This document shows, piece by piece, positions 1 through 64,000 of a stretch of DNA of 64,000 bases. The position numbers and the translations under genes were made by a program. The number at the start of each line of letters is the position of its first letter. Position 1 is the stretch's first letter. Origin of the DNA: a virus (Duplodnaviria; Caudoviricetes). The notes under the pieces are model-generated. The model was not told the origin of the DNA. It worked only from the letters and a program-made list of their open reading frames with translations, and did not search any database. The DNA lies in the IMG/VR virus record IMGVR_UViG_3300033463_000010, positions 128,001-192,000 of that record; one strand, 5' to 3'.

Positions 1-142
1 GTCAACGGTAAACGATTCAAGCAACTTTACAAGGTCTTTCTTGAAGACGTTTACGCAGCTTCCCGTGAAGTAGGTTCCCCCGTCTTCACGCTTATAGGAA
101 AGTTTCTTTGCCTTCGGATTGTGCGTAAGCTGTTTAAGCAGT

Positions 143-856
143 TTAAGGATTTGTTCCTTTTCGGTCGTTCTCATTTGAGTTTTCCTCACGGGCTTTTAAG
201 GTTACGTGGCTGTTTACTATTTCTTCTAAAACAAACTTCAAGTATTTATAGTTTTCGTTCGTTACGTCTTCCCAGGCTACGGGCGTAGTGAAGCACACGA
301 CACCAGGCTTTACGCTAGTAGGCAAGAACAGGTAATCCACCGTTGCGATATAGTAGCGGGCATCCCCGATTTCCGACCATTTACCGATAGAAAGGACTTC
401 TTTCTTGCTGTCGTAGATAACGTTAATTCCCTTGACCTGTTGGTTAAGAAGTCGCCATACACGGGTAATGCTCCACGTTCTGTCATTGAGTTCGTCATAG
501 ACACCCGTAGCAATTTTCTTGATTTGGCTACAAAACAGTGCGTAGTTACTGCACGGGTTCGGTATCGCCAAAATGGTCCCGTCGTCAAGCGGGACGGAAT
601 AGGTCCCAACGTCTTCGGGGTGGAATGTCATATCCTCAATCGGGAGCTGTTCATACCAGGGCGAAAGACGCTTACCGCACATAGGGCAGAAGTGAATCCC
701 TAGTTGGAGCGGTTCGCTTTCGTCGTAATTCACACGCATAACGGGTTCGCCCGTGTTTTCGCTCACACCGATTTCCACAAGCGACGCACCGCCCAGGGAA
801 TTTCTAGCCAACGGCTTGAACAATCCGTTATCGTTCTTTTCACAATACTTGCACAT
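143..856 (-). CDS. Hypothetical protein with N-terminal Zn-ribbon (MCKYCE...FCPMCGK family)
   Basis: CxxC...CPxCG motif shared with several small ORFs in the window; a class II promoter motif lies upstream (888-904). Confidence 0.7.
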   Translation of the reverse strand: MCKYCEKNDNGLFKPLARNSLGGASLVEIGVSENTGEPVMRVNYDESEPLQLGIHFCPMCGKRLSPWYEQLPIEDMTFHPEDVGTYSVPLDDGTILAIPNPCSNYALFCSQIKKIATGVYDELNDRTWSITRVWRLLNQQVKGINVIYDSKKEVLSIGKWSEIGDARYYIATVDYLFLPTSVKPGVVCFTTPVAWEDVTNENYKYLKFVLEEIVNSHVTLKAREENSNENDRKGTNP

Positions 857-906
857 TGTAAAATCCTTTAATGGGTCCTATGTTAGATATAGCACAACAA
901 CGACAA

Positions 907-2054
907 TTAGATAGAATGCGAACACCACCAATCCTGGGTGATTTCGCCCTTTTCGGGAATGTCCGACAGTTTCACAACGTAGTCGTCCAGGGGTGCCGTG
1001 CCGTCCGAATTGTTTACAGTTACGACGGCACACAGCCCGTCGGCAGGGTAATACCCCACTGACACTTCCCCGAAGCTAATGCGGGGTTGTAGCTTCTGTT
1101 CTACCTGCCCGCATTCGCCCTGGAATTTCAGCAGTGCTTTATTTAGCTTCGGGTGCTTCATAGCTTATTCACGGATTCCACCCACTTTTCGTAGGCTTGA
1201 ACCGCCTTGTCCTTTTGGCGTTTAAGGTGGTCTGTGGCTGCGTCTATCACGTCGGTAGGCATTCTATTGCCTGGGACAAAAGAAAGCCCCTGGTAACGCC
1301 TGGTGGCACAGAAAGACGAGAAATACTCAACCGTGGGCGGGTTCTTTTTGACCTTGCCCATATATTCGTGAAATTCCAGGCACTTGATTGCCACGTCGTA
1401 ATCCAACATAATGTTGTCGTTCTGTTGGTAAGCCTGGAACACACGCATATAAATGGTTTCACAGGACGTTCCGTCGTAACCGTAGCCGTGGCTAGTGGAC
1501 TCCGTGAATTTAAGGACCACGGGGTTATGCTCCGAAACGGTCCGCATAAGGTCTGCAAGTTCAAGCAATTCCATAGGTAGCCCCCATTAGCACTTGAAGC
1601 CGTGGCTTCTCAAAATACCATAATAGTGTTCGGCAAGTTCCAACCATTTCTTGTGGTGCCTTGCATAGTCGGTATGTTCCTTGAAAAGTTCGGCTTTCTT
1701 TTCATTGTTGGATTCCATAAGGTATTTGCCGAAAGCGTCGTCGCTGATACGCTTCGCTTCCTTTGCTTTGAGCAAGCAGCGTTTGGCGTTGGAGCGGTGC
1801 GAAACGTCCTGGGCATAATACATTTCGTATCTGTAGTGCTTGACGGTTTCTTCCACGCAGTCTGCATAGGCGTTCATACCAACTTCAAAAGCGGAACGCA
1901 TACCGTCAAGCATAATGCCCGTGAGTTTCTTCCAGGCACTTTCGGTTACAGAAATCCCCAAGCTAGTCAAAGCACCATACAGCCTCCCGCAAACTTTCGT
2001 GTAGGGGGCTTCCATCCTATTTACGGCATTCTTTACAATTTCGTTGCGGTCCAT
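907..2054 (-). other. Three hypothetical CDSs (907-1161, 1158-1574, 1587-2054)
   Basis: Abutting or overlapping minus-strand ORFs with operon-like packing. Confidence 0.65.
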
Positions 2055-2057
2055 AGT

Positions 2058-2603
2058 CTATACCTTGTTGTAATGTTCCCAAATATCACGGGCGAAATCC
2101 ACCCACTTGTTGTAGGTCATTGACTTCGGGGCATACGGTTTATACAGGGTTTCAAAAAACGGTTCCCAACCCTTTTTAGCGATTACACGGACTGCCGACG
2201 AGGACAGGTCACGCAGGGGTGCAGGGCTAGGGATAAAGATTGTCGGGTATTCACCGTGGGAAATGTTATAGTTGTAGCCCGCCATAGGCATTTCCACGTC
2301 CAGGTCTATTGCAGAGCGAACGCCTCGGATTAGAACGATACGGTCCGCAACGTCGGTCATAGCCATAAGTTCGTCGCAGTAGTCGCAGATAAACCCGCCC
2401 GTGTGTTCGGGCTTAATCCAGGTTGCGTCCTGGACCCATTGGGCACGTTTTTCTTTGGGGACGCTGTATTCCTTCTGCGGGTTGTCCGCTAAAACGATTT
2501 GAACCATATCGTCGCCAAAGATATGCTTTGCCGTTTCAATGACTGCGATATGCCCTGCGTGAATAGGATTGAAACTTCCTGCATAGACAGCTAGTGTGTT
2601 CAC
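2058..2603 (-). CDS. coaD: Phosphopantetheine adenylyltransferase (CoaD-like nucleotidyltransferase)
   Basis: AVYAGSFNPIHAGH (HxGH), LIRGVR...D.D.E, PTIFIP, LSSSAVR motifs; probable GTG start at 2603 with AGGAG RBS at 2611-2615. Confidence 0.75.
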   Translation of the reverse strand: MNTLAVYAGSFNPIHAGHIAVIETAKHIFGDDMVQIVLADNPQKEYSVPKEKRAQWVQDATWIKPEHTGGFICDYCDELMAMTDVADRIVLIRGVRSAIDLDVEMPMAGYNYNISHGEYPTIFIPSPAPLRDLSSSAVRVIAKKGWEPFFETLYKPYAPKSMTYNKWVDFARDIWEHYNKV

Positions 2604-3967
2604 TTCTTTGCTCCTAAAATAAGATTGATAACCTGTTCCAAACGCATAACGTCCTGGTCCGTGAGTTTGTCCCACGGGACTGCGGGTTCCACTTGAACAA
2701 TCTTGTCGCCCTGCTTCTCAATGGACGTGTATGCTGCAAAGTCCGAAGCAATACGAACGTCCTGGAAATAAATTGAACTGATAATGAAATCCTGGACCTT
2801 GAAAGTTCCCGCAGGGAATTTCGCAGTAAGGTATCGGTAGAACTTCAACAGGTTCCAACGGGGAATGCCCATATAGTCAATGTTGGCGTTATGCCATTCC
2901 GTATCGCCACGCAAGCGGACCTTATACTGCCCGATTTCCAACGGGTGCAAGGGTTCGTTTTCCTTGTCAAGACTGTAATCAAACGAGTGCATAACAGTGT
3001 TGAAGTTGTTAGTGTCAAGCAATTCGCCCTTGCCGTCCGCAAGCCACATAGCGACTTCCCAATGCGTAGGGACATCGGATTGCGGGAGCGTGAACGGTGC
3101 TTTCGGGTGCGGACCGTGGTGCATTTTTTCAGTGCTGTTAGCGATAAAGTCTTGCGTTCTTTTGGCTGACATTCGTTCTAATTCCTTTTCTGTGAATAAT
3201 CCCTTTATATGGTTTGCAGCGTCGTCAATTTGTTTGGGCGTAATGCCCCGCCACGGACAATACGTCCCCTTTGCGAGCAGCACCAGGTTTTCGTCTGCTG
3301 CGACTAACCCCTTGTGACTTTCGCACATAACAAGAATGCGGTCGTGGACCTGGTTGCCATAGTCGGGGACGGTTGTTTCCGTTTTGTCACGGACAATGTA
3401 TTCGTCCCCTAAAATGGAAACCAACCTCGCATAATACTTGTCAAGATTCCAGGTGTTAGCGTTGGCGGTGTCAAGCCAACGCATAGCACACCTAACAGCG
3501 TAATAAACGTCCCTGTCAATAACACGTTCCCAGTGAATGTAGTTGTCCCCGTATTCGTTACGCAAGCACAAGATATGCTCCGTAGCCAGGATTATGCAGT
3601 TTTGCCCGCTTGTCAGTTTTTCGTTAGACCGCTTGTCAGCACAGATAACCAGGAGGGTCGTGGGAAGTTCTTCAATGCTTTCAGCCTTGATAGCGGTTTT
3701 TACATAGTCCTTAAACTTCTTAAAATTCCACGGGGGTTCCGCTAATCCGTTGGCAACTGCGATAACGTCGTGCCCGAACATTTCCTTTGAAATGTTGGGC
3801 GTAAAGGCGATACCTTCGGGAACGTCGCTGCCGTGAATGCAGCGGAGCGAATGGGTCTGCGGAATGCTCGCATAGATTTTTCCGTAAGTGGCTTTGTCGT
3901 TGCACTCAACGTAGAAATCGTCTTCGTCCGTTTGGATAATGCAGTATTTGTAATTGTAAGTAGGCAC
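2600..3967 (-). CDS. Hypothetical protein (455 aa)
   Basis: Long ORF whose stop overlaps the coaD start. Confidence 0.75.
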   Translation of the reverse strand: MPTYNYKYCIIQTDEDDFYVECNDKATYGKIYASIPQTHSLRCIHGSDVPEGIAFTPNISKEMFGHDVIAVANGLAEPPWNFKKFKDYVKTAIKAESIEELPTTLLVICADKRSNEKLTSGQNCIILATEHILCLRNEYGDNYIHWERVIDRDVYYAVRCAMRWLDTANANTWNLDKYYARLVSILGDEYIVRDKTETTVPDYGNQVHDRILVMCESHKGLVAADENLVLLAKGTYCPWRGITPKQIDDAANHIKGLFTEKELERMSAKRTQDFIANSTEKMHHGPHPKAPFTLPQSDVPTHWEVAMWLADGKGELLDTNNFNTVMHSFDYSLDKENEPLHPLEIGQYKVRLRGDTEWHNANIDYMGIPRWNLLKFYRYLTAKFPAGTFKVQDFIISSIYFQDVRIASDFAAYTSIEKQGDKIVQVEPAVPWDKLTDQDVMRLEQVINLILGAKK

Positions 3968-4149
3968 GGTTTACCCCCCGCAGACCGTTGTGGCGTTAGT
4001 TCTTACGCAGAGTTCGCCTGGGTTGTTCGGGTTCGGCATAAGCATAGGTGCAGAAAATTTAGGTTCCTGTTGAGTTTCAGCGGGCATACCCTTGTCGCTG
4101 AATCCGTGATTAAAGAAACAGAAATGCTGCGGAAAAGTTTCGTTCATAA

Positions 4150-4446
4150 TTACCCCTTGTTGTTGTTTTCCTGGATTTTCTTAATGTAGTCCTGGTAGCT
4201 GTCAAGGATTTTCTTTTCAATACTGCTCTTGACACGCTTGTTATTGATATTGACGATTTCGGGTTCCCACTTGCCTCTAGGATAACCCACGGCAATCTTG
4301 CCGTCGTCAACGTCCAAAATTCGGAAATCCTTTAAGGTAAGGACCCCGTTAAACGTGACGATTACATTGACAAGCGTGTTGTTAATATGCCAATCGGGTT
4401 CAAACCTAATGTTGGTGATTTTGAGTGCGGGATTTCTTTTAGCCAT
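4150..4446 (-). CDS. SpoVG-family nucleic-acid-binding protein
   Basis: KITNIR...VTFNGVLTLKDFRIL...VGYP...IEKKILDSY matches the SpoVG pattern; first gene behind a class I promoter. Confidence 0.65.
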   Translation of the reverse strand: MAKRNPALKITNIRFEPDWHINNTLVNVIVTFNGVLTLKDFRILDVDDGKIAVGYPRGKWEPEIVNINNKRVKSSIEKKILDSYQDYIKKIQENNNKG

Positions 4447-4524
4447 TGGACTATCCTCGGTTAAAGTGGTTGGTTGTCTAGTCCAAATATAACAAATTAC
4501 CTGTCGGCTGTCAACAGGTAATTT
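4447..4524 (-). promoter_or_regulatory. Class I cassette: TTGACA-17-TATATT promoter, dyad around the -35, conserved leader and ACCGAGGA RBS
   Basis: -35 at 4509-4514, -10 at 4486-4491, dyad AAATTACCTG-N11-CAGGTAATTT. Confidence 0.9.
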
Positions 4525-4812
4525 GATAATTTTTATTATTTTTGTTCCTGGATAATTTTTGAAATTTCCGAAAGGCTTCTAGGTTTCGGGAGTTCGCAAA
4601 TCTGCTGCACCGTCTTCGGGGACAACGCCTTTACGAAGCCCTTGATATGGAACGTGAAGTCGGGGGACATATAGATTGTGCCTTCTTTTGTGTTTCCACG
4701 AACTACGGACAGCCCTAGAATGCCGTTACTGTCAGTGACGTAATCAAAGGCGTGTTCGTCAACGTCTAGTTCGTGGATTACTGTGTCGTGGCTCTTGATT
4801 TGCAGGAACATA

Positions 4813-5286
4813 CTAAAAATCCCCCTCGGCAACTTGCAGGCACTTGAAGCCCAATTCCCTCCATTTATTAACCATAGAATTTCTGTCTTCCAGGATAAAC
4901 GCCACCTTGTAATCGGGGTTGCGTTGCAGATATTCGTTAAGCAGTTCGGGCTTAACTTCGGTGTCGTGACGCTTGTCACCGTCGTCACGGTAAAGGATAG
5001 GCAGACCCATAACACCGCCACGGTTATAGCGGAAATTCGGCATATTGTCACGGAGCCATTGACGGGTAGCGTCATTGGTGCTTCTGCGACGACCCGTGCA
5101 GAAAACGATACCGTAAGAGTCCGAGAGTGCTTCTACAAGCCTTACCATTTCGGTAATGGGCTTGTCCTGCCCGCAGGCTGCGTAGAAGCCGTCCCAATCT
5201 TTCGGCTCTTTGGAAAGATACTTCGCTGCACGTTCCGAAGCGTCGGTAATCGTGCCGTCAATGTCAACTACTACAATACTTCTCAT
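4813..5286 (-). CDS. HAD-family phosphatase (T4 polynucleotide kinase 3'-phosphatase-like domain)
   Basis: DIDGT motif I, TGR motif II, K and EDR motifs, C-terminal QVAEGDF. Confidence 0.85.
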   Translation of the reverse strand: MRSIVVVDIDGTITDASERAAKYLSKEPKDWDGFYAACGQDKPITEMVRLVEALSDSYGIVFCTGRRRSTNDATRQWLRDNMPNFRYNRGGVMGLPILYRDDGDKRHDTEVKPELLNEYLQRNPDYKVAFILEDRNSMVNKWRELGFKCLQVAEGDF

Positions 5287-5288
5287 AG

Positions 5289-6867
5289 TTATTCCTTTTT
5301 GGATTGGTTGGTTAATTGTTCCATAGCTTCTTCAAGGGACAGGAACGGTCCGAACTCAAGGTTCAAATCCTTGCAGTGCTGCTCCGTTGCGTCGTGGAGC
5401 GACTTTACCAAGTTGTTGCATTGGTCCCTGTTGTGAGCCTGCACAATGAACCTGTCAACGCATATAGACGATACGACGCTGATTTTTGGAGCCAGGGCGT
5501 TCTTTATGAACGTCCACATCCATTTGAGCAGCGGACGGTTCGCAGCCATAACCATAAAGGTCAATTCGGATTCGTCCGTAATAATGTTGAAGCCCCGCAT
5601 ACTAGCCCCGCTTCCAATAGTTTTTCTTGAATTTGGAAAGTTGGGCTTTGGCGTTCTTGTGGGCGACGGCTGCTTCCTTGTCCAAACCCTGCAAAGCAAG
5701 TTCAAAGGCTTCACGGGTGGTTTCATACAGGTTGCAGGTGCCTTCAAGCCAAACAAGTTCCTGGTTGAACTTGATACGGTAATTTCGTATGCAGTAGTGT
5801 TCGGGGTTGCGACGGTGCAACTTTATAAGGATTTTTACCACACGGTCGTGAAAGACGGTCACGGCTTCTTCTACTTCTGCGTAGCGGTCAAGGGTAAGAA
5901 TGGGTTTAATCATAGGTCAAGTTCCTTTACTTGTTTACCCGCTTGTGCGGGTGGTGTTTTGGTGCGGACAGGTGCTTGTGGGTGCGTTCCATATCTTCAA
6001 CGAAAGCCCGTGCCCGCTGCGGAGTAGCAGCCGTAGTGTCTTCCAGGTCAATATGGCTCAATCGCATTTCCAGGCGGTTGTAGAAGCGTCTTTCACTCTT
6101 TGTGTGCGACATTACCCTTCCCCTTGAAAACGTCCCCAAAGGGGCACTTCTGTGGCTTGCCGATAAGCAGTCGTAGGTCCTGCTTCCACGAATCGTCAAT
6201 ATCGGGGTTCCTGGCACCCGCCAGGGACGGGGGGACCTGCATATCCACCGACGCAGTGTATCTAGCCCGTTCGTAGGTTATATATTCGTCCGTGGCTGCA
6301 AACAGTTCGTTCGCTTTCGTGAGCAGGTCCTTTTCATTAAAGAACGTCGCTATGAAAGAAGTCCCGCAGACCCCCGAAATAGACTGACAGCCGAACGGGT
6401 GGTCGTCCATATACTTACGCATCCAGGCGAGCGTTACAGAGTTCCTGCATACGGCATTGAAAGACAGGTGCGGTGTGTCCAGGATAACTGCAAATTCAAC
6501 GGGGTCTTCCCCCATAGTTGCGTAATGCGTGACTACCGCAGCCAACGTCAATTCTTCGGGCGAAAGCGAACCCTTGCAGGCGTTGTTAATCTTGTCTTTG
6601 ATTTCCTGCGGTAAATTCGGAGTGCGTTCGGGCATACAACCTCACTTCGGGCTTATAGGTCTTTTTAAGGACCTGGTTCTTTGCGTATTCCTTGTCAAAA
6701 TCAATAATTGCGGTTTCCGCTTCGGACGTGACATAAACACGTCCGTCGGGCAGACGGAAATAGTAAGGCTTCGGACGCATTACCAAATCCCGTAATGCCC
6801 CTGGGGGCAGCATTTCCAGGAAATGTCGGCAGATAGGGCAACCCATACGGAACCCCCTTACTGCCAA
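5289..6867 (-). other. Block of about five small hypothetical CDSs
   Basis: Tightly packed minus-strand ORFs (e.g. 5602-5913, 6093-6635, 6586-6867). Confidence 0.55.
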
Positions 6868-7229
6868 TCTTCACAGTAACGCTTGCGGAGCGTTCCCAGG
6901 GTTTCTTTAAGGGGCTTCACGGAAATGTCACGTTCGGCACGAAGACCGAACTGCCCACGGGCTGCGAAAACGTCCTTGAGCGAAATGGAGCCTAGTTCAA
7001 GACCGTAGCCCAGGGTAGCTGCCCCGAATACGGTCATATCTTCGGAGGGCTGCGTCTTTGCGTCGTCGGCAAAGAAGCTGTCGTCTTCAAGAACATACCA
7101 GGTGCAGGCTGTTCCAGGGAGGAAGTATCGGGCAATAACCCTCTTTTCGTCCCTGGGGGTGCCGTCCGTGGAAGCATACGGAGTCTTCTTGAGAGCAGCA
7201 ATAATCGGATTGGTAAGCATTTTTTGCAT
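6858..7229 (-). CDS. DUF2958-like protein
   Basis: RYFLPGTACTWYVLE...FG...LGYGLELGSISL...GLRAERD pattern. Confidence 0.7.
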   Translation of the reverse strand: MQKMLTNPIIAALKKTPYASTDGTPRDEKRVIARYFLPGTACTWYVLEDDSFFADDAKTQPSEDMTVFGAATLGYGLELGSISLKDVFAARGQFGLRAERDISVKPLKETLGTLRKRYCEDWQ

Positions 7230-7304
7230 AGGATTTATCCTCGGTTTGTGGTTTCTTATGCCATAAATATAACTAATTACCCAACACCTGTCAATAGGTA
7301 ATTA
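7230..7304 (-). promoter_or_regulatory. Class I promoter/operator cassette
   Basis: TTGACA 7289-7294, TATATT 7266-7271, TAATTACC..GGTAATTA dyad, ACCGAGGA RBS. Confidence 0.85.
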
Positions 7305-7314
7305 CAAATTTTTA

Positions 7315-9260
7315 TTAAAAGTTGAAACCGTATTTCGCAGCGTCTTCAAGGTATCGGTTCCAACCGTCTGTGAAACGCCAATTACGGTGCTGTTCCTTTG
7401 CCAACTGTGCGAAGTAGCAACTAGCCCAGGATATTTTCAGCCCTAGCGATTCGGCTACGTTTCTCAAGCGGATTTCCCACCAAACGTGGGTGCTGAATGT
7501 CTTGTCAAACCAGGTCTTCATACAATGCCCTTTGGGTTCATAACCCCGATATAGTCAATAATGATAGGTTCGTCGCCTGTAGGAACATACGCAGGACCCC
7601 CACAATCGGGTCTAGTCGGTTGCGTAGCCGTATAGCACTTTATGTTCCGTCCCTTTACAATCTTTCGCAGGGCTTCCCAGGTTTCGTTCAATTTCTTGCG
7701 TGTCATAGCAGCTCCCTAAAAATTCGTTTCGTCAACGGTCCCGAAACAATTAGCCATTCGTAAGCACTTCTTTTTGGCTATAATCATTCGGCTAATGAAA
7801 TGAGAAAGGCTTACCCGTGAATTTGGGTGCTTCTCAAAATACGTGGAATAGTCAAAATACTTGCAGGTCTTCGCACGGGAAACCCATAGGGCAAACACAA
7901 TCTTTTCAACGTCCTTTATTCCGCAGACGTGCGTCTTGCCCATAAATTCGTCCGAACGGTAAGTAGGTATAGGCAGCTTCATTAGAGAACCCCCTTGTCT
8001 TTGAGTTTGTCTTCGGTATTTCGGGCATTCCAATAGTTCGCAAGAGAGAGCAGAATGACTAATACCCCGAACGCTCCCGAAAGCATAGCTTCGCTGCGTT
8101 CGCCTTCCAGGATATGCCCCAATTCCTGCAAGAAATAGATACCGCCCCATATGATTGCCCACGCAACCCAAAACCGCTTTCTAAACTGAAAAAAGCTGTG
8201 TGCCTTGCTGCGGACCGCCACTTCGGGCGTAGCGTCAAGAATGTCGTTAATGCGGGCAGACATTTCTTCCTGGTTTTCAACAGTGAACACGAAACGCTTA
8301 CGCTTTATGGCTGTAATTTCCTTGACATTCTTTTCCTGCATTAACTTGTGGAACTGCTCCGTGATATACTTGCGGTTGCTAGATACCTCGCAGCTATTCG
8401 TGTCTTCATAGACTTTCGTAAAGATTTTAATTCCCATTGTAGCCCCTTTTAGATTTGGCAAGCGTTTACGATTTCCTTGACAATCGCTTCTTTGAGTTTG
8501 TCAGTCCCCCATACGGACTTCACGTTGAAAATGGCATCGTGGATTTGGGTCCTAGCCTTTTCCACAGCGTCGGCTTCGGACTGCACGTAAATGTAGAGAA
8601 ATTCTTCGCCAATCATACCCAACCCAGGCGTGAGCGTTACAAGGTATTCGGAACCGCTCAACCACGAACCGTGATAAATCCCACAGGGCGTTCCGTGGTG
8701 CTTTACCAGGTAGCTTGCGTTTAGCATTTGAGCGTTGCTAAAGCAGTCCAGGTGTCGGAAATGCTTACGGATAATATGCACCAGGAACTTGTAGAATGCT
8801 TCCAAGTGTCCGTTATAGAACGTAAGGAAAAACTTGTCCTTACTCACTTCCCTGTATTTGAAAAGTTTTGCGTAGGTGGCGATTTCTTCGTCGTTCAAGA
8901 TTATTTCTTCCATACCTATGCCTCCCATTCTTCGGCACAGTCGTCGTAGGTGTATTCTTTTTCAACCATACACAGGCGGTTGTCTTCCTTTGGTTTAAGG
9001 CTGTTCATAATCATTTGTGCTGCAACATCCGTGGAAGACTTTTTAGCGGGATGCTCTTGCGAAACTAATTCAGCACGAACAGAGCAATAGTCGTCCCCCA
9101 TACAAACGTCTAGGAACATTTCACAGTCAGTCTTTTCCCAACAGACAAAGTTGGGGAACGCATCAGCTACAACTTCCTGGAACGTCTTGTTCGTCACGAA
9201 CGTATCTGTGTAGTCTTGCTCAACTACGTGGTTCCTTTCTACCGTGAAATGAATCTGCAT
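7315..9260 (-). other. Block of about six small hypothetical CDSs, one with two predicted TM helices (7982-8461)
   Basis: Abutting minus-strand ORFs behind the promoter at 9261-9335. Confidence 0.6.
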
Positions 9261-9335
9261 TCTTATATCCTCGGTTACGGTGGTTGTTCTACCGTAAATA
9301 TAATAAATTACCTAATTACCGTCAATAGGTAATTT
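9261..9335 (-). promoter_or_regulatory. Class I promoter/operator cassette
   Basis: TTGACG 9320-9325, TATATT 9297-9302, perfect dyad AAATTACCTA-N11-TAGGTAATTT. Confidence 0.85.
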
Positions 9336-9462
9336 TAAAATTTTTTTGAAATAATTTTTCAAACCTACTTTACAGACTTGCAGGGTATTTCCGATAATCT
9401 GTATGTGTGGGGGCAATCCCGACCGCCCACAAGAGTCGGGGTCACTTTTAAAGGATTTTTAT

Positions 9463-9579
9463 ATGAAAAAGAACATTGATGCACTTGCAGCCGAATACGT
9501 CCTCCGCTTGATTTTCAAGGGCGAAAGAAACGCAGAACAGTTTAGAAAGAAAACCCAGGCTATGCGAGTGCGGGAGTAG
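9463..9579 (+). CDS. Putative 38-aa peptide MKKNIDALAAEYVLRLIFKGERNAEQFRKKTQAMRVRE
   Basis: AAAGGA RBS upstream of the ATG; fills an otherwise empty gap; below the ORF-track size cut-off. Confidence 0.4.
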   Translation: MKKNIDALAAEYVLRLIFKGERNAEQFRKKTQAMRVRE

Positions 9580-9841
9580 GTTCGTCCTGCGGGAGCGTCG
9601 GAGTTTCAGCAGGAACCGTCGTCGCTTCCGTGTTTTCCTGGCTGTGCTTCTTCTTATAGAGCCAGGTGCTATACGACATACCGTGAATGCGTTTGAACTT
9701 GTCAAGCCATTTGCGTTGCCGTGTAACGGGCTTTTCTGTGGGAGGGTTAAGGACTATGCCATACCTGGCTAGGTCCTTTTCTGCGTGTTCAGCTATCCGC
9801 TGTTGGAGTAGCTTGTAGAAATTTACGGGTTCGTCTGCCAT
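9560..9841 (-). CDS. Hypothetical protein, possible regulator
   Basis: Has its own variant class I promoter (TTGGCA 9897-9902); FKRIHGMSYST resembles the FEERHSLSFNT tail of the sigma-like protein. Confidence 0.6.
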   Translation of the reverse strand: MADEPVNFYKLLQQRIAEHAEKDLARYGIVLNPPTEKPVTRQRKWLDKFKRIHGMSYSTWLYKKKHSQENTEATTVPAETPTLPQDEPTPALA

Positions 9842-9935
9842 ATCGTGTTATCCTTGTCGGGAGTTTATAATAAATATATAACAATTTACTATAATCTGCC
9901 AACAGGTAATCCACAGAATGCTGTCAAAAATGTAG

Positions 9936-10022
9936 CGGAGCGGGCAGGATTCGGACCTGCGGTGAGCAAAACCCACGGCTCTTTAGCAAAGAACTGCCAT
10001 AGACCAGCTAGGCGACCACTCC
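9936..10022 (-). tRNA. tRNA-Ser(GCT)
   Basis: GGAGTGG/CCGCTCC acceptor, loop TT-GCT-AA, long variable arm, T-loop TCCGAAT; no encoded CCA. Confidence 0.9.
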
Positions 10023-10033
10023 AAAAATGTTAG

Positions 10034-10116
10034 TGCCGATTGCAGGATTCGGACCTACGAAGACTTGCGTCGGGTGATTTACAGTCACCTGCCTTTGACC
10101 GCTAGGCTAAATCGGC
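10034..10116 (-). tRNA. tRNA-Tyr(GTA)
   Basis: GCCGATT/AATCGGC acceptor, GGTGA-CT-GTA-AA-TCACC, long variable arm, T-loop TCCGAAT. Confidence 0.92.
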
Positions 10117-10124
10117 ATTGTTAG

Positions 10125-10198
10125 CTCTACCGCCACGATTCGGACGTGGACTCTCAACGCTTAACAGGCGTGGGTTTTACCAATTAAACTACGGCAGA
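10125..10198 (-). tRNA. tRNA-Asn(GTT)
   Basis: TCTGCCG/CGGTAGA acceptor, G73, loop CT-GTT-AA, T-loop TCCGAAT. Confidence 0.88.
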
Positions 10199-10204
10199 AT
10201 AATT

Positions 10205-10279
10205 CGGGGAAAGTGTGGGAGTCGGACCCACCTCACACATACCGTGATATGTGCAGTTCACCACGACGCTAAAGTTCCC
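10205..10279 (-). pseudogene. Degenerate tRNA-like element, anticodon not assignable
   Basis: Intact T-arm GTGGG-TCCGACT-CCCAC, two mismatches in the acceptor stem, 7-bp anticodon-like stem with a 6-nt loop TCACGG. Confidence 0.55.
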
Positions 10280-10292
10280 AAAAATGTTTTCG

Positions 10293-10401
10293 TGGACACC
10301 CTCCGATTTGAACGGAGCGTTCCGTAATACTTTCGCAGCGTCCTATCCTTTCTTTTGGCGTTTTGCGATACCTTACGGCAGGTCCCGTAGCCACGGTGCC
10401 C
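10293..10401 (-). ncRNA. 109-nt tmRNA-like (tRNA-like domain) RNA
   Basis: GGGCACC/GGTGTCC-A acceptor with G3:U70 and A73, no D-stem, long interrupted helix in place of the anticodon arm, T-arm CTCCG-TTCAAAT-CGGAG. Confidence 0.6.
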
Positions 10402-10412
10402 AAAATGTTTCG

Positions 10413-10485
10413 TGGAGCGTATCGGACTTGAACCGATGACCTCCCGCTTGCAGGGCGGGCGTTCTACCAACTGAACTAACGTCCC
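10413..10485 (-). tRNA. tRNA-Ala(TGC)
   Basis: G3:U70, A73, CCCGC-CC-TGC-AA-GCGGG, T-loop TTCAAGT. Confidence 0.88.
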
Positions 10486-10489
10486 ATAG

Positions 10490-10562
10490 TAGTTCCATAG
10501 GGATTCGGACCCTAGTCGCTAGGTTGAAAACCTAGTGTCCTAGACCACTAGACGATGGAACC
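10490..10562 (-). tRNA. tRNA-Glu(TTC)
   Basis: GGTTCCA/TGGAACT acceptor, CTAGG-TT-TTC-AA-CCTAG, T-loop TCCGAAT. Confidence 0.92.
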
Positions 10563-10574
10563 ATAATTTGTTCG

Positions 10575-10649
10575 TGCGACGGGGTGGATTTGAACCACCG
10601 ACACGAGGATTTTCAGTCCCCTGCTCTACCAGGCTGAAGCTACCGCCAC
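10575..10649 (-). tRNA. tRNA-Phe(GAA)
   Basis: GTGGCGG/CCGTCGC acceptor, GGGGA-CT-GAA-AA-TCCTC, T-loop TTCAAAT. Confidence 0.92.
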
Positions 10650-10658
10650 ATAAAGGCT

Positions 10659-10694
10659 AAACAAAAAACCACGTTGCTTGTCGCAGCGTGGCTT
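10659..10694 (-). terminator. Intrinsic terminator (attenuator) between the promoter and the first tRNA
   Basis: GCCACGCTGC-GACAA-GCAACGTGGT followed by TTTTTGTTT. Confidence 0.85.
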
Positions 10695-10725
10695 CCTGTT
10701 TAACCCTTGAAAAACACTTGGAATA

Positions 10726-10812
10726 TCACCACGACTGCGAATACGCAAAATAGGCTTCGGCAAAACTAGCCTCGGCTTCAAAATAAAAGTTATTTGCGTA
10801 ATTCTTGTTCAT
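10726..10812 (-). CDS. Attenuator leader peptide MNKNYANNFYFEAEASFAEAYFAYSQSW (28 aa)
   Basis: AGGA RBS at 10821-10824; residues 4-25 are only N/Y/A/F/E/S; the last codons form the antiterminator strand. Confidence 0.85.
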   Translation of the reverse strand: MNKNYANNFYFEAEASFAEAYFAYSQSW

Positions 10813-10835
10813 AGTGATTTTCCTATACGTCGCCT

Positions 10836-10864
10836 AATATAGATTATTCGGGAACCCGTGTCAA
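10836..10864 (-). promoter_or_regulatory. sigma70-type promoter of the leader-tRNA operon
   Basis: TTGACA 10859-10864, 17-nt spacer, TATATT 10836-10841; a different dyad (GAACCC..GGGTTC) flanks the -35. Confidence 0.85.
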
Positions 10865-10884
10865 GGGGTTCGTCAAAATTATTT

Positions 10885-13256
10885 TTAGCCGTCCGTCTTG
10901 TCGTCTAGCTTCGCCTTGATAGCCTGCAACGCTTGACCTTTCGTGTAGTTCAACAAAGTATCTGTCTTTTTAAGATAACCGCCAAACTTGTTCAACATAC
11001 AGTCCGTGCATTCTTTCGCAAACTTTGACAGGCACCGCATTGGTATAGTCCCGTCGTCGTCCAACCAATCTATGAGTGCGACGGCACATTCTTCAAAGAG
11101 CCTGTGCTTATACGTTGTTGCAAGCATATTCGGGTCAATGTAGTTGTATCGGGACCACACGGCACCGATTATCATACGGACCGTGCGAACCTTTACTATA
11201 CGGGTATAAATCGGACCGTATCGCCAATCCGCTCCCGTAAGCACCCATTCGTTTTCTGTTGTGAAATCCATATTAGTCCTCTACAACTTCCACGTCCGTG
11301 AAGCGACATAAATCCTTTCTCACTTTTCGGACTTCCATATACAACATATCCTTGACCCACTTCGGCAATTCCTGGGGAACCCCCACGGTCAGTCGCAGTA
11401 GGGTTTCTTTACGCTGTTCGGAAGCCATAGTCCCTGCAACTTTAACGATTTCGTCAAGTAGCTTGTCCGCAATCCTGTTCACGGTAGGTTCAAGGGCTTT
11501 CTGCACTAGACGCTTCGCTTGTTCCTTGACATAGTATTCGTCTTTAAATGACTGCGGGTCCACACCGTAGCTTACCTGGTCATACGGTAGGTGCTTCCAC
11601 AATTCTTCCAACGGATATTCTACGTTTGGTCCTTCCATAGATTACTTGTCCCAATCGGGGTCGTGTTCGGGTTTATGCAGCAGCCCCATTTCTACTGCTA
11701 AATCGTTGTAAACGTCGTCAACCGTGCTGCGGACGGTATCGCACAGCCTGTCAGCGATTTTATTGAAGTAAGTCTTCATTTCCTTTGCGGACGATTCACG
11801 GACGGCATTCACGGGGCTATCCGTCATTCCCCAACAGCCTGTGAACAAAGTTATATCCTTTACTTCCAGGACTTCTTTAACCAGGTCGCCCAACTTGTAG
11901 CCAAATTCGGGGTCATACACTTTGCCCGTATTCAACACGGTAAGGATAGGATTTCCGTTGTTCACATTCAATCGGAAAAACTTTCGGTTACTCTTGGAGC
12001 GATACAGAATGCTAGGCTTAATCTTTGCCATAATGCTTTCTTTTAGAGCGACGGCAAGTTCCCGCTTCAACTGTTCTTCTCTTGTAAGGTTATTAGCACC
12101 CATACTGAAATCCTTTAAGAAATGTGATACTTGCACATAACGTAAAGCAGGCTGATTACAAGGGCACTGATTACGGTAATGCTCAACAGGACAACCGCCT
12201 TGAACGGCTGCTTTCGGGACGCTTCCAGGTAACGACCGTGTTCATATTCCAGGGCTGCGTAAATGCTTGAAACAAGCAGGTAGTCGTCCTGGCTATCGCT
12301 GACACTGTGGGCACGATACTGCTTGAACGCAGCTACACCTTGTTCGTATTTGTTTTGCATTTTGTGTTCCTTTATTTGCAATAAGTTCACGGTAAGACAA
12401 GCCGTTCCGAACCTTCGTCCAAAAGCGGAGTTCCTTTAACGCATTGGCAGGGTCCGTATTGTCGTGTTCGCACAACTTGATTTCCTTTTCGTATAAGTAA
12501 CGCTGATATGTAGCGAACGCTAATTGCAGGCGGTGTAACGCAGCGATAGCGTCGTGGCGTTCCTTGCGAAGTTCTGTGCGTTTGCTGCGGAAATAGTCAA
12601 ACATTTCCGACCATTTCTTGCGTTCGTCAAGGACTTGTCGGGACAAGTCGTCAATGATTTTTTCAACAAGTTCGGCAGGGTAGAAATCCACGTATTCGTG
12701 ACGATAGCCCCCGTGTTCGTCCAAATAGAAATTGCGTTTGTGCCCCTTGAGGCGGTTCATAGCTAATGTCTTTACAGGCATATTACTTTACCCCCTTTTC
12801 ATACGGTATGTCCCGCATAAATCCATTTTCGCCCAATGAAGTCAGCGGGCGATACAATTCAGTGTCAATGCCGATTTCCTGGGCGATTTCTTTTGCAAGT
12901 TGCCATTCGCTGCCCTGTTCGCTGCCGTCAGTGGACCACCTGTCAATGACCCCGGGCTTCAAGCAGACGACAAGCCCCGCCTTTACTGCGGAATCAAAAT
13001 CATTGTCGCCTGGGTGCGTCCGAAGACCCCCGCAGTCCGTGATACCTAAACCCTTGTAACAGTTGCAGTCAAAGTCAAGCGGTTCTTCGTCACCGCCCGT
13101 AAACTTCAAGGTGAAAGTCTTTTCGTCGTGGACGAACGCACAGCGAATTTTCCTTGCTTTGGCTGCACGGACGAGCGAACGCATATCCTTACAGAACTCT
13201 TTTGTAAGCGGGCGTTCACGTTGTTCAATGTTAATGTCATAGTAGTTACCATACAT
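10885..13256 (-). other. Block of six hypothetical CDSs
   Basis: Abutting ORFs 10885-11271, 11273-11638, 11642-12136, 12115-12390, 12293-12781, 12783-13256. Confidence 0.65.
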
Positions 13257-13261
13257 AGCGA

Positions 13262-13867
13262 TTACCCCTGTGCGATAGCTTTTTGCTTCTGTTCAACAAA
13301 GTTCTGCGGGAACACGACACCCTCCAGGTCCTTTGCAGCCTGCATAGCGTCGCCCCAATCAAAGGACGGCTTACGGGTCTTTCCCTTGTTTTCGTCCGAC
13401 GGCTTTGACAGCAGGTCCGCTTCTTGCAGGAACATATAGGACCAGGCTTCCATCTGCTTTTTCAACTGCTGCTTCAACTTCTTTTCGTATGCGTCCTTGC
13501 GGGAGCGATACATAATCATAAGTTCCCGCAGGATTCGGCTGTGGCAATCATACATAGCGTCGTCCATAACCGTTTCAACGTAATAGTGCTTATTTCTGCT
13601 GCCCTTGTAGGAATAAATGTCAAATTGGTCCTTTGTCAAGTGCAGGCGTTCGTAGAAGTATTGGACCACGACCTGCAATTCCTTTCGGGTATAGTAGCCG
13701 AACTCACGCATTTTGCTAGTCCCCGTCACTTCGTCCAGGGTAATGCCGTATCTAGCGATTAGCCTGTCACGCAGACGGATAGCGTTTGCACGTTCGGGGT
13801 CCGATTCGTCGGAAACTTCAATGCGGTATTGCAGGTCACGAAAAATCTTCAAAACTTTGGAATCCAT
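13262..13867 (-). CDS. Hypothetical protein, N-terminus DUF2786-like
   Basis: KI..L......S...ERANA......LIARYGITLDEV pattern. Confidence 0.5.
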   Translation of the reverse strand: MDSKVLKIFRDLQYRIEVSDESDPERANAIRLRDRLIARYGITLDEVTGTSKMREFGYYTRKELQVVVQYFYERLHLTKDQFDIYSYKGSRNKHYYVETVMDDAMYDCHSRILRELMIMYRSRKDAYEKKLKQQLKKQMEAWSYMFLQEADLLSKPSDENKGKTRKPSFDWGDAMQAAKDLEGVVFPQNFVEQKQKAIAQG

Positions 13868-13924
13868 AATAAAATCCTTGTAGGGGAAATAGGCGGGGCT
13901 GCTGTGCCCCGCCTGGGGTGAAAC

Positions 13925-14710
13925 TTACTTGGCACGGACCACGATTACACGGATATGCCAACAGACGATATTGTAACCGCCACATTCAATGGAGCGAACT
14001 TCACACTTGCCTGCGGTGCCCGTGAGGAAGCCGTTAATCACGGCATAGCCCTGGGTGCCCGTAGTGACTTCAAGACCGCTGTAATCTTCGGTAGCACCGA
14101 TATAGGACTTGATACGGTGATGCAGGTCCTTGACAAGTGCCTGGGCATCTTCTTTGGCACGAATGTCAAGTTGTTCGTCGGTGGCTTCGGCAACACGCTT
14201 GAGGCTGTCCTGCACGTTCCACATACACTTGCCCTGGGACTTCCAATAGTCGTAGTTGCTCCACTTGCCTTCTTCCTTTAAGGTCTTGATACGCACAACA
14301 GCAATATCCCTGCGGGTCTTGTATTCGTAGGCGAAAGCCTTTGTCAAGTCAACTGCGTAGTTTTGGAGTGCCTGCGGGATAGACTTGATTTCGGCTTCTG
14401 CGTCAGCCTTTTCCTTGCGGAGTCTTTCAAGTTCCATTTCGTCGCTAGTGATTTCACGGGTCCTGCGTTCAATGGATTCACGGGCGTTGTCGGCAGTAGA
14501 AATCGGACCGAAAGCCAATTCCCAATCGTTGAACATCGTGTGGGCGTTGTGAGAATCGTTGCCGTCACCGACATAGGTGTAGCCCTTCTTCGCACACTTC
14601 GCAACAGCGTTGTTGAAGCGGACCTGTGCCTTTGCGATAGCGTCCTTATTCTTTTGAATGCGGGCGTAAGCACGTTCAATGTCTTTGTCAATGGTGCGGA
14701 TATTTCTCAT
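13925..14710 (-). CDS. Coiled-coil hypothetical protein (true start MRNIR)
   Basis: ATG at 14710 directly follows the cassette RBS; GC-rich hairpin at about 13891-13914 downstream. Confidence 0.75.
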   Translation of the reverse strand: MRNIRTIDKDIERAYARIQKNKDAIAKAQVRFNNAVAKCAKKGYTYVGDGNDSHNAHTMFNDWELAFGPISTADNARESIERRTREITSDEMELERLRKEKADAEAEIKSIPQALQNYAVDLTKAFAYEYKTRRDIAVVRIKTLKEEGKWSNYDYWKSQGKCMWNVQDSLKRVAEATDEQLDIRAKEDAQALVKDLHHRIKSYIGATEDYSGLEVTTGTQGYAVINGFLTGTAGKCEVRSIECGGYNIVCWHIRVIVVRAK

Positions 14711-14793
14711 TTTGGAATCCTCGGTTGAAGTGGTTGTCTTTCCTTTACGCCCTAAATATAACAAAATACCTAGTTGTTGTCAACAGGTATTTT
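14711..14793 (-). promoter_or_regulatory. Class I promoter/operator cassette
   Basis: TTGACA 14778-14783, TATATT 14755-14760, AAAATACCT..AGGTATTTT dyad. Confidence 0.88.
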
Positions 14794-14991
14794 AAAAATT
14801 TTTGAATTTTTTTCAAGGTCGCCCACAGCGGTGTCGGGCGAGAACTGAATTTCTGCGTCTAGCCCGTTCTGCAAGTTCCTGGGCTTCCCGTTTACGCCTG
14901 TTGTCTTCCCGTCTGCGACGTTCCGCTTCCTGCTCACGTCTGCTACGGGCTGCACTATCCAGGCAACAGATTGCAGCAGCCCCGAACATAG

Positions 14992-15276
14992 CTATTCCTC
15001 CACGCAGGTAAAACTAACAGGATAGGGGTAGCGTTCCATATTTTGATTGTAGGCTCCCGCCCTAGTGCTTTGATAGTCCGTCTTGTTCTCAATGGAACAC
15101 TTGATTTTCCTGGGCTTTTCAACAGGAATTTCCTGCTTTATGCAGACGGCTTTCAAGCTAGGGTGCAGGGAGCTGCGGGCAGCTTCGCACTGCTGTAAAT
15201 CCTGGAACGTCAAGCGGGTGTCAACACCCCCTTGCCCTAGATAGACGATAACCAGGACGAATATGGTCTTAATCAT
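14992..15276 (-). CDS. Small secreted or membrane-anchored protein
   Basis: N-terminal hydrophobic stretch, four Cys. Confidence 0.55.
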   Translation of the reverse strand: MIKTIFVLVIVYLGQGGVDTRLTFQDLQQCEAARSSLHPSLKAVCIKQEIPVEKPRKIKCSIENKTDYQSTRAGAYNQNMERYPYPVSFTCVEE

Positions 15277-15432
15277 AAAGTTTACCTACCCTTATTTTTA
15301 GATATGATTTTTTGTAAATGTCGGGATATTCCTTGCATATTTCGGCAACCTTGTTTTCAGCAGATTTCCTAGATTTGCAAGACGCTAGATACCTATGGGT
15401 TCCACCCGATTCGTCAAACACGTTGTAGATTT

Positions 15433-15633
15433 TCACGGGGCTTCCTCCACGACTTCGTAGCTGTCTTCGGGGAGCAACCGCAGGGAACCCCAGGTGCCCT
15501 TGATATGACCCTTATCGTCAATATGGGTCACGGTCCCAACCTTGCCGATTAGGTTCTTTTCGGAAATCGGCAGGGAGCCGTCGGAGTCCGTGGCGAACCC
15601 CAAAATCCTAATCTTGTCGCCAACCTTTACCAT
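15433..15633 (-). CDS. DUF4314-like SH3-fold protein
   Basis: VGDKIRI...GTVTHIDDKGHI...W.SL.LLPEDSYEVV. Confidence 0.7.
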   Translation of the reverse strand: MVKVGDKIRILGFATDSDGSLPISEKNLIGKVGTVTHIDDKGHIKGTWGSLRLLPEDSYEVVEEAP

Positions 15634-17570
15634 ACGTGATACAGCTCCCCATATTCAGCACAGCATTTTACTTCGTTCCAAATTTGGTCCGAAATTTCTT
15701 CAATTTCGGGGTGCTGCTGAAAGGCTTCCCAAAGGGGCTTCGGGTCGTAACATACGTCCACGGGCTTTTGGCAGAACGCAACGATAGCTTCGGGTGTTCC
15801 TTCGGGGAACGTGAACTTGTCGTCACGTTCGTGGACCTTGCCGAACATATACGTCGGGTTGATAAGGCTCTTTTCAACTTTCTTTGCGTCTTCAACAAAC
15901 TGCGAATTGAGAACGGCACCGAAGCACTGTGTCGCAATTTTTTCAACTTCTTCGTAATAGCGGGGATAGCTTGAGCTACCGCCCCAACTAAAATCTACTC
16001 CCATACCTATGCCTCCTTTTCGGGATAAAGTTCTTTTAAGTTCTTACACGCTTTGGCGATTTGCATAATCCTGGCTAACTTGTCGTTGTATGCCTGCATA
16101 GCCTTGATAGATTCTGCACGTTCGTCAAAGTCTTCCTGGTTCAAGTCTGCGTCTAGCACGGCTCCCGATTGGGCAAGCACTTCGGCTGCATACTCAAACA
16201 GACGCTTGTCAATCTTGTCGGGGTCGTCCGTCGTCAAGTGGACGATTGTTTCAGCCCCCGTGTCCCTGGTGTCTGCGAAACAAAGGACTGACACTTCGTA
16301 GGACGGTTTCTTGTCAAAGAAACCCGTGCGGTTCCAAATGTTAAACTGAAACTTTACAGCGTTGAACCTTTCCCTGGAATAGTCCCCTACAAGGTAAGTG
16401 GACGGTTTGTCGTAACAGTCCATATTCCAACCGTTACCGCAGTGACCGATAGGGACCAACGCCTTTTCATTGGTTATCCTATACCAAACGTCAAAGAAAA
16501 ACTTTGAAGTCCCGATACGTTGGGGTCCGAAAATTTTTTCATTCTTGCATACGTCGTGCATAATCAAATCCTTACGGGTAAATGTCCATAACAAGCGGGT
16601 TTCGCTTGTAGCCTGGTCCCGAAATATCCCCCAGGATATACGTGACAGTAAAATTCAGCATTTTCAAGAAATGCGGGGCGAACCTGGGTAGGTCCGAACA
16701 TTCGTCCTGGTAGGCGAACTTCTTACGGGAATCCCCGAAGATAATGTCCGAATAAATCGGGAACGCCTGGTGTGCGTCAACGGGGTTTAGCCCACACAGG
16801 CTATCCAATCGTTTCAGCAAATCCGTAACGTCCGCAGGCGTGAGAATGAAACGCCACTCTTCGTTCTTCGGACGCAGTTTGTAACCCTGGCTCTTGTCGG
16901 ACTTGACAAGGGACTTCCTGTGACGATTGAGAAGCCATTGAGCCAAAACCTTGCTGCGGGAACTTCCCGTGTAAAGGTGCGGTAGCTTTTCAATAGAAGC
17001 CATTTCCTTGAGTGAGTTCACCTTACGCATAAGCGAGAACCACTTGTCAAACTCCGCAGGGGTCACGACCTTGTAAACAGGGATTTCCTCCTTGACGGAT
17101 TTAGCGGAACGCTTACCGTCAAAGACCTCATCCCATTCACGGTTGAGGCGTTCCGTGTCTGCGTCAAACACGGACTGATACTTTTCGTAAAGTTCCTGCT
17201 GATACTTGTCAAACGCATCATCAGCCTTTAAGTAGTTCTTAAAGGAATGTGCGTCCACACGATACCAATAAATGCTGCTGCCCATATACTATACCTCCAG
17301 GCGGTCAAATTCCCCGCCCTTGTCACCCCAGGCTACACCTGCGAACTTTTCCACCCAGGGCTTTTCCGATACAAGCGTAGCCCAAATGTGGATATAGAAC
17401 TTCTGCGTGGAACCCATAGTGAACGTGCGGTAGAAACACCCGCTGTCAGTGACCTTGTAGCCAAAGCCCTTCAAGCGTTCGTATGCTTGTTCAAGCGTAA
17501 TCCTGTTGAACCGCAGTTCCGCAGCCAGGTCTTGTGCGAAAGAAATAAATGCGTCCTTGATTGTGGACAT
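15627..17570 (-). other. Four hypothetical CDSs
   Basis: 15627-16004, 16007-16594, 16572-17285, 17289-17570. Confidence 0.65.
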
Positions 17571-17649
17571 TGGTATATCCTCGGTTAAAGTGGTTGTCTT
17601 TCTACCGTAAAATATAACAAATTACCGAACTGCTGTCAATAGGAAAATG
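17571..17649 (-). promoter_or_regulatory. Class I promoter cassette
   Basis: TTGACA 17634-17639, TATATT 17611-17616, conserved leader. Confidence 0.85.
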
Positions 17650-17829
17650 AAAAATTATTTCTTTTCTTTCAACCAGGCAACGTTGCCGTCCACCATAACC
17701 TTTTTCGGGTGTAGCAGACATTTGGTCGCTATGGCATCAATCGCAGACGTAAGGACGCTATTCAAGCCTAGTTCCTGTGAAGTAGAAAATTTCTGTTCTT
17801 CAAATTCAATTTCAATTTTCTTTTTCATT

Positions 17830-20585
17830 TTAGTTTTCCTTTGTTATTCGGTTTCTTGTTTTAGGGTCCAACGGGATATTCGGGAATTTCGTTATATTCC
17901 ATTGGGCGGGTTCAACTATTCGGCACCAACGTCGGGGAGTGACAAATATATCCCCGTTAAACAGGTCAACTGTTCCGTCGTCCCGTTTAATTGTTTCGTT
18001 GACATCGCAAACCGTGTAATATCCCTGGGCAGTCTGCACCAGGATTTCGCCACGCTCCGTAGCGTCGTGTTTAGTAGGCTTTACGTCCGCATATTCTAGC
18101 CATTCCGTATAGTGGCAATCCGAGGTTCTTCGGACATACCAATTCATTCTTGCGACCCTGGCGATTTCACCCAGGGGCGTTTGCGGGTCATAGCCGATAG
18201 TGTGCTTTTCGTGCCGAAGCATATTGCAGATAGCGTTGACCGTCCGTTGGTCCAGGGGTTGTTCCCACTGTTCCGTGTTTTCGGTCCCCGTCGGTTTCGG
18301 GGTTAGCTTGTTCTGCATAACCGTGGCACCCTGGCGGGAATACACCGAAACGCATTCCTGCGGGATAGTCTTGAACGTCCCCTGCTGCGTCCTTATGTAA
18401 TAAACGCCCTGCGGGATTTCCTTGTAGTCCTTATAAACCCTGTCGGGCTTTCGGGACTTGTAGGCTTCCCAACCTTTGATAGTTTGGTAGTAGAAAAACA
18501 TCGCCACGCAGGTATAGATAACCCACAGACACGAATTTTCAGTAATCACCATACACGCTAGGCATTCTGCAAGTATCGTCGTTAAGAGCGAACTTACAGT
18601 AAGACAACCGTGAAAACCTTTTGCTAGGAATATCCCGCAAGTGGCTGCGGAAATGACTGTGAGAATTATTGTGATTTCTAGCATAGTGTTATCCCTTATA
18701 GACGGTGGCTGTCAAAGCGTTCGCTAATTTCGTCAAACCGCTGTCGGCAGTATTCAGCGAAGTCGCCTAACGACCATTCCTTATAGACAAATTCTTTGGA
18801 CTTGTAGTCCCCGTAAGCCCGCAGCCTCCATTCGTTGTCGGGATTGCCACAGAACGCCTTTGCGTCGGCTTCGGTTTCTACAAACTTGATAGGGTCACTT
18901 GTCATTACGTGACCGTCTTTGCAGTGTGATTCAACATACAGTGCGAACATTACTTACCCCTATTTTGTTGAATTGTTTTGAGTTTTCCTAGCAGGTCCAC
19001 GACTTGTTCCCTGTTAGGCGTATTGGCTAACATAGCTTCCAGGTTCTTTCGCTGTTGGTCGTGAAGCGTGTAGCCCGTAGCGTCCAAACCTTTGGCGGTA
19101 TCTACGGTTTTAGCTTCGGTCTTCGGCTGTTCCTTTTCGGCTTCGTCCTTTGGCTTGTAAGTGACCCTTGCCATAGCGTGAATGTAAACCGTTTCGCCAT
19201 TCTTGTGAGCCTTCTTCGCTTCGGCTTCGGATAGGACGATACACTTGCCATACTTGCCGACCTTGTAAAGAACCTGGCGAGGAACGTCCAGGTAGGTCGG
19301 GTAATACTTTCGGGGCAGGTATAGTTCAAGCAGGAACATTATTCCGCTATATGCTCCTGCAAGCCCGAAGGCAAGCATTCCCTTGAACGGACTCATACCT
19401 AGCACAGCCAGGAACCTTGTAGGGTCCGTAAACCCATACACGATAAACGCAACTACATACAGCAGCGTTAGGACACGGAACACGGACGTGCCCCTGTAAA
19501 GTCCGTTGCTCTTGCAGATTTCAGCGACGAAGACAATGAGCCACGCCACGATAACGAAAGTGAAGCCTACTACCATTTTTAATCCTTTGTTTGAAGTTTC
19601 TTACCCTTTGACTTCTTCGGGGAAATGTCGTCCCATTCCTTGCGGTGCTTCCTATGCCACTCCACAATATCCCACAGGTAGGGGTTCTGTTCAAAGATTT
19701 CTTCGCAAACCAGGTCCTTGCGGTCGTGGGTTTCCAGGTCGTCCAGGAACTTGCAGAAACGGAGCAGGTAGGTTCGCATAAGTTCGTCGCATTGACAAAC
19801 CCTGCTTGCTGTCGGCAGGTCGCTGCGGGTCCCCAACTTAACTTCACGGGCGAAGTTTTGGAAGTTGGTAAATTCCTGCACGTATTCCAGGACTTCCCAA
19901 ACACACAGTTGTGTGCCCTCCAGGAACTTTTTAGTCAAGAACCTGGGTGTGCCCTTATGCTCGCCCGCCTTGATAGTGTCGGCAGACAAGCGTCTTCCAA
20001 GAGCGAACATACTGCCCCGCATAGTGCTAATACGGTTTTTGTATCTGTTCGCCTGGATTTGGCTAATCGAGGGAATGACCCCCAGGAAGTAAGGGGGTGC
20101 GTTTTCGTCCATTTCGGACATTTGACAGAGAAGTTCCTTTACGAGAAGTGCCCCTCTGTCGGATTTCAAGATTTTCTGCATCGCCCCGTATTCTTCCAGG
20201 GTTACGTTTTTGATATTGGAGTCCTTAAAAAGATTACTCATAGAGTTGCCCTTTAATTGAATTGACGGACAATCCAGGCGGGGACCAATACGTGAGTGCC
20301 TTCCTGGAACGAACCGTCGGGGTTGACATAGAAATTGTTGGTGATAACTTTGCACTGCGACTTCGGAGCATAGTAGAAGCGTCTGCTGCACTTGCCATCC
20401 TTAAAGAGTGGCGTGTAGTCAAAGCACCAGGCTTTTTCAGTTTCTTTGCAAGCCACTTCAACCCAACAGTCAATGTCGCCCAACTTGACCTGTTCCATAA
20501 CGGGCAGGTTGTTAAATTCATTAAAGAACTTGACCCAATCGGCAGTTGTTTGGATTTTGTCAAAGCATTTAAAGTTGCACTTCAT
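17830..20585 (-). other. Five hypothetical CDSs, two with N-terminal TM helices (17830-18684, 18950-19576)
   Basis: Operon-like packing behind the promoter at 20586-20664. Confidence 0.65.
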
Positions 20586-20664
20586 TTTGCTATCCTCGGT
20601 TAAAAGTGGTTGTCTTTCTACCGTAAATATAACAAAATACCTAATCGCTGTCAATAGTAAATTG
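20586..20664 (-). promoter_or_regulatory. Class I promoter cassette
   Basis: TTGACA 20649-20654, TATATT 20626-20631, conserved leader. Confidence 0.85.
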
Positions 20665-21014
20665 AAAAAATTTTAATGAAAATACCGCTTGAACTCCGTG
20701 CGGGTGTTCTTCACCTGGAAGACTCCCCAACCGTATGTAGTTTCCCGAAGTATCTTGTTATCGTAGTCGTGATATTCCTTGTATCTGCGACGGTATTTGT
20801 CAAAGTATCGTTCCAGGGCGTGTTTGGAGTTTGCAGCACGTATTACCGCATTAGGTTCGGCACTGTCCCAAAAAAAAGCCGAAAAGCCGTTCACTTCTAC
20901 GGATTTCGTAAACGTCCCAGGTCCGCATTTTCTTACGAAGTCCCTTAAAGTAGTGCCTGCTATCATACGTGAACCACAGGGCTGCTCCCGTGATAATCGC
21001 CAGGATTGAAAGAA

Positions 21015-21882
21015 TTATGACTGCTGCGAGCCACATACGTCCTCCGAAAGTTTACGTCCGCATACGGGACAAAAGTTAATCGTGACTGACACTACTGAAT
21101 TGCCGTCCTTGTTGTCTATGACTGTTAAGAAGCAGTCGTGTTCGTCGTCAACGGAATGCGTGACAAATAGTTCATAGCGGTTGTCCCCGCCCAGGAACAA
21201 ATCCACCTTTGCCCTGTCTTCACGGTTACGGGCATCACCATTAAATTCTTCGCAAAACTTACACATCCTGGGACTTCTCACGTTCACGTAATTTAGCCGA
21301 TTCTTCCCATTCAACGTTGGGGTCAAACTTCGGGTAGTTTTCAATTTCTTCTTCGCTCACTTTCTGTTTGAACGTCAATCGGGCATACTGCCGACATACG
21401 GGGCAGTAGTCGTTTTGCCAATCCATAAGGCTGTCATAAGCGATTAGGGATTTGCATTTTCCGCATTTGTAGAGTCTGTTCCACAGCATTTCTTATACTC
21501 CCTTAAATCACGCCCGCACATCGGGCAAAAGTTAATCGTAGCACTTTCGTCGCCATAACACTCTATACGAAAACCCGTCGGGCTTTTATACAGGTGGAAG
21601 CGGTCGGTGCAGTCCCAAAAGTCTTCCCCGCTTATATCCCTGCCAATATCACCAATCAATTTTTCGCAATACTCACACGCCATTATTCGCCCCCGTGAGG
21701 TCCCTGCCACAGACGGGACAGAACTTGATTATGGCATAGATAGCACCCTGGTCCGCATTCAAGGAATACACCCCGTCTTTCGTGCGGTCAATGTAAATCC
21801 TGCTGCAAGACTGTTCCCCGCTTATATCCAGGTCCACGTTGTATTCGGGCAGCGGGTCGTTATGTTCACAATACTTACACAT
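21015..21882 (-). other. Tandem small Zn-ribbon genes (21015-21266, 21259-21489, 21444-21683, 21673-21882)
   Basis: Three carry CxxCE...(N/K)FCPxCGR; the fourth carries CxxC...CPxC. Confidence 0.7.
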
Positions 21883-22488
21883 TTGTTTTTACCTCGGTTT
21901 TATAGCACCATTTCCAGGAACCGCTAGACTTCACGTAACGGATTCGTCCCTTGTAAAAGAAATGGAACCCGTCTTTGTTTGCCCCGTCCTGGTTTCCATA
22001 GTTGCACATATACACAGTAGTTGACGAATCAATGAACCCGTCTTTCGGGGGAGCCACATAAATCCAAACGTCACATTTCGGGCGTTCTTCGTCAAATGTC
22101 TTCCAGGGTATAGTCACGGTTTCGGTAATCATTTCAAGCAGTCCCCATTTGCGTAGGGGTCCACGCATTCAATCGTGATTTCGTCTTGATAGTGCGTGAT
22201 TACGTCCACGATACGGAATACCCCGTGCGTCGTGTTGACATACACTTCTGCGTCCAGGTTTAGTGCGTGACTTAATTTATTTAGAAGTTCGTGTCCGTCC
22301 ATTTTTCTTTTCCTTTAAAGACCAGGCTATGAATGCGTCGCTACACGTTTCGTATTTCTGTTCCTTACGTTTGCCGTCTGCATAGCAGAACGACTTCGCA
22401 GGGCACGTCTTACAGTTTTCGTTCATTACGGATTCAATGAGCCTGCTAATGTTCTTTGCGTTTCTTACAAAGTGCTGCAAGTTGTTCA

Positions 22489-22836
22489 TTACTGCTCCCA
22501 GGTGATTACAAAGTATTTCTTACCAGGCTCCGCACCCCATTCGGGTCGTCCTGTATCAATGCGGATTTTCGGTTTCTTGAACACAAGCCGTCGGGACATA
22601 TCGTCTTTCTTCGGATAGCTCAAGGTGAACACAAGCGTGTCAAAGTCCTTTCGGATTTCAAAGTAAATGGACCCCGCAGGATTAAGCCACGGTTGGTTAG
22701 GGTTCTTTTCGTAGCACAGGCGACTATACCAAAATTCTTTCAGTTCCCTGTATTCTTCAAGTTTGACCCCGCTCTTAATAAGGTCAAACCATTCCTTTTT
22801 CAAGGACAACGTAAGTGTGGTGCTTCTTTTTCTCAC
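22489..22836 (-). CDS. ASCH-domain protein
   Basis: L.LKKEWFDLIKSGVKLEEYR signature. Confidence 0.75.
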   Translation of the reverse strand: MRKRSTTLTLSLKKEWFDLIKSGVKLEEYRELKEFWYSRLCYEKNPNQPWLNPAGSIYFEIRKDFDTLVFTLSYPKKDDMSRRLVFKKPKIRIDTGRPEWGAEPGKKYFVITWEQ

Positions 22837-25137
22837 AGTTCAATCCCCATAGAGGCTTCTAGTTCCTGGTCTTTCAAACGCTTGTATTTAGCAAGTGTCC
22901 GTAAATTGAAAATGCAGCCCTCTTCGTCTTTTCGCAACCTATCGTCGTCGGGGAAATCATTAAAGACTTCGCAGTATTCGTCTGCGTCTTCTAGCCCCAC
23001 TTCGTAGCGGTGATACGGACACTTGCTGCACTTCATACGCTACACCTTACGCAAGCATTCAGCGTCAAAGTAGCCACGGTAGCCCTGCAAGAACACAACT
23101 TCGTCCCCGCTGCAAGCCTGGAATGAATCGCCACGGCAGGACCACACCTTGCCCTTGTTGTTTTCCGCTTCCAGGCAGTCAACCATTTCTACCTGGTCGC
23201 CATCGTGAAATTTCGGGGTAAATTCTTTTTCGGTTTTCTTTGCCATTTTTGTTTTCCTTGTTGTTGGTTTAATACGTTCCCGAAATGCTAGTGATTTCTT
23301 GCATCGGGAAATCGTGTTGTTTCAAATAGTCACGGCAGCATTCACACAGTCTAACCGTGCGAAGTTCCTGGCGGTCCTGGATTTGGACTCGTTTGTGGTT
23401 GTCGCCTGTCCCACGTTTCCCGCACTTAAAGCATTCGTAGATAGGTTCGCCATTGGGTGCAGTTGCTACTACCATATTGATATTCCTTGTTAAGCCTTTA
23501 TATGAATTTTGTCGCTTCCGAATTGACGTGTGATACGGACGGGACGTAGTTCTTTTACCCAATATACGCACCCGCAATTACGGCACCAATATGCCCTGCT
23601 GCCGTCATATCCGCAGCCGACTACCTTACGCTCGCAGGAACTAGGACAGTCACAGGGCTGCTTCAATTCTGTAATCTTGTCCCAATCGGGGGCTTTACGC
23701 CAATCTTCGTCGCTTACCATAATTACACTCCAAATTTACCGCCAAAGAATGCCTTGAACGCTTCAAAATTTTTAGGGATTTCCCATTCCTTGTGCGGACG
23801 CTTCACCCTGTCTTCGGGCTGAATTTCACGACCGCATACAGGGCAGAAGTTAATCGGCATTTCAAGCGTTTCGTTCTCAAAGTAAACCCGCAGATTACCG
23901 TATTGGATATTAGCCCCGTGGCGAAGCAGTTTCTTGCCTACCAGGGTTATGGGGTTATACTTGCAATACATACAGGGTTCTTTATTCACGGGGGCACCTC
24001 ATTTAAGGTTCTTGAACGGGACCCATTGAACGTCAATACGGTTTCGCTCAAAAATTTGGTCCGTTAGATACACCAGGCACGGATAAGCCGTAGGATAGCC
24101 GAAAGCCATATCCCTGCAAGCCTTCTTCGTGTAGCCGTGCCCTACGGCATACAGGCTTTTGTCAAACCCGCTTTGCGTTTGGCAGTAGAACAGGTTCCCG
24201 AAGATACGGAAACAGTTGGGCTTCATTTTGTCGCCCGTGGGCTGTGCCCGCAGAAACGTTTGGCAGGACTGTGCCAGGGCTATGAGCATAAGGCTACGGG
24301 ACACGTCCTCGTTGCGGAACTTGAAAGCGGACTGCGTAAGGTCTAATCCCTGGTTGAACAGTCCGACCTTGCCGATGCCCTTGAACTTCTTACGGTCCAG
24401 GTAAATAATGTCACTTTTTGGAATTTCTTGCATTTTGGCGGTCCTCGTATTTCTTGTAAGCCTTTTCAATTCGGCTAACAGCGTCTTCCAGGGGAATGTT
24501 GCCCTTGACGCTATCACGACTAGCTTCTTCGGGAGTAAGGAAATCGGCCCCCATAAATTCGTAAAAACCTAGCTTATGCCCGTAGGAACCGTGGTGACAG
24601 ATTACGTCACCGTCGGACCACGGGAACGTAACAGCGTCACCGTGGTTATATACCTTGCCTAGCTTGAACGGGATATTCTTTTCTTTCAGCTTGTCCGTGA
24701 GCCGTGCGATATACGGGGCACCGTTGAAGTTCTCAACGTTGCCTACTATCGTCATAGCCATAAGGGATTCAAGCATATCCACATCGGCTTCGGTCATTTG
24801 TTCTTTTGCCATAAATACTCCATTATCTGCGGAAAGCATAGTTCAAGGGTTTGTTCAACGACCACATATTCAGCACGGGGTCATACGGGAACGCCACGCC
24901 AGGATTTGCCCTGCGGATGCTCTTGATACGTGCTGCGACCTGCACCTTATGAATGCAGTCAAAGAACACGAACTTGTAATCGCCATACGGTAAGGTCCAA
25001 TGCTTCGTGGAACCGCCACGCTTCTTCATACGCAAGTAGCTGTCGGCTGCTTCAAAGCCCAGGTCCTTGTAGAACTGCGGAACGGTATCATAACCTTTGG
25101 CGGTGAGCCATTTTGGAATACGGGCGGTTTTGGGCAT
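22833..25137 (-). other. Block of about eight small hypothetical CDSs, several Cys-rich
   Basis: Abutting minus-strand ORFs behind the promoter at 25138-25217. Confidence 0.55.
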
Positions 25138-25217
25138 TGAGCTATCCTCGGTTAAAGTGGTTGTTTCTTTACACCCTAAATATAACAATTTACCTAGTCC
25201 CTGTCAATAGGTAAACT
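25138..25217 (-). promoter_or_regulatory. Class I promoter/operator cassette
   Basis: TTGACA 25202-25207, TATATT 25179-25184, TTTACCTA..TAGGTAAA dyad. Confidence 0.88.
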
Positions 25218-25232
25218 GAAAAATTTTAAAAA

Positions 25233-25270
25233 TAAAAATGCCCCGCAGGTCGTGAAATCCTGCGGGGCAC
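25233..25270 (-). terminator. Intrinsic terminator
   Basis: TGCCCCGCAGG-loop-CCTGCGGGGCA followed by a T-run. Confidence 0.85.
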
Positions 25271-25287
25271 CCAACCACCCCTAGCGG

Positions 25288-26079
25288 TTACTTTTCACCC
25301 AAAAGTTCACGGGGAATCCACTTGCCCGTTCGGGCACGGTGGATATAGTTTTCGGCTTTCTGCAAGTCAATTTCCACGCTGTCCTTGCGACCCACACGAA
25401 GGATATACTTCAAAGCAGACGCACACAGGAACTTTTGCGTAAGCGTCAACTTGCAATCCATTTCCATAAAGTTTTCCAGGATAGCAATAGACTCAATGCC
25501 TAGCTTTTCTAGTCCCTTATAGTGCGAGGGGTCCGTGGCTTTCTTGACCTGCTCAACGGCTTCATTCGGTTCACTCATTTTTTCGTTCCTTTGGTTAATA
25601 ATGGTTTCACAATTATAGTACTTTCCTAGCTCCGTGAATACTAGGGCTTTCAACCGCTGCACGGTTTTATCCGTAAGAATGTCGTCTAGTTCGTTGAGCG
25701 TTAGGCGGTGCTTGACGGGTTCGGTGTGTTCTACGTCTGCCGTCCACGACTTGCCCAATTCAACCATAGCACGGTCCGTGTAGCTAAATTCTAGTGTAAT
25801 CTTATGCGGGTCCTTTTCACGGGGACCCCCCAACACATTCAAGGTGTCCGTCCTGTAAAGCGTTATCTTGAACGGGTTAATTAAAAGACCGTCATTCTCA
25901 AACACGCAGAGCCAATTCACGTCAAGGTCCTGCGTATGGTATGAAACTACGTCCTGGACGTATTTGGAATGCTCCAACACGTCCTGCAAATTGAACAGGC
26001 GTATGTTTGGATTTTCCAGGTATGTCTGTATAAACGATTTAGCCATTACTGCGGTTCCCCTGCGTGGCTTGTCTGCCAC
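25288..26079 (-). CDS. Protein with C-terminal DUF3310-like domain
   Basis: DPSHY...IESI...ALKYILRVGRKD...DLQKAENYI; a possible internal start at MSEPNE. Confidence 0.7.
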   Translation of the reverse strand: MADKPRRGTAVMAKSFIQTYLENPNIRLFNLQDVLEHSKYVQDVVSYHTQDLDVNWLCVFENDGLLINPFKITLYRTDTLNVLGGPREKDPHKITLEFSYTDRAMVELGKSWTADVEHTEPVKHRLTLNELDDILTDKTVQRLKALVFTELGKYYNCETIINQRNEKMSEPNEAVEQVKKATDPSHYKGLEKLGIESIAILENFMEMDCKLTLTQKFLCASALKYILRVGRKDSVEIDLQKAENYIHRARTGKWIPRELLGEK

Positions 26080-26480
26080 GATATATGGATTAGTTCGTCC
26101 TTGTGGTGCGTGTCGGGAACGATACGGAACCCACGGCTACGAAGCGAATCCTTGACGGCATTACGGTATTTCTTTGCGTCCACATACTTGAAGTAGGTGT
26201 TTTCAAAAGCCGAGGTGTCAACCGTCACTTCACATTTACGGTCTTTCGCAGCATCGTCTATGAGAGCTAGGACCTGGTAAAGCATTTTGTTGGCGTGTTC
26301 ACGGACTTTCTTGTGCATAACTTTCTGTGCGGTCTTCGTCACTAATTGTGCTTCGGCACAGGTGTAATTCTTGATACGGTCCCGTTTCCGCTTATAGTAT
26401 ATAACCCCCAGGACAATGCCTACGGCTATAAGCAACAATACGGACGTTACCGCAATCAAGAATACAGGTGACGCACACAT
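26046..26480 (-). CDS. Membrane-anchored hypothetical protein
   Basis: N-terminal TM helix followed by a basic patch. Confidence 0.6.
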   Translation of the reverse strand: MCASPVFLIAVTSVLLLIAVGIVLGVIYYKRKRDRIKNYTCAEAQLVTKTAQKVMHKKVREHANKMLYQVLALIDDAAKDRKCEVTVDTSAFENTYFKYVDAKKYRNAVKDSLRSRGFRIVPDTHHKDELIHISWQTSHAGEPQ

Positions 26481-26482
26481 AG

Positions 26483-27340
26483 CTAGGTCTTGTCCTTGAC
26501 AACGTAATCGTCAATGATTACGGGGTGAACATACACTGTGGAATTGGAGCTACCTTCAAACGTGATAACCTGGTAGCCAGGAATAGGAATAGCTACGCAG
26601 TCCTTTGAATACGGGTCAATTTGACACTGAATGCCAGGGCATACGTGCATATTGACATCTACCCCGTCAAGCCTGCTGTTAATGGTCGTAGCGTTCACAG
26701 TGGCTAAATGGTGGAAATGCCCACAGAAGTATTCAAAAGTGTAGGGTGCTATCAAGTCGCCCACTTCTGCGGGAAGCAGGTTATCCTTCATAAAGCGGTG
26801 ATACAGGCGGGAATTTTGGAACGGCTTGTGCGTGAACAGCAGCGTGTCTGCCGTGTTCCACTTGTTTTCCAATACGTGAGCAGCAAGTTTGGTAATGCCC
26901 TTGTAAGGGTCCACCGTTCCCGAATCCAGGACAACAAGCGTCTTGCTGCCAACAGTAGCAAACAAGCACTGACCGCCAACGTCCTTGAAACCGTCGGTCT
27001 GCTTTAAGCCCCACTGCAAACAGGGAAGAACTTTGCCTGCTACTTCTGTAAGGATTGCACGGTTGTCGTGATTCCCAGGCGTGACAAGCAGCGGGGACTT
27101 TTCGTCCTTGCGAAGTTCAAGTGCGTCCTTGAAGACCTTTTCGTAACGTTCACGCTTTACGTCGTCGGAAACTTTCGGGTCGTCGTCAACAATGTCGCCC
27201 GTAATCACGATAGCGTCGTAACCCGTAGGCAGTGTCTTTTGGGCACTGCGAACAACTGCGTCCCATTGGTCAGCAGTATCAAATTTGCCGTCGTAATCCG
27301 CACCGTAATGAATGTCGGATAGCTGCAAAATGTTATACAT
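26483..27340 (-). CDS. Calcineurin-like metallophosphoesterase (CpdA/Icc-like)
   Basis: LSDIH, TGDIVD, PGNHD, H and GHFH metal-binding motifs. Confidence 0.85.
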   Translation of the reverse strand: MYNILQLSDIHYGADYDGKFDTADQWDAVVRSAQKTLPTGYDAIVITGDIVDDDPKVSDDVKRERYEKVFKDALELRKDEKSPLLVTPGNHDNRAILTEVAGKVLPCLQWGLKQTDGFKDVGGQCLFATVGSKTLVVLDSGTVDPYKGITKLAAHVLENKWNTADTLLFTHKPFQNSRLYHRFMKDNLLPAEVGDLIAPYTFEYFCGHFHHLATVNATTINSRLDGVDVNMHVCPGIQCQIDPYSKDCVAIPIPGYQVITFEGSSNSTVYVHPVIIDDYVVKDKT

Positions 27341-29799
27341 TTAATCCTCGGTTGTTAAATGGTTATCCACCCATTCGGAGCCTAACAGGACGGCAATAGC
27401 GTAGTAAATGCCTTCTTCGTAGCCTGCACCAAATGAGCGTTCGTCCAACGTGGGGTCCTTTGCGGACGCTATACGGAACGCACTAGAACCCTCACGGATA
27501 GTCTTGTAGTTCTTTACGGAGTTGAGCAGTCCCGTAACTTCTGCGTCCGTGACCTGCATTACTTCTTTGCCTTTTTCGGGGCAGCAGCCTTGACGGTCTT
27601 GTAGGTGCCGTTACTCCAAACGAACTTGTCACCGTAATCCGTCACGATTGTAAAGTTCTTGACATTAGACAACGGCTTGTTATCCACGCCCAGGACGTTC
27701 GGTTCCTTACGGACAATATCAAAGCAGAAGCCGAACATACTTTCACCGATTTCTGCGATTGTCTTTGTGTTAATGTCAAAGTCAAGGGCTACGGTCTTCG
27801 GATAGATTTTGAACTTCACGAAGCACCTTACGGACTTCTTACCCACGACAAGCGTATAGGGGATATGGAGCATCACTGCGTCTTCAGTGCGTTCCTTGAT
27901 TGTGGCGTTGGTATAAAGAGCCAGGGCGTGAACACACAGGTTGCCTACTTCGCTAGAAGCAGCCTTTTTAGCACGGGGCTTCTTCGGGGTGGCAGTCTTT
28001 GTTTCAGTCTTGGGGGCAATCTTTTTAGCCATAGGTTTTCCTTTGTTAAATAGTTTTCTAATACATATATAGTCGCTTAACGTCATAATTTGCGAGCGGG
28101 TATGCTATCCGAGGATAACGCCCAGGCGACTACACCATCCAGGCGGGTCCCGTCGGGTCGTGCCCAGGTCTTGTTCCTGCGGTTGTAAATACCCTCTTCA
28201 ACAAATCCGTCGGCACTTTTTGTTAGGACTTTTAGAACTTCTTTATTGGGTGTTCCCCAGGCAACGGGGACCCACTTAATCTTCATATTGGTTTCTTCTT
28301 GCATTTATACTCACTTGTTTACTAAAATGCCCGTGGGGGCGACTCGGTAAGTCACGGGTGTTTAGGTGTTTGAGAATAGTGCGGTCGTCGCACTTGCCCC
28401 CGTAAGGCTAATATCTAATCGTTGTATCGCTTTTGGAAAGCCTGCAACAATTCCTTTGTTTCCATAAGTTCCGATTTCAACGCTTTGTTTTCTTCCTGGA
28501 AGCGTTCAACTTGGGACCCGCAATCCGTATGAGGCTTTCGCTGCAAGTCCCACAGGTTCTTTTCAAGGTCCGTAATCTTTTCTTTCATTCGCAGAATGCA
28601 AGCGTCTTTTGTGTCCGCAGCGTCCTGCAACTTCTTGATAGTTTCGTCCTTTGATTTAAGAACTTCGTCAACGTCGTCCTTTGCGTAGCAGAAGATAGCC
28701 CCGTCGCACGGGTTAAGCATTTTCTTCTGTGGGATAGCACAGATAAGTTTGAGTTCGGTCATAGCGGGTTCCTTTAATGTTTGCGGACAAGCACCAGGCG
28801 AAGCATAATTTCGGAATCAATCGGCTGCTCAATACAGGGCTTGCTGTTTTCCAGGGTTGCACCTAGACCGCCACGCAATCCAAGCAATCCGAGGGTCCCG
28901 TCGTCTTTCATTCCCCAGGTTCCCAAGAGCGATTCGCTCAACGGGTTATCCTGGCTAATGTCTTGGAGCATAGCGGGTCGCCACTGCGTTCGGAACTTCT
29001 TAATCACACGTTCGGCAGCGGACCTGGTGTAGTAGGCGTGACCCGTTTGGAGCGAATAATCAATCCCAGGCATATCATCGTCATAAAGGGTTTCCTGGTA
29101 TTTCGGTCCGTCAATCTTCGGATAGATATACGCTTTCAAAAGGGACTGCAAAGAACGGCAGGCATAGTCAATGGCTCCCGTAATCTTGCGGAGTTTGTTA
29201 TCGTCAATGCCTGCGATATTTGTGGCTGCGTCGGTAATGTCCTTGTTGGTCTTACGCAGCGAATGAGAAATCTGTTTAAGTCTGCAAATGTTTTCCATTA
29301 AATGCCTCTATTGTAGTGAATTGTATATAAGGTTCCACACCATATTAACCACTTCTTGTTCTTCTAGGTAATCTTGCTTGGAGGTTCAACATTCGTTCCT
29401 GCCAACTAATCAACGCATTCTTTTTTTTGCAGAATGTCATCCACGTCTTTCGCTAGATAGGCACGATGCTCAATACCATTTATTTTTATCGGATATGATT
29501 TCAAAGTGTCGGTTAATTTACTCATTTTAATCCTACCATCGTAGCATATTGATAAAGAAGATAAAACGGGGTCCTCTTGATTTGTCGCCATAGCGTCTAA
29601 ATTTTTCTGCACGGTAGGTTTCACCCCCGCTAGGCAAATACTTAAAATCACGCATAAACTTGGAAAGTTCGTGTGCATATTCTTTCAACAATGCCTGTCT
29701 TTTCAATAAGTTATCCGTGCGACGTATAACCTTTGAACGGAAGGCTAATTTTTCAAGACCATCAAAATAACCTTTAACATATTTTTCAAACTCATTCAT
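27341..29799 (-). other. Block of about seven hypothetical CDSs
   Basis: 27341-27559, 27559-28032, 28083-28304, 28415-28762, 28774-29298, 29533-29799 and others. Confidence 0.55.
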
Positions 29800-29894
29800 T
29801 TAGGACCTCATATAAACAGACTTGATTGGGCATTGTATATAATCCCATATTATAGATATAGTCGGTTAGCGTAAACAGCCGTTCATATCACGGG

Positions 29895-31133
29895 CTACCC
29901 ACACTTTAATGTTGTGCAGGTTTCCTGCTTCATAGAACCACTACTTTTTAGGTCTATCACTAGACGGTCATCCATAGGCGGGTTCTCCCCAGGCTTACTT
30001 TCGGGTGGAACGCACCCTACGTCTAAAAGTCTTAATCCTTCATCAAGTATGTTCCTGGCTGCGTTTATATCCCTGTCGTGATGAACTCTACATTTAGGGC
30101 ATACCCACTCACGAACATTTAGTGCCATTGATGACATTACGTGTCCGCAATGGTTACAACGCTTGCTAGTAGGACTCCACCTATCCACTACAATAAGTTT
30201 TCGTCCATACCAACCGCACTTGTATGACAGCATAAACCGTATCATTGAGAACGAACAGTCCGATACGGACTTGGCTAGGCTATGGTTCTTGAGCATACCT
30301 CTAACGTTCAAGTCCTCTATGCAGATTATGTCGTTCTCCCTAACTAGCCTTGTTGTCAATTTATGAAGGTAGTCTTTTCTTCTGTTGCCTAGTTTTTCAT
30401 AGGCGGTAGCAAGTTTAAGCCGTGCTTTCTCACGATTCTTGCTGCCTTTAGATTTCTTTGAAAGAACTTTCTGTAAATGCTTTATACGCTTTTCGGAGTT
30501 CTTCAATAAGTGCTTGTTTTCAAACTTTTCACCACTTGAAGTGATGATTAAATCCTTAACACCCAAGTCAAGTCCTACGCAACTACCTGTATGTTCGTAT
30601 TCTTGAACTTCTACATCGCAGCATACAGACACAAAATACTTATTTGTGTTCGTCCGCTTAATAGTTAAGTTGCGGATTTTCTTGATTTTAGACAAATCCA
30701 GGTTCTTGTAATTTCTAAACCTAACCCACTTGATTACAGGTATGAATATCTTGCTGTCCTTGAACAGTCTATCGGGTGTATTAGGCATTGAAGTGTTATG
30801 ATACTTACCTGCGTGAGTCTTTTTCTTGAATTTAGGAAAGCCTATATCCCCACCCTTCTTCAAGGATTTATACCAATTCTTGAACGCCCGTTCTAGTTCT
30901 ATTTTAGCATAGTTTAGGCATTGGCTATCTACTTCTTTCATCCAAGGGTAGAAGTCTTTGAGCGAACTCCAATTCGGACTGAAATTCTTAACCCCATAAT
31001 CACGATACAAGGTAATCTTCGTATTTAACATAGCATTATAGGCTACACGTTCAGCACCGATGCACTTATTAAAGAACACCGCTTGTGCTTTCGTAGGGTT
31101 TAGTCTTAACTCTATGCCTTTTGTAACTACCAT
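29895..31133 (-). mobile_element. tnpB: TnpB RNA-guided endonuclease (IS200/IS605-family derived), no tnpA nearby
   Basis: N-terminal HTH (LRLNPTKAQ), RuvC D (GLDLG), E (IEDL), CxxC..CxxC, D (HDRDINAARN); AT-richer than the replication genes; the 3' end likely overlaps the omega RNA. Confidence 0.92.
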
Positions 31134-31225
31134 AAAACAAAAATCCTGTCGCTAATTACGGTAACGACAGGATAACACCCTTGCGGGTATTTTTGAAACT
31201 CAACTGTATTGTCGGAACCGTAATT
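31134..31225 (-). promoter_or_regulatory. tnpB leader with terminator and alternative pairing
   Basis: TCCTGTCGTT-ACCGTAATT-AGCGACAGGA-TTTTTGTTTT directly before the ATG; upstream AATTACGGTTCCGACA complements its 5' arm and loop. Confidence 0.65.
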
Positions 31226-31296
31226 TCCTGCCATAAATATACATAAACCTTTCAAGAAATACAAGTAGATTTTAATAAACTTTTATGCACCATAGT

Positions 31297-32253
31297 CTAG
31301 TAAGCGAACGTGTGTAAAAGGTATTTGGACAGGTCTTCGTTTTCGGCAACATTCTCTTTATGCAGAATGCCCTTTTTACACAGGACCCGATAGGTGTTGA
31401 ACGACAGGCTGTGGCGTTCTTCAAAAAGCCTGCTTGCCTTTTCAAAACTGCTTTCGCCCCTGTGGACCTTGTTCTTACGCAGGGACGGGTTGTTAATCAC
31501 CGTGGGCAGCTTGCCGTCCACGTAGTTTTTGAACATTCCACGCAGACCCCTCCAGGCGTTTTCTACACGGGAGCGGGACCAACCCTTTTCCTTGTAGAAC
31601 TTGTTATAGATATGGGACTCTGTGAGAATGCCACGGGACCGCTGCCGTGCAAGCGACAAGTGCTTCACAGGCTCACGGTCAAGCCTGCCCTCGCAGAAAT
31701 CCTTGAATATCTGCAAGGCATCGCCACGCAGGGCACGGATATACGGGAGCATAGCTTTCGGGTAGTCGTGACCTTCTTCGGTCCCGTCGGAAAGTTTCTT
31801 GCTGTAATCTTCCAGGATATACCCGCAGGTCACGTCGGAAATGTCAATCGGGTCGTCGTCGGGTTGACGCTCCGTAGATTCGGAAATATCCCGCATTGTT
31901 TGAATAGGCGTGAGGGCGTTGTCGTCGGAACACGCAGGATTGATAGCCTTTCTAGCCCACGCTTTGCTTTTCTTTGCAGCGGGCTTCTTGACCTTTTCAA
32001 TCTTAATAAGGCACGGACCCCTTGTCGCCTTTTTCACCAGGGCAGAAACGTCTTGCAGCTTGTTACGAAGCCAGGTTTCAAACGTAGCCTTGCTAGGGTG
32101 GTCGGGGTCGTAGGTCACGCAGGCTTGACAGAAAAGTAGCTGTGCTTGCAGCAGCAAGTCGTCAGCCAGGTCGGGGCATTGGTAGGCGTATTTGTCAACA
32201 ACGCTAGAAATTACCCCTGCATATTTGTAATACAGTTCTTCGGTCGGTTTCAA
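31297..32253 (-). CDS. Phage sigma70-like factor
   Basis: Region-2-like ELYYKY...DDLLLQAQLLF..A...YDP....TFETWL; C-terminal HTH-like GWSRSRVEN; variant class I promoter (TTGCCA 32324-32329, TATATT 32301-32306). Confidence 0.65.
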   Translation of the reverse strand: MKPTEELYYKYAGVISSVVDKYAYQCPDLADDLLLQAQLLFCQACVTYDPDHPSKATFETWLRNKLQDVSALVKKATRGPCLIKIEKVKKPAAKKSKAWARKAINPACSDDNALTPIQTMRDISESTERQPDDDPIDISDVTCGYILEDYSKKLSDGTEEGHDYPKAMLPYIRALRGDALQIFKDFCEGRLDREPVKHLSLARQRSRGILTESHIYNKFYKEKGWSRSRVENAWRGLRGMFKNYVDGKLPTVINNPSLRKNKVHRGESSFEKASRLFEERHSLSFNTYRVLCKKGILHKENVAENEDLSKYLLHTFAY

Positions 32254-32348
32254 GGGTCGGGGTTCCTCGGTTTAACAGGTTCGGTTTGGGTTGTAGCCTA
32301 AATATAACAAATTACCAACATAATGGCAACAGTTTCGTGGCATAAAAA

Positions 32349-33474
32349 TTATTTACGTTCGGGGTCTTCGTTACCGAAAGCAGCAGCCTGGTTACGCAGG
32401 ATTTCAAAGGCTTCTTCGGGAGTTACCTGGCGATAGCTCAACCCACCCACTTTCACCATTCCACGGAACGGTCGGCTGTCCTGCTTGTAATCCTGCAAGG
32501 TCCAGGGATTGTGCCCCGTCTTCGGGGGTTCCTGCGTGATTTCCTGGAACAGTTCCCACTGCATAGGGCAGGACGTTCTAAACCTAACCTTGTGGTCCGT
32601 AACAAGCGTGTAGTGGATAGTAACCTGGTCCTGCTGCGGTTCAATACGAACGTCCATAATATCTAGCGTATGTTCGGCAAACATACCCCTGGTTTCTTTT
32701 CGGGCTATGTATTCGGCAATCTTGTCTAGGGTCGTGTATTGTGCGAACAGCGTATCACGCAGGTTATTGATAAATGCTTCGTCGGGGATAGGCATACGGG
32801 GTTCCTTTTAGATACGGCTGAAACTACCGCTAATAAGCGTGTCCTTGCGGTTGGCGATAACGTTGTGAATGTGGTGCCACCTGGCGAGAGCCTTTGTGTA
32901 GGCTTCACGGACGGTCTTGTTATATTCGCCAACGGAATAAATTTCTTCGGAAGTCCGCTGCTCCGTAGAACCGTTGCGGACCCAGGTAATGACGATTTTG
33001 AATGCGGGGGAATTGGACATAGTAACCTCGTTAGATAGCCCAGGTAGGGAGTTGCTTTCCGTTCTTGAACACTTCCACGTTGCGGACGGACCACATAGAT
33101 TCGTAAGTCTTGAGTGTGCTGCGGACACTGCTAATGTGCTTATACTTGAACACTGTGGGTTCTTCGTGGAAGAAGTTCACACGGACTTCGTAGCATTCTT
33201 TCCTGTTGCGGGGCTTGTGTTCCTGGGACATATAGATAGTCAGTCCGTCAACACCGTTGGCAATCTGTTCGTCGGTGTATTCCCGCCAATCCCATTTAGT
33301 GCAGTTGGTATTTTCAATGATATAGTCAAAGGACTTCTTTGTGAGAACCTTGCGGTTATCCACCTTGAACCCGTTGTTACGCAGGTCACGGATAAACTGC
33401 TTCTTTGTCGGGTAGTCCCTTTCAATGTGCTGTAAAGCACCCGTATCATCTTTGACAGAAGCCTTGAAAATCAT
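32349..33474 (-). other. Three hypothetical CDSs
   Basis: 32349-32795, 32808-about 33020, 33031-33474. Confidence 0.6.
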
Positions 33475-33558
33475 TGTTATACCTCGGTGGTTGTGGGTGG
33501 TTGTTTTCCTTACACCCTAAATATAACAATTTACCAGGTAGCTGTCAATAGGAAAATT
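33475..33558 (-). promoter_or_regulatory. Class I promoter cassette
   Basis: TTGACA 33543-33548, TATATT 33520-33525. Confidence 0.85.
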
Positions 33559-33570
33559 AAAAATTTTAAT

Positions 33571-33609
33571 AAAAATAAAGCGGGCGGGTCGTTGCAATCA
33601 ACCCGCCCT
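33571..33609 (-). terminator. Intrinsic terminator
   Basis: GGGCGGGTTG-loop-CGACCCGCCC followed by GCTTTATTTTT. Confidence 0.8.
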
Positions 33610-34010
33610 ACCACAATCGCCACTCTACTCTTTTCGTTGGGACCTACGTCAGTCATAGGTCGGTCCCGTAGGGAACTTCCCTCGCAAGAGTCCTACAAGT
33701 CGCTTTATTAGCCACGGCTGCGGTTCCCGTGAAGCCCCTGGGTCCGACAGGGCTTTATCGGAGCGTTTTTAGTTAGGATTACGCACAACCCCCCAGGTCC
33801 GTTTAGCCACCTGTTTGGCGATAGCAGCACCCGCTAGAATCGGACTAGCAGCCTTATGGGGGAACAACCTACTACGGGCTTCGGTTTCTATTACCCCATT
33901 CAGCAGCACACACCCCTTGCAAGGGGTATGCCATTTATGGTGGAAGCACCAACTTCTCGGCAGGCATAACGTTTGCAACCGCTACACAAGCCTATCCACC
34001 CAAGTGCTGT
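33610..34010 (-). ncRNA. Putative structured ncRNA(s) with a tRNA-like acceptor and T-arm
   Basis: Lies between a class II promoter motif and a terminator, no credible ORF, many hairpins, AGCACTT/GGGTGCT acceptor plus GCTAG-TCCGATT-CTAGC T-arm. Confidence 0.6.
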
Positions 34011-34033
34011 AATTCTAATATAGCAAGATAGCG

Positions 34034-34717
34034 TCAAACTCCGATATTCCCGAACAGGTAGAACGGACCTGTAAGTTGTCGGAGGCGTTGGTTCGCCACG
34101 TCGTAGTATTCCTTGCACAGTTCGGTCCCGATAAACTTTCGGGCTTCCAACACGGCTGCTTCTGCCGTGGTCCCGCTTCCAATGCAGGGGTCAAACACTA
34201 TATCCCCGTGGTTTGAACTAGCCCGTATGAGCCGTCTAAACAGGTCCAGGGGCTTTTCCGTCGGGTGACGCTTGCTAGACTCGCAGGGGTGTCGCCATAC
34301 GGGGGATTGGCAGAACTCATTGAACGTTGCGTTGGACTTACGCATAAACACGCAGCATTCCACGGACGATAGCCAAAGGTGCTGCCCGTTCATAGGCGAG
34401 GGGTTCGTCTTTTCCCAAATACAGAGCCTTGTAGAAAGCCCCTTGTCAACGCCCGCCTTACGCAGCATAGACACCTGTTCGGTTCCACAGAAAATATAAA
34501 TGCTCCCCTTACAGATACGGATTACCTCGTCCATAAACTTGTCAAGCGGGAACGTTAGAACGTCGGCAGCTTCCTTGTTAATGTGACGCAGCCCGCCTTC
34601 TTCACGGTCGGAACATTCGTCGTAGGGAATATCCGTCAAGACCATATCCACGCAGTTGTCTTCTAGCCTTGCCATATATTCCAGGCAATCCATATTATAG
34701 AGTTTGTTCAATTCCAC
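34034..34717 (-). CDS. DNA methyltransferase (N4-C/N6-A, beta class)
   Basis: TDIPY, HPTEKP, FDPCIGSGTT. Confidence 0.92.
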   Translation of the reverse strand: MELNKLYNMDCLEYMARLEDNCVDMVLTDIPYDECSDREEGGLRHINKEAADVLTFPLDKFMDEVIRICKGSIYIFCGTEQVSMLRKAGVDKGLSTRLCIWEKTNPSPMNGQHLWLSSVECCVFMRKSNATFNEFCQSPVWRHPCESSKRHPTEKPLDLFRRLIRASSNHGDIVFDPCIGSGTTAEAAVLEARKFIGTELCKEYYDVANQRLRQLTGPFYLFGNIGV

Positions 34718-34974
34718 TTTTATACTTTTCCTTTTCGCTCAAAGTTTCAAGCATAGTAATCGGCAGGGTAGCTAACGCTGCAAGTGCCCAGGACACTTCC
34801 TCTTTCGTGATTTCGCCCGACTCAACCATTTTACGTGCTGCGTCCATAGGGGTGCGTGTTTTCACAACAGCATTCAACTTTTTCCAAAATTGCAGAATAT
34901 CCATAAATCCTTAAAATAAAAAGTAGCGGGGCAACACGCCCCACTACTACAAATATAGACAGATAACGACCTTT

Positions 34975-36291
34975 TTAGGTTGCGTCTGCTGCGGGTTCGG
35001 CTACGGGTTCGGCAGCAGGCTTTTCAGCGTAGTTGTTGCCGTATTTGGCAGGACGCTTTGTCGCCACAGCGTCTTCGTGTTCTTCCCATTTCGCCCTTAC
35101 ACGTTCTGTGAGTTCCTTCGCCATTTCGGGGTTGTCTTCACACAGCTTAATAAGTTCGTCACGGGTAAATTCTTCGCCAAATTCGTCGTCAAAGTTAGCC
35201 TTGCGTTCGGGGTCTTCGGTAGCCCAACCGATAATCCAATCCACGGAAAGATTAGCGTTGCCTTCCTGGGATTTCTTGTCTTCTCTGCATTCCGCAGTCC
35301 AACCGTTCTTTTCAAGCCACGCTTTAAGGTTGGGGAGGGATTTCTTCTTTGCCGTAGCACTCCAAGCGATAGCGTTAGCAGCCTTTGTGAGCAGCTTGCC
35401 GTCATCGCCACGCAGGTCAAACAGGTAGTCAATGTTTGACCCTATATTATCAATGCCGTAGTCAAAGTAGGCGGTATAGACGATTTCACGGAACGGACGG
35501 GGTGTCTTTGACTTCGTTGTAACAGCCTTGACGACCACGCCTACCTTTGTGCCCTCACGCTCAATAAATGCGAGCCTGGACAGCTTCAAGCGGGTATGGC
35601 AGTAGAACTCCATAGCGTCACCGTTGCCCGTCTTTTTCTTCGGGGCGAACGCACCCACGGCACCGAAGTTGCAGCGGGTCTGCGACACGATAATTAGCGT
35701 GAGTTTCTTGCGTTCCAACGCCTTGTGCTTGTTACGGAAAAAGTCCTGGGACAAGAACTTTGCGATTTGGGCACCGTAGTCACCGTCGTCCTTGACTTCT
35801 TCACCCTTTGCCTGCTGCTTTGCACGTTTGGCTTCCTTTTCCTTTTTGGTCTTGTCTGCAAGACCGTCCAGGGAGTCCACCGCATAGATACCATACATAT
35901 CTTCGGGCATCCAATTCAGCATATTCGTAAGTTTACCGTCCATTTCTTCAACGGTTTCGGAGTCTTCAAATTTAAGATTTCCAATCTTACGAACTTCGGG
36001 GTGAATGTTCACACCATACAGGCGTTCGGTCTTGAACGTATCGCCCGTTTCGGAGTCGTCCGACTCCCAAACAAGTTTAGCTTTCGGACCGCCCATAGCC
36101 CAATAGGTTGACGCAATCATTTCATTCTTGATAAAGGTCTTACCCGCAGAGCTATCGCCCCAAATTTGGATAATGGCACCGAACGGCAAACCATAGACAC
36201 CTTTATCGCCACCAATGAGCAGGTCAAGCAAATCGCTGCCCATACGCACACGGGGTTCTTCCACAACCACGTTTTCTTTCTTTTTAGCCAT
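34975..36291 (-). CDS. RecA/UvsX-like recombinase
   Basis: LDLLIGG..GLP.G.I.QIWGDSSAGKT (Walker A), AVDSLD (Walker B), GNGDAMEFY. Confidence 0.9.
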   Translation of the reverse strand: MAKKKENVVVEEPRVRMGSDLLDLLIGGDKGVYGLPFGAIIQIWGDSSAGKTFIKNEMIASTYWAMGGPKAKLVWESDDSETGDTFKTERLYGVNIHPEVRKIGNLKFEDSETVEEMDGKLTNMLNWMPEDMYGIYAVDSLDGLADKTKKEKEAKRAKQQAKGEEVKDDGDYGAQIAKFLSQDFFRNKHKALERKKLTLIIVSQTRCNFGAVGAFAPKKKTGNGDAMEFYCHTRLKLSRLAFIEREGTKVGVVVKAVTTKSKTPRPFREIVYTAYFDYGIDNIGSNIDYLFDLRGDDGKLLTKAANAIAWSATAKKKSLPNLKAWLEKNGWTAECREDKKSQEGNANLSVDWIIGWATEDPERKANFDDEFGEEFTRDELIKLCEDNPEMAKELTERVRAKWEEHEDAVATKRPAKYGNNYAEKPAAEPVAEPAADAT

Positions 36292-36306
36292 AGTAATATC
36301 CTGGTT

Positions 36307-36340
36307 AAAAAGGGGCGTTAGCGTGAGCCAACGCCCCCTG
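36307..36340 (-). terminator. Intrinsic terminator after SSB
   Basis: GGGGCGTTGGC-loop-GCTAACGCCCC-TTTTT. Confidence 0.8.
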
Positions 36341-36357
36341 TTTGTTTACGGGTTATT

Positions 36358-37821
36358 TTACTTCTTGCGAGCCATCAAGCGTTTGCACTTGTCGCACTTG
36401 GACCAAATGGCTTCGGGACAACGGCTGCACAAAGGCATTTTTTCACAGTCGGTTCCGAACTCATAACCATTCGGGCATTCGCCTTCGTCCACGTCACGCT
36501 TCGGCACAGACCTCGGAGCGGGCTTTGCGGGCTGTTCTTCGGGCTGTTCGTCGTCAAACGGCATAGTCGGTGCAGGTGCTTCGGAACGGGTCGTTTCTTT
36601 GGACGAATCCTGGTCCACGGCAGTCTTGCGGGAGTTGCGACGGGCTGCGGTGTAGGGGTCCGTATTGAAATCGGCTTCGTCAAGGGTAGCGTCTTTCGGT
36701 TCGTTATCCTTGAAGCGGGCAGGGGCTTCGTCCTGTGCAGGGCGACGACGTGCGGGTGCCTCGTCTTCTTCCTGGACGGGGCGACGACGAGCAGGGGCTT
36801 CGTCCTGCGGTTCTTCGGCAGCAGGACGACGACGTGCCTGTGCGGGCTGTTCGTCTTCTTCAACTTCTGCGTGGCGACGACGATTGGTCGGCTGTTCGTC
36901 ACCCATATCGTCGGACGGGTTGTTATCACGGAAACGTGCAGGTGTAGCCTGCCCTTCGTCGCCTTCGTCGGGCTGATTTTCATAGCCCTCTTCAACGTCG
37001 TCGGGGTCGCCATAAAGAGCAGCTTTAAGTTGGTCGTAGGTCTTAATCACCATCATAGCGTCAAGCGACGGGCACTTTGCGAGAACGTCCGCAGCGATTT
37101 CTTCCTTACGTTCGTTGAACTCAAAGTTAGCAGCTTTCTTGAATTTCTTGCCGTTGCCCATAGTGTCTTCGTTCACGTTGAACGACACGACACGACCTTC
37201 TTCAATGGACGTGTCGGCAAAGTTCACAACGCCCTTGCCACGCATACAGGCGGTGGCACGGTCCTGCAAGTCCTTTGAGAAGACAGCGTGGGACACTTCA
37301 AAAATCTTCGGGTCTTCGCCCTTGTCGTAAAATTCGTCGGTGAGTTCCTGGACAACGTAAATGCACTTGCGACGGGCAAAGAGCTTGCGGGCTTCGTCCT
37401 TTGTGCGTTCGTCCTTCCAAAGTTCGTCGGCACGTTCGCAAATCGGGCACGGCTTACCGAAGTTTTTCTTCGGGCAAATGTAGTCACCGTTCCCAGGTCC
37501 GATACGGGTATGCACCATAAGGTCAAGCACGTAATCCAGGTCGCCAACCATAACCTTTGCGGGGTTCGGGTTGCCGTTACGCAGAAATTCGGGTTCGTCC
37601 TTTGTGCGGACAACTTCGGGGTGGTTCTTTGTTGCAATCTTCCACGGAAGAATGTTAATGTCGTGGTAAGTGCCAGGGTCGCCCATTTTGAAAAATTTGA
37701 GTTTGGTGGACCCATAGTTCATAAATCCTTGACGGGTTACACCACCGTTGGATTCACGGGTATCTGTTTGCTGTTGGGTGCGACGACCCAGGGACATACG
37801 GCTGCGGTCATATCCTGCCAT
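36358..37821 (-). CDS. Single-stranded DNA-binding protein (gp32-like) with a repetitive acidic tail
   Basis: H..C......CPIC Zn motif, acidic low-complexity region with EAPARRRP repeats, located between the recombinase and mediator genes. Confidence 0.75.
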   Translation of the reverse strand: MAGYDRSRMSLGRRTQQQTDTRESNGGVTRQGFMNYGSTKLKFFKMGDPGTYHDINILPWKIATKNHPEVVRTKDEPEFLRNGNPNPAKVMVGDLDYVLDLMVHTRIGPGNGDYICPKKNFGKPCPICERADELWKDERTKDEARKLFARRKCIYVVQELTDEFYDKGEDPKIFEVSHAVFSKDLQDRATACMRGKGVVNFADTSIEEGRVVSFNVNEDTMGNGKKFKKAANFEFNERKEEIAADVLAKCPSLDAMMVIKTYDQLKAALYGDPDDVEEGYENQPDEGDEGQATPARFRDNNPSDDMGDEQPTNRRRHAEVEEDEQPAQARRRPAAEEPQDEAPARRRPVQEEDEAPARRRPAQDEAPARFKDNEPKDATLDEADFNTDPYTAARRNSRKTAVDQDSSKETTRSEAPAPTMPFDDEQPEEQPAKPAPRSVPKRDVDEGECPNGYEFGTDCEKMPLCSRCPEAIWSKCDKCKRLMARKK

Positions 37822-37972
37822 ATTGAACTCCTATTTGTTTAGTTTGCGTTTTGCGTTTTTGTTTCTGTTCACTATTCACATAACCCTTTGGAGCGGAGAA
37901 CCCCGCAGGGTTGATAATTCAATATAGCAACATAGCGACAAAATTGCTATATGTCATACTGAAAACTTTGAG

Positions 37973-38461
37973 TTACCTGCCGTTCAAATGCCTACGGATA
38001 GAGTTCGTGGATTCGTCGCTCGCCCAATCTTCGGCTACGCCTTTGGAACTCAACACGTTAGACTTTGACAGCATCATACGGACGGCACATTCAATCATAG
38101 ACTTCTTTTGGTCCAAAGCCTTTACCTTGCCGTCCAACTTCTTAAATTCCTTTGTCTTTTCAACGATTACCTTACGCTGCTCCACCAGGCGGGAGTCGGA
38201 CGCAACCAGGGCGGTGACTTCGGGGATAGTTAGCTTAACCTTGTTCTTTTCAGCGTCCTTACGGATTTCAAGTTCAACTTCGCCCTCCATTCGTTTGAGG
38301 GTGTCCGCTGCGTCGTCACGTTCCGCAAGGGCATCCACAGCCAGGTCGCTGTAATAGGCATACAAGGACGACTGCATAGCCACTGCGGGCTGCAAATCCA
38401 TAAAGTCAATTTCCAAGTCGGGGTCAACCGTATTTATGGAAAAGTTGTAGTTCCCGTTCAT
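37973..38461 (-). CDS. UvsY-like recombination mediator (coiled coil)
   Basis: Size, helical pattern (Q.SLYAYY...KLT...V.A.V.SD...KALDQKKSMI) and gene context. Confidence 0.5.
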   Translation of the reverse strand: MNGNYNFSINTVDPDLEIDFMDLQPAVAMQSSLYAYYSDLAVDALAERDDAADTLKRMEGEVELEIRKDAEKNKVKLTIPEVTALVASDSRLVEQRKVIVEKTKEFKKLDGKVKALDQKKSMIECAVRMMLSKSNVLSSKGVAEDWASDESTNSIRRHLNGR

Positions 38462-38502
38462 AAGGGTTCCTTTTGTTTAAGGGTTAATCGGGTTAAAAAT
38501 AA

Positions 38503-38575
38503 TGGACGTGACAGGGCTTGAACCTGTAACCGTCGGGTTATGAGTCCGATGCACTAACCATTGTGCTACACGTCC
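38503..38575 (-). tRNA. tRNA with CAT anticodon (Ile2 or elongator Met)
   Basis: GGACGTG/CACGTCC-A acceptor, loop CT-CAT-AA, T-loop TTCAAGC; stand-alone, outside the attenuated cluster. Confidence 0.88.
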
Positions 38576-38587
38576 ATTTCAGCCTAG

Positions 38588-39532
38588 CTACTTCAAGGAC
38601 CTGTAAGCAGCCAGGACAATGCCAGGAAATCCCGTGTCATAGGTGTTAATGGCAAATTCTTCCATAACACGGCAAATGCGGTCGCTGCTCTTTTTAAGCA
38701 GGATAGCAGAGCAGTAACCCAGGACGGCACGACGGATAGTTTCAGCGTCAATGTTGCCCTTGAGTTCCCGCAGGGACTTGTTAATTTCATTCCAGGACGG
38801 CTTGCTGTCGCAAAGGGCACGGCAAAGGTCCAGGGTATTCGGGTCGTCTTCAAGACCACCCTCCAGGATTTTCAACTGTGCTTCAACGTCGTTTGGGCTT
38901 GCCATAACCTTTTCAAGTGCAACCAGGGCAGCACGGGGCGAGCCGTCGGCAGATTCAATGATAGCCGTAAGAACTTTGTCGTCAACTTCAAACTTTTCCG
39001 CTTCGGCAGTCCGCAGGACCAACTTGCCCAACTGTCGGGCGTTGAGCGGTTCTAGCTTCCATTGGGTGCTGCGGGTGGCGAGAGCCTTACCCTCGTCGCC
39101 TTTAAGCAACTGCTGTAAGTTCGTCGTGCAGAAGAAGAAATAGACGTGGGCGGGCATATCCTCGGTAGGCTTCAAGAACGCACGTTTAGCATCTGCGGTC
39201 ATACCGTGGGCTTCGTCAATGATATAGACCACGGACCTGCCTTTAAGGGGCAGGGAACGCATTTGGTCCCTAATGTCACGGACGGTATCAATACCACGGT
39301 TGTCGGACGTATTGATTTCGTGAATGCTGAAATCGGGGTCAGCGTGAAGCAGCTCCGTAGCGATAATGCGGGCGATTGTGGTCTTGCCTGCACCGCTAGA
39401 CCCGTAGATAATGTGGCAGTGCGACACACGCTTCGGGTCCTGTGCGAAATGGGTTTGAATGGCATTGATTACCTCGGTGTTGCCTACCATATCGGCAAAC
39501 GTCTTCGGGCGATACACTTGATAAAGTGACAT
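38588..39532 (-). CDS. Clamp loader ATPase (DnaX/RFC-like)
   Basis: YRPKTFADMVG, GSSGAGKTT, IIDEAH, LKPTED, GSPR. Confidence 0.92.
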   Translation of the reverse strand: MSLYQVYRPKTFADMVGNTEVINAIQTHFAQDPKRVSHCHIIYGSSGAGKTTIARIIATELLHADPDFSIHEINTSDNRGIDTVRDIRDQMRSLPLKGRSVVYIIDEAHGMTADAKRAFLKPTEDMPAHVYFFFCTTNLQQLLKGDEGKALATRSTQWKLEPLNARQLGKLVLRTAEAEKFEVDDKVLTAIIESADGSPRAALVALEKVMASPNDVEAQLKILEGGLEDDPNTLDLCRALCDSKPSWNEINKSLRELKGNIDAETIRRAVLGYCSAILLKKSSDRICRVMEEFAINTYDTGFPGIVLAAYRSLK

Positions 39533-39533
39533 A

Positions 39534-40195
39534 TTACAGATTCCCCAGGGAAATGTTGTATTTAGTGGTTAAGAGTTTTTCCAGGTCGTCCTTGAGCGAA
39601 AGGACTTCGCCCATATTCGGGTCGTGACCCGTAAAGGTGCGGAGCATAGAAGACGCATAGTCTTCAAGGTTGGAGTTCGCAAGTTCCTGTTCCTTTTCTT
39701 CAAGCTGTTCTTCCAGGTCTTCAACACGGGAAGCCAGGGTAGCATTGTCATCTTCAAGGTTGTCAATGCGGTCTTCGTATTCAGCTACGAGCCTGTCAAT
39801 GCCTTCCTTGATTTCGTCAGCCTGGTCCGTGTATTTTTCCGCAAGCCTGTCAACGTTGTCCTTGATTTCTTGCAGGTCGGTGTCTGTTTGCATAGGTTAT
39901 TTCCTCGTTTTTGGGTTAAACAGTGATACGGGCACACGCCTTACGTGTGGACGGGTTCGGCACCCGTGTATTTTTGCAGCAGGCGTTCCACCTCGTTTTT
40001 GAAATCAAGAACGTCGTTCTGCAACGGCACGGTCCCCGTATATTTTTTGAGAAGTTCATAGCAGAACGATTCTGTCGTAATGTTATCCAGGACCGAAGCG
40101 GTGTCAGTCGGGAGCCTGTCAAGGTTGTCAAGGGCTTCGGTAACTACCGCTTGAATATCGCCCAGGTATTTCTTTGCAACTTCAAAGTTATTCAT
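39534..40195 (-). other. Two small acidic hypothetical CDSs (39534-39893, 39941-40195)
   Basis: Similar C-termini (VLSLKDDLEKLL..KY / VLDFKNEVERLL.KY) suggest paralogy. Confidence 0.6.
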
Positions 40196-40232
40196 AGGTT
40201 GGTTTCCTTAATAGGTATATAGTCGTATGGTG

Positions 40233-41009
40233 TCAAATTCCGATATTGCCGTAAATGTAGAACGGTCCTGTTAGTTGCTTCAATCGGGCATTTGCCTTGT
40301 CAAAGTATTCCTTATTGGTTTCAAACCCGATAAACTTACGCTTTTCCATTACAGCAGCTACAGCAGTTGTCCCGCTGCCCATACAGTTATCCAAAACTGT
40401 ATCACCTGGGTTTGAGTAAGTGCGGACTAAATAACGTATAAGGTCTTCGGGTTTTTGTGTCGGGTGTAGAAACTGATGGGAGCTATCAAACGTCAAAAGT
40501 TGTCTAGGATAGTTCGTCATTGTTTGGATATGGTCTGCGTCTTTCTCGGACCTGTTAGGTCTAAACGCATTCGCCTTATTCCCACCGTTATTTACTTTAT
40601 TGCACGGGATAGTCCCTTGTGGGTTGTAAATCATTTTAACCGCACTATTAGGGGCGATATTACCTTTGGAAAATACTGATATAGTTTCAATGTTCTTTAA
40701 GGGCATATAGGGGGCTTGTGCAAAATTCCCTTGTTTTGATTTGTTCCAATACCAATCGTATTTATAAAGTTTACGATTACTCAAACGTAGGTCAGATGAA
40801 AATGGCTCACTACCAAATAATACTATAGCAGCCGTATCTTTACAAATACGTTCATACTGATTCCATAATTTATCAAAGGGTATCACGCTATCCCAGGCAC
40901 AAGCGGTCGTGCCATAAGGTAAATCACAAATAATGCAGTCAATACTTTCGTCGGGTATTTCTTTCATACCCTCCAAGCAGTCCATATTGTAAATGCGGTT
41001 CAAATCCAT
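40233..41009 (-). CDS. DNA methyltransferase (N4-C/N6-A, beta class)
   Basis: CDLPYG, HPTQKP, LDNCMGSGTT. Confidence 0.93.
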   Translation of the reverse strand: MDLNRIYNMDCLEGMKEIPDESIDCIICDLPYGTTACAWDSVIPFDKLWNQYERICKDTAAIVLFGSEPFSSDLRLSNRKLYKYDWYWNKSKQGNFAQAPYMPLKNIETISVFSKGNIAPNSAVKMIYNPQGTIPCNKVNNGGNKANAFRPNRSEKDADHIQTMTNYPRQLLTFDSSHQFLHPTQKPEDLIRYLVRTYSNPGDTVLDNCMGSGTTAVAAVMEKRKFIGFETNKEYFDKANARLKQLTGPFYIYGNIGI

Positions 41010-41012
41010 ACA

Positions 41013-41825
41013 CTAAACTCCAATGTTCCCGTAGATACAGAACGGACCCGTCAAATCACGCAGACGCTTGTTCGCCTTGTCAAAGTAATCCTTGTCGGTT
41101 TCAAACCCGATAAACTTACGCTTCTCTAAAACTGCTGCAACCGCAGTCGTTCCGCTACCCATACAGTTATCCAAAATGGTATCACCTGGATTTGAGTAAG
41201 TGCGGACAAGATAACGGATTAGCTCAACAGGTTTCTGTGTCGGGTGGAAACGTTGGTCCAGGTCGCTCTTGTATTCCTTTGAGTAACTTTGGCAGTGCGG
41301 GATTCTCGCACATACTACGCTAATCGGGTAGCGGGTCCCGTCTTCCTGCGGACGGGTCCTGTGCATAGACCCATAGATATTGTTCCCGATAAACTCATTG
41401 TCCTTAAAGGTCTTTCGCTGCGTGAGAAATTCCTTTTTATCCACAAGCCATTTCTGCGGGTTGAACGTAGGCTTACCCGATTTGGAAAACACAATAATGT
41501 TTTCGTGAAGTTTAAGGTGCTTACTGTTTTTGCTGAAACCCGAAGCAGGCTTGTTTTTGAGCCAACACAGTTCTTCCCTAAATTGGGAAATGTTGCTGCT
41601 AATGAGCATACTTGTAAACGGTTGCGAGCCGAACAAAATAATCGGGGCGGTATCTTTACAGATACGGTTGTATTGCTCCCACAGCGGTTCAAACGGAATA
41701 ACAGAATCCCAGGCACAGGAGGTCGTGCCATAAGGTAAATCACAAATGACACAATCCACCGTCCCGTCGGGAATTTCTTTCATTCCAACCAGGCAGTCTT
41801 CGTTATAAATTCTGTTCAATTCCAT
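41013..41825 (-). CDS. DNA methyltransferase (N4-C/N6-A, beta class), start MELNR
   Basis: CDLPYG, HPTQKP, LDNCMGSGTT; tandem paralog of 40233-41009 with a different central region. Confidence 0.93.
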   Translation of the reverse strand: MELNRIYNEDCLVGMKEIPDGTVDCVICDLPYGTTSCAWDSVIPFEPLWEQYNRICKDTAPIILFGSQPFTSMLISSNISQFREELCWLKNKPASGFSKNSKHLKLHENIIVFSKSGKPTFNPQKWLVDKKEFLTQRKTFKDNEFIGNNIYGSMHRTRPQEDGTRYPISVVCARIPHCQSYSKEYKSDLDQRFHPTQKPVELIRYLVRTYSNPGDTILDNCMGSGTTAVAAVLEKRKFIGFETDKDYFDKANKRLRDLTGPFCIYGNIGV

Positions 41826-41826
41826 A

Positions 41827-44511
41827 TCAATGTGCAGCCTCAAACTTCGCCTGCCAATTTTCGGGCATACCCTCGGTCCGCAAGGCACCCACTTCGGTCA
41901 TTTTAGCCCAGGACCCGTCAACGTAAGACGCATCGGCTTCAATGACAAGCGGGACGCAAATCCACGGAAATTCTTCACTTACACGCTTCACACCGTTGCC
42001 ATAGACAATCTTCGCCACCTTGTCTTCTTCGCCCTCTTTAACGAGAGCAATAATAGCGTCGTGAATTTGTCCGATAATGCAGGAAAGCAAGCCCTGGGAC
42101 TTGAAGTCCTGCAAGTCGTATGTCAATGCTCGCAGCAAGATATGGAACGCAGAACCTTGAATGCAGCAGTTCGTAGCCTGGGTGTAACCCATAGGTCCCC
42201 AACAGCGGAAACCCGTGTAGGACTGCACATAGCCCATCTTTTGATAACGGTCCCATTCAGTCCTACGCCACGCATTATAGACCTTGAAGCGTTGGTTCCA
42301 AAATATATCGTCGCCTTTCTTGACGTGTGCTTCCCACTTTTCGTAGGTCGTAATCTTGTGGTCCTTTGCCAAATGTTCCTTTGTGTAGGCGGGCATATTG
42401 TTCCACATATTGCGGGCACACGACTTGTAGGACGCACCATAGAACGACGAGAACACATAGCCCGATTTGATAGACGAGCGTTCTTCCTTTGTAAGTTCTT
42501 CGGGCGTTCGGATATACATATCGCAAGCAGTGTCACGGTGCATATCCGAGGCGGGGTTCTGCAAGTAGTGAATCATCTGCGGGTCGTGGTGATAGCTTGC
42601 AGACACCATAACTTCCAGGGACTTGTAGTCCATTTCCATAAAGCGGTAGCCCTTTGGAGCCACGAACAGCGTTCGCAGGATTTTCTTCATTTCCTTATCA
42701 CGCTTTGGAATGTTTTGAAAATTCGGGCTGTCAGCCGACGAACGGTAGGTTCGGGGACCCGCATCGTCTTCACCGCCCGCACCCGTTGACAGATTAAAGA
42801 ACGGACGGATTAGGTAGGCTTGCTTTTCTTCGTCCCATACGGCTTCACGTCTGTAGCCGTCCAGGAAGTCCATAATCTTTGCCCAACGACGCATTCCCAA
42901 AATGGACTTGCAGAACGGGGTTCCCAACTTTTCCAGGGTGTCGCCCGTAGCGTCTTCCTTGCCCGAAGGCGGTTTCAGCTTGCAAATCTTGTAAAGGACT
43001 TCGGCAATTTGTTTGTTAGAGAGCGGGTTGAAAGTTTCGCCAGGGTGCAGCTTGCACCACTGCTTCGCTTCGTCGGACGCTTTGACGGCTTCTTCGGATT
43101 CCTTGAACTTGTCTTCAAGTTCCTTTTGCAAGTCGTTAATCCTGCCATAGTCAATCGGCAAACCCTCGGACTGCACACGGGCGAGAGCGTCCATACCTTT
43201 CATAAAGAAGCGGAACGATTTTTCAAGACCAACCATTTGTGCGGACTGAATGTCACGCAGCGGGAGCGTATAAATGGAGTCAAGACCGCAATAGTAGATA
43301 ATGTCGCCTTTGGGGACACCCACGCCCTTTTTGAGCAGGTTAAATGCGTTGCAGCTCTTTGTGTCTTCCCCGTCCATAATCGTAGAAATGAAATGGTCCG
43401 CTTTGTTGTCGTAGCCGATAACGCCCAATTCACAGTAGGTGTGGAATTTCAGCCCAACCTTTTGGGAGTTGTCTAGGACGTGGGCACCCAGGCAAGTGTC
43501 CCAGGACCAATTATCAATCCAATCGGTGCGGGAGTTATGCAGACCCGCCCTAAACCTGGTCCAACAGGCTTCATAGTCAGCCTTGTGTGCAACCAACCCG
43601 ATTTTCTTGTGGTGCGTGAGTTTATACCAGGCATTCACCAGGCGTTCGTTATCACCGTCCCACCAAATACCGATAGCGTGATACTCACCGTCCTTACGAT
43701 AGCCGACGGACGCAGCCTTGATTTCGTGACCTGCACGGTGGGGTTTCAAGCCCGTGGTTTCGTAGTCAATGGAAACGTCGTGATAGCCTTCGGGAGCCTT
43801 GTCAAGTTGGTCTGTTTCAGCCCATTCAATGATTTCTTCAATCCAATCGGCTGCGGTGTCTGCGTCACCCGTGGTGCGAACGTCCGTCGGGATTTTCGGC
43901 AGCGGTGTATCTTTGATTTGATAGGCTAGACGGATATGCTGCGAAAAATACATATACGGGCAACCGTCGTCACGCTGCCAGGTCAAAAATTCGGGTGAGT
44001 AAGTCGGGCAAATCCAACAGTTATAGAAGCGGTCGGGAATGCGTTTACCGTAAAGGTCCGATGGCTTCGTGTTGCCGATACGTCCGCTCATACGGTCCCA
44101 AATAAGTGCCTGGATAGCTGCGGGACCCATAGGAATGATTACGTTCGGCTTCAATTCGTTAATGAGCCTGTTCAAGCGTTCCTTGCAACAGTCGGGCTTC
44201 GGGTCCTTGTCGTTTTGGCACGGGCACGGGATTACATAACCAATCCAGGCGGATTCCAGGAAATCCCTGGGCAGTCCACGCCTACCCTGCAAGTCCCAAA
44301 GATAATCATACATTTTATGTAGGAACACCGTGTCGTGGTCGTTGCCTTCCTTTCCACGGGGGTGGTCGCACAGGAACAGAACCTTGTCCTTACCCTTACC
44401 TGCAAACGGTAAATCCTTGCCCGATTGGTCTAATCCGCAGGCTAGACAGCCTGTAAGTTTCGGCTTCGCTGACATTGCTTGAATGGCAGCAGGAATTTTG
44501 AAAAAGCCCAT
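41827..44511 (-). CDS. Family A DNA polymerase with N-terminal UDG-like domain and 3'-5' exonuclease
   Basis: DYETTG (Exo I), PNFQNIP, DYKSLE (motif A), R...K...F...YG (motif B), QIHD (motif C); N-terminal CxxC...ELKPNVIIPMG...PTYSP. Confidence 0.93.
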   Translation of the reverse strand: MGFFKIPAAIQAMSAKPKLTGCLACGLDQSGKDLPFAGKGKDKVLFLCDHPRGKEGNDHDTVFLHKMYDYLWDLQGRRGLPRDFLESAWIGYVIPCPCQNDKDPKPDCCKERLNRLINELKPNVIIPMGPAAIQALIWDRMSGRIGNTKPSDLYGKRIPDRFYNCWICPTYSPEFLTWQRDDGCPYMYFSQHIRLAYQIKDTPLPKIPTDVRTTGDADTAADWIEEIIEWAETDQLDKAPEGYHDVSIDYETTGLKPHRAGHEIKAASVGYRKDGEYHAIGIWWDGDNERLVNAWYKLTHHKKIGLVAHKADYEACWTRFRAGLHNSRTDWIDNWSWDTCLGAHVLDNSQKVGLKFHTYCELGVIGYDNKADHFISTIMDGEDTKSCNAFNLLKKGVGVPKGDIIYYCGLDSIYTLPLRDIQSAQMVGLEKSFRFFMKGMDALARVQSEGLPIDYGRINDLQKELEDKFKESEEAVKASDEAKQWCKLHPGETFNPLSNKQIAEVLYKICKLKPPSGKEDATGDTLEKLGTPFCKSILGMRRWAKIMDFLDGYRREAVWDEEKQAYLIRPFFNLSTGAGGEDDAGPRTYRSSADSPNFQNIPKRDKEMKKILRTLFVAPKGYRFMEMDYKSLEVMVSASYHHDPQMIHYLQNPASDMHRDTACDMYIRTPEELTKEERSSIKSGYVFSSFYGASYKSCARNMWNNMPAYTKEHLAKDHKITTYEKWEAHVKKGDDIFWNQRFKVYNAWRRTEWDRYQKMGYVQSYTGFRCWGPMGYTQATNCCIQGSAFHILLRALTYDLQDFKSQGLLSCIIGQIHDAIIALVKEGEEDKVAKIVYGNGVKRVSEEFPWICVPLVIEADASYVDGSWAKMTEVGALRTEGMPENWQAKFEAAH

Positions 44512-44580
44512 AAATCTTTATTCCGTAAACGTTAAACTTCTGTAATATAGATATAGCACAAGAGCGACTAAAAGATAGAA

Positions 44581-44606
44581 ATGCCGAAGCTATAAAGCCT
44601 CGGCAT
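44581..44606 (-). terminator. Hairpin/terminator after the clamp gene
   Basis: ATGCCGAGGCT-TTAT-AGCTTCGGCAT followed by a T-rich tail. Confidence 0.6.
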
Positions 44607-44631
44607 TCCTTTCTTACGAGGACACAACAAA

Positions 44632-45729
44632 CTATTTGGTAGCGGTCGCACCCTGGACGAACTGCATAAATTCGCCCGATTGGAAAACAAGGGACAAGGA
44701 CGGGGGAGCCGTCGGGTCCATATCCATATAGCAAAGGGTGAAGTCCATAACCTTGTTGGACGCTTCCAACAAGAACGAAGTGTTCACCCAAACTTCGGTG
44801 TCCTGCGGGTCTTCTTCAAGTTCGGTTTCCCACGGGATTGTTTCGGACGCTTCACCGCCTGTCTTTTCGGCATACAGTTCAAGTTCGTCCTTACGGAACG
44901 TCAAACGCACCATACGGGCATTCTTCTTGTCAACCCCCGAAGCAAGGATAGCCACACGGGACACGGCTTCTGCGATATTGTTCGGCAGACGACCCTTGAC
45001 GAGAACCTTTGCTTTTTCAAATGCGGTCGGGAACGTAGAAAGACCGTCAAACGGGTAGGCTACGTGGTCCTTACGCTTTGCAGAAAACACGGTGCCGTCG
45101 GCATACTTGAGGTGCAACCAGGCATCGCTTACGCAGTAGCCCGTCGGGGTGCCAACCTTGAAAGCGTTGTTGAACGTCGTATCGTCAACCCAAAACGGGT
45201 CCATACGTTCGGACAACTTGTTAATGCAGACACGCACGGAGTCGGTTTCATAGACTGCGGAGCCTTCGCCATAGTCATTCACTGCAACGCCACGGATATT
45301 TTCAGCGTTACCCGAAAGATTACAGATATTCACAGCGTCAATGAACGCTTCGGGGAGGGGCTTGTATTCAAGCGACACCACGTTAAGGTCACGAATAAGG
45401 TTCATTACTTTGGACGAATCCTGGAGGGTCATAGCAGCCTTTGTGCGACCCGCCTTGATTTTAACCTTTGAGTCCACGACTTCAAGCGACAGAGTAACGT
45501 CGGACATACGGGAAACAAGGTTAAAGAAGTCCGCACCCTTTACAGAGAACGAAACGTTCTGCGTGTCGCACGGGGCAGACACAGCGATTTCGCTGTTGTA
45601 GGAACTGACCGACGCACCCGTGAAAAGAAGGAGGTCCGTGCCGTCAATCATAGTGTTGCCTGTTTCAACACCAGGCATTACCTTTTTGAGAGATTCAATG
45701 AGTTTAGCTTTTTCAATTTGGATTGCCAT
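44632..45729 (-). CDS. Sliding clamp (DNA polymerase III beta-like)
   Basis: 365 aa; I.K..L..SLKKV, ETDSVR, YP, AVSRVAIL, VWVNTSFLLE match the beta-clamp pattern. Confidence 0.75.
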   Translation of the reverse strand: MAIQIEKAKLIESLKKVMPGVETGNTMIDGTDLLLFTGASVSSYNSEIAVSAPCDTQNVSFSVKGADFFNLVSRMSDVTLSLEVVDSKVKIKAGRTKAAMTLQDSSKVMNLIRDLNVVSLEYKPLPEAFIDAVNICNLSGNAENIRGVAVNDYGEGSAVYETDSVRVCINKLSERMDPFWVDDTTFNNAFKVGTPTGYCVSDAWLHLKYADGTVFSAKRKDHVAYPFDGLSTFPTAFEKAKVLVKGRLPNNIAEAVSRVAILASGVDKKNARMVRLTFRKDELELYAEKTGGEASETIPWETELEEDPQDTEVWVNTSFLLEASNKVMDFTLCYMDMDPTAPPSLSLVFQSGEFMQFVQGATATK

Positions 45730-45794
45730 TGTAGGTTTCCTTTATGTTGTTGTGTTCACGATAGATATATAGTTATATAGCAACATACTATCGG

Positions 45795-46409
45795 TTAGAA
45801 GTGGTCCCAAGCCTCGGTGTCCACGCTGAAGCCCTCAACAATTACGGGGGCTGCTTCGTGGGCATAGGGCAGGGCACGGACCGTGTTGTATTCGTAAAAT
45901 TCTTCTGCGTCACGCAGTTTCAGTTCTTGCAGCAGTTCGGGATTTTGGAGTTCTTCTTCGGAGTATTCGCCCTTGTGAAGTTCCGCAATATCCTTGTCGT
46001 CGTAGTCGTCTGCAATACACTTGATACAGAGCTGCCTTTCATACACTGCAACAGTGACCTGGACTTCTTCGGTAAACTCACGGTCAAACAGGAACTTGCG
46101 GTAATCATCCCTGGCGACCCAGGACTTAATCCACCCCACCGTAAGTTCGTTCTTGCCCGTTTCTGCCACAAGCTGCATCCTGCACGACGACAAGAGGTCA
46201 TTTGCGGTAAGCCATTTTTCCAGGTCTTTAAGGGTGTATTCCTTGTCCCTGGTCCTGGTGACTTCCGTTGTGCCAATCATAGCCTTTTCAAGCCCGTGCA
46301 GAATGCAAATGTTGTCACCCTCAAATTCGTCACGGCAGGTCGCTTCGTCAAATCGTTCCTTGACGAGTGCCCCGCAGTGGTCCAAATTGTATTCGGTATT
46401 CTGTTCCAT
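45795..46409 (-). CDS. Hypothetical protein
   Basis: ACCGAGGA RBS; internal segment LKDLEKWL...LTVGWI resembles an insertion in the RecA-like protein (LPNLKAWL...LSVDWI). Confidence 0.65.
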   Translation of the reverse strand: MEQNTEYNLDHCGALVKERFDEATCRDEFEGDNICILHGLEKAMIGTTEVTRTRDKEYTLKDLEKWLTANDLLSSCRMQLVAETGKNELTVGWIKSWVARDDYRKFLFDREFTEEVQVTVAVYERQLCIKCIADDYDDKDIAELHKGEYSEEELQNPELLQELKLRDAEEFYEYNTVRALPYAHEAAPVIVEGFSVDTEAWDHF

Positions 46410-46433
46410 ATTATCCTCGGTTTTGTCGGTTAA

Positions 46434-47915
46434 TTATCTACGGGGGCGACCGCCACGGCTACCCGTGCGTCTTCCCGTCCGTCTTGCGGGCATACTGTCT
46501 TCGTCTTCGCTGCCGTCCCATTGTTCTTCCTGGCTCATATCCACACGGGACAACAGTTCGCATTCCATATAAGGTCTGCCGATAGCCAAACAGGTGGTGC
46601 AGACAACAGAATCCTGGACGGGGGCACCGTCACGGGTCGTATTGCAGGCAAGGCGGGTAATGCCACGCTTCTTTTCTGTGGGCGTGTGGTTAATCGTAAT
46701 CATTTTGGTTACGTGAGCCACCTTTCGTATATCTTCGGACACCTGGTTTTCGGCTGCGTCCTGTTCGCCACCCACGGTAGCACGTCCCGTTTGAGAAACG
46801 GTTGCGAGCATACACTTACGTGTGCTTGCAAGACCACGGAGGGCTTTCCAACAGCGGTTAATCTTTTCACGTTCGTCGCTGCCAGGTCCCAGGTCCATAA
46901 TGTCTGCGTAGTCCACGCAGATAACTTCGGGTGCCCAACCGTTATAGACTTCCATATCCTTGAGTTCGGCTTCAAGACCCTTTACGGACAGGGTGCCCGT
47001 CGGGAACGTTCGCAGTTCAAACTTGTCGTTACGGGTAATCTTACGGAACGCAGCCTGGGCTTTCTCAATGCCCTCAATGCTTGCGTCCACCCTATGCGAC
47101 GGTTCGCTAACGTCTGCAAGTTGTGCGTTGCCCTCGTCGTCATAGACCATAACGGGATAATGCAATTCTTCGCCATAGCGGGACGAACCCGTAAGCATTT
47201 GCCAAAATCTACGGACAACCTGCTTTTCGGACATTTCTAGCGAAACGTAAAGGACGTGCTTTCCCTGCAACGCAGCCTGGACCGCAATAGTCATAAGCCA
47301 CCAGGTCTTACCGCTTTTCGGTGGACCGATAACGGCTACGAAGTCTTCCTGGATAAAGGGACCGATAACGCTGCCCAGGACACCAGGCATTGTAAAGATT
47401 TCTTCTTCCTCGTTGACGAAAGCGTTGGCGATTGTGGCAGCGTCCCTAAACAGGTTCACGACCTGTGCCTGTCGCACGTCGGGCTTCGTAAATTCCGCAA
47501 TAGCGTGATACCCGCTAGATACATCCCCGTTTTGAACTGCTCGGTTCAACTTTTCCGTTAGCAGGACCAGGGTGCGTTTCTGCAAATACTTGATAGCGTT
47601 GTCTGTAGCCAGGGCTTCGTTTGTCGGCAACCATTCGTCGGACGCAGTGTCAAGAAAAGCCTTGACCATTTCCCCGTCGGCTTCTTTGAGTTCCGTATAA
47701 CGGTTGGCATAAATGTCACTAATTGCCGTCTTCGGTGCTTCGCCATAGCGGTCATAGAAAGTCAAGACCCACGACGAAACAATCTTGCCCATATTGCTTT
47801 CAAACAGGATAGGGTCACACGACTTTCGGCATTTAGCCAAAAGGGGCGTGGACATAATCATATTCGCTAAAAGCCTACGTTCTTCGCTAATATCTACTTT
47901 TTGGCGTTGGAGCAT
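46434..47915 (-). CDS. Replicative DnaB-like helicase
   Basis: GPPKSGKT, SLEMS, VDYAD, TVSQ. Confidence 0.92.
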   Translation of the reverse strand: MLQRQKVDISEERRLLANMIMSTPLLAKCRKSCDPILFESNMGKIVSSWVLTFYDRYGEAPKTAISDIYANRYTELKEADGEMVKAFLDTASDEWLPTNEALATDNAIKYLQKRTLVLLTEKLNRAVQNGDVSSGYHAIAEFTKPDVRQAQVVNLFRDAATIANAFVNEEEEIFTMPGVLGSVIGPFIQEDFVAVIGPPKSGKTWWLMTIAVQAALQGKHVLYVSLEMSEKQVVRRFWQMLTGSSRYGEELHYPVMVYDDEGNAQLADVSEPSHRVDASIEGIEKAQAAFRKITRNDKFELRTFPTGTLSVKGLEAELKDMEVYNGWAPEVICVDYADIMDLGPGSDEREKINRCWKALRGLASTRKCMLATVSQTGRATVGGEQDAAENQVSEDIRKVAHVTKMITINHTPTEKKRGITRLACNTTRDGAPVQDSVVCTTCLAIGRPYMECELLSRVDMSQEEQWDGSEDEDSMPARRTGRRTGSRGGRPRR

Positions 47916-47949
47916 TTAAAACTTATCCTCGTAAGATATATATAGTCCG

Positions 47950-50172
47950 TTAGCGACCAAACCTGGCACCCTTGCGTTCCAGGATTTCTGTCAGCAAGTC
48001 GGTGGAAGCGGTTTCCTTTCCGTCCAAAACGCCATCAAGCATTTTCGCCCTAGCGTCCAGGACTTCAATGGCTTCCATATCCACGGTTCCAGGTGCTACA
48101 AGATAGTAAGAAGTGACGGAGTTATGCTGCCCCGACCTGTGCAGACGGTCTTCTGCCTGCCTGTGGAAGTTCGGGGTGTGCGAAAATTCAGCGAAAGCCA
48201 CATCGGAGCAGACTTCCTGGAAGCCGTCAATGCCGACACCGCCCGCCTGGATATTGGCGACGATTACACGGCACTTCGGGTCGTTAATGAACTTCTTACG
48301 GGCTTCTTCACGTTCCGTGGCGGTCATACCGCCATAGATAATCGCAGGGCTGTAATCCTTGAGCGTGTCATAGAGGACTTCCACGACGGAGCGGTGCCAC
48401 GCAAACAGCAGCAACTTCTTGTCCGATTCCAGGAAGTCTTCAATCCACTGCAACATAGACTTCTCTTTGAGTGCGTAGGCGGTTCGGAGCAGGTGGGCGA
48501 CCTTGTTGCGGGCGTTCTCACGCTCGCCCTTGATAGTTTCACCCGAAAATGCGATACGTTCCTCTTCGTAGTAATCGTCCATAGCGGATTGGTCCACTTC
48601 AAGCGGGACGACTTCCATAACTTTGGGCGGGAGGTCTTTCATTACTTCGTTCTTCGTCCTGCGGAGCATACAGCGGACAAGCAGTTCGTGGAGTTCTTCC
48701 ACGTTGGACGCACCGTTGAACTTTACCCTGCCATAGCTGTCGGTCTGCGGGTCACAATACCTGTTCTTGAACATATAGAAGTTCTTGAACATAGACGGTT
48801 CCACGATAGAAAGCAGCGTCCAAAACTGCATAGGCTTTGACATAGCGGGCGTTCCGCTCATACCGATACAGTGCGGGATAATCTTTGAGAGTTCCTTGAA
48901 AGCGATAGCTCTTTGAGAATCGGGGTTTCCGATAGCCTGCACTTCGTCGCCTACAAGCAGACGGAACCCAACCTGGGCGAGCGGACCATCGCACACGTAG
49001 AACACGTTGGTTTCACCGTTGCGTTCGGTGGACTCAAAGTGCCCCGCCCAATCCGAAAGCACGTCCCAATTTATGATATAGCTCTTATACTTTGACAGCG
49101 GGTGCGGGGTCTTACCGCTCAACACTTCAACGTCGGGGTAGTGCTTCTTTGTAGCCCCTACCCATTTCCTATACGCTTCCTGCCACTGCAACTTCGTAGG
49201 GGCGTTCACCACATAGAGAGCGGGATAGGCATTCGCATAGACCATCCAGGACAACGCTTCTACGGTCTTACCGCAGTTGTGGACGACTGTATGGTTCGCA
49301 ACAAAGTTCCCAAAATTCAGCACCTTTACGTCGTAGGTCATTCGCATTCCTGCGGACGTGATAGACACGACTTTCGCCATAGCGGACTTGCCGTCCCTTT
49401 CAACCTGGACGTATGCGTTCAAGGTGTCCTTGATTTCGGTCCAACCGCTATCCGTAAGCACCTTATGGTCGGGCGTGGCAATAATGTAGGTATCGTCTTC
49501 AAGGGTAGCGTGGACGCAGCGTTTGATACCGCTTTGGATAACGTCCACGACTTCGCCCATACCCAACGTATGCCCGTCTGCCAACAAACACTGAATATCC
49601 CAATCGCACGTCCCCTTTGTCCTGGCGAAAGCACGATACAGGGATTCCAGGGAAGTCTTGCGGGTCTTCCCGTTATTTCGGACGGTCACGGTCATATCGC
49701 CACAGACGCAGCCCATTTCGTCGCCCAGGGCAAGGCGACCGTGACGGAGCTGTGCGAACTTCAAGAAATCAATTTGGTAAGAACGCAGCCCAGGAATAAG
49801 GGTCCCTTCGGGGTCCAACTTCGTAGCGTCAATTTTTGCCTGCTGCTTGATACGGGGGTCAACCCTCTTTTCATTCGGGTCCTTTTCTTTCGGGGGTTTT
49901 GTCCAACCCGAAGCCTCCATCCAGGTCTTCGTCCCAATGTCCCAGGGCACTTCCCATTTTTGAGTTGCAGCGTTGTATTGACGTTTGGGCAACTTGCGAA
50001 CACCTTCAAGAACTTTCCTCCAGGCATCCTTGTTATGCGTGAACCAGGACAACGCCACAATGGATTTGTCAACTTTCGTAAATTCGGCTTCGTATCGCAC
50101 ACCCGCAATAGGTTCAATGGGCGTGGGGGCACGGCTCAATCTGTCCGACAAGCCAATAAGGTCATAACTCAT
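47950..50172 (-). CDS. SNF2-family helicase containing a mini-intein
   Basis: LRSYQ, DEMG|CGKT, DEVQ, SGTP, GGVGID, QAEDRLHRSGQ. Confidence 0.92.
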   Translation of the reverse strand: MSYDLIGLSDRLSRAPTPIEPIAGVRYEAEFTKVDKSIVALSWFTHNKDAWRKVLEGVRKLPKRQYNAATQKWEVPWDIGTKTWMEASGWTKPPKEKDPNEKRVDPRIKQQAKIDATKLDPEGTLIPGLRSYQIDFLKFAQLRHGRLALGDEMGCVCGDMTVTVRNNGKTRKTSLESLYRAFARTKGTCDWDIQCLLADGHTLGMGEVVDVIQSGIKRCVHATLEDDTYIIATPDHKVLTDSGWTEIKDTLNAYVQVERDGKSAMAKVVSITSAGMRMTYDVKVLNFGNFVANHTVVHNCGKTVEALSWMVYANAYPALYVVNAPTKLQWQEAYRKWVGATKKHYPDVEVLSGKTPHPLSKYKSYIINWDVLSDWAGHFESTERNGETNVFYVCDGPLAQVGFRLLVGDEVQAIGNPDSQRAIAFKELSKIIPHCIGMSGTPAMSKPMQFWTLLSIVEPSMFKNFYMFKNRYCDPQTDSYGRVKFNGASNVEELHELLVRCMLRRTKNEVMKDLPPKVMEVVPLEVDQSAMDDYYEEERIAFSGETIKGERENARNKVAHLLRTAYALKEKSMLQWIEDFLESDKKLLLFAWHRSVVEVLYDTLKDYSPAIIYGGMTATEREEARKKFINDPKCRVIVANIQAGGVGIDGFQEVCSDVAFAEFSHTPNFHRQAEDRLHRSGQHNSVTSYYLVAPGTVDMEAIEVLDARAKMLDGVLDGKETASTDLLTEILERKGARFGR
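49276..49710 (-). mobile_element. Mini-intein (145 aa, no homing endonuclease) in Walker A
   Basis: Starts C(VCGD), TPDH block B, YDVKV..NFVAN block F, ends HN followed by Cys+1. Confidence 0.93.
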
Positions 50173-50175
50173 ATC

Positions 50176-51255
50176 TTAACCATTCCTATAATCGGGGATT
50201 GTTACGTTACGGTTCGTTCGGCACCACTGCACGAAACGGAACCACCTTTCATTTCCAGGATAGATAAACGTCAATGGAAGCACCTTGCCGTTGGCAGACG
50301 CATTCCATTCTTTCACAAGCGTTACCGCCATACCTACGTCGGCAAGACGGACCCTGTTATCCACCACGGACATAAGCATATCACGGTTGGCGTAATACCA
50401 ATCCACGAATTTTTTAACGCCATTCCAATAGGTAGCCATAGACGTGGACGGCATACCCCGCAGGTATTCCGAATCCTTGATAGCCTGTTCCGCAGCGGTT
50501 ACAGCCAACTTCGGGAGTGCGGATTTGATAGCGGTGTCCTTGTTCATTTCCCACAGGACCTCGCAAAACGGACTCCATTCCGTGCCCGCCTTTGTCTGCG
50601 AGCAAAGGAACGAAGCCAGGGACTTGCGGGGTATCTTCCCGTTCTCAATGGGCGGGAACCAATACCCGCCATTCTTGTGGGCGTTTTCCACGTAGTCCAG
50701 GCATTTTTCAATAGTGTCTAGGGCAGACGGAATGTCGGTAAACTTTTCTTTCAAGAGAGCGGGACCGCCCCCTTTCTGTTCGGTCTTCGCCAACCATTTC
50801 TTGTCCCACTTGTGGGAGTTCACGAAAAATCCCGTCGCAAGCCAAACGACTTCACGGCAGGTCGTGTCCCAAACATTACTGCTCAACTTCGTTGCAGACA
50901 GGAACGAATAGGACTGCGTGAGTTCGTGAAGCCTGCTCAAATCGGCATCGGACATACTGTCCTTATGGGCGACCAGGTGCAGGTTAAATCCACGCTTGGG
51001 GGCTTCTGCTTTTGGCTTCGGCTTGGGCTGCTTCGGTCGGTCCTCACGGATTGTTGCGTGGGTTCGGACAACAGAAAAACGGGGGGCAGCGAACTGTTCC
51101 GTGAACAGGTCTTGTGCTTCCAGGCGAACTTCAAGAATATCCTTGCCACGGACGACGACACGGGCAGAAACGCCCTCGTTTTTCAGCCATTCGTTCAACT
51201 TGGGCAAAAGTGTGTTAGCTGTTTCTGCCATCACGCACCCTTTAACGTCTTCCAC
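50176..51255 (-). CDS. Hypothetical protein in the replication module
   Basis: Long ORF in operon context. Confidence 0.7.
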   Translation of the reverse strand: MEDVKGCVMAETANTLLPKLNEWLKNEGVSARVVVRGKDILEVRLEAQDLFTEQFAAPRFSVVRTHATIREDRPKQPKPKPKAEAPKRGFNLHLVAHKDSMSDADLSRLHELTQSYSFLSATKLSSNVWDTTCREVVWLATGFFVNSHKWDKKWLAKTEQKGGGPALLKEKFTDIPSALDTIEKCLDYVENAHKNGGYWFPPIENGKIPRKSLASFLCSQTKAGTEWSPFCEVLWEMNKDTAIKSALPKLAVTAAEQAIKDSEYLRGMPSTSMATYWNGVKKFVDWYYANRDMLMSVVDNRVRLADVGMAVTLVKEWNASANGKVLPLTFIYPGNERWFRFVQWCRTNRNVTIPDYRNG

Positions 51256-51611
51256 TTTTGCAGCATTTGTTCAAACGTGCCCAACGGTATCGGGCAGGTC
51301 TTGATAAAGATATTCCCCAATTTCTTCTGTGACAAATCCGCTTCGGACAATGCAGGAGCTATCGGGAGCATTTTGCCACGATAGAGCGGGTCAAACCATA
51401 CAGCGGACGGCTTCCACTTGCGTCGCTGCATTTCACGGATTACCTTGCCGTGATACCAAACCAATGAACCCCAGGGGAGTGCATAGAACCAGGTCCTCAC
51501 ATTCGTGGGGCTACGCCACTGCGACGAGCGGATTTTACAAATGTCCCTGTGCAGGGCTGTCAGCAGCCTGTCGGGTAGTTCGGGTAAAAGATTAGGGTGC
51601 CAAAGTTGCAT
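51231..51611 (-). CDS. Pyrimidine-dimer glycosylase/endonuclease V-like protein
   Basis: MQLWHP.L.P.LP...L.ALHRDIC.IR...YH..VI.EM.RR. Confidence 0.7.
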   Translation of the reverse strand: MQLWHPNLLPELPDRLLTALHRDICKIRSSQWRSPTNVRTWFYALPWGSLVWYHGKVIREMQRRKWKPSAVWFDPLYRGKMLPIAPALSEADLSQKKLGNIFIKTCPIPLGTFEQMLQKWKTLKGA

Positions 51612-51876
51612 TAGTCGTGTCCTTGTCTTGTAAATTTTTTATGACGCTAACGATTTCGTCAATAGAATCACAGCCGTCAAAAGAGCCGTCCTGGACAGTA
51701 ATAAAGAAATCGGATTCCACGTCGCATTCCAAAAACAGCCTATCTACGTTGTCAAAGCAGGTAACGCTAGACAGGCGTTCGGAATTTTCCAGGCATTCCC
51801 GTGTGGTGCCGTATTGGTTTTCAAACCAATCTAGCACCCATTCTTTGATATTGGTCGTGTTGGTTAAGTCTTTCAT
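51592..51876 (-). CDS. Acyl-carrier-protein-like protein lacking the attachment Ser
   Basis: Acidic, 94 aa, FDNVDRLFL..DVESDFFITV.D......SIDEIVSVI versus ACP DSLD.VEL...LEEEF.I.I.D. Confidence 0.55.
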   Translation of the reverse strand: MKDLTNTTNIKEWVLDWFENQYGTTRECLENSERLSSVTCFDNVDRLFLECDVESDFFITVQDGSFDGCDSIDEIVSVIKNLQDKDTTNATLAP

Positions 51877-51918
51877 AGCTCACTACTACATATATAGCAA
51901 GATACCGCCAAACTTGCA

Positions 51919-52353
51919 CTAATGGTCGGTTTCGGTTTCCTTGACAAGCCAATAGGTTCCGTAACGCTTGCCCGTTCGGGGGTCCTTGTCGGTCCTGCAT
52001 TCAATATGCAGACCCAACTTCTTCAAGTTGAAAATTTGGGCACTCAAACGGAAGCAACCGAACATTTCCAGGGCATCAAGCGGTGTAATCGTGTGCCCGC
52101 CCTCAAGCCATTCCTTGATAGAGAGCATTTGCGACTTCTGCGACGACTTGTCAATCTGCCAGGACGGTTGAACGCCACTTTGGTCTGCTGTGGGCTTGAC
52201 CTGCAAATTGAGCAGCAGGGCATCGGGTGTAATCGGGGTCCAATCCTTAACTACAAGGTCGGACTTGCCCTTGAACTTGATATAGATTTTCTTCGGGAGT
52301 TTACCCTCGTAGGCTTCTATGAGTTCCTGCGGAACGATAAACGGTTCTGTCAT
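51919..52353 (-). CDS. Winged helix-turn-helix protein
   Basis: SQ...I..WL..G..ITPLDAL..FGCFRLSA.I..LK..G..I. Confidence 0.75.
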   Translation of the reverse strand: MTEPFIVPQELIEAYEGKLPKKIYIKFKGKSDLVVKDWTPITPDALLLNLQVKPTADQSGVQPSWQIDKSSQKSQMLSIKEWLEGGHTITPLDALEMFGCFRLSAQIFNLKKLGLHIECRTDKDPRTGKRYGTYWLVKETETDH

Positions 52354-52377
52354 TGTGCTATCCTCGGTTTAGGGTTA

Positions 52378-53487
52378 TTACGACATAGGTGCAAACAGAG
52401 TAGTCGCTTTGCCGTCCGTCCACACGGTCGGGTGTGTCAAGAACTTCGTAGCCTTGAACACTACGGGTGAATTGTCGTCAAAGCGTTCCATAAGTTTAAG
52501 AAGTGCCAAAGCGTCCATTTTGACACCCGTGTAGTTGTCAAATGCGTAGTCCGACGGGACCGCCTGCACACCCAGGTATTCCGTGCCATACGTGAGCATT
52601 ACAGGGCAGAACCCCTTTGTCGTATGCTTCACGATTACGGACAAGCGTTTCAGTTCGTCACGGAGCGACTTTACGTTCACTTTAAGGACCGTGGTGAATT
52701 TGTCCTGGGTATCAACGATATGGTGGAAATCGGGGTAGGTCCCGCCAACGAACGCACCATACACAGAGAACTGCTTACCCTCAAAACTGTAATGCCCTAC
52801 GTGCAACATAAGGTTACAGTCAGTGCCTAGCAGGGACATAGCCTTGAACGCCTTGCACGGAATGGCACGACGGAATGTAGGTTCCTGGACTAGACTTGTG
52901 TAAATGAGTGCGTGGCGGTCCGTCGCAGCGAACCCGTGATTTACGTCGCTGCTTTCAAACAGAATGCTGTTCAATGCCGTGTATTGGGTGTCTTCAATGC
53001 ACAGGGGCGAAATGTATTTGTGGATATACTTAATGTCATATTCCGTCATAGTTACCCACCCCTCGTCCGTATCAATGGGGATAACTAGCGTCGGGCAGTC
53101 CTTACCAGGAACGCCCGCAATCTTACCGCAGGTCAAGCAGTTGTCCTTGAACACCAGGGCTGTGCCCTCACGTTCCACCAGGAACACACCGCTGCTGCGG
53201 GGAGCCTTTGCGAGCATATTTTCCAAAGTTGGGTATTCAACAGCCAGGTCAATTTCCCCACTTCCACGAAGCCCTTTCAACGAAAGGTCAGCGTAGCATT
53301 CCGTATCGGTCACACGGATAAAGCCGTCCCCGTTCTTATAGTAGATACGGACAAACTTTAAAATTTGGACGGTTGTCCTCTTCGGGACAATGCAGTTCAC
53401 GGCAGAAATGAACCGTGCGAGCAGGTCACGGGAAATGCTAAACGACGCTTCGGCTGTCTTTGATTTCAATGCAAGATTAAAAGCCAT
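52378..53487 (-). CDS. Second, divergent beta-clamp-like protein
   Basis: 369 aa; IVPKRTTVQIL, VTDTE, ALNSILFE, AATDRHAL, GTYPDF. Confidence 0.75.
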   Translation of the reverse strand: MAFNLALKSKTAEASFSISRDLLARFISAVNCIVPKRTTVQILKFVRIYYKNGDGFIRVTDTECYADLSLKGLRGSGEIDLAVEYPTLENMLAKAPRSSGVFLVEREGTALVFKDNCLTCGKIAGVPGKDCPTLVIPIDTDEGWVTMTEYDIKYIHKYISPLCIEDTQYTALNSILFESSDVNHGFAATDRHALIYTSLVQEPTFRRAIPCKAFKAMSLLGTDCNLMLHVGHYSFEGKQFSVYGAFVGGTYPDFHHIVDTQDKFTTVLKVNVKSLRDELKRLSVIVKHTTKGFCPVMLTYGTEYLGVQAVPSDYAFDNYTGVKMDALALLKLMERFDDNSPVVFKATKFLTHPTVWTDGKATTLFAPMS

Positions 53488-53750
53488 ACTATAACCCGTA
53501 GGAAAGTTTTACTTGTTGCAGTTTATTCTTAAATTCGTCGGTGGTCCAATCGTGCTTACCGCAGAAGTCCTCGCCCCGTCCCCAGGCAACGCACTTGTCG
53601 TCCCACAGGTGAGCAACAAAGTAGCCCACTCCCGACGTAAAGACACGTAAGCACGGGTGCTTCTTTTTCGCTGCACCCTTGATAGTGCAATCGGGGAATA
53701 CTTCCTTGCAGATAGAAACAAACTCTTTGGCTTCCATAATCACCCCTGGG

Positions 53751-54683
53751 TTAAATCATATCCAATTCTTTCATAACGCTGCGGGCTTCGTCGGGCGTAA
53801 GGTCGCCAGGGTCACGGGGGTTCCCTTTAGCGTCAAGCCCAAATTCCGCAGCACACACTTCAACGGAGCAGCCACAGGCTGAAATATCCCTGGCGTATTC
53901 ACGGGCGTGTTCCTGGGCTTCGGGTTCGGGGTCAAACAGGAACACCACTTCTTTCCACATAGAAATCAAGTTCACCTGTTCACGGGTAAGGGAAGTCCCG
54001 AACGTTGCGACGGAGCCTGGACCCATACGCCATTGGTCAAACACGCCTTCCACGACCACGATACGGTCCTTGTTTCGGGCAAGTTCGGCACCATACAGCA
54101 GGTGCTTATGGTGGACCACGGCTTTATCCACGGGGCAGCACTTGTAGCGTAAATCCTGCATTCCCGTATAGTCACGCCCCTGGAACGTGCAAAGGTTCCC
54201 CCAAACGTCGTAAACGGGGATTATGACACGGAAACGAAAGTCAATCCCTTGCCAATATCCAATATCGGTAGTCCCCAGGATTCCGTGATAGAACTCCAAT
54301 TCTTCGGGGTCAAACTTTCGGACTTCGCTCAAATAGCGACGGTGGCATTCCTTTAACGGCTCGCCTGGAAGCGTGATACTCTTTACGTTAGACTTGTGCG
54401 TTTGTTCCGCTTGCAGAAACGGATTGATACCCTTTGAATACTTCTGTATAAGCTGCCGTGCCGTGTCCATAGGGATATGGGCAGCAAGCGACACAGCCTT
54501 TACAGGGTGCCCGCCTTTACAACGCCAACATTGGTAATTTCCCTTGCTAATGGAAAATCCACCGTGGTTACTGTGGTCGTCGCAGAAAGGACATTGAATG
54601 TTAATGTTCCCTGGGGCAACGTTCTTTCCGCTGTCCCAACACGGAACATTCAAGTCCATAAATAGCTGCTTCCAATCTACCAT
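53751..54683 (-). CDS. DNA primase (Zn finger plus TOPRIM)
   Basis: CPFC..H...CWRC, IIPV...FQGR, VVVEGVFD, FLFDPE. Confidence 0.9.
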   Translation of the reverse strand: MVDWKQLFMDLNVPCWDSGKNVAPGNINIQCPFCDDHSNHGGFSISKGNYQCWRCKGGHPVKAVSLAAHIPMDTARQLIQKYSKGINPFLQAEQTHKSNVKSITLPGEPLKECHRRYLSEVRKFDPEELEFYHGILGTTDIGYWQGIDFRFRVIIPVYDVWGNLCTFQGRDYTGMQDLRYKCCPVDKAVVHHKHLLYGAELARNKDRIVVVEGVFDQWRMGPGSVATFGTSLTREQVNLISMWKEVVFLFDPEPEAQEHAREYARDISACGCSVEVCAAEFGLDAKGNPRDPGDLTPDEARSVMKELDMI

Positions 54684-54982
54684 TAAACGTCAACCTTAAT
54701 GCTGTCAAGATACTGCTGAATGATAGCGTGAACACGCTGACGGGATATGCCCTCGTTAATGGCAATCTGCGAATAAGACATACCCTTTTCGTGCATTTCG
54801 TAGAACTTCTTTCCACGCAGGTCACGGTCTTCGGTAATCTTGCCCTTTACAGGACGGAAGCCCTGGTGCAAATGGGCACGGGCAAAATAGGCACATTGGG
54901 CATAAGTTTTGCCCTTCGGGATTTTGTTGTTCTTGACGGCTTCAATCTGTGTAGCCGTCCAATTCTTGTATGGAGTCAACAT
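54683..54982 (-). CDS. Small HTH protein (sigma region 4-like)
   Basis: GMSYSQIA..EGISRQRVHAII. Confidence 0.75.
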   Translation of the reverse strand: MLTPYKNWTATQIEAVKNNKIPKGKTYAQCAYFARAHLHQGFRPVKGKITEDRDLRGKKFYEMHEKGMSYSQIAINEGISRQRVHAIIQQYLDSIKVDV

Positions 54983-55305
54983 ATAGCACCTCTCATTTAT
55001 AAAACAATTCTTGTATCATTGTTACAGCATATAGAGCGAATACGGATATTGCAATCATCGTGACGAGAATACACACGACGACAAAAGATATGGTCCCTAA
55101 CGCTCTTAATCCACGCCAAAACATCTGTCAATACCTATATAGCAACAAAGCTGCTATTCTTCGTCTTCCCGCAGCAATTCCAGGTGAGTAGTCGTCGTGG
55201 GCGGTTGCATAGCCATAAACGCTTCTGCCTTTGATTCCGTCGTGAAAAGACGATACTTCGGCTTGTATGCAGGGTTCACGAAAGTGCAAATAACCAAAAA
55301 CTTAA

Positions 55306-57221
55306 TCACTGCAATTCCCTCCCACAAATGGGACAGAACAAGATACTATCGCTAGAAATCTGCAAGTCTTCATTGAGTGGTGACGCTTTAAGGACATAGC
55401 CCTTTTCGCTGTCACGGACCACCTGGAACGTGCTGTCGTCCCCGAAGTCTTCGCCCCCGATACCAACTTCAAGCAGACCGCAGTTGCAATGCGGGCACTT
55501 GTTGGGTATCATAGCCTTTGCCTTTTCGGTCAGCTTCAATCCCAGGGGGTTCTTACCAATGTCAGCCCTGGCACGGTAGTTACGCTCAAGCTGCATAGCG
55601 TCGTTGGCTAGGTCGTAAAGGTGAGAATGGATTACCTGGAAGTCAAGGTAGCAGGAATGGACCACATCAAGTTTTTCCTTGTATTCGGGGTGTTCCTTAA
55701 TAAGTTCTTCCAGGAACTTGCCACAGTCCAATTCGTTCGCCTTACGGACAAGGGGCTTCAAACTCTTTGCGTAGTCGTGGAAATCCTTGAAGTTCATTCT
55801 TCCTCCACTTCTGCGAACAGGACGGAGTTGAACGGGGTATTCGTGCCCTTAATCCAAATAAGCGTGTAGCTGTTATTGACTTGAATATCGGTCAATTCGT
55901 AGATTTCGCCCACGGTGAGTTCGCCCTTGTCGTCGCCCCACCACCCCGAATTTTTGTCGTTTCGTATGCACTTGATTTTACGGGGTTCGTGGTTATCAAT
56001 GTCAAGTTCACCGAACATAAGGGAACGCCTGGATTCCTTGCTTTCGGGATTATCCTTGTGGCTTCCGAAAGACGGGGGGACATTGATAGCCAGGTGCGTA
56101 ATTCTTACAAGGTATAGTTCGTTGTCATTTCCTTTTTCAAACTCACCGCAAAGCGTCACGTCGGACGTAAAGCCGTTCAATACAAGCGTCTTCAAAGTCT
56201 GCCCGCAGAGGTAGCGGTGCGAATCCACATTCACCACCGCCACAAGCCCGTGTTCCTTGTCGGGACGGATAGTTGCAACGCTACCAACCTTGTAAACCAG
56301 GTTGGCTGCGGTAGCCGACGGCTTTTCGTTTGTCGGGAGCAGTGAAGCGGGACGCATATCTTCGGGCAACTCCAAAAAGTCCGCAATAACCCGTTCCGAA
56401 ACACGATACTTGCGACCGTCGTTCGTGAAATTCACGGGGATTTCCACGACGGTAATGTTTCTAGGCTTCTGCGGGCTAAACGGGTCCGCAGGGTTGTCAC
56501 TGTCGGTCTTTTCCAGGAAACCTTGAACTTCCTTAAAGTCCGTGTGGGAGTTCATAAGGTAGTTCAAGCAGGCTGTAAATTCCTTTGCAGCCTTGACCCA
56601 ATCTTCGTTTTCAAGGGCTTCACCGTTCGCATACTTGTCAGCGTTCATTTTAATGGTGTCAGCCACGTAGTAAAGTTTGTTCTTGATTTCTTCTCTTGTC
56701 ATAGGATTAACCCCCGAAAACAGTTTCAATGTAACCGTCCAGGGCGAAAGCACCCAGGAGGACAAGGGCACCTGCGATTCCCTGTGCCCAATAGACGACC
56801 TTTGCAACCCTAGCCTTGTGGCGGTTGTAAGCAGTCCAGGAAGAATATCCGTTAGGAATGTATTCGTTGAAATGGAAATTGTTAGCCATTGTGGTTGTCC
56901 TCCAGGTTAAATCTTTTCGTGTTCAATGCGGTAGATTTCGGCTTCCACCTTTTCCATATAGGTGTCCGTGACTTCGCCAACGGTTACGTCCTTAATGCCC
57001 GTAAACGCAGCTTCAAGAGCAGTCTTGCATAAGGCTGCGACTTCGGCAGACTTGAAAGCGTAGGTTGCGTGATACCTGCTGCAAAAACCGCCATTGTAGC
57101 AGAACTTTGCGTCAGCGAACTTCTTTGCGATACGCCCCACTTTGGAAGCGTAATTGATAATGTAGGTGACGCTAACCGTGAACGGGTAGGTCTGCAAGGT
57201 TTGGTAGTCGGCAGTAATCAT
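55306..57221 (-). other. Four hypothetical CDSs
   Basis: 55306-55797 (C-terminal FCPICGR), 55794-about 56702, 56707-56889, 56907-57221. Confidence 0.6.
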
Positions 57222-57304
57222 TTTGGAAGCCTCGGTTAAAGTGGTTGTCTTTCCTTTACAACCTAAATATAACAAAATACCTGCGGGGTGTCAACAGGTA
57301 TTGT
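57222..57304 (-). promoter_or_regulatory. Class I promoter/operator cassette
   Basis: TTGACA 57289-57294, TATATT 57266-57271, AATACCTG-N11-CAGGTATT. Confidence 0.88.
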
Positions 57305-57328
57305 TAAAAATGATATGTTAAATTTAGT

Positions 57329-58045
57329 TTACACTACTTCAAAATCACGGGGCTTGTTCCGTATCGGGAAGTCGTGTTCACGGATTAGGTCCACGTAGGT
57401 CTGCAAGGACTCACGGTAGTCCTGGTGTTGGTCGGAGTCGCCACCTACTTTGCCGTTGAGCAAAGTTTCGTTAGTCATAGCAACGCACAAATGCAGGTGT
57501 TCGCATTCAAGACCGAGGAATTGGTCTTCGCTGCCCCACTTGTTGAAGCGTGGCTCAAACAGGAACCCGTGGTTGTATGCCATTACGTCCTGTATCGCAC
57601 CCACACGCATACAGAACCCGCAGGAATAGAACGGGTTACATAACGTTCCTGTGTCCACGACTGTGGCACCGCTCAAAGGGACGAAAATCTTTTGGTGCCG
57701 TGCGTCGTGTTCGCAGGAATACAGCATACAGTCAATGCTGTATGTCCGCATAAGGTTTAGGACCTTTTCGGGGTTGTATTCCGTCGGGTAGCGGTCCCCG
57801 TCAAAGAACTCAACGTAGTCGTTGTAATCGGGCGAAAATTCCCGTAGGATAAACTGCAAGCCCGTGTTACGGTTCATACCCCTATGACCTGCCGACGGCA
57901 TAAGGACATAGTGACAGCCCAGGGCTTCGCATTCCTTAATGTCTTCGGCAGTCGGAGCGTCAAACACGAACACGGTATGGTCGTCGTGCGGGAACTTACG
58001 GATATTTTCCGTTTGGTTATGGGATAGAATTACACGGTAGAGCAT
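57329..58045 (-). CDS. GT-A fold glycosyltransferase (family 2/7-like)
   Basis: RN.GL, FFDGD (DxD), F..WGSED. Confidence 0.7.
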   Translation of the reverse strand: MLYRVILSHNQTENIRKFPHDDHTVFVFDAPTAEDIKECEALGCHYVLMPSAGHRGMNRNTGLQFILREFSPDYNDYVEFFDGDRYPTEYNPEKVLNLMRTYSIDCMLYSCEHDARHQKIFVPLSGATVVDTGTLCNPFYSCGFCMRVGAIQDVMAYNHGFLFEPRFNKWGSEDQFLGLECEHLHLCVAMTNETLLNGKVGGDSDQHQDYRESLQTYVDLIREHDFPIRNKPRDFEVV

Positions 58046-58048
58046 AGG

Positions 58049-59731
58049 CTAGTATTCCATAACGAACACGGAACCCTTCAAGTATGTAAATGTTAATTTG
58101 GCTCTTGCCAATATACGCACCTGTTCATTATTGAACGGGGAAGACGACGGACCTGCATTATGGGGCTGACCCATATTGTAGAAGATAGGCTTAATATGGT
58201 TATCATCCGACCTAGTTTCTTCACCCCAACGCCTCATATAAGTTCCGTTATTTCCCGAATAATTCACAAAATAAATATCGGGTCGGGCACCTAAAGAATC
58301 ACAATCCAACGTAGGTGCGTTAATATGCTGTGACACAGGTGAAGCCTGCACACCGTATGCCTTTGATGGGGTCCCAATAGTATAAGAATCTGCACCTGGC
58401 AATTTAACGCAATACAGGTTGATTTCATAGACAGTCCCTTCTACCAGGCTTCCAATGTCTATATATAACGTCTGTCGTGGATTGACATACCAATTAACGG
58501 GTGCTTCCTGTCCGCTATACCCGTCTTCATAGTTACTAATGGCATACCAAAAGAACCAATCCAGGGTAGATACCACACCTTTTTCAAAAGAAAATCCAGG
58601 ATAACCGCTATACCAATCGGGACAAGCAGACTCACCACCCGAAGCGTATCTTGACATATCCTGCTTTGGGGATAGAAACGCAGAAAAACCTGGCTTCACA
58701 ATAGACAGGGTGTCTATGCTGTTAGAATCGCCAACAATATAGCGGTGAGTAGTAATTATGCCACGGGTGTCAAAGTCCACCAATGCAGCCCTGCCACCGC
58801 CACCACCGCCACCGACACCCGTATTTTCTTTTGTGATAGTGCCGTCTTTATGAATAATAATCTTCCTGCCCTCGGACGCATTGCTAAACGTTGTATCATA
58901 AGAACTACCGTGGTCCCTATGATATACCGACGTAGATTGATGGTGTCTTACAAAAAGAGAAGCACGGGTGCCTAGACGATAGGATTCCGCAAACCTGTCA
59001 AACAAGCCGTATTGAACCGTGTCCGCTTCGTCTATACTATATCCCAAGTCGCCACTACAACCACCGCCCATCCAATCGGCTACGAACACGCCTGGTGATT
59101 GTGACTCCGTAAGCTCGTCGTCAAACCCATAACCACTTAACTGCTCTTGAGTATAAATCTTTACGGCACCATTACGCTTCACAATAATTGGTCCCGTGGT
59201 TGAAGTCTTGTAAGAACCAATGCGAATAACTCCACTATACTGCACAGAGGACGTAATAGTGATAGGTGCCTTTGAAGTGCTATGAAAATTGATACCGCCC
59301 GAAACACCATTCACATTATAGGGGTATTGCGAATAAATGTCAGCAGCCCCGTCAGTTTTAGACGTAGTAAACTCACCGTTAGTAATAAAGTCGGTCAAGT
59401 CCACAATACCATTATTTGACGGGGTTATAAACGTAGAGGCGAACTCCAACGCCACCGTATTAGGTATTTTTGCAGCAATAAACACGCTCACGGGTGCTTT
59501 TGCTAGGAACGAATAGGATGCAGGGTCAGTCCCATCACTATTACTTGCGATAAGTTTACCAACTTCCACAACTGTATAAGTAGGGTGCTGCTCCATATAC
59601 TTGTCAAACATTTCCTGTGTAATGACAAAATCGTAATGAATAGATTCAGCCAACCTGTTCGCATTGATAGGCTTAAAGATGTCGTTCGCCCGATAGTCTG
59701 TATGGATTTCCTGGTTCGGATTATTCTTCAT
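58049..59731 (-). CDS. Probable virion or tail-associated protein
   Basis: G/S/T-rich, poly-Gly linker, AT-richer than its neighbours; function inferred from composition and context only. Confidence 0.45.
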   Translation of the reverse strand: MKNNPNQEIHTDYRANDIFKPINANRLAESIHYDFVITQEMFDKYMEQHPTYTVVEVGKLIASNSDGTDPASYSFLAKAPVSVFIAAKIPNTVALEFASTFITPSNNGIVDLTDFITNGEFTTSKTDGAADIYSQYPYNVNGVSGGINFHSTSKAPITITSSVQYSGVIRIGSYKTSTTGPIIVKRNGAVKIYTQEQLSGYGFDDELTESQSPGVFVADWMGGGCSGDLGYSIDEADTVQYGLFDRFAESYRLGTRASLFVRHHQSTSVYHRDHGSSYDTTFSNASEGRKIIIHKDGTITKENTGVGGGGGGGRAALVDFDTRGIITTHRYIVGDSNSIDTLSIVKPGFSAFLSPKQDMSRYASGGESACPDWYSGYPGFSFEKGVVSTLDWFFWYAISNYEDGYSGQEAPVNWYVNPRQTLYIDIGSLVEGTVYEINLYCVKLPGADSYTIGTPSKAYGVQASPVSQHINAPTLDCDSLGARPDIYFVNYSGNNGTYMRRWGEETRSDDNHIKPIFYNMGQPHNAGPSSSPFNNEQVRILARAKLTFTYLKGSVFVMEY

Positions 59732-59769
59732 AAAGGCAACCTCTTTTCCTTAAAAATAACTTTTTATCC

Positions 59770-62685
59770 CTACAATGCTTCGGTCGCAGCGATAATTTTA
59801 GCCCTAAAATCGTAAACGGAGTTCACGAACTTTTCAATCTTGTCGGCATAGTCCTTGAAGATTTCAAATCGGAACGGGGAATACTGCCCGTTGTTTTCGG
59901 GCAACTGCCCAATGAACTGCGGGGTGGAAATATGGAACTCCGACAAGTCGTCCTGCAAGTTCTTCAAGCGTTCACCGTTATCACCGCAAAGACCCGCCAA
60001 ATTGTAAGCTAAAAGATACAATTCGTGGATAATATCCATAAGCGACCACTTTTCGGGGTCCACGTATTTAGCACACTTCGGAATAGGATTACGCATTGTG
60101 ATATAGTGGTATTCGTCACCACTAGGGCTTACAGCGTCCACAGACAGGAACGAACCCAGGCTAGGACTTCCCGACAACTTTGACACCGATATGCTTTCGC
60201 ACGGGAACACATAGAACGTATAAGAGTCGTTTGACCCGTAGGACTTCGTTGTGCTTTCCAACGCTTCGTGAACAATCGCCATTTGCATAGAGCGGGTCTG
60301 CGACACGTAGCTAGAATGATAGAACAGGATATGCCCAGGGTTGGCGATTTCGTAATACAGGCTTGAACCCGATTTGACCTTTGCGTATTTTGCGACAAAT
60401 TCAAGGTAGGGCATTTCCTTGTAATGCCAGGACTGCATAGAAAGTAAATCGCCATAGACACCGAAGCACGGGAACTTCGTTTCTCGCCCGTGGTCTATTG
60501 AATAGCCGATAATGTCAGCAAGTTCTTCGTTGACGCTAGTTGCCGATTCATTGAACGAACGGTAATAGGTCACGAACGTAGTAGGTGCCTGGGCTTCTTC
60601 GGCAGACGCAGGAACCTTGCCGTCGGGGAAGAAGATATTGCCCAGGTAAACAGATTCGTTCTTTACTAGAACTTTCGCAAGGTTTAGCTGTGCGGACTTG
60701 TGCTTGTAAAGGGATTCGGAAACGGGACCCAATTCTTTCGGCTGTGCCGTGGCTGCGTCAAGGGCTGCGTATTGCTCCATAAGGATAGCGTCGTCGTTTA
60801 CGTTATCGCCACCCTGGTAGCCGACGGTCATAGGTTCACGGGTATCGTTCCCCTGGTCGTCCTTTGCAGGCGTGTCTTTTACGGGAGTAGCCACATTCAG
60901 CCCTGCCGTGACATTTGTCATATTCGCAATAATGTAGCCCGCCACGCAGTTGAACTCTATGCTACGGTTTCGGACTTGATAATTCGTAGAATCATTAGAC
61001 GGGAACATAACGAACCCGATACCGTCCGTAGTGTATGCGACGTTCACGCTGTCACCCTCGGCAACGGTCTGCCCGCCCGAAGACGTTTGTATGACCTGCC
61101 CGCTCTTTTTGTTCACCTTGTAAGCGACAAACGGGACACCCAAATTACGGTTCCAATCGTCGTTTACACCGCTTACAGGGTTAAACGACGGAGCAGCCAT
61201 ATACACTTCGTCGTCGTTCAAGCTGCCGTCCTTACCGCTGATTACGTGGGCAGCTTCGTTGAACGCAGACATAATAGCGTCATACATTTTTTCATACGCA
61301 TTGTCCGTGGGTTCAAGGACGTTGTTGTTTTCAAACTCAACGACCATTTGTCGCCATATAGCAGTCATTTGGTTTTCTACTATGTCAGCGAACCCGCTGT
61401 CAAGCCTCCACCTGTCGTAGTTCTTACCGCTAGGGTGGACATTGTTCACGTCCATTTGCAACAGCCAAAACTGCGTAATCGTGGACGGTTCAACACCGTA
61501 AGCCTGGAAGCCTTCCAGGATATAGTTGAGCAGCATATTGTAGGCGGTTTCGTAAAGCTGCTGCCATTGGTCCATAAGTGCCACGAACGTTTCCGTGAAA
61601 ATCGGGGCAAAGATTTCGGACACGCTAGGCTTGTCACTATCACCGTCCGAAACTTCAACGTTCGTTCCGTTAAGCGACATTTTGTCGGTATCTAGCTGTG
61701 CGAACGTGTGACCCACACGCAACGGCTTTGCAGACCCCTCGCCATACGAACGCCTGGGGTAGAAAGCGTTAATCGCAGGTAGATATTCATTAGTGTAGGA
61801 ACTGCCCCAATACTGCAAGGCACGTTCAAGCATATACATTGTATTGGGCAGGTAATACGGGGTGCCGTCAAGATACCAGGTGTCGGGGTTTTGATAGTCA
61901 AACTTGCCGATATACGAAGCCTGCCTTACGACCATTTTCGGGTCGGGAACAGGTAACGGGAGCGGTGTAAATCCCCGTCCTGGCGGGTTGTTATTAAGGT
62001 CTATTTGGTGGACGGTCCCGTTGCTCTTTGACGGGATTGGCAGCTTATACCAATACGCACAGGTGACGTTCGGAACAATGCTGTCAAGCAGCGGGAGCGG
62101 TGTAATCTTGAAATACAGGGCACCCCAATACTGCTGTATCATTCCCAGGTAGGATTCCAGGCAAAGCAGCCCGTCGGTCATAGAAATAAGGGCTAGGATT
62201 GTCTGCTTAATGGTAGCCTTTACGCCCGAAAGCAAATCGCCCGCAAGACTGCCTGTCTGCGTGGCAAGAATGCCCATAGCGTCGTAAAGTGCCCAATAGT
62301 TAGCTTCGCCCATATAGCGACGCAGGATAGGCGTGTCCTGGACGATTTCCCAGGCTTCCTTTGCGAAATCCAGGGTGAACGTCCCCGTGAAATCTGCACC
62401 CAGGTCGTTAATTTTCCCAAGCAGTTCCGCATACATTTCTTCAATCTGCTTCAAGCGGTCCAACCAATCGTTCAACCACTTGTCAATCTGCTTCAATGAA
62501 GACTTCTTACCCTTAATGAGCGGACCCATTAGCATATGGAGCGTGTCATACGCATTACGGGCACCCAGGACGGCTGCGGAAACATACGGGTTGTTGTCCT
62601 CGGCTGCAATAGCTACGTTGTCGTCCATTATGCTGTCGGACGGCTTTTCCTTGAACAACGAACCGATTTTGGAAAAAAGGTTCAT
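59770..62685 (-). CDS. Large hypothetical protein (probable virion component)
   Basis: 971-aa ORF near the lysis gene. Confidence 0.55.
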   Translation of the reverse strand: MNLFSKIGSLFKEKPSDSIMDDNVAIAAEDNNPYVSAAVLGARNAYDTLHMLMGPLIKGKKSSLKQIDKWLNDWLDRLKQIEEMYAELLGKINDLGADFTGTFTLDFAKEAWEIVQDTPILRRYMGEANYWALYDAMGILATQTGSLAGDLLSGVKATIKQTILALISMTDGLLCLESYLGMIQQYWGALYFKITPLPLLDSIVPNVTCAYWYKLPIPSKSNGTVHQIDLNNNPPGRGFTPLPLPVPDPKMVVRQASYIGKFDYQNPDTWYLDGTPYYLPNTMYMLERALQYWGSSYTNEYLPAINAFYPRRSYGEGSAKPLRVGHTFAQLDTDKMSLNGTNVEVSDGDSDKPSVSEIFAPIFTETFVALMDQWQQLYETAYNMLLNYILEGFQAYGVEPSTITQFWLLQMDVNNVHPSGKNYDRWRLDSGFADIVENQMTAIWRQMVVEFENNNVLEPTDNAYEKMYDAIMSAFNEAAHVISGKDGSLNDDEVYMAAPSFNPVSGVNDDWNRNLGVPFVAYKVNKKSGQVIQTSSGGQTVAEGDSVNVAYTTDGIGFVMFPSNDSTNYQVRNRSIEFNCVAGYIIANMTNVTAGLNVATPVKDTPAKDDQGNDTREPMTVGYQGGDNVNDDAILMEQYAALDAATAQPKELGPVSESLYKHKSAQLNLAKVLVKNESVYLGNIFFPDGKVPASAEEAQAPTTFVTYYRSFNESATSVNEELADIIGYSIDHGRETKFPCFGVYGDLLSMQSWHYKEMPYLEFVAKYAKVKSGSSLYYEIANPGHILFYHSSYVSQTRSMQMAIVHEALESTTKSYGSNDSYTFYVFPCESISVSKLSGSPSLGSFLSVDAVSPSGDEYHYITMRNPIPKCAKYVDPEKWSLMDIIHELYLLAYNLAGLCGDNGERLKNLQDDLSEFHISTPQFIGQLPENNGQYSPFRFEIFKDYADKIEKFVNSVYDFRAKIIAATEAL

Positions 62686-62688
62686 AGG

Positions 62689-63126
62689 CTATTTCTTCTT
62701 GTTGTCGGGAAGTGCAGGGGCGTTCATATTGACACGGTTCAAGATGCCCTTTGCCATAAGGTAGTTAATGTAGGCGAGCAGGTGCTTGCACGGAGCAGCT
62801 ACCTGCTTCGGGTTATTGATTTTCTTGTTGACGTGACCCGTTCCAGGATAGGTGGACCCGATTTTTGCAAGCGGGTCCTGGACGTAGTATTGGAACGCAG
62901 GACAAGAGCAGATAATGTAAGACACGGGGCTTTGGAAATTGACCTTGCCCGTTTCGTCCTTCTGCAATTCCACTTCCATAGTGTATAAGCCGTTGGACCC
63001 CGTGGCGGTCCCTTTAAGCAGGACGTAATGACCGTTATGCTTTGCGGAACTGTGACGGACCTTTGGCGTTACCTTTGGGGAAAACACCTTTGAATAGTTG
63101 TCGGCTAGATTTTTGAGCGTAACCAT
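62689..63126 (-). CDS. SWIM Zn-finger protein
   Basis: CSCPAF...CKH. Confidence 0.7.
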   Translation of the reverse strand: MVTLKNLADNYSKVFSPKVTPKVRHSSAKHNGHYVLLKGTATGSNGLYTMEVELQKDETGKVNFQSPVSYIICSCPAFQYYVQDPLAKIGSTYPGTGHVNKKINNPKQVAAPCKHLLAYINYLMAKGILNRVNMNAPALPDNKKK

Positions 63127-63144
63127 TTTGCATACCTCGGTAAT

Positions 63145-63978
63145 TTAAGCGGACTGCACCCAACCGCTATCGGTGTAGTAAAAACCGTTCTTTGACACGG
63201 TGTAGGACATTACGGTAGCGTCCTGGGTATGAGCCACGATAGGGGCATCCGTGGACGGTTTACTGTAAAAGAAACTGTCGGCTGCGACGTTCACGGTCCC
63301 CCCTTCGGGCATAGGACTAGGCGACGGCACGGGGGTATCTTCTTCAATTTCATTCAAGAGCATAGCGACGTTGCTCTTGAACGTTTCAAAACCCGCTTCG
63401 GCACCAGGGGCGTTGCACCACATCGCAGGACATAGCTTACCCGTGATTTGGTTGTGCATAATGATATTGCTTACCTTGATACCAAATTCGTCGCAAAGCC
63501 ACGCAGTAAGCTGCACGGCTTTCATATAGGTTTCGTCGTTGAAATACCACCCGTCGTCCATAGGGTCACAGCATTTACGCCCCGTCTTGCAGGAACAGAT
63601 TTCCACGTTAATGGTGTTAGCGTGACCCGCCACACCTGCGTGGCTCATAGAGAGCGGACCCTTGTAGGTTGAGGGACCCCAACCAGGGACTTCACAGGCG
63701 TTCTTTTTACCCACACGGGACCCACAGCTATACGTGCAGAAATGGGTCTTCGGGTTCACCATTTCCCAAATAGCAGATTTACCCACAAGATAGTGAGCGT
63801 TTGAGCCACGCTCCGCATACGACTTGTAGGCTGCGAGCATACCCGCAGGACCGTCGCTGTTACTTGAAAAACCCGAAGTGAAATGAATGACAATATAGGC
63901 GGGAGCATTCCTGCCCCACCTTGTAATGTTAGCCCATAGCTTGTGGGCAGACGATATGGACGGTTTACTTACAGCCAT
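63145..63978 (-). CDS. N-acetylmuramoyl-L-alanine amidase (endolysin) with a C-terminal SH3-like domain
   Basis: YIVIHFT, AHY, INVEIC, HNQITGKLCP. Confidence 0.88.
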   Translation of the reverse strand: MAVSKPSISSAHKLWANITRWGRNAPAYIVIHFTSGFSSNSDGPAGMLAAYKSYAERGSNAHYLVGKSAIWEMVNPKTHFCTYSCGSRVGKKNACEVPGWGPSTYKGPLSMSHAGVAGHANTINVEICSCKTGRKCCDPMDDGWYFNDETYMKAVQLTAWLCDEFGIKVSNIIMHNQITGKLCPAMWCNAPGAEAGFETFKSNVAMLLNEIEEDTPVPSPSPMPEGGTVNVAADSFFYSKPSTDAPIVAHTQDATVMSYTVSKNGFYYTDSGWVQSA

Positions 63979-64000
63979 ACCTTAAATATACATTATTTGT

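Follow-up and report, generated by a model that had tools for sequence, protein, structure and literature searches.

A putative ribosome-mediated attenuator in front of a rumen phage tRNA array, with a leader peptide matched to the encoded tRNAs

The tRNA array of a 213-kb rumen phage is most likely gated by a ribosome-mediated transcription attenuator, in which translation of a short leader samples the decoding of the codons that the array's own tRNAs read. The window, the whole 64,000-nucleotide stretch analysed here, covers positions 128,001-192,000 of a virus record that is 213,231 bases long and carries a terminal repeat (genome G000). The phage has genes for a T4-like major head protein, a UvsX-like recombinase and a DNA polymerase, and seven tRNA genes in total. 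The parts of the device, their mutually exclusive pairings, the coding constraint on the leader and the codon-tRNA match in two phage clades are demonstrated at the level of sequence (Table 1). An attenuator logic had been put forward in the original prediction; all of its coordinates and counts, those of the promoter, RBS, ORF, terminator and tRNAs, were reproduced on recomputation, and the interpretation is supported by the leader composition, by three helices and by the comparison of 20 homologous regions.

Table 1. Features of the attenuator locus and the tRNA array (positions of the window unless a locus is named).
Feature	Position	Strand	Remarks
Sigma70-type promoter, predicted	10836..10864	-	-35 TTGACA, 17 nt, -10 TATATT; 11/12 match; kept in homologues
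RBS AGGA (10824-10821) and start codon; strand 1 of protector helix	10809..10824	-	AGGAAA and CTATG invariant in 20 regions
Leader ORF, 28 codons	10726..10812	-	last codons double as pairing strand
Segment 2	10720..10740	-	alternatives: protector with RBS/ATG strand (10734-10720) or antiterminator with terminator 5' arm (10740-10729)
Invariant 9-nt motif TTCCAAGTG	10715..10723	-	directly after protector helix; candidate pause element
Intrinsic terminator, segments 3:4	10659..10691	-	core 10691-10669, U tract 10668-10659; stem extendable to 10708/10652
tRNA-Phe(GAA)	10574..10649	-	ARAGORN, Rfam
tRNA-Glu(UUC)	10489..10562	-	ARAGORN, Rfam
tRNA-Ala(UGC)	10412..10485	-	ARAGORN, Rfam
113-nt tRNA-like RNA	10289..10401	-	Ala-type acceptor (G3.U70), T arm; long irregular hairpin replaces anticodon arm
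Degenerate tRNA-like element	10205..10279	-	8-nt anticodon loop; His-type G-1/C73 end by inspection; accessory
tRNA-Asn(GUU)	10124..10198	-	ARAGORN, Rfam
tRNA-Tyr(GUA)	10033..10116	-	ARAGORN, Rfam
tRNA-Ser(GCU)	9935..10022	-	ARAGORN, Rfam
Homologous clade B leaders	L078:1353-1436, L115:5487-5570, L099:612-695	+	

The predicted folds of the leader RNA follow the layout of a classical attenuator (1:2, 2:3 and 3:4), in which a protector, an antiterminator and an intrinsic terminator are mutually exclusive. In the fold of the leader region (-69.9 kcal/mol, z = -8.16) the protector is combined with the terminator (1:2 plus 3:4); in the protector, the RBS and the ATG are paired with 10734-10720, and an inner helix is formed between codons 3-7 and 22-25. 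The terminator region (10700-10655) has a fold z of -5.6. When segment 4 is left out of the fold, the antiterminator 2:3 forms, and its pairing of 10740-10729 with 10691-10681 over 11 bp with one bulge is as originally described. The exclusivity of terminator and antiterminator in the earlier RNA layout therefore stands, whereas the third helix, between the RBS/ATG and the leader end, had been missed. The 9-nt motif that follows the protector is identical in 20 of the 20 regions, having itself been part of the pattern by which those regions were collected. None of the Rfam cis-regulatory families, T-box included, reached threshold at the locus.

Within 11 kb, three sites agree with the -35/-10 pattern at the 11/12 level; the promoter at 10864-10836 is among them, and its flanks are unlike those of the roughly 30 repeated promoters of the phage. 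These repeated promoters constitute a cassette in which TTGAC, a GGTAAT/GGTATT spacer, TATATT and then an ACCGAGG leader motif follow in this order, and which is found at about 30 sites genome-wide, in both genome arms, ahead of many small-gene clusters (in the window at 14783, 9325, 7294 and 4514). Between the terminator and the tRNA-Ser no promoter-like site was found on the same strand, and the tRNAs would thus depend on read-through of the terminator.

The composition of the leader peptide closely mirrors the array. Asn (4), Tyr (4), Ala (6), Phe (4), Glu (3) and Ser (3) account for 24 of the 27 residues, a figure on which our recount and the original one agree, with a binomial P of 4.6e-9 against the phage proteome, where the same six amino acids make up 33.8%. 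At the codon level, the six anticodons can read 22 of the 27 codons that the leader contains (P = 3.7e-8). Only one of the 38,760 possible six-amino-acid sets covers 24 leader residues, and this best set is the tRNA set of the array. The leader tops the 1,208 small ORFs of the genome for composition with no other close, and its 22-residue run of the six amino acids is the longest across six frames (the next being 12). Up to about codon 22, the control codons comprise four for Asn, five for Ala, four for Phe, three each for Tyr and Glu and one for Ser. The absence of Ile from the leader, previously used as an argument, carries no weight, since Ile is found at codon 2 or 4 in homologues.

Homologous loci were gathered through tRNA, pattern and neighbour-gene searches and amount to 20 distinct regions, 17 of clade A (the window included) and the others of clade B; the relatives were sampled from cattle, sheep and buffalo gut. 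The leader ORF has 27 or 28 codons in all 20 regions. Within clade A, the sole indel in the ORF is 3 nt long and corresponds to a whole Phe codon, while indels of any length occur outside the ORF. Codons 4-23 of clade A display 8 synonymous versus 5 non-synonymous changes against an expected synonymous share of 0.18-0.26 (P 0.0005-0.007), a constraint to which RNA structure may add, and three of the five non-synonymous changes exchange Tyr and Phe, both members of the set. At the protein level the last four codons are free to vary, yet they track the terminator arm in four versions; likewise, the RBS strand tracks the post-stop strand, with a matched insertion in L009, L041, L044 and L037.

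As the terminator arms align poorly, which weakens RNAalifold on the MAFFT alignment (6 compensatory pairs only), the duplexes were tested per sequence. Between groups that we defined and that are related, so that the comparisons are not independent trials, the 2:3 duplex averages -16.7 kcal/mol for cognate strands and -12.1 kcal/mol for strands taken from different groups, the cognate pair being surpassed by 15 of the 314 cross pairs, and the corresponding means are -15.1 versus -11.6 kcal/mol for 1:2 and -16.4 versus -10.8 kcal/mol for 3:4. The compensatory pairing changes anticipated for related phages are accordingly present in the 20 homologous regions, where the helices change in concert.

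Losses of tRNA genes from the array are not followed by the leader. tRNA-Ala and tRNA-Asn are lost in L009/L046 and in L052, and tRNA-Asn and tRNA-Tyr in L037-L040; in each case the cognate leader codons are retained. In the complete record of L009 neither an Ala nor an Asn tRNA was found elsewhere, by a search that also missed the Ser tRNA of L009. Leaders unchanged after recent losses suggest that the leader reflects the array of the ancestor and is slow to follow such losses. Protein genes are found inside some of the arrays (L009:6004-6801, with a weak HNH match; L025:2843-3640, zinc-finger-like; and in L052 and L056), and the gene insertion coincides with the loss of tRNA-Ala and tRNA-Asn in L009 and L052.

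In clade B, where the array has changed, the leader has changed as well. The clade consists of G001 (capsid 73% identical), L115/L116 and L099, which share the same layout and gene neighbourhood, with a leader fold z of -4.3. The G001 array encodes Phe, Lys(UUU), Ala, Asn and Gly(GCC) tRNAs, that of L115 Phe, Lys, Ala, a chimeric Asn, Ser(GCU) and Gly, and that of L099 Phe, Ala, Arg(ACG), Asn, Thr(CGU) and Ser(GCU), the last cut by the contig end. Glu and Tyr, with 6-7 occurrences in codons 4-23 of clade A, have none in clade B; Lys, Arg, Thr and Gly go from none in clade A to 6 in clade B; and Phe, Ala, Asn and Ser account for 12-14 in both, a contrast that represents a single independent event. 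The new clade B codons CGT, ACG, GGC, GGT, AAA and AGT fit the encoded anticodons, and Val and His are present in the control zone with no matching tRNA. The set of each locus' own array ranks within the top 10 of 15,504 for G001, the top 4 of 38,760 for L099 and the top 15 of 38,760 for L115, and an eight-amino-acid set pooled from the three loci is first of 125,970 for G001 and L115. At a distance of 38 kb from its array, G001 additionally encodes a Glu(CUC) tRNA and a Tyr-like tRNA; neither is represented in the control zone of the leader, which argues that the leader follows the gated set and not that of the genome. The covariation of leader composition with tRNA content that the original prediction called for is thus evident between the clades, but not in the three close lineages in which two tRNAs were lost and the leader stayed the same.

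The device can only sense slow decoding, and by established knowledge an uncharged tRNA and a missing one are indistinguishable to it. It is conceivable, though unlikely, that the attenuator is a sensor of general slowdown or amino-acid starvation, the codon match being a historical optimisation and single-tRNA specificity minor. The leaders retained after tRNA loss would agree with such a sensor, as would the dilution of each of six inputs and the lower sensitivity of mixed codons (Elf and Ehrenberg, PMC1183508); however, the exclusion of 13 amino acids from a run of 22 codons would be superfluous in a general sensor, which does not account for the turnover between the clades at codon level, which involves all Glu and Tyr codons and in which AGT, CGT, ACG and GGY are used as the anticodons read.

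The position of the switch was modelled with the ribosome represented by a blocked stretch that we assumed to extend from -15 to +13 relative to the A-site codon. At final equilibrium with one ribosome, the window antiterminates only with stalls at codons 1-7, since pairing of the RBS strand can still complete the protector with the ribosome enclosed, and several homologues favour the terminator almost wherever the ribosome is placed. In the fold before the decision, when segment 4 has yet to emerge, and with the upstream RNA blocked, the antiterminator has a probability of at least 0.8 through codon 20 and below 0.1 by codon 24-25 in 20 of 20 regions. A second ribosome placed on the start codon gives a near-identical result, and a queued ribosome would probably help the switching. 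With one ribosome before the decision, the drop is kept near codon 21-23, with mid-leader dips in some homologues; with no ribosome, the pre-decision values range from 0.00 to 0.94 across regions and are not consistently off. In the model, the boundary falls near the point where the matched-codon zone ends, and all six inputs precede it, although they are unequal, with one control codon for Ser and five for Ala. The six-input OR gate proposed earlier holds in the model to about codon 22, but it requires a blocked upstream strand and a kinetic decision, as the terminator often wins at equilibrium. Attenuation is described as a race (PMC1183508).

The equilibrium preference of many homologues for the terminator would also be expected of a fixed leaky terminator that closes the upstream operon and provides a constant tRNA dose, leader translation merely tuning basal read-through or its timing, and the stretch from the stop of the upstream gene (10885) to the leader hairpin gave no call of a terminator-like site; nevertheless, this reading leaves unexplained the composition match, its turnover with the array and the coordinated change of segments 2 and 3, and appears distinctly improbable. 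Least probable of all is a peptide active in itself, either as a small protein or as a nascent-chain arrest peptide sensing a ligand or antibiotic, for while the leader is conserved in clade A with a synonymous excess and has a number of its Ala, Asn, Phe and Ser positions in common with clade B, acidic and aromatic residues are exchanged wholesale for basic and small ones between the clades exactly as the tRNA content, and the C-terminal residues vary with the hairpin and not as a motif.

In the attenuator model, RNA polymerase would start at the leader promoter or read in from the upstream genes, and a ribosome would load on the leader. Quick decoding of the Asn, Tyr, Ala, Phe, Glu and AGU-Ser codons would bring the ribosome to codon 23 or beyond, where it covers segment 2; segment 3 would then pair with segment 4 and transcription would stop near 10660. 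Any slow control codon would instead hold the ribosome, behind which another would wait on the RBS, at a position that leaves segment 2 free, and the 2:3 helix would form before segment 4 exits the polymerase, allowing the tRNAs to be transcribed. As the products of the array decode the leader, the loop would feed back on itself and be self-limiting. Such a scheme presumes translation of the leader in vivo, coupling and pausing, and the queueing of ribosomes. The mixture of codons would seem better suited to sensing the severe loss of any one tRNA than to graded starvation.

The array further contains two tRNA-like RNAs beside the tRNAs called by ARAGORN and Rfam. The 113-nt RNA had been considered tmRNA-like, and its Ala-type acceptor with G3.U70 and its T arm agree with this, whereas it does not match the Rfam tmRNA family RF00023 at E <= 1. 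Its loop contains a short frame, of 7 codons in the window and of 3 codons in L026, and neither the conserved tag frame nor the pseudoknots expected of a tmRNA were found. Judged by these features, it resembles the tRNA-like domain of tmRNA without the tag body. It is an accessory present only in some arrays (the window, L049, L094-L096, L026 and L028), with a compensatory change of C7:G66 to U:A in L026/L028; another relative, L054, has a full tmRNA instead, located 2.5 kb upstream of its leader. The degenerate tRNA-like element has homologues only in clade B (L089:5627-5686 and L115:7276-7335), where it is split by an IS605-type element, and its presence in the window alone among clade A loci suggests an exchange between the clades. 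The clade B tRNA with anticodon UUU (L089:4065-4139; L115:5714-5788) has, by inspection, C33 and Arg-like A20 and G73; this unusual body makes its assignment above as the Lys tRNA tentative, and it is possibly a nuclease-evading variant.

Stand-alone tRNAs are located outside the attenuated array (L119:512-660; L117:413-497; L118:432-515; window 38502-38576), namely Glu(CUC) and the Tyr-like one in G001, Leu(CAA) in two clade A genomes and a CAU tRNA in most. Genes of tRNA-repair type lie near the arrays. In clade A this is a PNKP HAD phosphatase domain (window 4813-5286, minus strand, 4.6 kb downstream of the array), and in clade B an RtcB ligase directly after the array (L089:6301-7503); no RtcB was detected by tblastn in the genome of the window. 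A short ORF before rtcB in clade B was considered as a second leader and rejected, as L115 has a full 110-aa gene there and the other rtcB loci have no such ORF.

A scan of 185,579 genomes with the leader pattern returned one real match and two chance matches inside protein genes (dnaK-like and HTH). The real match, L056 (JAFYKO010000134.1), is a leader with six tRNAs on a phage-type contig binned in a Clostridia MAG, which is probably phage DNA inside the Clostridia bin and no pointer to the host; as it is the only one, the scan provided no host-chromosome source of the device. Cluster names and the Atlas yielded no host clue, and one sub-threshold Fib_succ_major match hints at Fibrobacter. 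The exact terminator sequence had no match among the viral contigs searched, and matches in cultured phages were limited to single tRNAs. One metatranscriptome contig ends at 10663 and two span the terminator, with the flanking genes also covered; strand, ends and level are not readable from assembled contigs, and these were not counted as evidence. In G000 the sites CCGG, GATC, GGCC, CGCG, TCGA and GCGC are nearly absent, with 1-4 copies each per 213 kb (<1% of expectation), and GTAC, with 21 copies, is avoided likewise; the T loops of several tRNAs read TCCGA instead of TTCGA.

Ribosome-mediated transcription attenuation is known from, among others, pheST. The attenuators of trp, his, leu, thr, pheA and ilvBN, and the multivalent ones of ilvGMEDA and thr, have been described in amino-acid operons (PMC1183508). 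The present locus resembles the attenuators of amino-acid operons in its short ORF rich in control codons, in its three exclusive helices and in the overlap of the leader end with the switch strand, and differs from them in its phage location, in the gating of tRNA genes, in having six specificities as opposed to one to three, and in a product that decodes the sensor. All described cases that we found gate genes for amino-acid biosynthesis or synthetases; since the genes gated here are tRNAs, the device would work like the known attenuators and yet be a member of no named one. T-box riboswitches, which bind uncharged tRNA directly and function without a leader peptide, share the principle of antitermination by tRNA status, whereas the leader here has a peptide and no Rfam T-box match. 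No published tRNA array, operon or set of phage tRNA genes under attenuation or leader-peptide control was found in a search of mainly openly accessible papers. The trn operon of Anabaena is repressed by TrcR, a protein repressor acting at the promoter (PMC10272220); by our proposal, both are accessory tRNA arrays silent until translation stress, but the repressor provides no codon specificity. In a word search, attenuation was not mentioned in PMC10272220, PMC11555353 or PMC10264068.

The trigger for which the attenuator was selected is presumably the loss or shortage of these tRNAs during infection, which appears likelier than amino-acid starvation because extra tRNA would be no cure for the latter. 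Phage tRNAs offset retron Eco7 and PrrC, with the rescue depending on a strong promoter (PMC11555353), they rescue infection from PARIS (PMC11464382), and an anticodon-loop hypothesis has been proposed for them (PMC10264068); as with these phage tRNAs and the tRNA-cleaving defences they face, the likely purpose of the array is to replace tRNAs lost during infection. It is plausible, if still tentative, that the leader is a counter-defence sensor, by which specific destruction of host tRNAs, through anticodon nucleases or infection-wide tRNA decay, would elicit a matched and self-limiting replacement set. The tRNA-repair-type genes nearby, the PNKP HAD phosphatase and, in clade B, RtcB, would fit a purpose related to tRNA loss.

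Why phages carry tRNAs, and which ones, has been open for more than 50 years (PMC10264068). An attenuator tuned to the encoded tRNAs would imply that they are needed conditionally, when decoding fails, and not as a constant supplement to codon usage, and it would extend attenuation from enzymes to tRNAs themselves. The question of the purpose of phage tRNAs would thereby become testable with a 200-nt reporter, and the leader would represent a natural sensor that reports tRNA loss in vivo in multiplexed form and may be of use in screening defence nucleases. Should the counter-defence function prove true, the leader sequences would constitute a readable record of the tRNAs that are attacked or limiting in each host.

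What the first reader, a model, noticed from the sequence alone, without database searches (positions are those of the whole stretch)
33571..34035. Roughly 430-nt independently transcribed structured RNA with a tRNA-like end
Seen: class II promoter motif (34019-34035), no credible ORF, terminator at 33571-33609. Domain 1 (34008-33825) is closed by an acceptor-like stem AGCACTT/GGGTGCT next to a T-arm GCTAG-TCCGATT-CTAGC, which has the same TCCGA T-loop variant as the real tRNAs. It encloses about 150 nt with CTTGTG/CATAAG, TATGCC/GGCATA, ACCCCTT-GCAA-GGGGT and ATGGGG/CCCCAT helices. Domain 2 (33822-33616) is closed by ATCGCCA/TGGCGAT and holds at least five hairpins (e.g. AAGCCCTG/CAGGGGCTT, GACCTATG/CGTAGGTC). 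Inference: a possibly new phage ncRNA that uses a tRNA mimic for processing, or acts as a decoy.
Basis: partly seen in the sequence, partly recalled or inferred. Interest (0 to 1): 0.7.

Follow-up and report, generated by a model that had tools for sequence, protein, structure and literature searches.

The report
Oversized tRNA-shaped phage RNA plus partner
A large rumen bacterial virus carries a small transcription unit of two uncatalogued folded RNAs: the first is a 184-base molecule with the ends of a transfer RNA but three oversized arms, so it cannot read the genetic code, and it belongs to an old, unexplained class of phage tRNA look-alikes.

Summary
The stretch is real non-coding RNA, but it is two separable RNAs, not one 430-nt molecule. 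D1 (34008-33825) is a tRNA-shaped RNA: 8-bp acceptor, 4-bp T-stem, three enlarged arms, two UUGCAA loops, and the same N73-CUA end as this phage's tRNA genes. In ten homologs (55-99% identical), 94% of cells pair and 36 of 50 pairs show compensatory changes; no reading frame is conserved. D1 occurs without D2 in tRNA arrays of 53-kb and 132-kb phages. Sister phages put a tRNA-Met or a 290-codon ORF between D1 and D2. D2's 3' core also covaries (11 of 16 pairs) and occurs without D1, once behind its own promoter. Neither part matches Rfam, T4 RNAC/D or T5 stable RNAs, but T4 RNAC and T5 RNA1/RNA2 are the same kind of thing. Rumen metatranscriptome contigs cover the unit (weak support). Likeliest mechanism (inferred): host tRNA enzymes cut D1 out using its tRNA ends; the invariant body does the work. 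This scan already reported this operon in a sister phage (e1-3253504). Verdict: new family of a known, unexplained kind.

The parts
34017..34037 (-). Phage promoter motif (second class), -10-like TATATT at 34022-34017; transcription would start 1-3 nt before D1
   Evidence: 12 similar sites in the genome against 0-1 in shuffles; the -10 element lies at the same distance in L002, L003, L118, L138, L101. Activity not tested.
33825..34008 (-). D1: 184-nt tRNA-shaped RNA, five-helix junction (acceptor, P2, P3, P4/P5, T-arm)
   Evidence: Covariation; model R1 finds held-out members L138-L140 at 151-153 bits; single copy in this genome
34001..34008 (-). Acceptor stem 5' strand (8 bp with 33833-33826)
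   Evidence: 100% paired in 10 sequences, 4 of 8 pairs with double changes; the outermost pair is often G-U, so five members may be 7/4 plus discriminator
33939..34000 (-). P2, in the place of the D-arm: 6-bp stem, asymmetric loop with a T-loop-like pentamer (33959-33955) and a D-loop-like TGG (33951-33949), long hairpin with 8-nt loop R-TTGCAA-R (33979-33972)
   Evidence: P2a 6 of 6 pairs compensatory; motifs aligned. The motif roles are inference.
33908..33931 (-). P3, in the place of the anticodon arm: 9-bp stem with 6-nt self-complementary loop TTGCAA (33922-33917); not a 7-nt anticodon loop
   Evidence: 8 of 9 pairs compensatory; loop TTGCAA or TTGCAT in all members
33852..33903 (-). P4/P5, in the place of a long variable arm: invariant TAATAGA internal loop and a GAA/AGTA loop-E-like hairpin
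   Evidence: Most invariant stretch of the family; flanking pairs covary
33834..33848 (-). T-arm: 4-bp stem, 7-nt loop TCCGATT; C56 and G57 invariant in the family, positions 54, 55 and 58 relaxed
33822..33825 (-). Discriminator G73 followed by CTA, the non-CCA end pattern of this phage's tRNA genes
   Evidence: All 7 called tRNA genes end N73-CTA, -CGA or -TTA; homolog ends
33610..33821 (-). D2: second structured RNA, about 210 nt, clade-restricted
   Evidence: Conserved in L002, L003, L118 at about 91% column identity; separated from D1 by other genes in relatives
33705..33812 (-). D2 5' insert; structure unresolved, absent from the short D2 versions
   Evidence: Only four close homologs, little covariation; z +0.4 alone; absent in L001, L138, L148
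33619..33704 (-). D2 core: stem, U-G pair, invariant GTAGG/A internal loop (33696-33692), 6-bp stem (33691-33686 with 33632-33627), three-way junction with two variable hairpins
   Evidence: 94% paired, 11 of 16 pairs with double changes in 9 sequences
33571..33609 (-). Intrinsic terminator; a strong sigma-70-type promoter for the next operon follows at 33548-33520
   Evidence: a terminator of unrelated sequence stands in the same place in L001, L123, L138, L148

Best explanation
The unit is a short RNA operon. One transcript starts just before 34008 and ends at the terminator. Host tRNA-maturation enzymes treat D1's acceptor/T-arm as a pre-tRNA (RNase P at the 5' end where there is a leader; 3' trimming to G73 and CCA addition), which releases D1 as a stable 184-187-nt RNA and leaves D2 as a second RNA protected by its closing stem and the terminator. 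D1 cannot decode. Its tRNA half is a maturation and stability handle; the selected function lies in the invariant body (two UUGCAA loops that kiss within one molecule or between molecules, a T-loop-like motif, and the P4/P5 loop-E module), most likely a compact fold or oligomer that binds a host protein during infection. Shown: the fold, the separability, the tRNA-gene-like end and context, no ORF. Inferred: processing, stability, kissing, the partner.
For: Covariation in every arm. D1 follows tRNA or tRNA-like genes after N-CTA spacers in L085, L092, L094, L097, L098 and precedes tRNA-Met in L002, L101, L138, so it is laid out like a tRNA gene. Its 3' end matches the phage's tRNA ends, and no CCA-adding enzyme of PF01743 is encoded. 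Invariant columns cluster in the body, while acceptor sequence, discriminator (G, A or C) and T-loop positions 54/55/58 vary, which argues for shape, not amino-acid identity. Precedent for RNase P acting on CCA-less phage dimeric precursors and on non-tRNA RNAs: PMC11143913. Metatranscriptome contigs from two studies bridge the D1/D2 junction (X3 33602-33925, X6 33728-33895).
Against: No raw reads, so ends, strand and level are unmeasured, and DNA may be in those libraries. The kissing loops are invariant, so there is no covariation for them. P2a follows the acceptor with no U8/A9 linker, so a tRNA-like elbow is not assured; L138-L140 have a damaged T-stem. No partner protein was identified. 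D1 is absent from two near-complete sister genomes, so it is optional.
Confidence: 0.5

Rival explanations
1. D1 is a tRNA decoy: the matured RNA presents an acceptor/T-arm and anticodon-like loops (U-UGC-AA reads like Ala, UU-GCA-AA like Cys) to soak up host tRNA-cleaving or tRNA-modifying defence enzymes.
For: tRNA shape kept by compensatory change; patchy presence and spread across phages of 53, 132 and 213 kb, as expected of a counter-defence accessory; both loops hold anticodon-like sequence.
Against: The loops are 6 and 8 nt, not 7, and are palindromic, which kissing explains as well; a decoy does not need the invariant P4/P5 module; no link to a defence system was tested.
Confidence: 0.2
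2. D1 is an elaborated (8/4) allo-tRNA or tRNA-Ser that is still charged with serine (long V-like arm, G73) and used outside decoding, or binds EF-Tu.
For: 8/4 branch and 6-bp D-like stem; G73 in 7 of 11 members; (8/4) tRNA-Ser occurs in phages and bovine rumen bacteria, and SerRS reads long V-arm plus G73 (PMC5389517).
Against: A73 or C73 in three members; five members look 7/4; junction linkers differ from allo-tRNA; Rfam and ARAGORN do not score it as tRNA.
Confidence: 0.12
3. One reading: a single 430-nt two-domain RNA, or D1 as a mere processing signal that releases D2.
For: One promoter and one terminator; direct D1-D2 adjacency here and in L003; RNA contigs bridge the junction.
Against: tRNA-Met or a 290-codon ORF lies between the parts in L002, L138, L118; D1 alone in L085, L092, L094, L097, L098, L101; D2 core without D1 in L001, L123, L125, L148.
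Confidence: 0.08
4. Decayed tRNA debris or chance structure with no function.
For: Optional in sister phages; modest single-sequence z-scores (-2.2 and -1.8).
Against: 118 compensatory cells against 40 in shuffles and 17-30 in slid controls; length held at 182-189 nt at about 62% identity.
Confidence: 0.03

Closest known systems
Phage tRNA-like stable RNAs: T5 RNA1 (144 nt) and RNA2 (125 nt), T4 RNAC/species 1 (139 nt) and RNAD
   Same: Lie in tRNA clusters, function unknown (annotations; PMC9697503, PMC3014915); RNA1, RNA2 and RNAC fold with paired ends, a 3' T-arm and an enlarged middle. T4 and T5 clusters also hold free-standing endonuclease genes, like the ORF in L118's spacer may be.
   Different: No homology: R1 gives only tRNA-end matches (at most 13.7 bits; RNAC 5.4) against 150-190 for members. 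D1 is larger, has an 8/4 branch, three enlarged arms and two palindromic loops.
(8/4) allo-tRNA and (8/4) tRNA-Ser (Mukai et al., PMC5389517)
   Same: 12-bp acceptor branch split 8/4, long D-like stem, long V-like arm, mostly G73; reported in phages and rumen bacteria.
   Different: D1 is about twice as long, has no 7-nt anticodon loop, no linker between acceptor and D-like stem, and a 6-7-nt linker before P3.
GOLLD (RF02032) and ROOL (RF03087)
   Same: Phage RNAs near tRNA islands, unknown function, kissing loops that build RNA-only multimers (bioRxiv 10.1101/2024.12.08.627333); ROOL is rumen-derived by name.
   Different: Several times larger; no Rfam match; D1 is itself framed by tRNA ends.
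Bacterial Y RNA YrlA
   Same: tRNA-mimicking non-coding RNA, also in phages; one is cut by RNase P and gains CCA (PMC4201824).
   Different: YrlA is encoded next to Ro60; no TROVE gene in five phage genomes; in YrlA the acceptor-like stem is an internal hairpin, in D1 it joins the two ends.

Membership tests
Canonical tRNA (RF00005) | 7/5 acceptor branch, D-arm, 5-bp anticodon stem with 7-nt loop, about 75-95 nt | tested here: not met
   8/4 branch, 6-nt loop on a 9-bp stem, 184 nt; no ARAGORN or Rfam call
(8/4) allo-tRNA | 8-bp acceptor plus 4-bp T-stem | tested here: met
   outermost pair weak in five members
(8/4) allo-tRNA | Cloverleaf with D tetraloop and an anticodon loop that can decode | tested here: not met
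   D-like loop carries a long inserted hairpin; P3 loop is 6 nt in most members
(8/4) allo-tRNA | Aminoacylation (Ser or Ala) | not testable with these tools
   needs an in vitro charging assay
T4 RNAC/RNAD and T5 RNA1/RNA2/RNAX | Sequence or covariance-model homology | tested here: not met
   blastn of the unit against 50,697 phage records found nothing
Phage tRNA-like stable RNAs (as a kind) | Acceptor and T-arm framing a non-tRNA body, in tRNA gene context | tested here: met
Phage tRNA-like stable RNAs (as a kind) | Accumulates as a discrete stable RNA with processed ends | tested here: inconclusive
   Only assembled contigs were available; they cover the unit but cannot show ends
tmRNA (RF00023) | G3-U70 alanine identity and tag reading frame | tested here: not met
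   No such pair in the acceptor, no conserved frame; a true tmRNA is a separate gene near D1 in G006
YrlA Y RNA | Adjacent Ro60/TROVE gene and Rfam match | tested here: not met
GOLLD / ROOL | Rfam model match | tested here: not met
GOLLD / ROOL | RNA-only multimer through kissing loops | not testable with these tools
   Two self-complementary loops are present but invariant
HDV-like or other small ribozyme (D2 core) | Nested double pseudoknot with L3, P1.1 and J4/2 cytosine, or an Rfam match | tested here: not met
   Covariation supports a nested stem-loop-stem with a three-way junction; the candidate P1 pairing is not kept in L001, L123, L148; no credible Rfam match for three versions
Intron-containing tRNA (group I) | Removal of the insert leaves a cloverleaf; group I core | tested here: not met
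   Insert is spread over three arms; no Rfam intron match; ARAGORN with introns allowed does not call it

The most novel reading that the evidence does not exclude
D1 self-assembles through its two palindromic loops into an RNA-only oligomer that displays several tRNA elbows and CCA ends, and acts as a multivalent sponge for tRNA-targeting anti-phage enzymes; it would be one of a swappable set of kissing-loop tRNA derivatives in rumen phages and would give the first function for the T4/T5 class of tRNA-like stable RNAs.
Probability: 0.12. Interest if true: 0.82.

Novelty: new variant of a known kind. Interest (0 to 1): 0.5.

Why it matters
Phage tRNA-like stable RNAs have been annotated in T4 and T5 for decades with no function. 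D1 is a new family of this kind with an unusually well supported structure, so mutations can be designed rationally: acceptor/T-arm against body, loop against loop. Its neighbours in other phages include an intermediate form that keeps a normal D-arm and has compensatory kissing loops, which suggests how tRNAs are remodelled into non-coding RNAs. It is small enough for cryo-EM or crystallography and for in vitro processing and charging assays. The limits: the phages are uncultured, the host is not established, and the family is small and so far found only in rumen-type data.

Tried and rejected
Rfam at gathering and E-value thresholds on the window, on L138, L148 and on six array loci: only tRNA and tmRNA. 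blastn against phage and plasmid collections: nothing. Exact T-arm pattern in viral contigs: 0. Methylase neighbour as bait: mostly unrelated loci. Looser D1 and D2 patterns added only chance matches; 18 of 19 genome contigs matches were chance, and the real one (L118) looks like a phage contig in a Clostridia bin. ORF 33769-33978 and other frames: not conserved. Link to the phage's reverse transcriptase: it is a DGR 144 kb away, and D1 occurs in two phages without an RT. Ro60, RtcB, RNA ligase and CCA enzyme: none in five genomes. Host: only sub-threshold Fibrobacter major-domain matches and a Clostridia bin label; not settled. Depth of contig X3-12 (80, against 2-18 for other contigs) is not used as an expression measure, as the tool warns; parts without cover show nothing. 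An R2 match of 17.9 bits inside T5 hegC on the opposite strand was taken as chance and not followed. Fremin 2023 (PMC10690425) supplements are not held, so overlap with its 10,006 candidates could not be checked. Literature searches found no description of this family.

Full report
Setting. The window is positions 128001-192000 of a 213,231-base phage record. The locus lies on the minus strand after genes for a gp32-like single-strand binding protein, a RecA/UvsX and a DNA methylase. Close relatives come from IMG/VR, ENA and Logan contigs, and the sequencing runs that hold the stretch are mostly sheep and cattle gut samples. The host is not established; a Fibrobacter major-domain match below threshold is a weak hint.

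Observation. The promoter motif, terminator, acceptor stem and T-arm are there. The motif recurs 12 times in the genome against 0-1 in shuffles. The 440 bases fold better than 100 of 100 shuffles. Rfam and ARAGORN call nothing here.

Two RNAs, not one. In L002 and L138 a tRNA-Met gene lies between domain 1 (D1) and domain 2 (D2); in L118 a 290-codon ORF lies there. D1 occurs without D2 in L085, L092, L094, L095, L097, L098 and L101, after or before tRNA-type genes. Two of these are complete records of 53 and 132 kb with other neighbours, and model R2 finds no D2 core in them. The D2 core occurs without an adjacent D1 after tRNA-Met in L001, after a short ORF in L123 and L125, and behind its own promoter in L148. 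The complete genome G001 has the D2 core and no D1; G008 has neither. Both parts are optional cassettes in a slot at the end of the recA operon.

Structure of D1. Ten homologs, 55-99% identical (mean 66%), support 50 pairs: 94.4% of cells pair, 36 pairs show changes on both sides, and slid controls fall to about 44%. Relatedness can inflate the shuffle control, but the count-based measures and the slid controls agree, and L138-L140, which were not in the model, score 151-153 bits. The fold is a five-helix junction in cloverleaf order. The acceptor has 8 pairs and the T-stem 4; the outermost pair is weak in five members, which may be 7/4 with a discriminator. P2 replaces the D-arm and holds a T-loop-like pentamer with a lone closing pair in most members, followed by a D-loop-like TGG. 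P3 replaces the anticodon arm and has a 6-nt loop. P4/P5 replaces the variable arm and is the most invariant part. P2 and P3 both end in the palindrome TTGCAA (TTGCAT in P3 of two members). Lengths are 182-189 and no frame is conserved. The gene ends G73-CTA, as this phage's tRNA genes end N73-CTA, -CGA or -TTA.

Structure of D2. The 3' core has an outer stem, an invariant U-G pair, a GTAGG/A internal loop, a 6-bp stem and a three-way junction; 11 of 16 pairs show double changes in nine sequences. The 5' insert is found in four close genomes only and its fold is unresolved. I could not assign D2 to any riboswitch or ribozyme family. My reading is a small trans-acting RNA or a protein-binding 3' element; the own-promoter copy in L148 favours a free RNA.

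Expression. Metatranscriptome contigs from three studies cover parts of the unit: 33602-33925 (X3), 33794-33998 (X1), 33728-33895 (X6). X3 and X6 bridge the D1/D2 junction with more than 31 bases on each side. Contigs cannot show strand, ends or level, and DNA can be present, so this is weak support for a common precursor.

Mechanism. Shown: fold, separability, tRNA-gene-like ends and context, lack of coding. From established tRNA biology: RNase P processes CCA-less phage precursors and several non-tRNA RNAs (PMC11143913). The phage encodes no PF01743 CCA enzyme, so maturation would be by the host. Inferred: the tRNA half is a handle for cutting and stabilising D1, because acceptor sequence, discriminator and T-loop positions 54, 55 and 58 vary while C56, G57 and the body stay fixed. 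The function then lies in the body, which probably folds or oligomerises through the two loops and binds a host protein. I give this 0.5. A tRNA decoy against tRNA-targeting defence gets 0.2, a charged allo-tRNA derivative 0.12, the single-RNA view 0.08, debris 0.03. Kissing has no covariation support in D1 itself. Indirect support comes from a neighbouring tRNA-like family in L085, L092, L094 and L097, which keeps a normal D-arm and whose two enlarged loops stay complementary in three different sequences.

Comparison. D1 works like, as far as anyone knows, the tRNA-like stable RNAs of T5 (RNA1, RNA2) and T4 (RNAC): tRNA ends, odd middle, tRNA cluster, function unknown. It is not homologous to them. 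It shares the 8/4 branch with allo-tRNAs, which are reported from phages and rumen bacteria (PMC5389517), but fails the decoding features. It is not tmRNA, YrlA, GOLLD or ROOL.

Novelty and verdict. Both RNAs are uncatalogued in Rfam 15, and my literature searches found no description; overlap with the Fremin 2023 candidate set could not be checked. An earlier agent of this scan reported the same operon in a sister phage (e1-3253504); I had reached the two-RNA reading before seeing it. D1 is a new family within a known, unexplained kind. Interest 0.5.

Noticed in passing
window:10289-10402 (-): About 110-nt tRNA-like RNA inside the phage's tRNA array, missed by ARAGORN and Rfam: 7-8-bp acceptor, 5-bp T-stem, enlarged middle arm, ends A-CGA like its neighbours.
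   Followed up: partly
window:10203-10280 (-): About 75-nt uncalled tRNA-like gene with T-arm and acceptor but an over-long anticodon-arm stem and a weak D-arm.
   Followed up: partly
L085:1576-1694, L092:6311-6428, L094:1782-1898, L097:1827-1943: Second tRNA-derived family directly upstream of D1: normal D- and T-arms, enlarged anticodon and variable arms whose loops are complementary in three different sequence versions.
   Followed up: partly
L134:3600-6710 (G006, 132-kb phage): About 3-kb nearly ORF-free island with tmRNA (tag AAPVAQAA), tRNA-Met, D1, another roughly 170-nt RNA ending in a T-arm, odd tRNAs and further structured sequence with no Rfam match.
   Followed up: no
G000:16318-18373 (outside the window): Diversity-generating retroelement: reverse transcriptase gene, template repeat 16996-17124 and variable repeat 16318-16446 with all 22 mismatches at adenines.
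   Followed up: partly
L118:5831-6703: AT-rich 290-codon ORF with its own -10-like element inserted between D1 and D2; no NCBIfam or PHROG match; possibly a homing endonuclease.
   Followed up: partly
window tRNA genes 9935-10649 and 38502-38576: No tRNA gene encodes CCA (all end N73-CTA, -CGA or -TTA) and four have C instead of U at T-loop position 55.
   Followed up: partly
window:33520-33548 and about 25 other sites in the genome: A highly repeated strong promoter class (TTGACA, 17 nt with a conserved spacer, TATATT) beside a second class of about 12 sites.
   Followed up: no
L123:3720-3835, L125:11405-11465: Other hairpin-rich sequence stands upstream of the D2 core in these sister phages, unrelated to the window's D2 5' insert.
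   Followed up: no
window:29895-31133 (-): TnpB/IS605 OrfB gene with many 73-92% identical relatives, several on 100-224-kb contigs.
   Followed up: no
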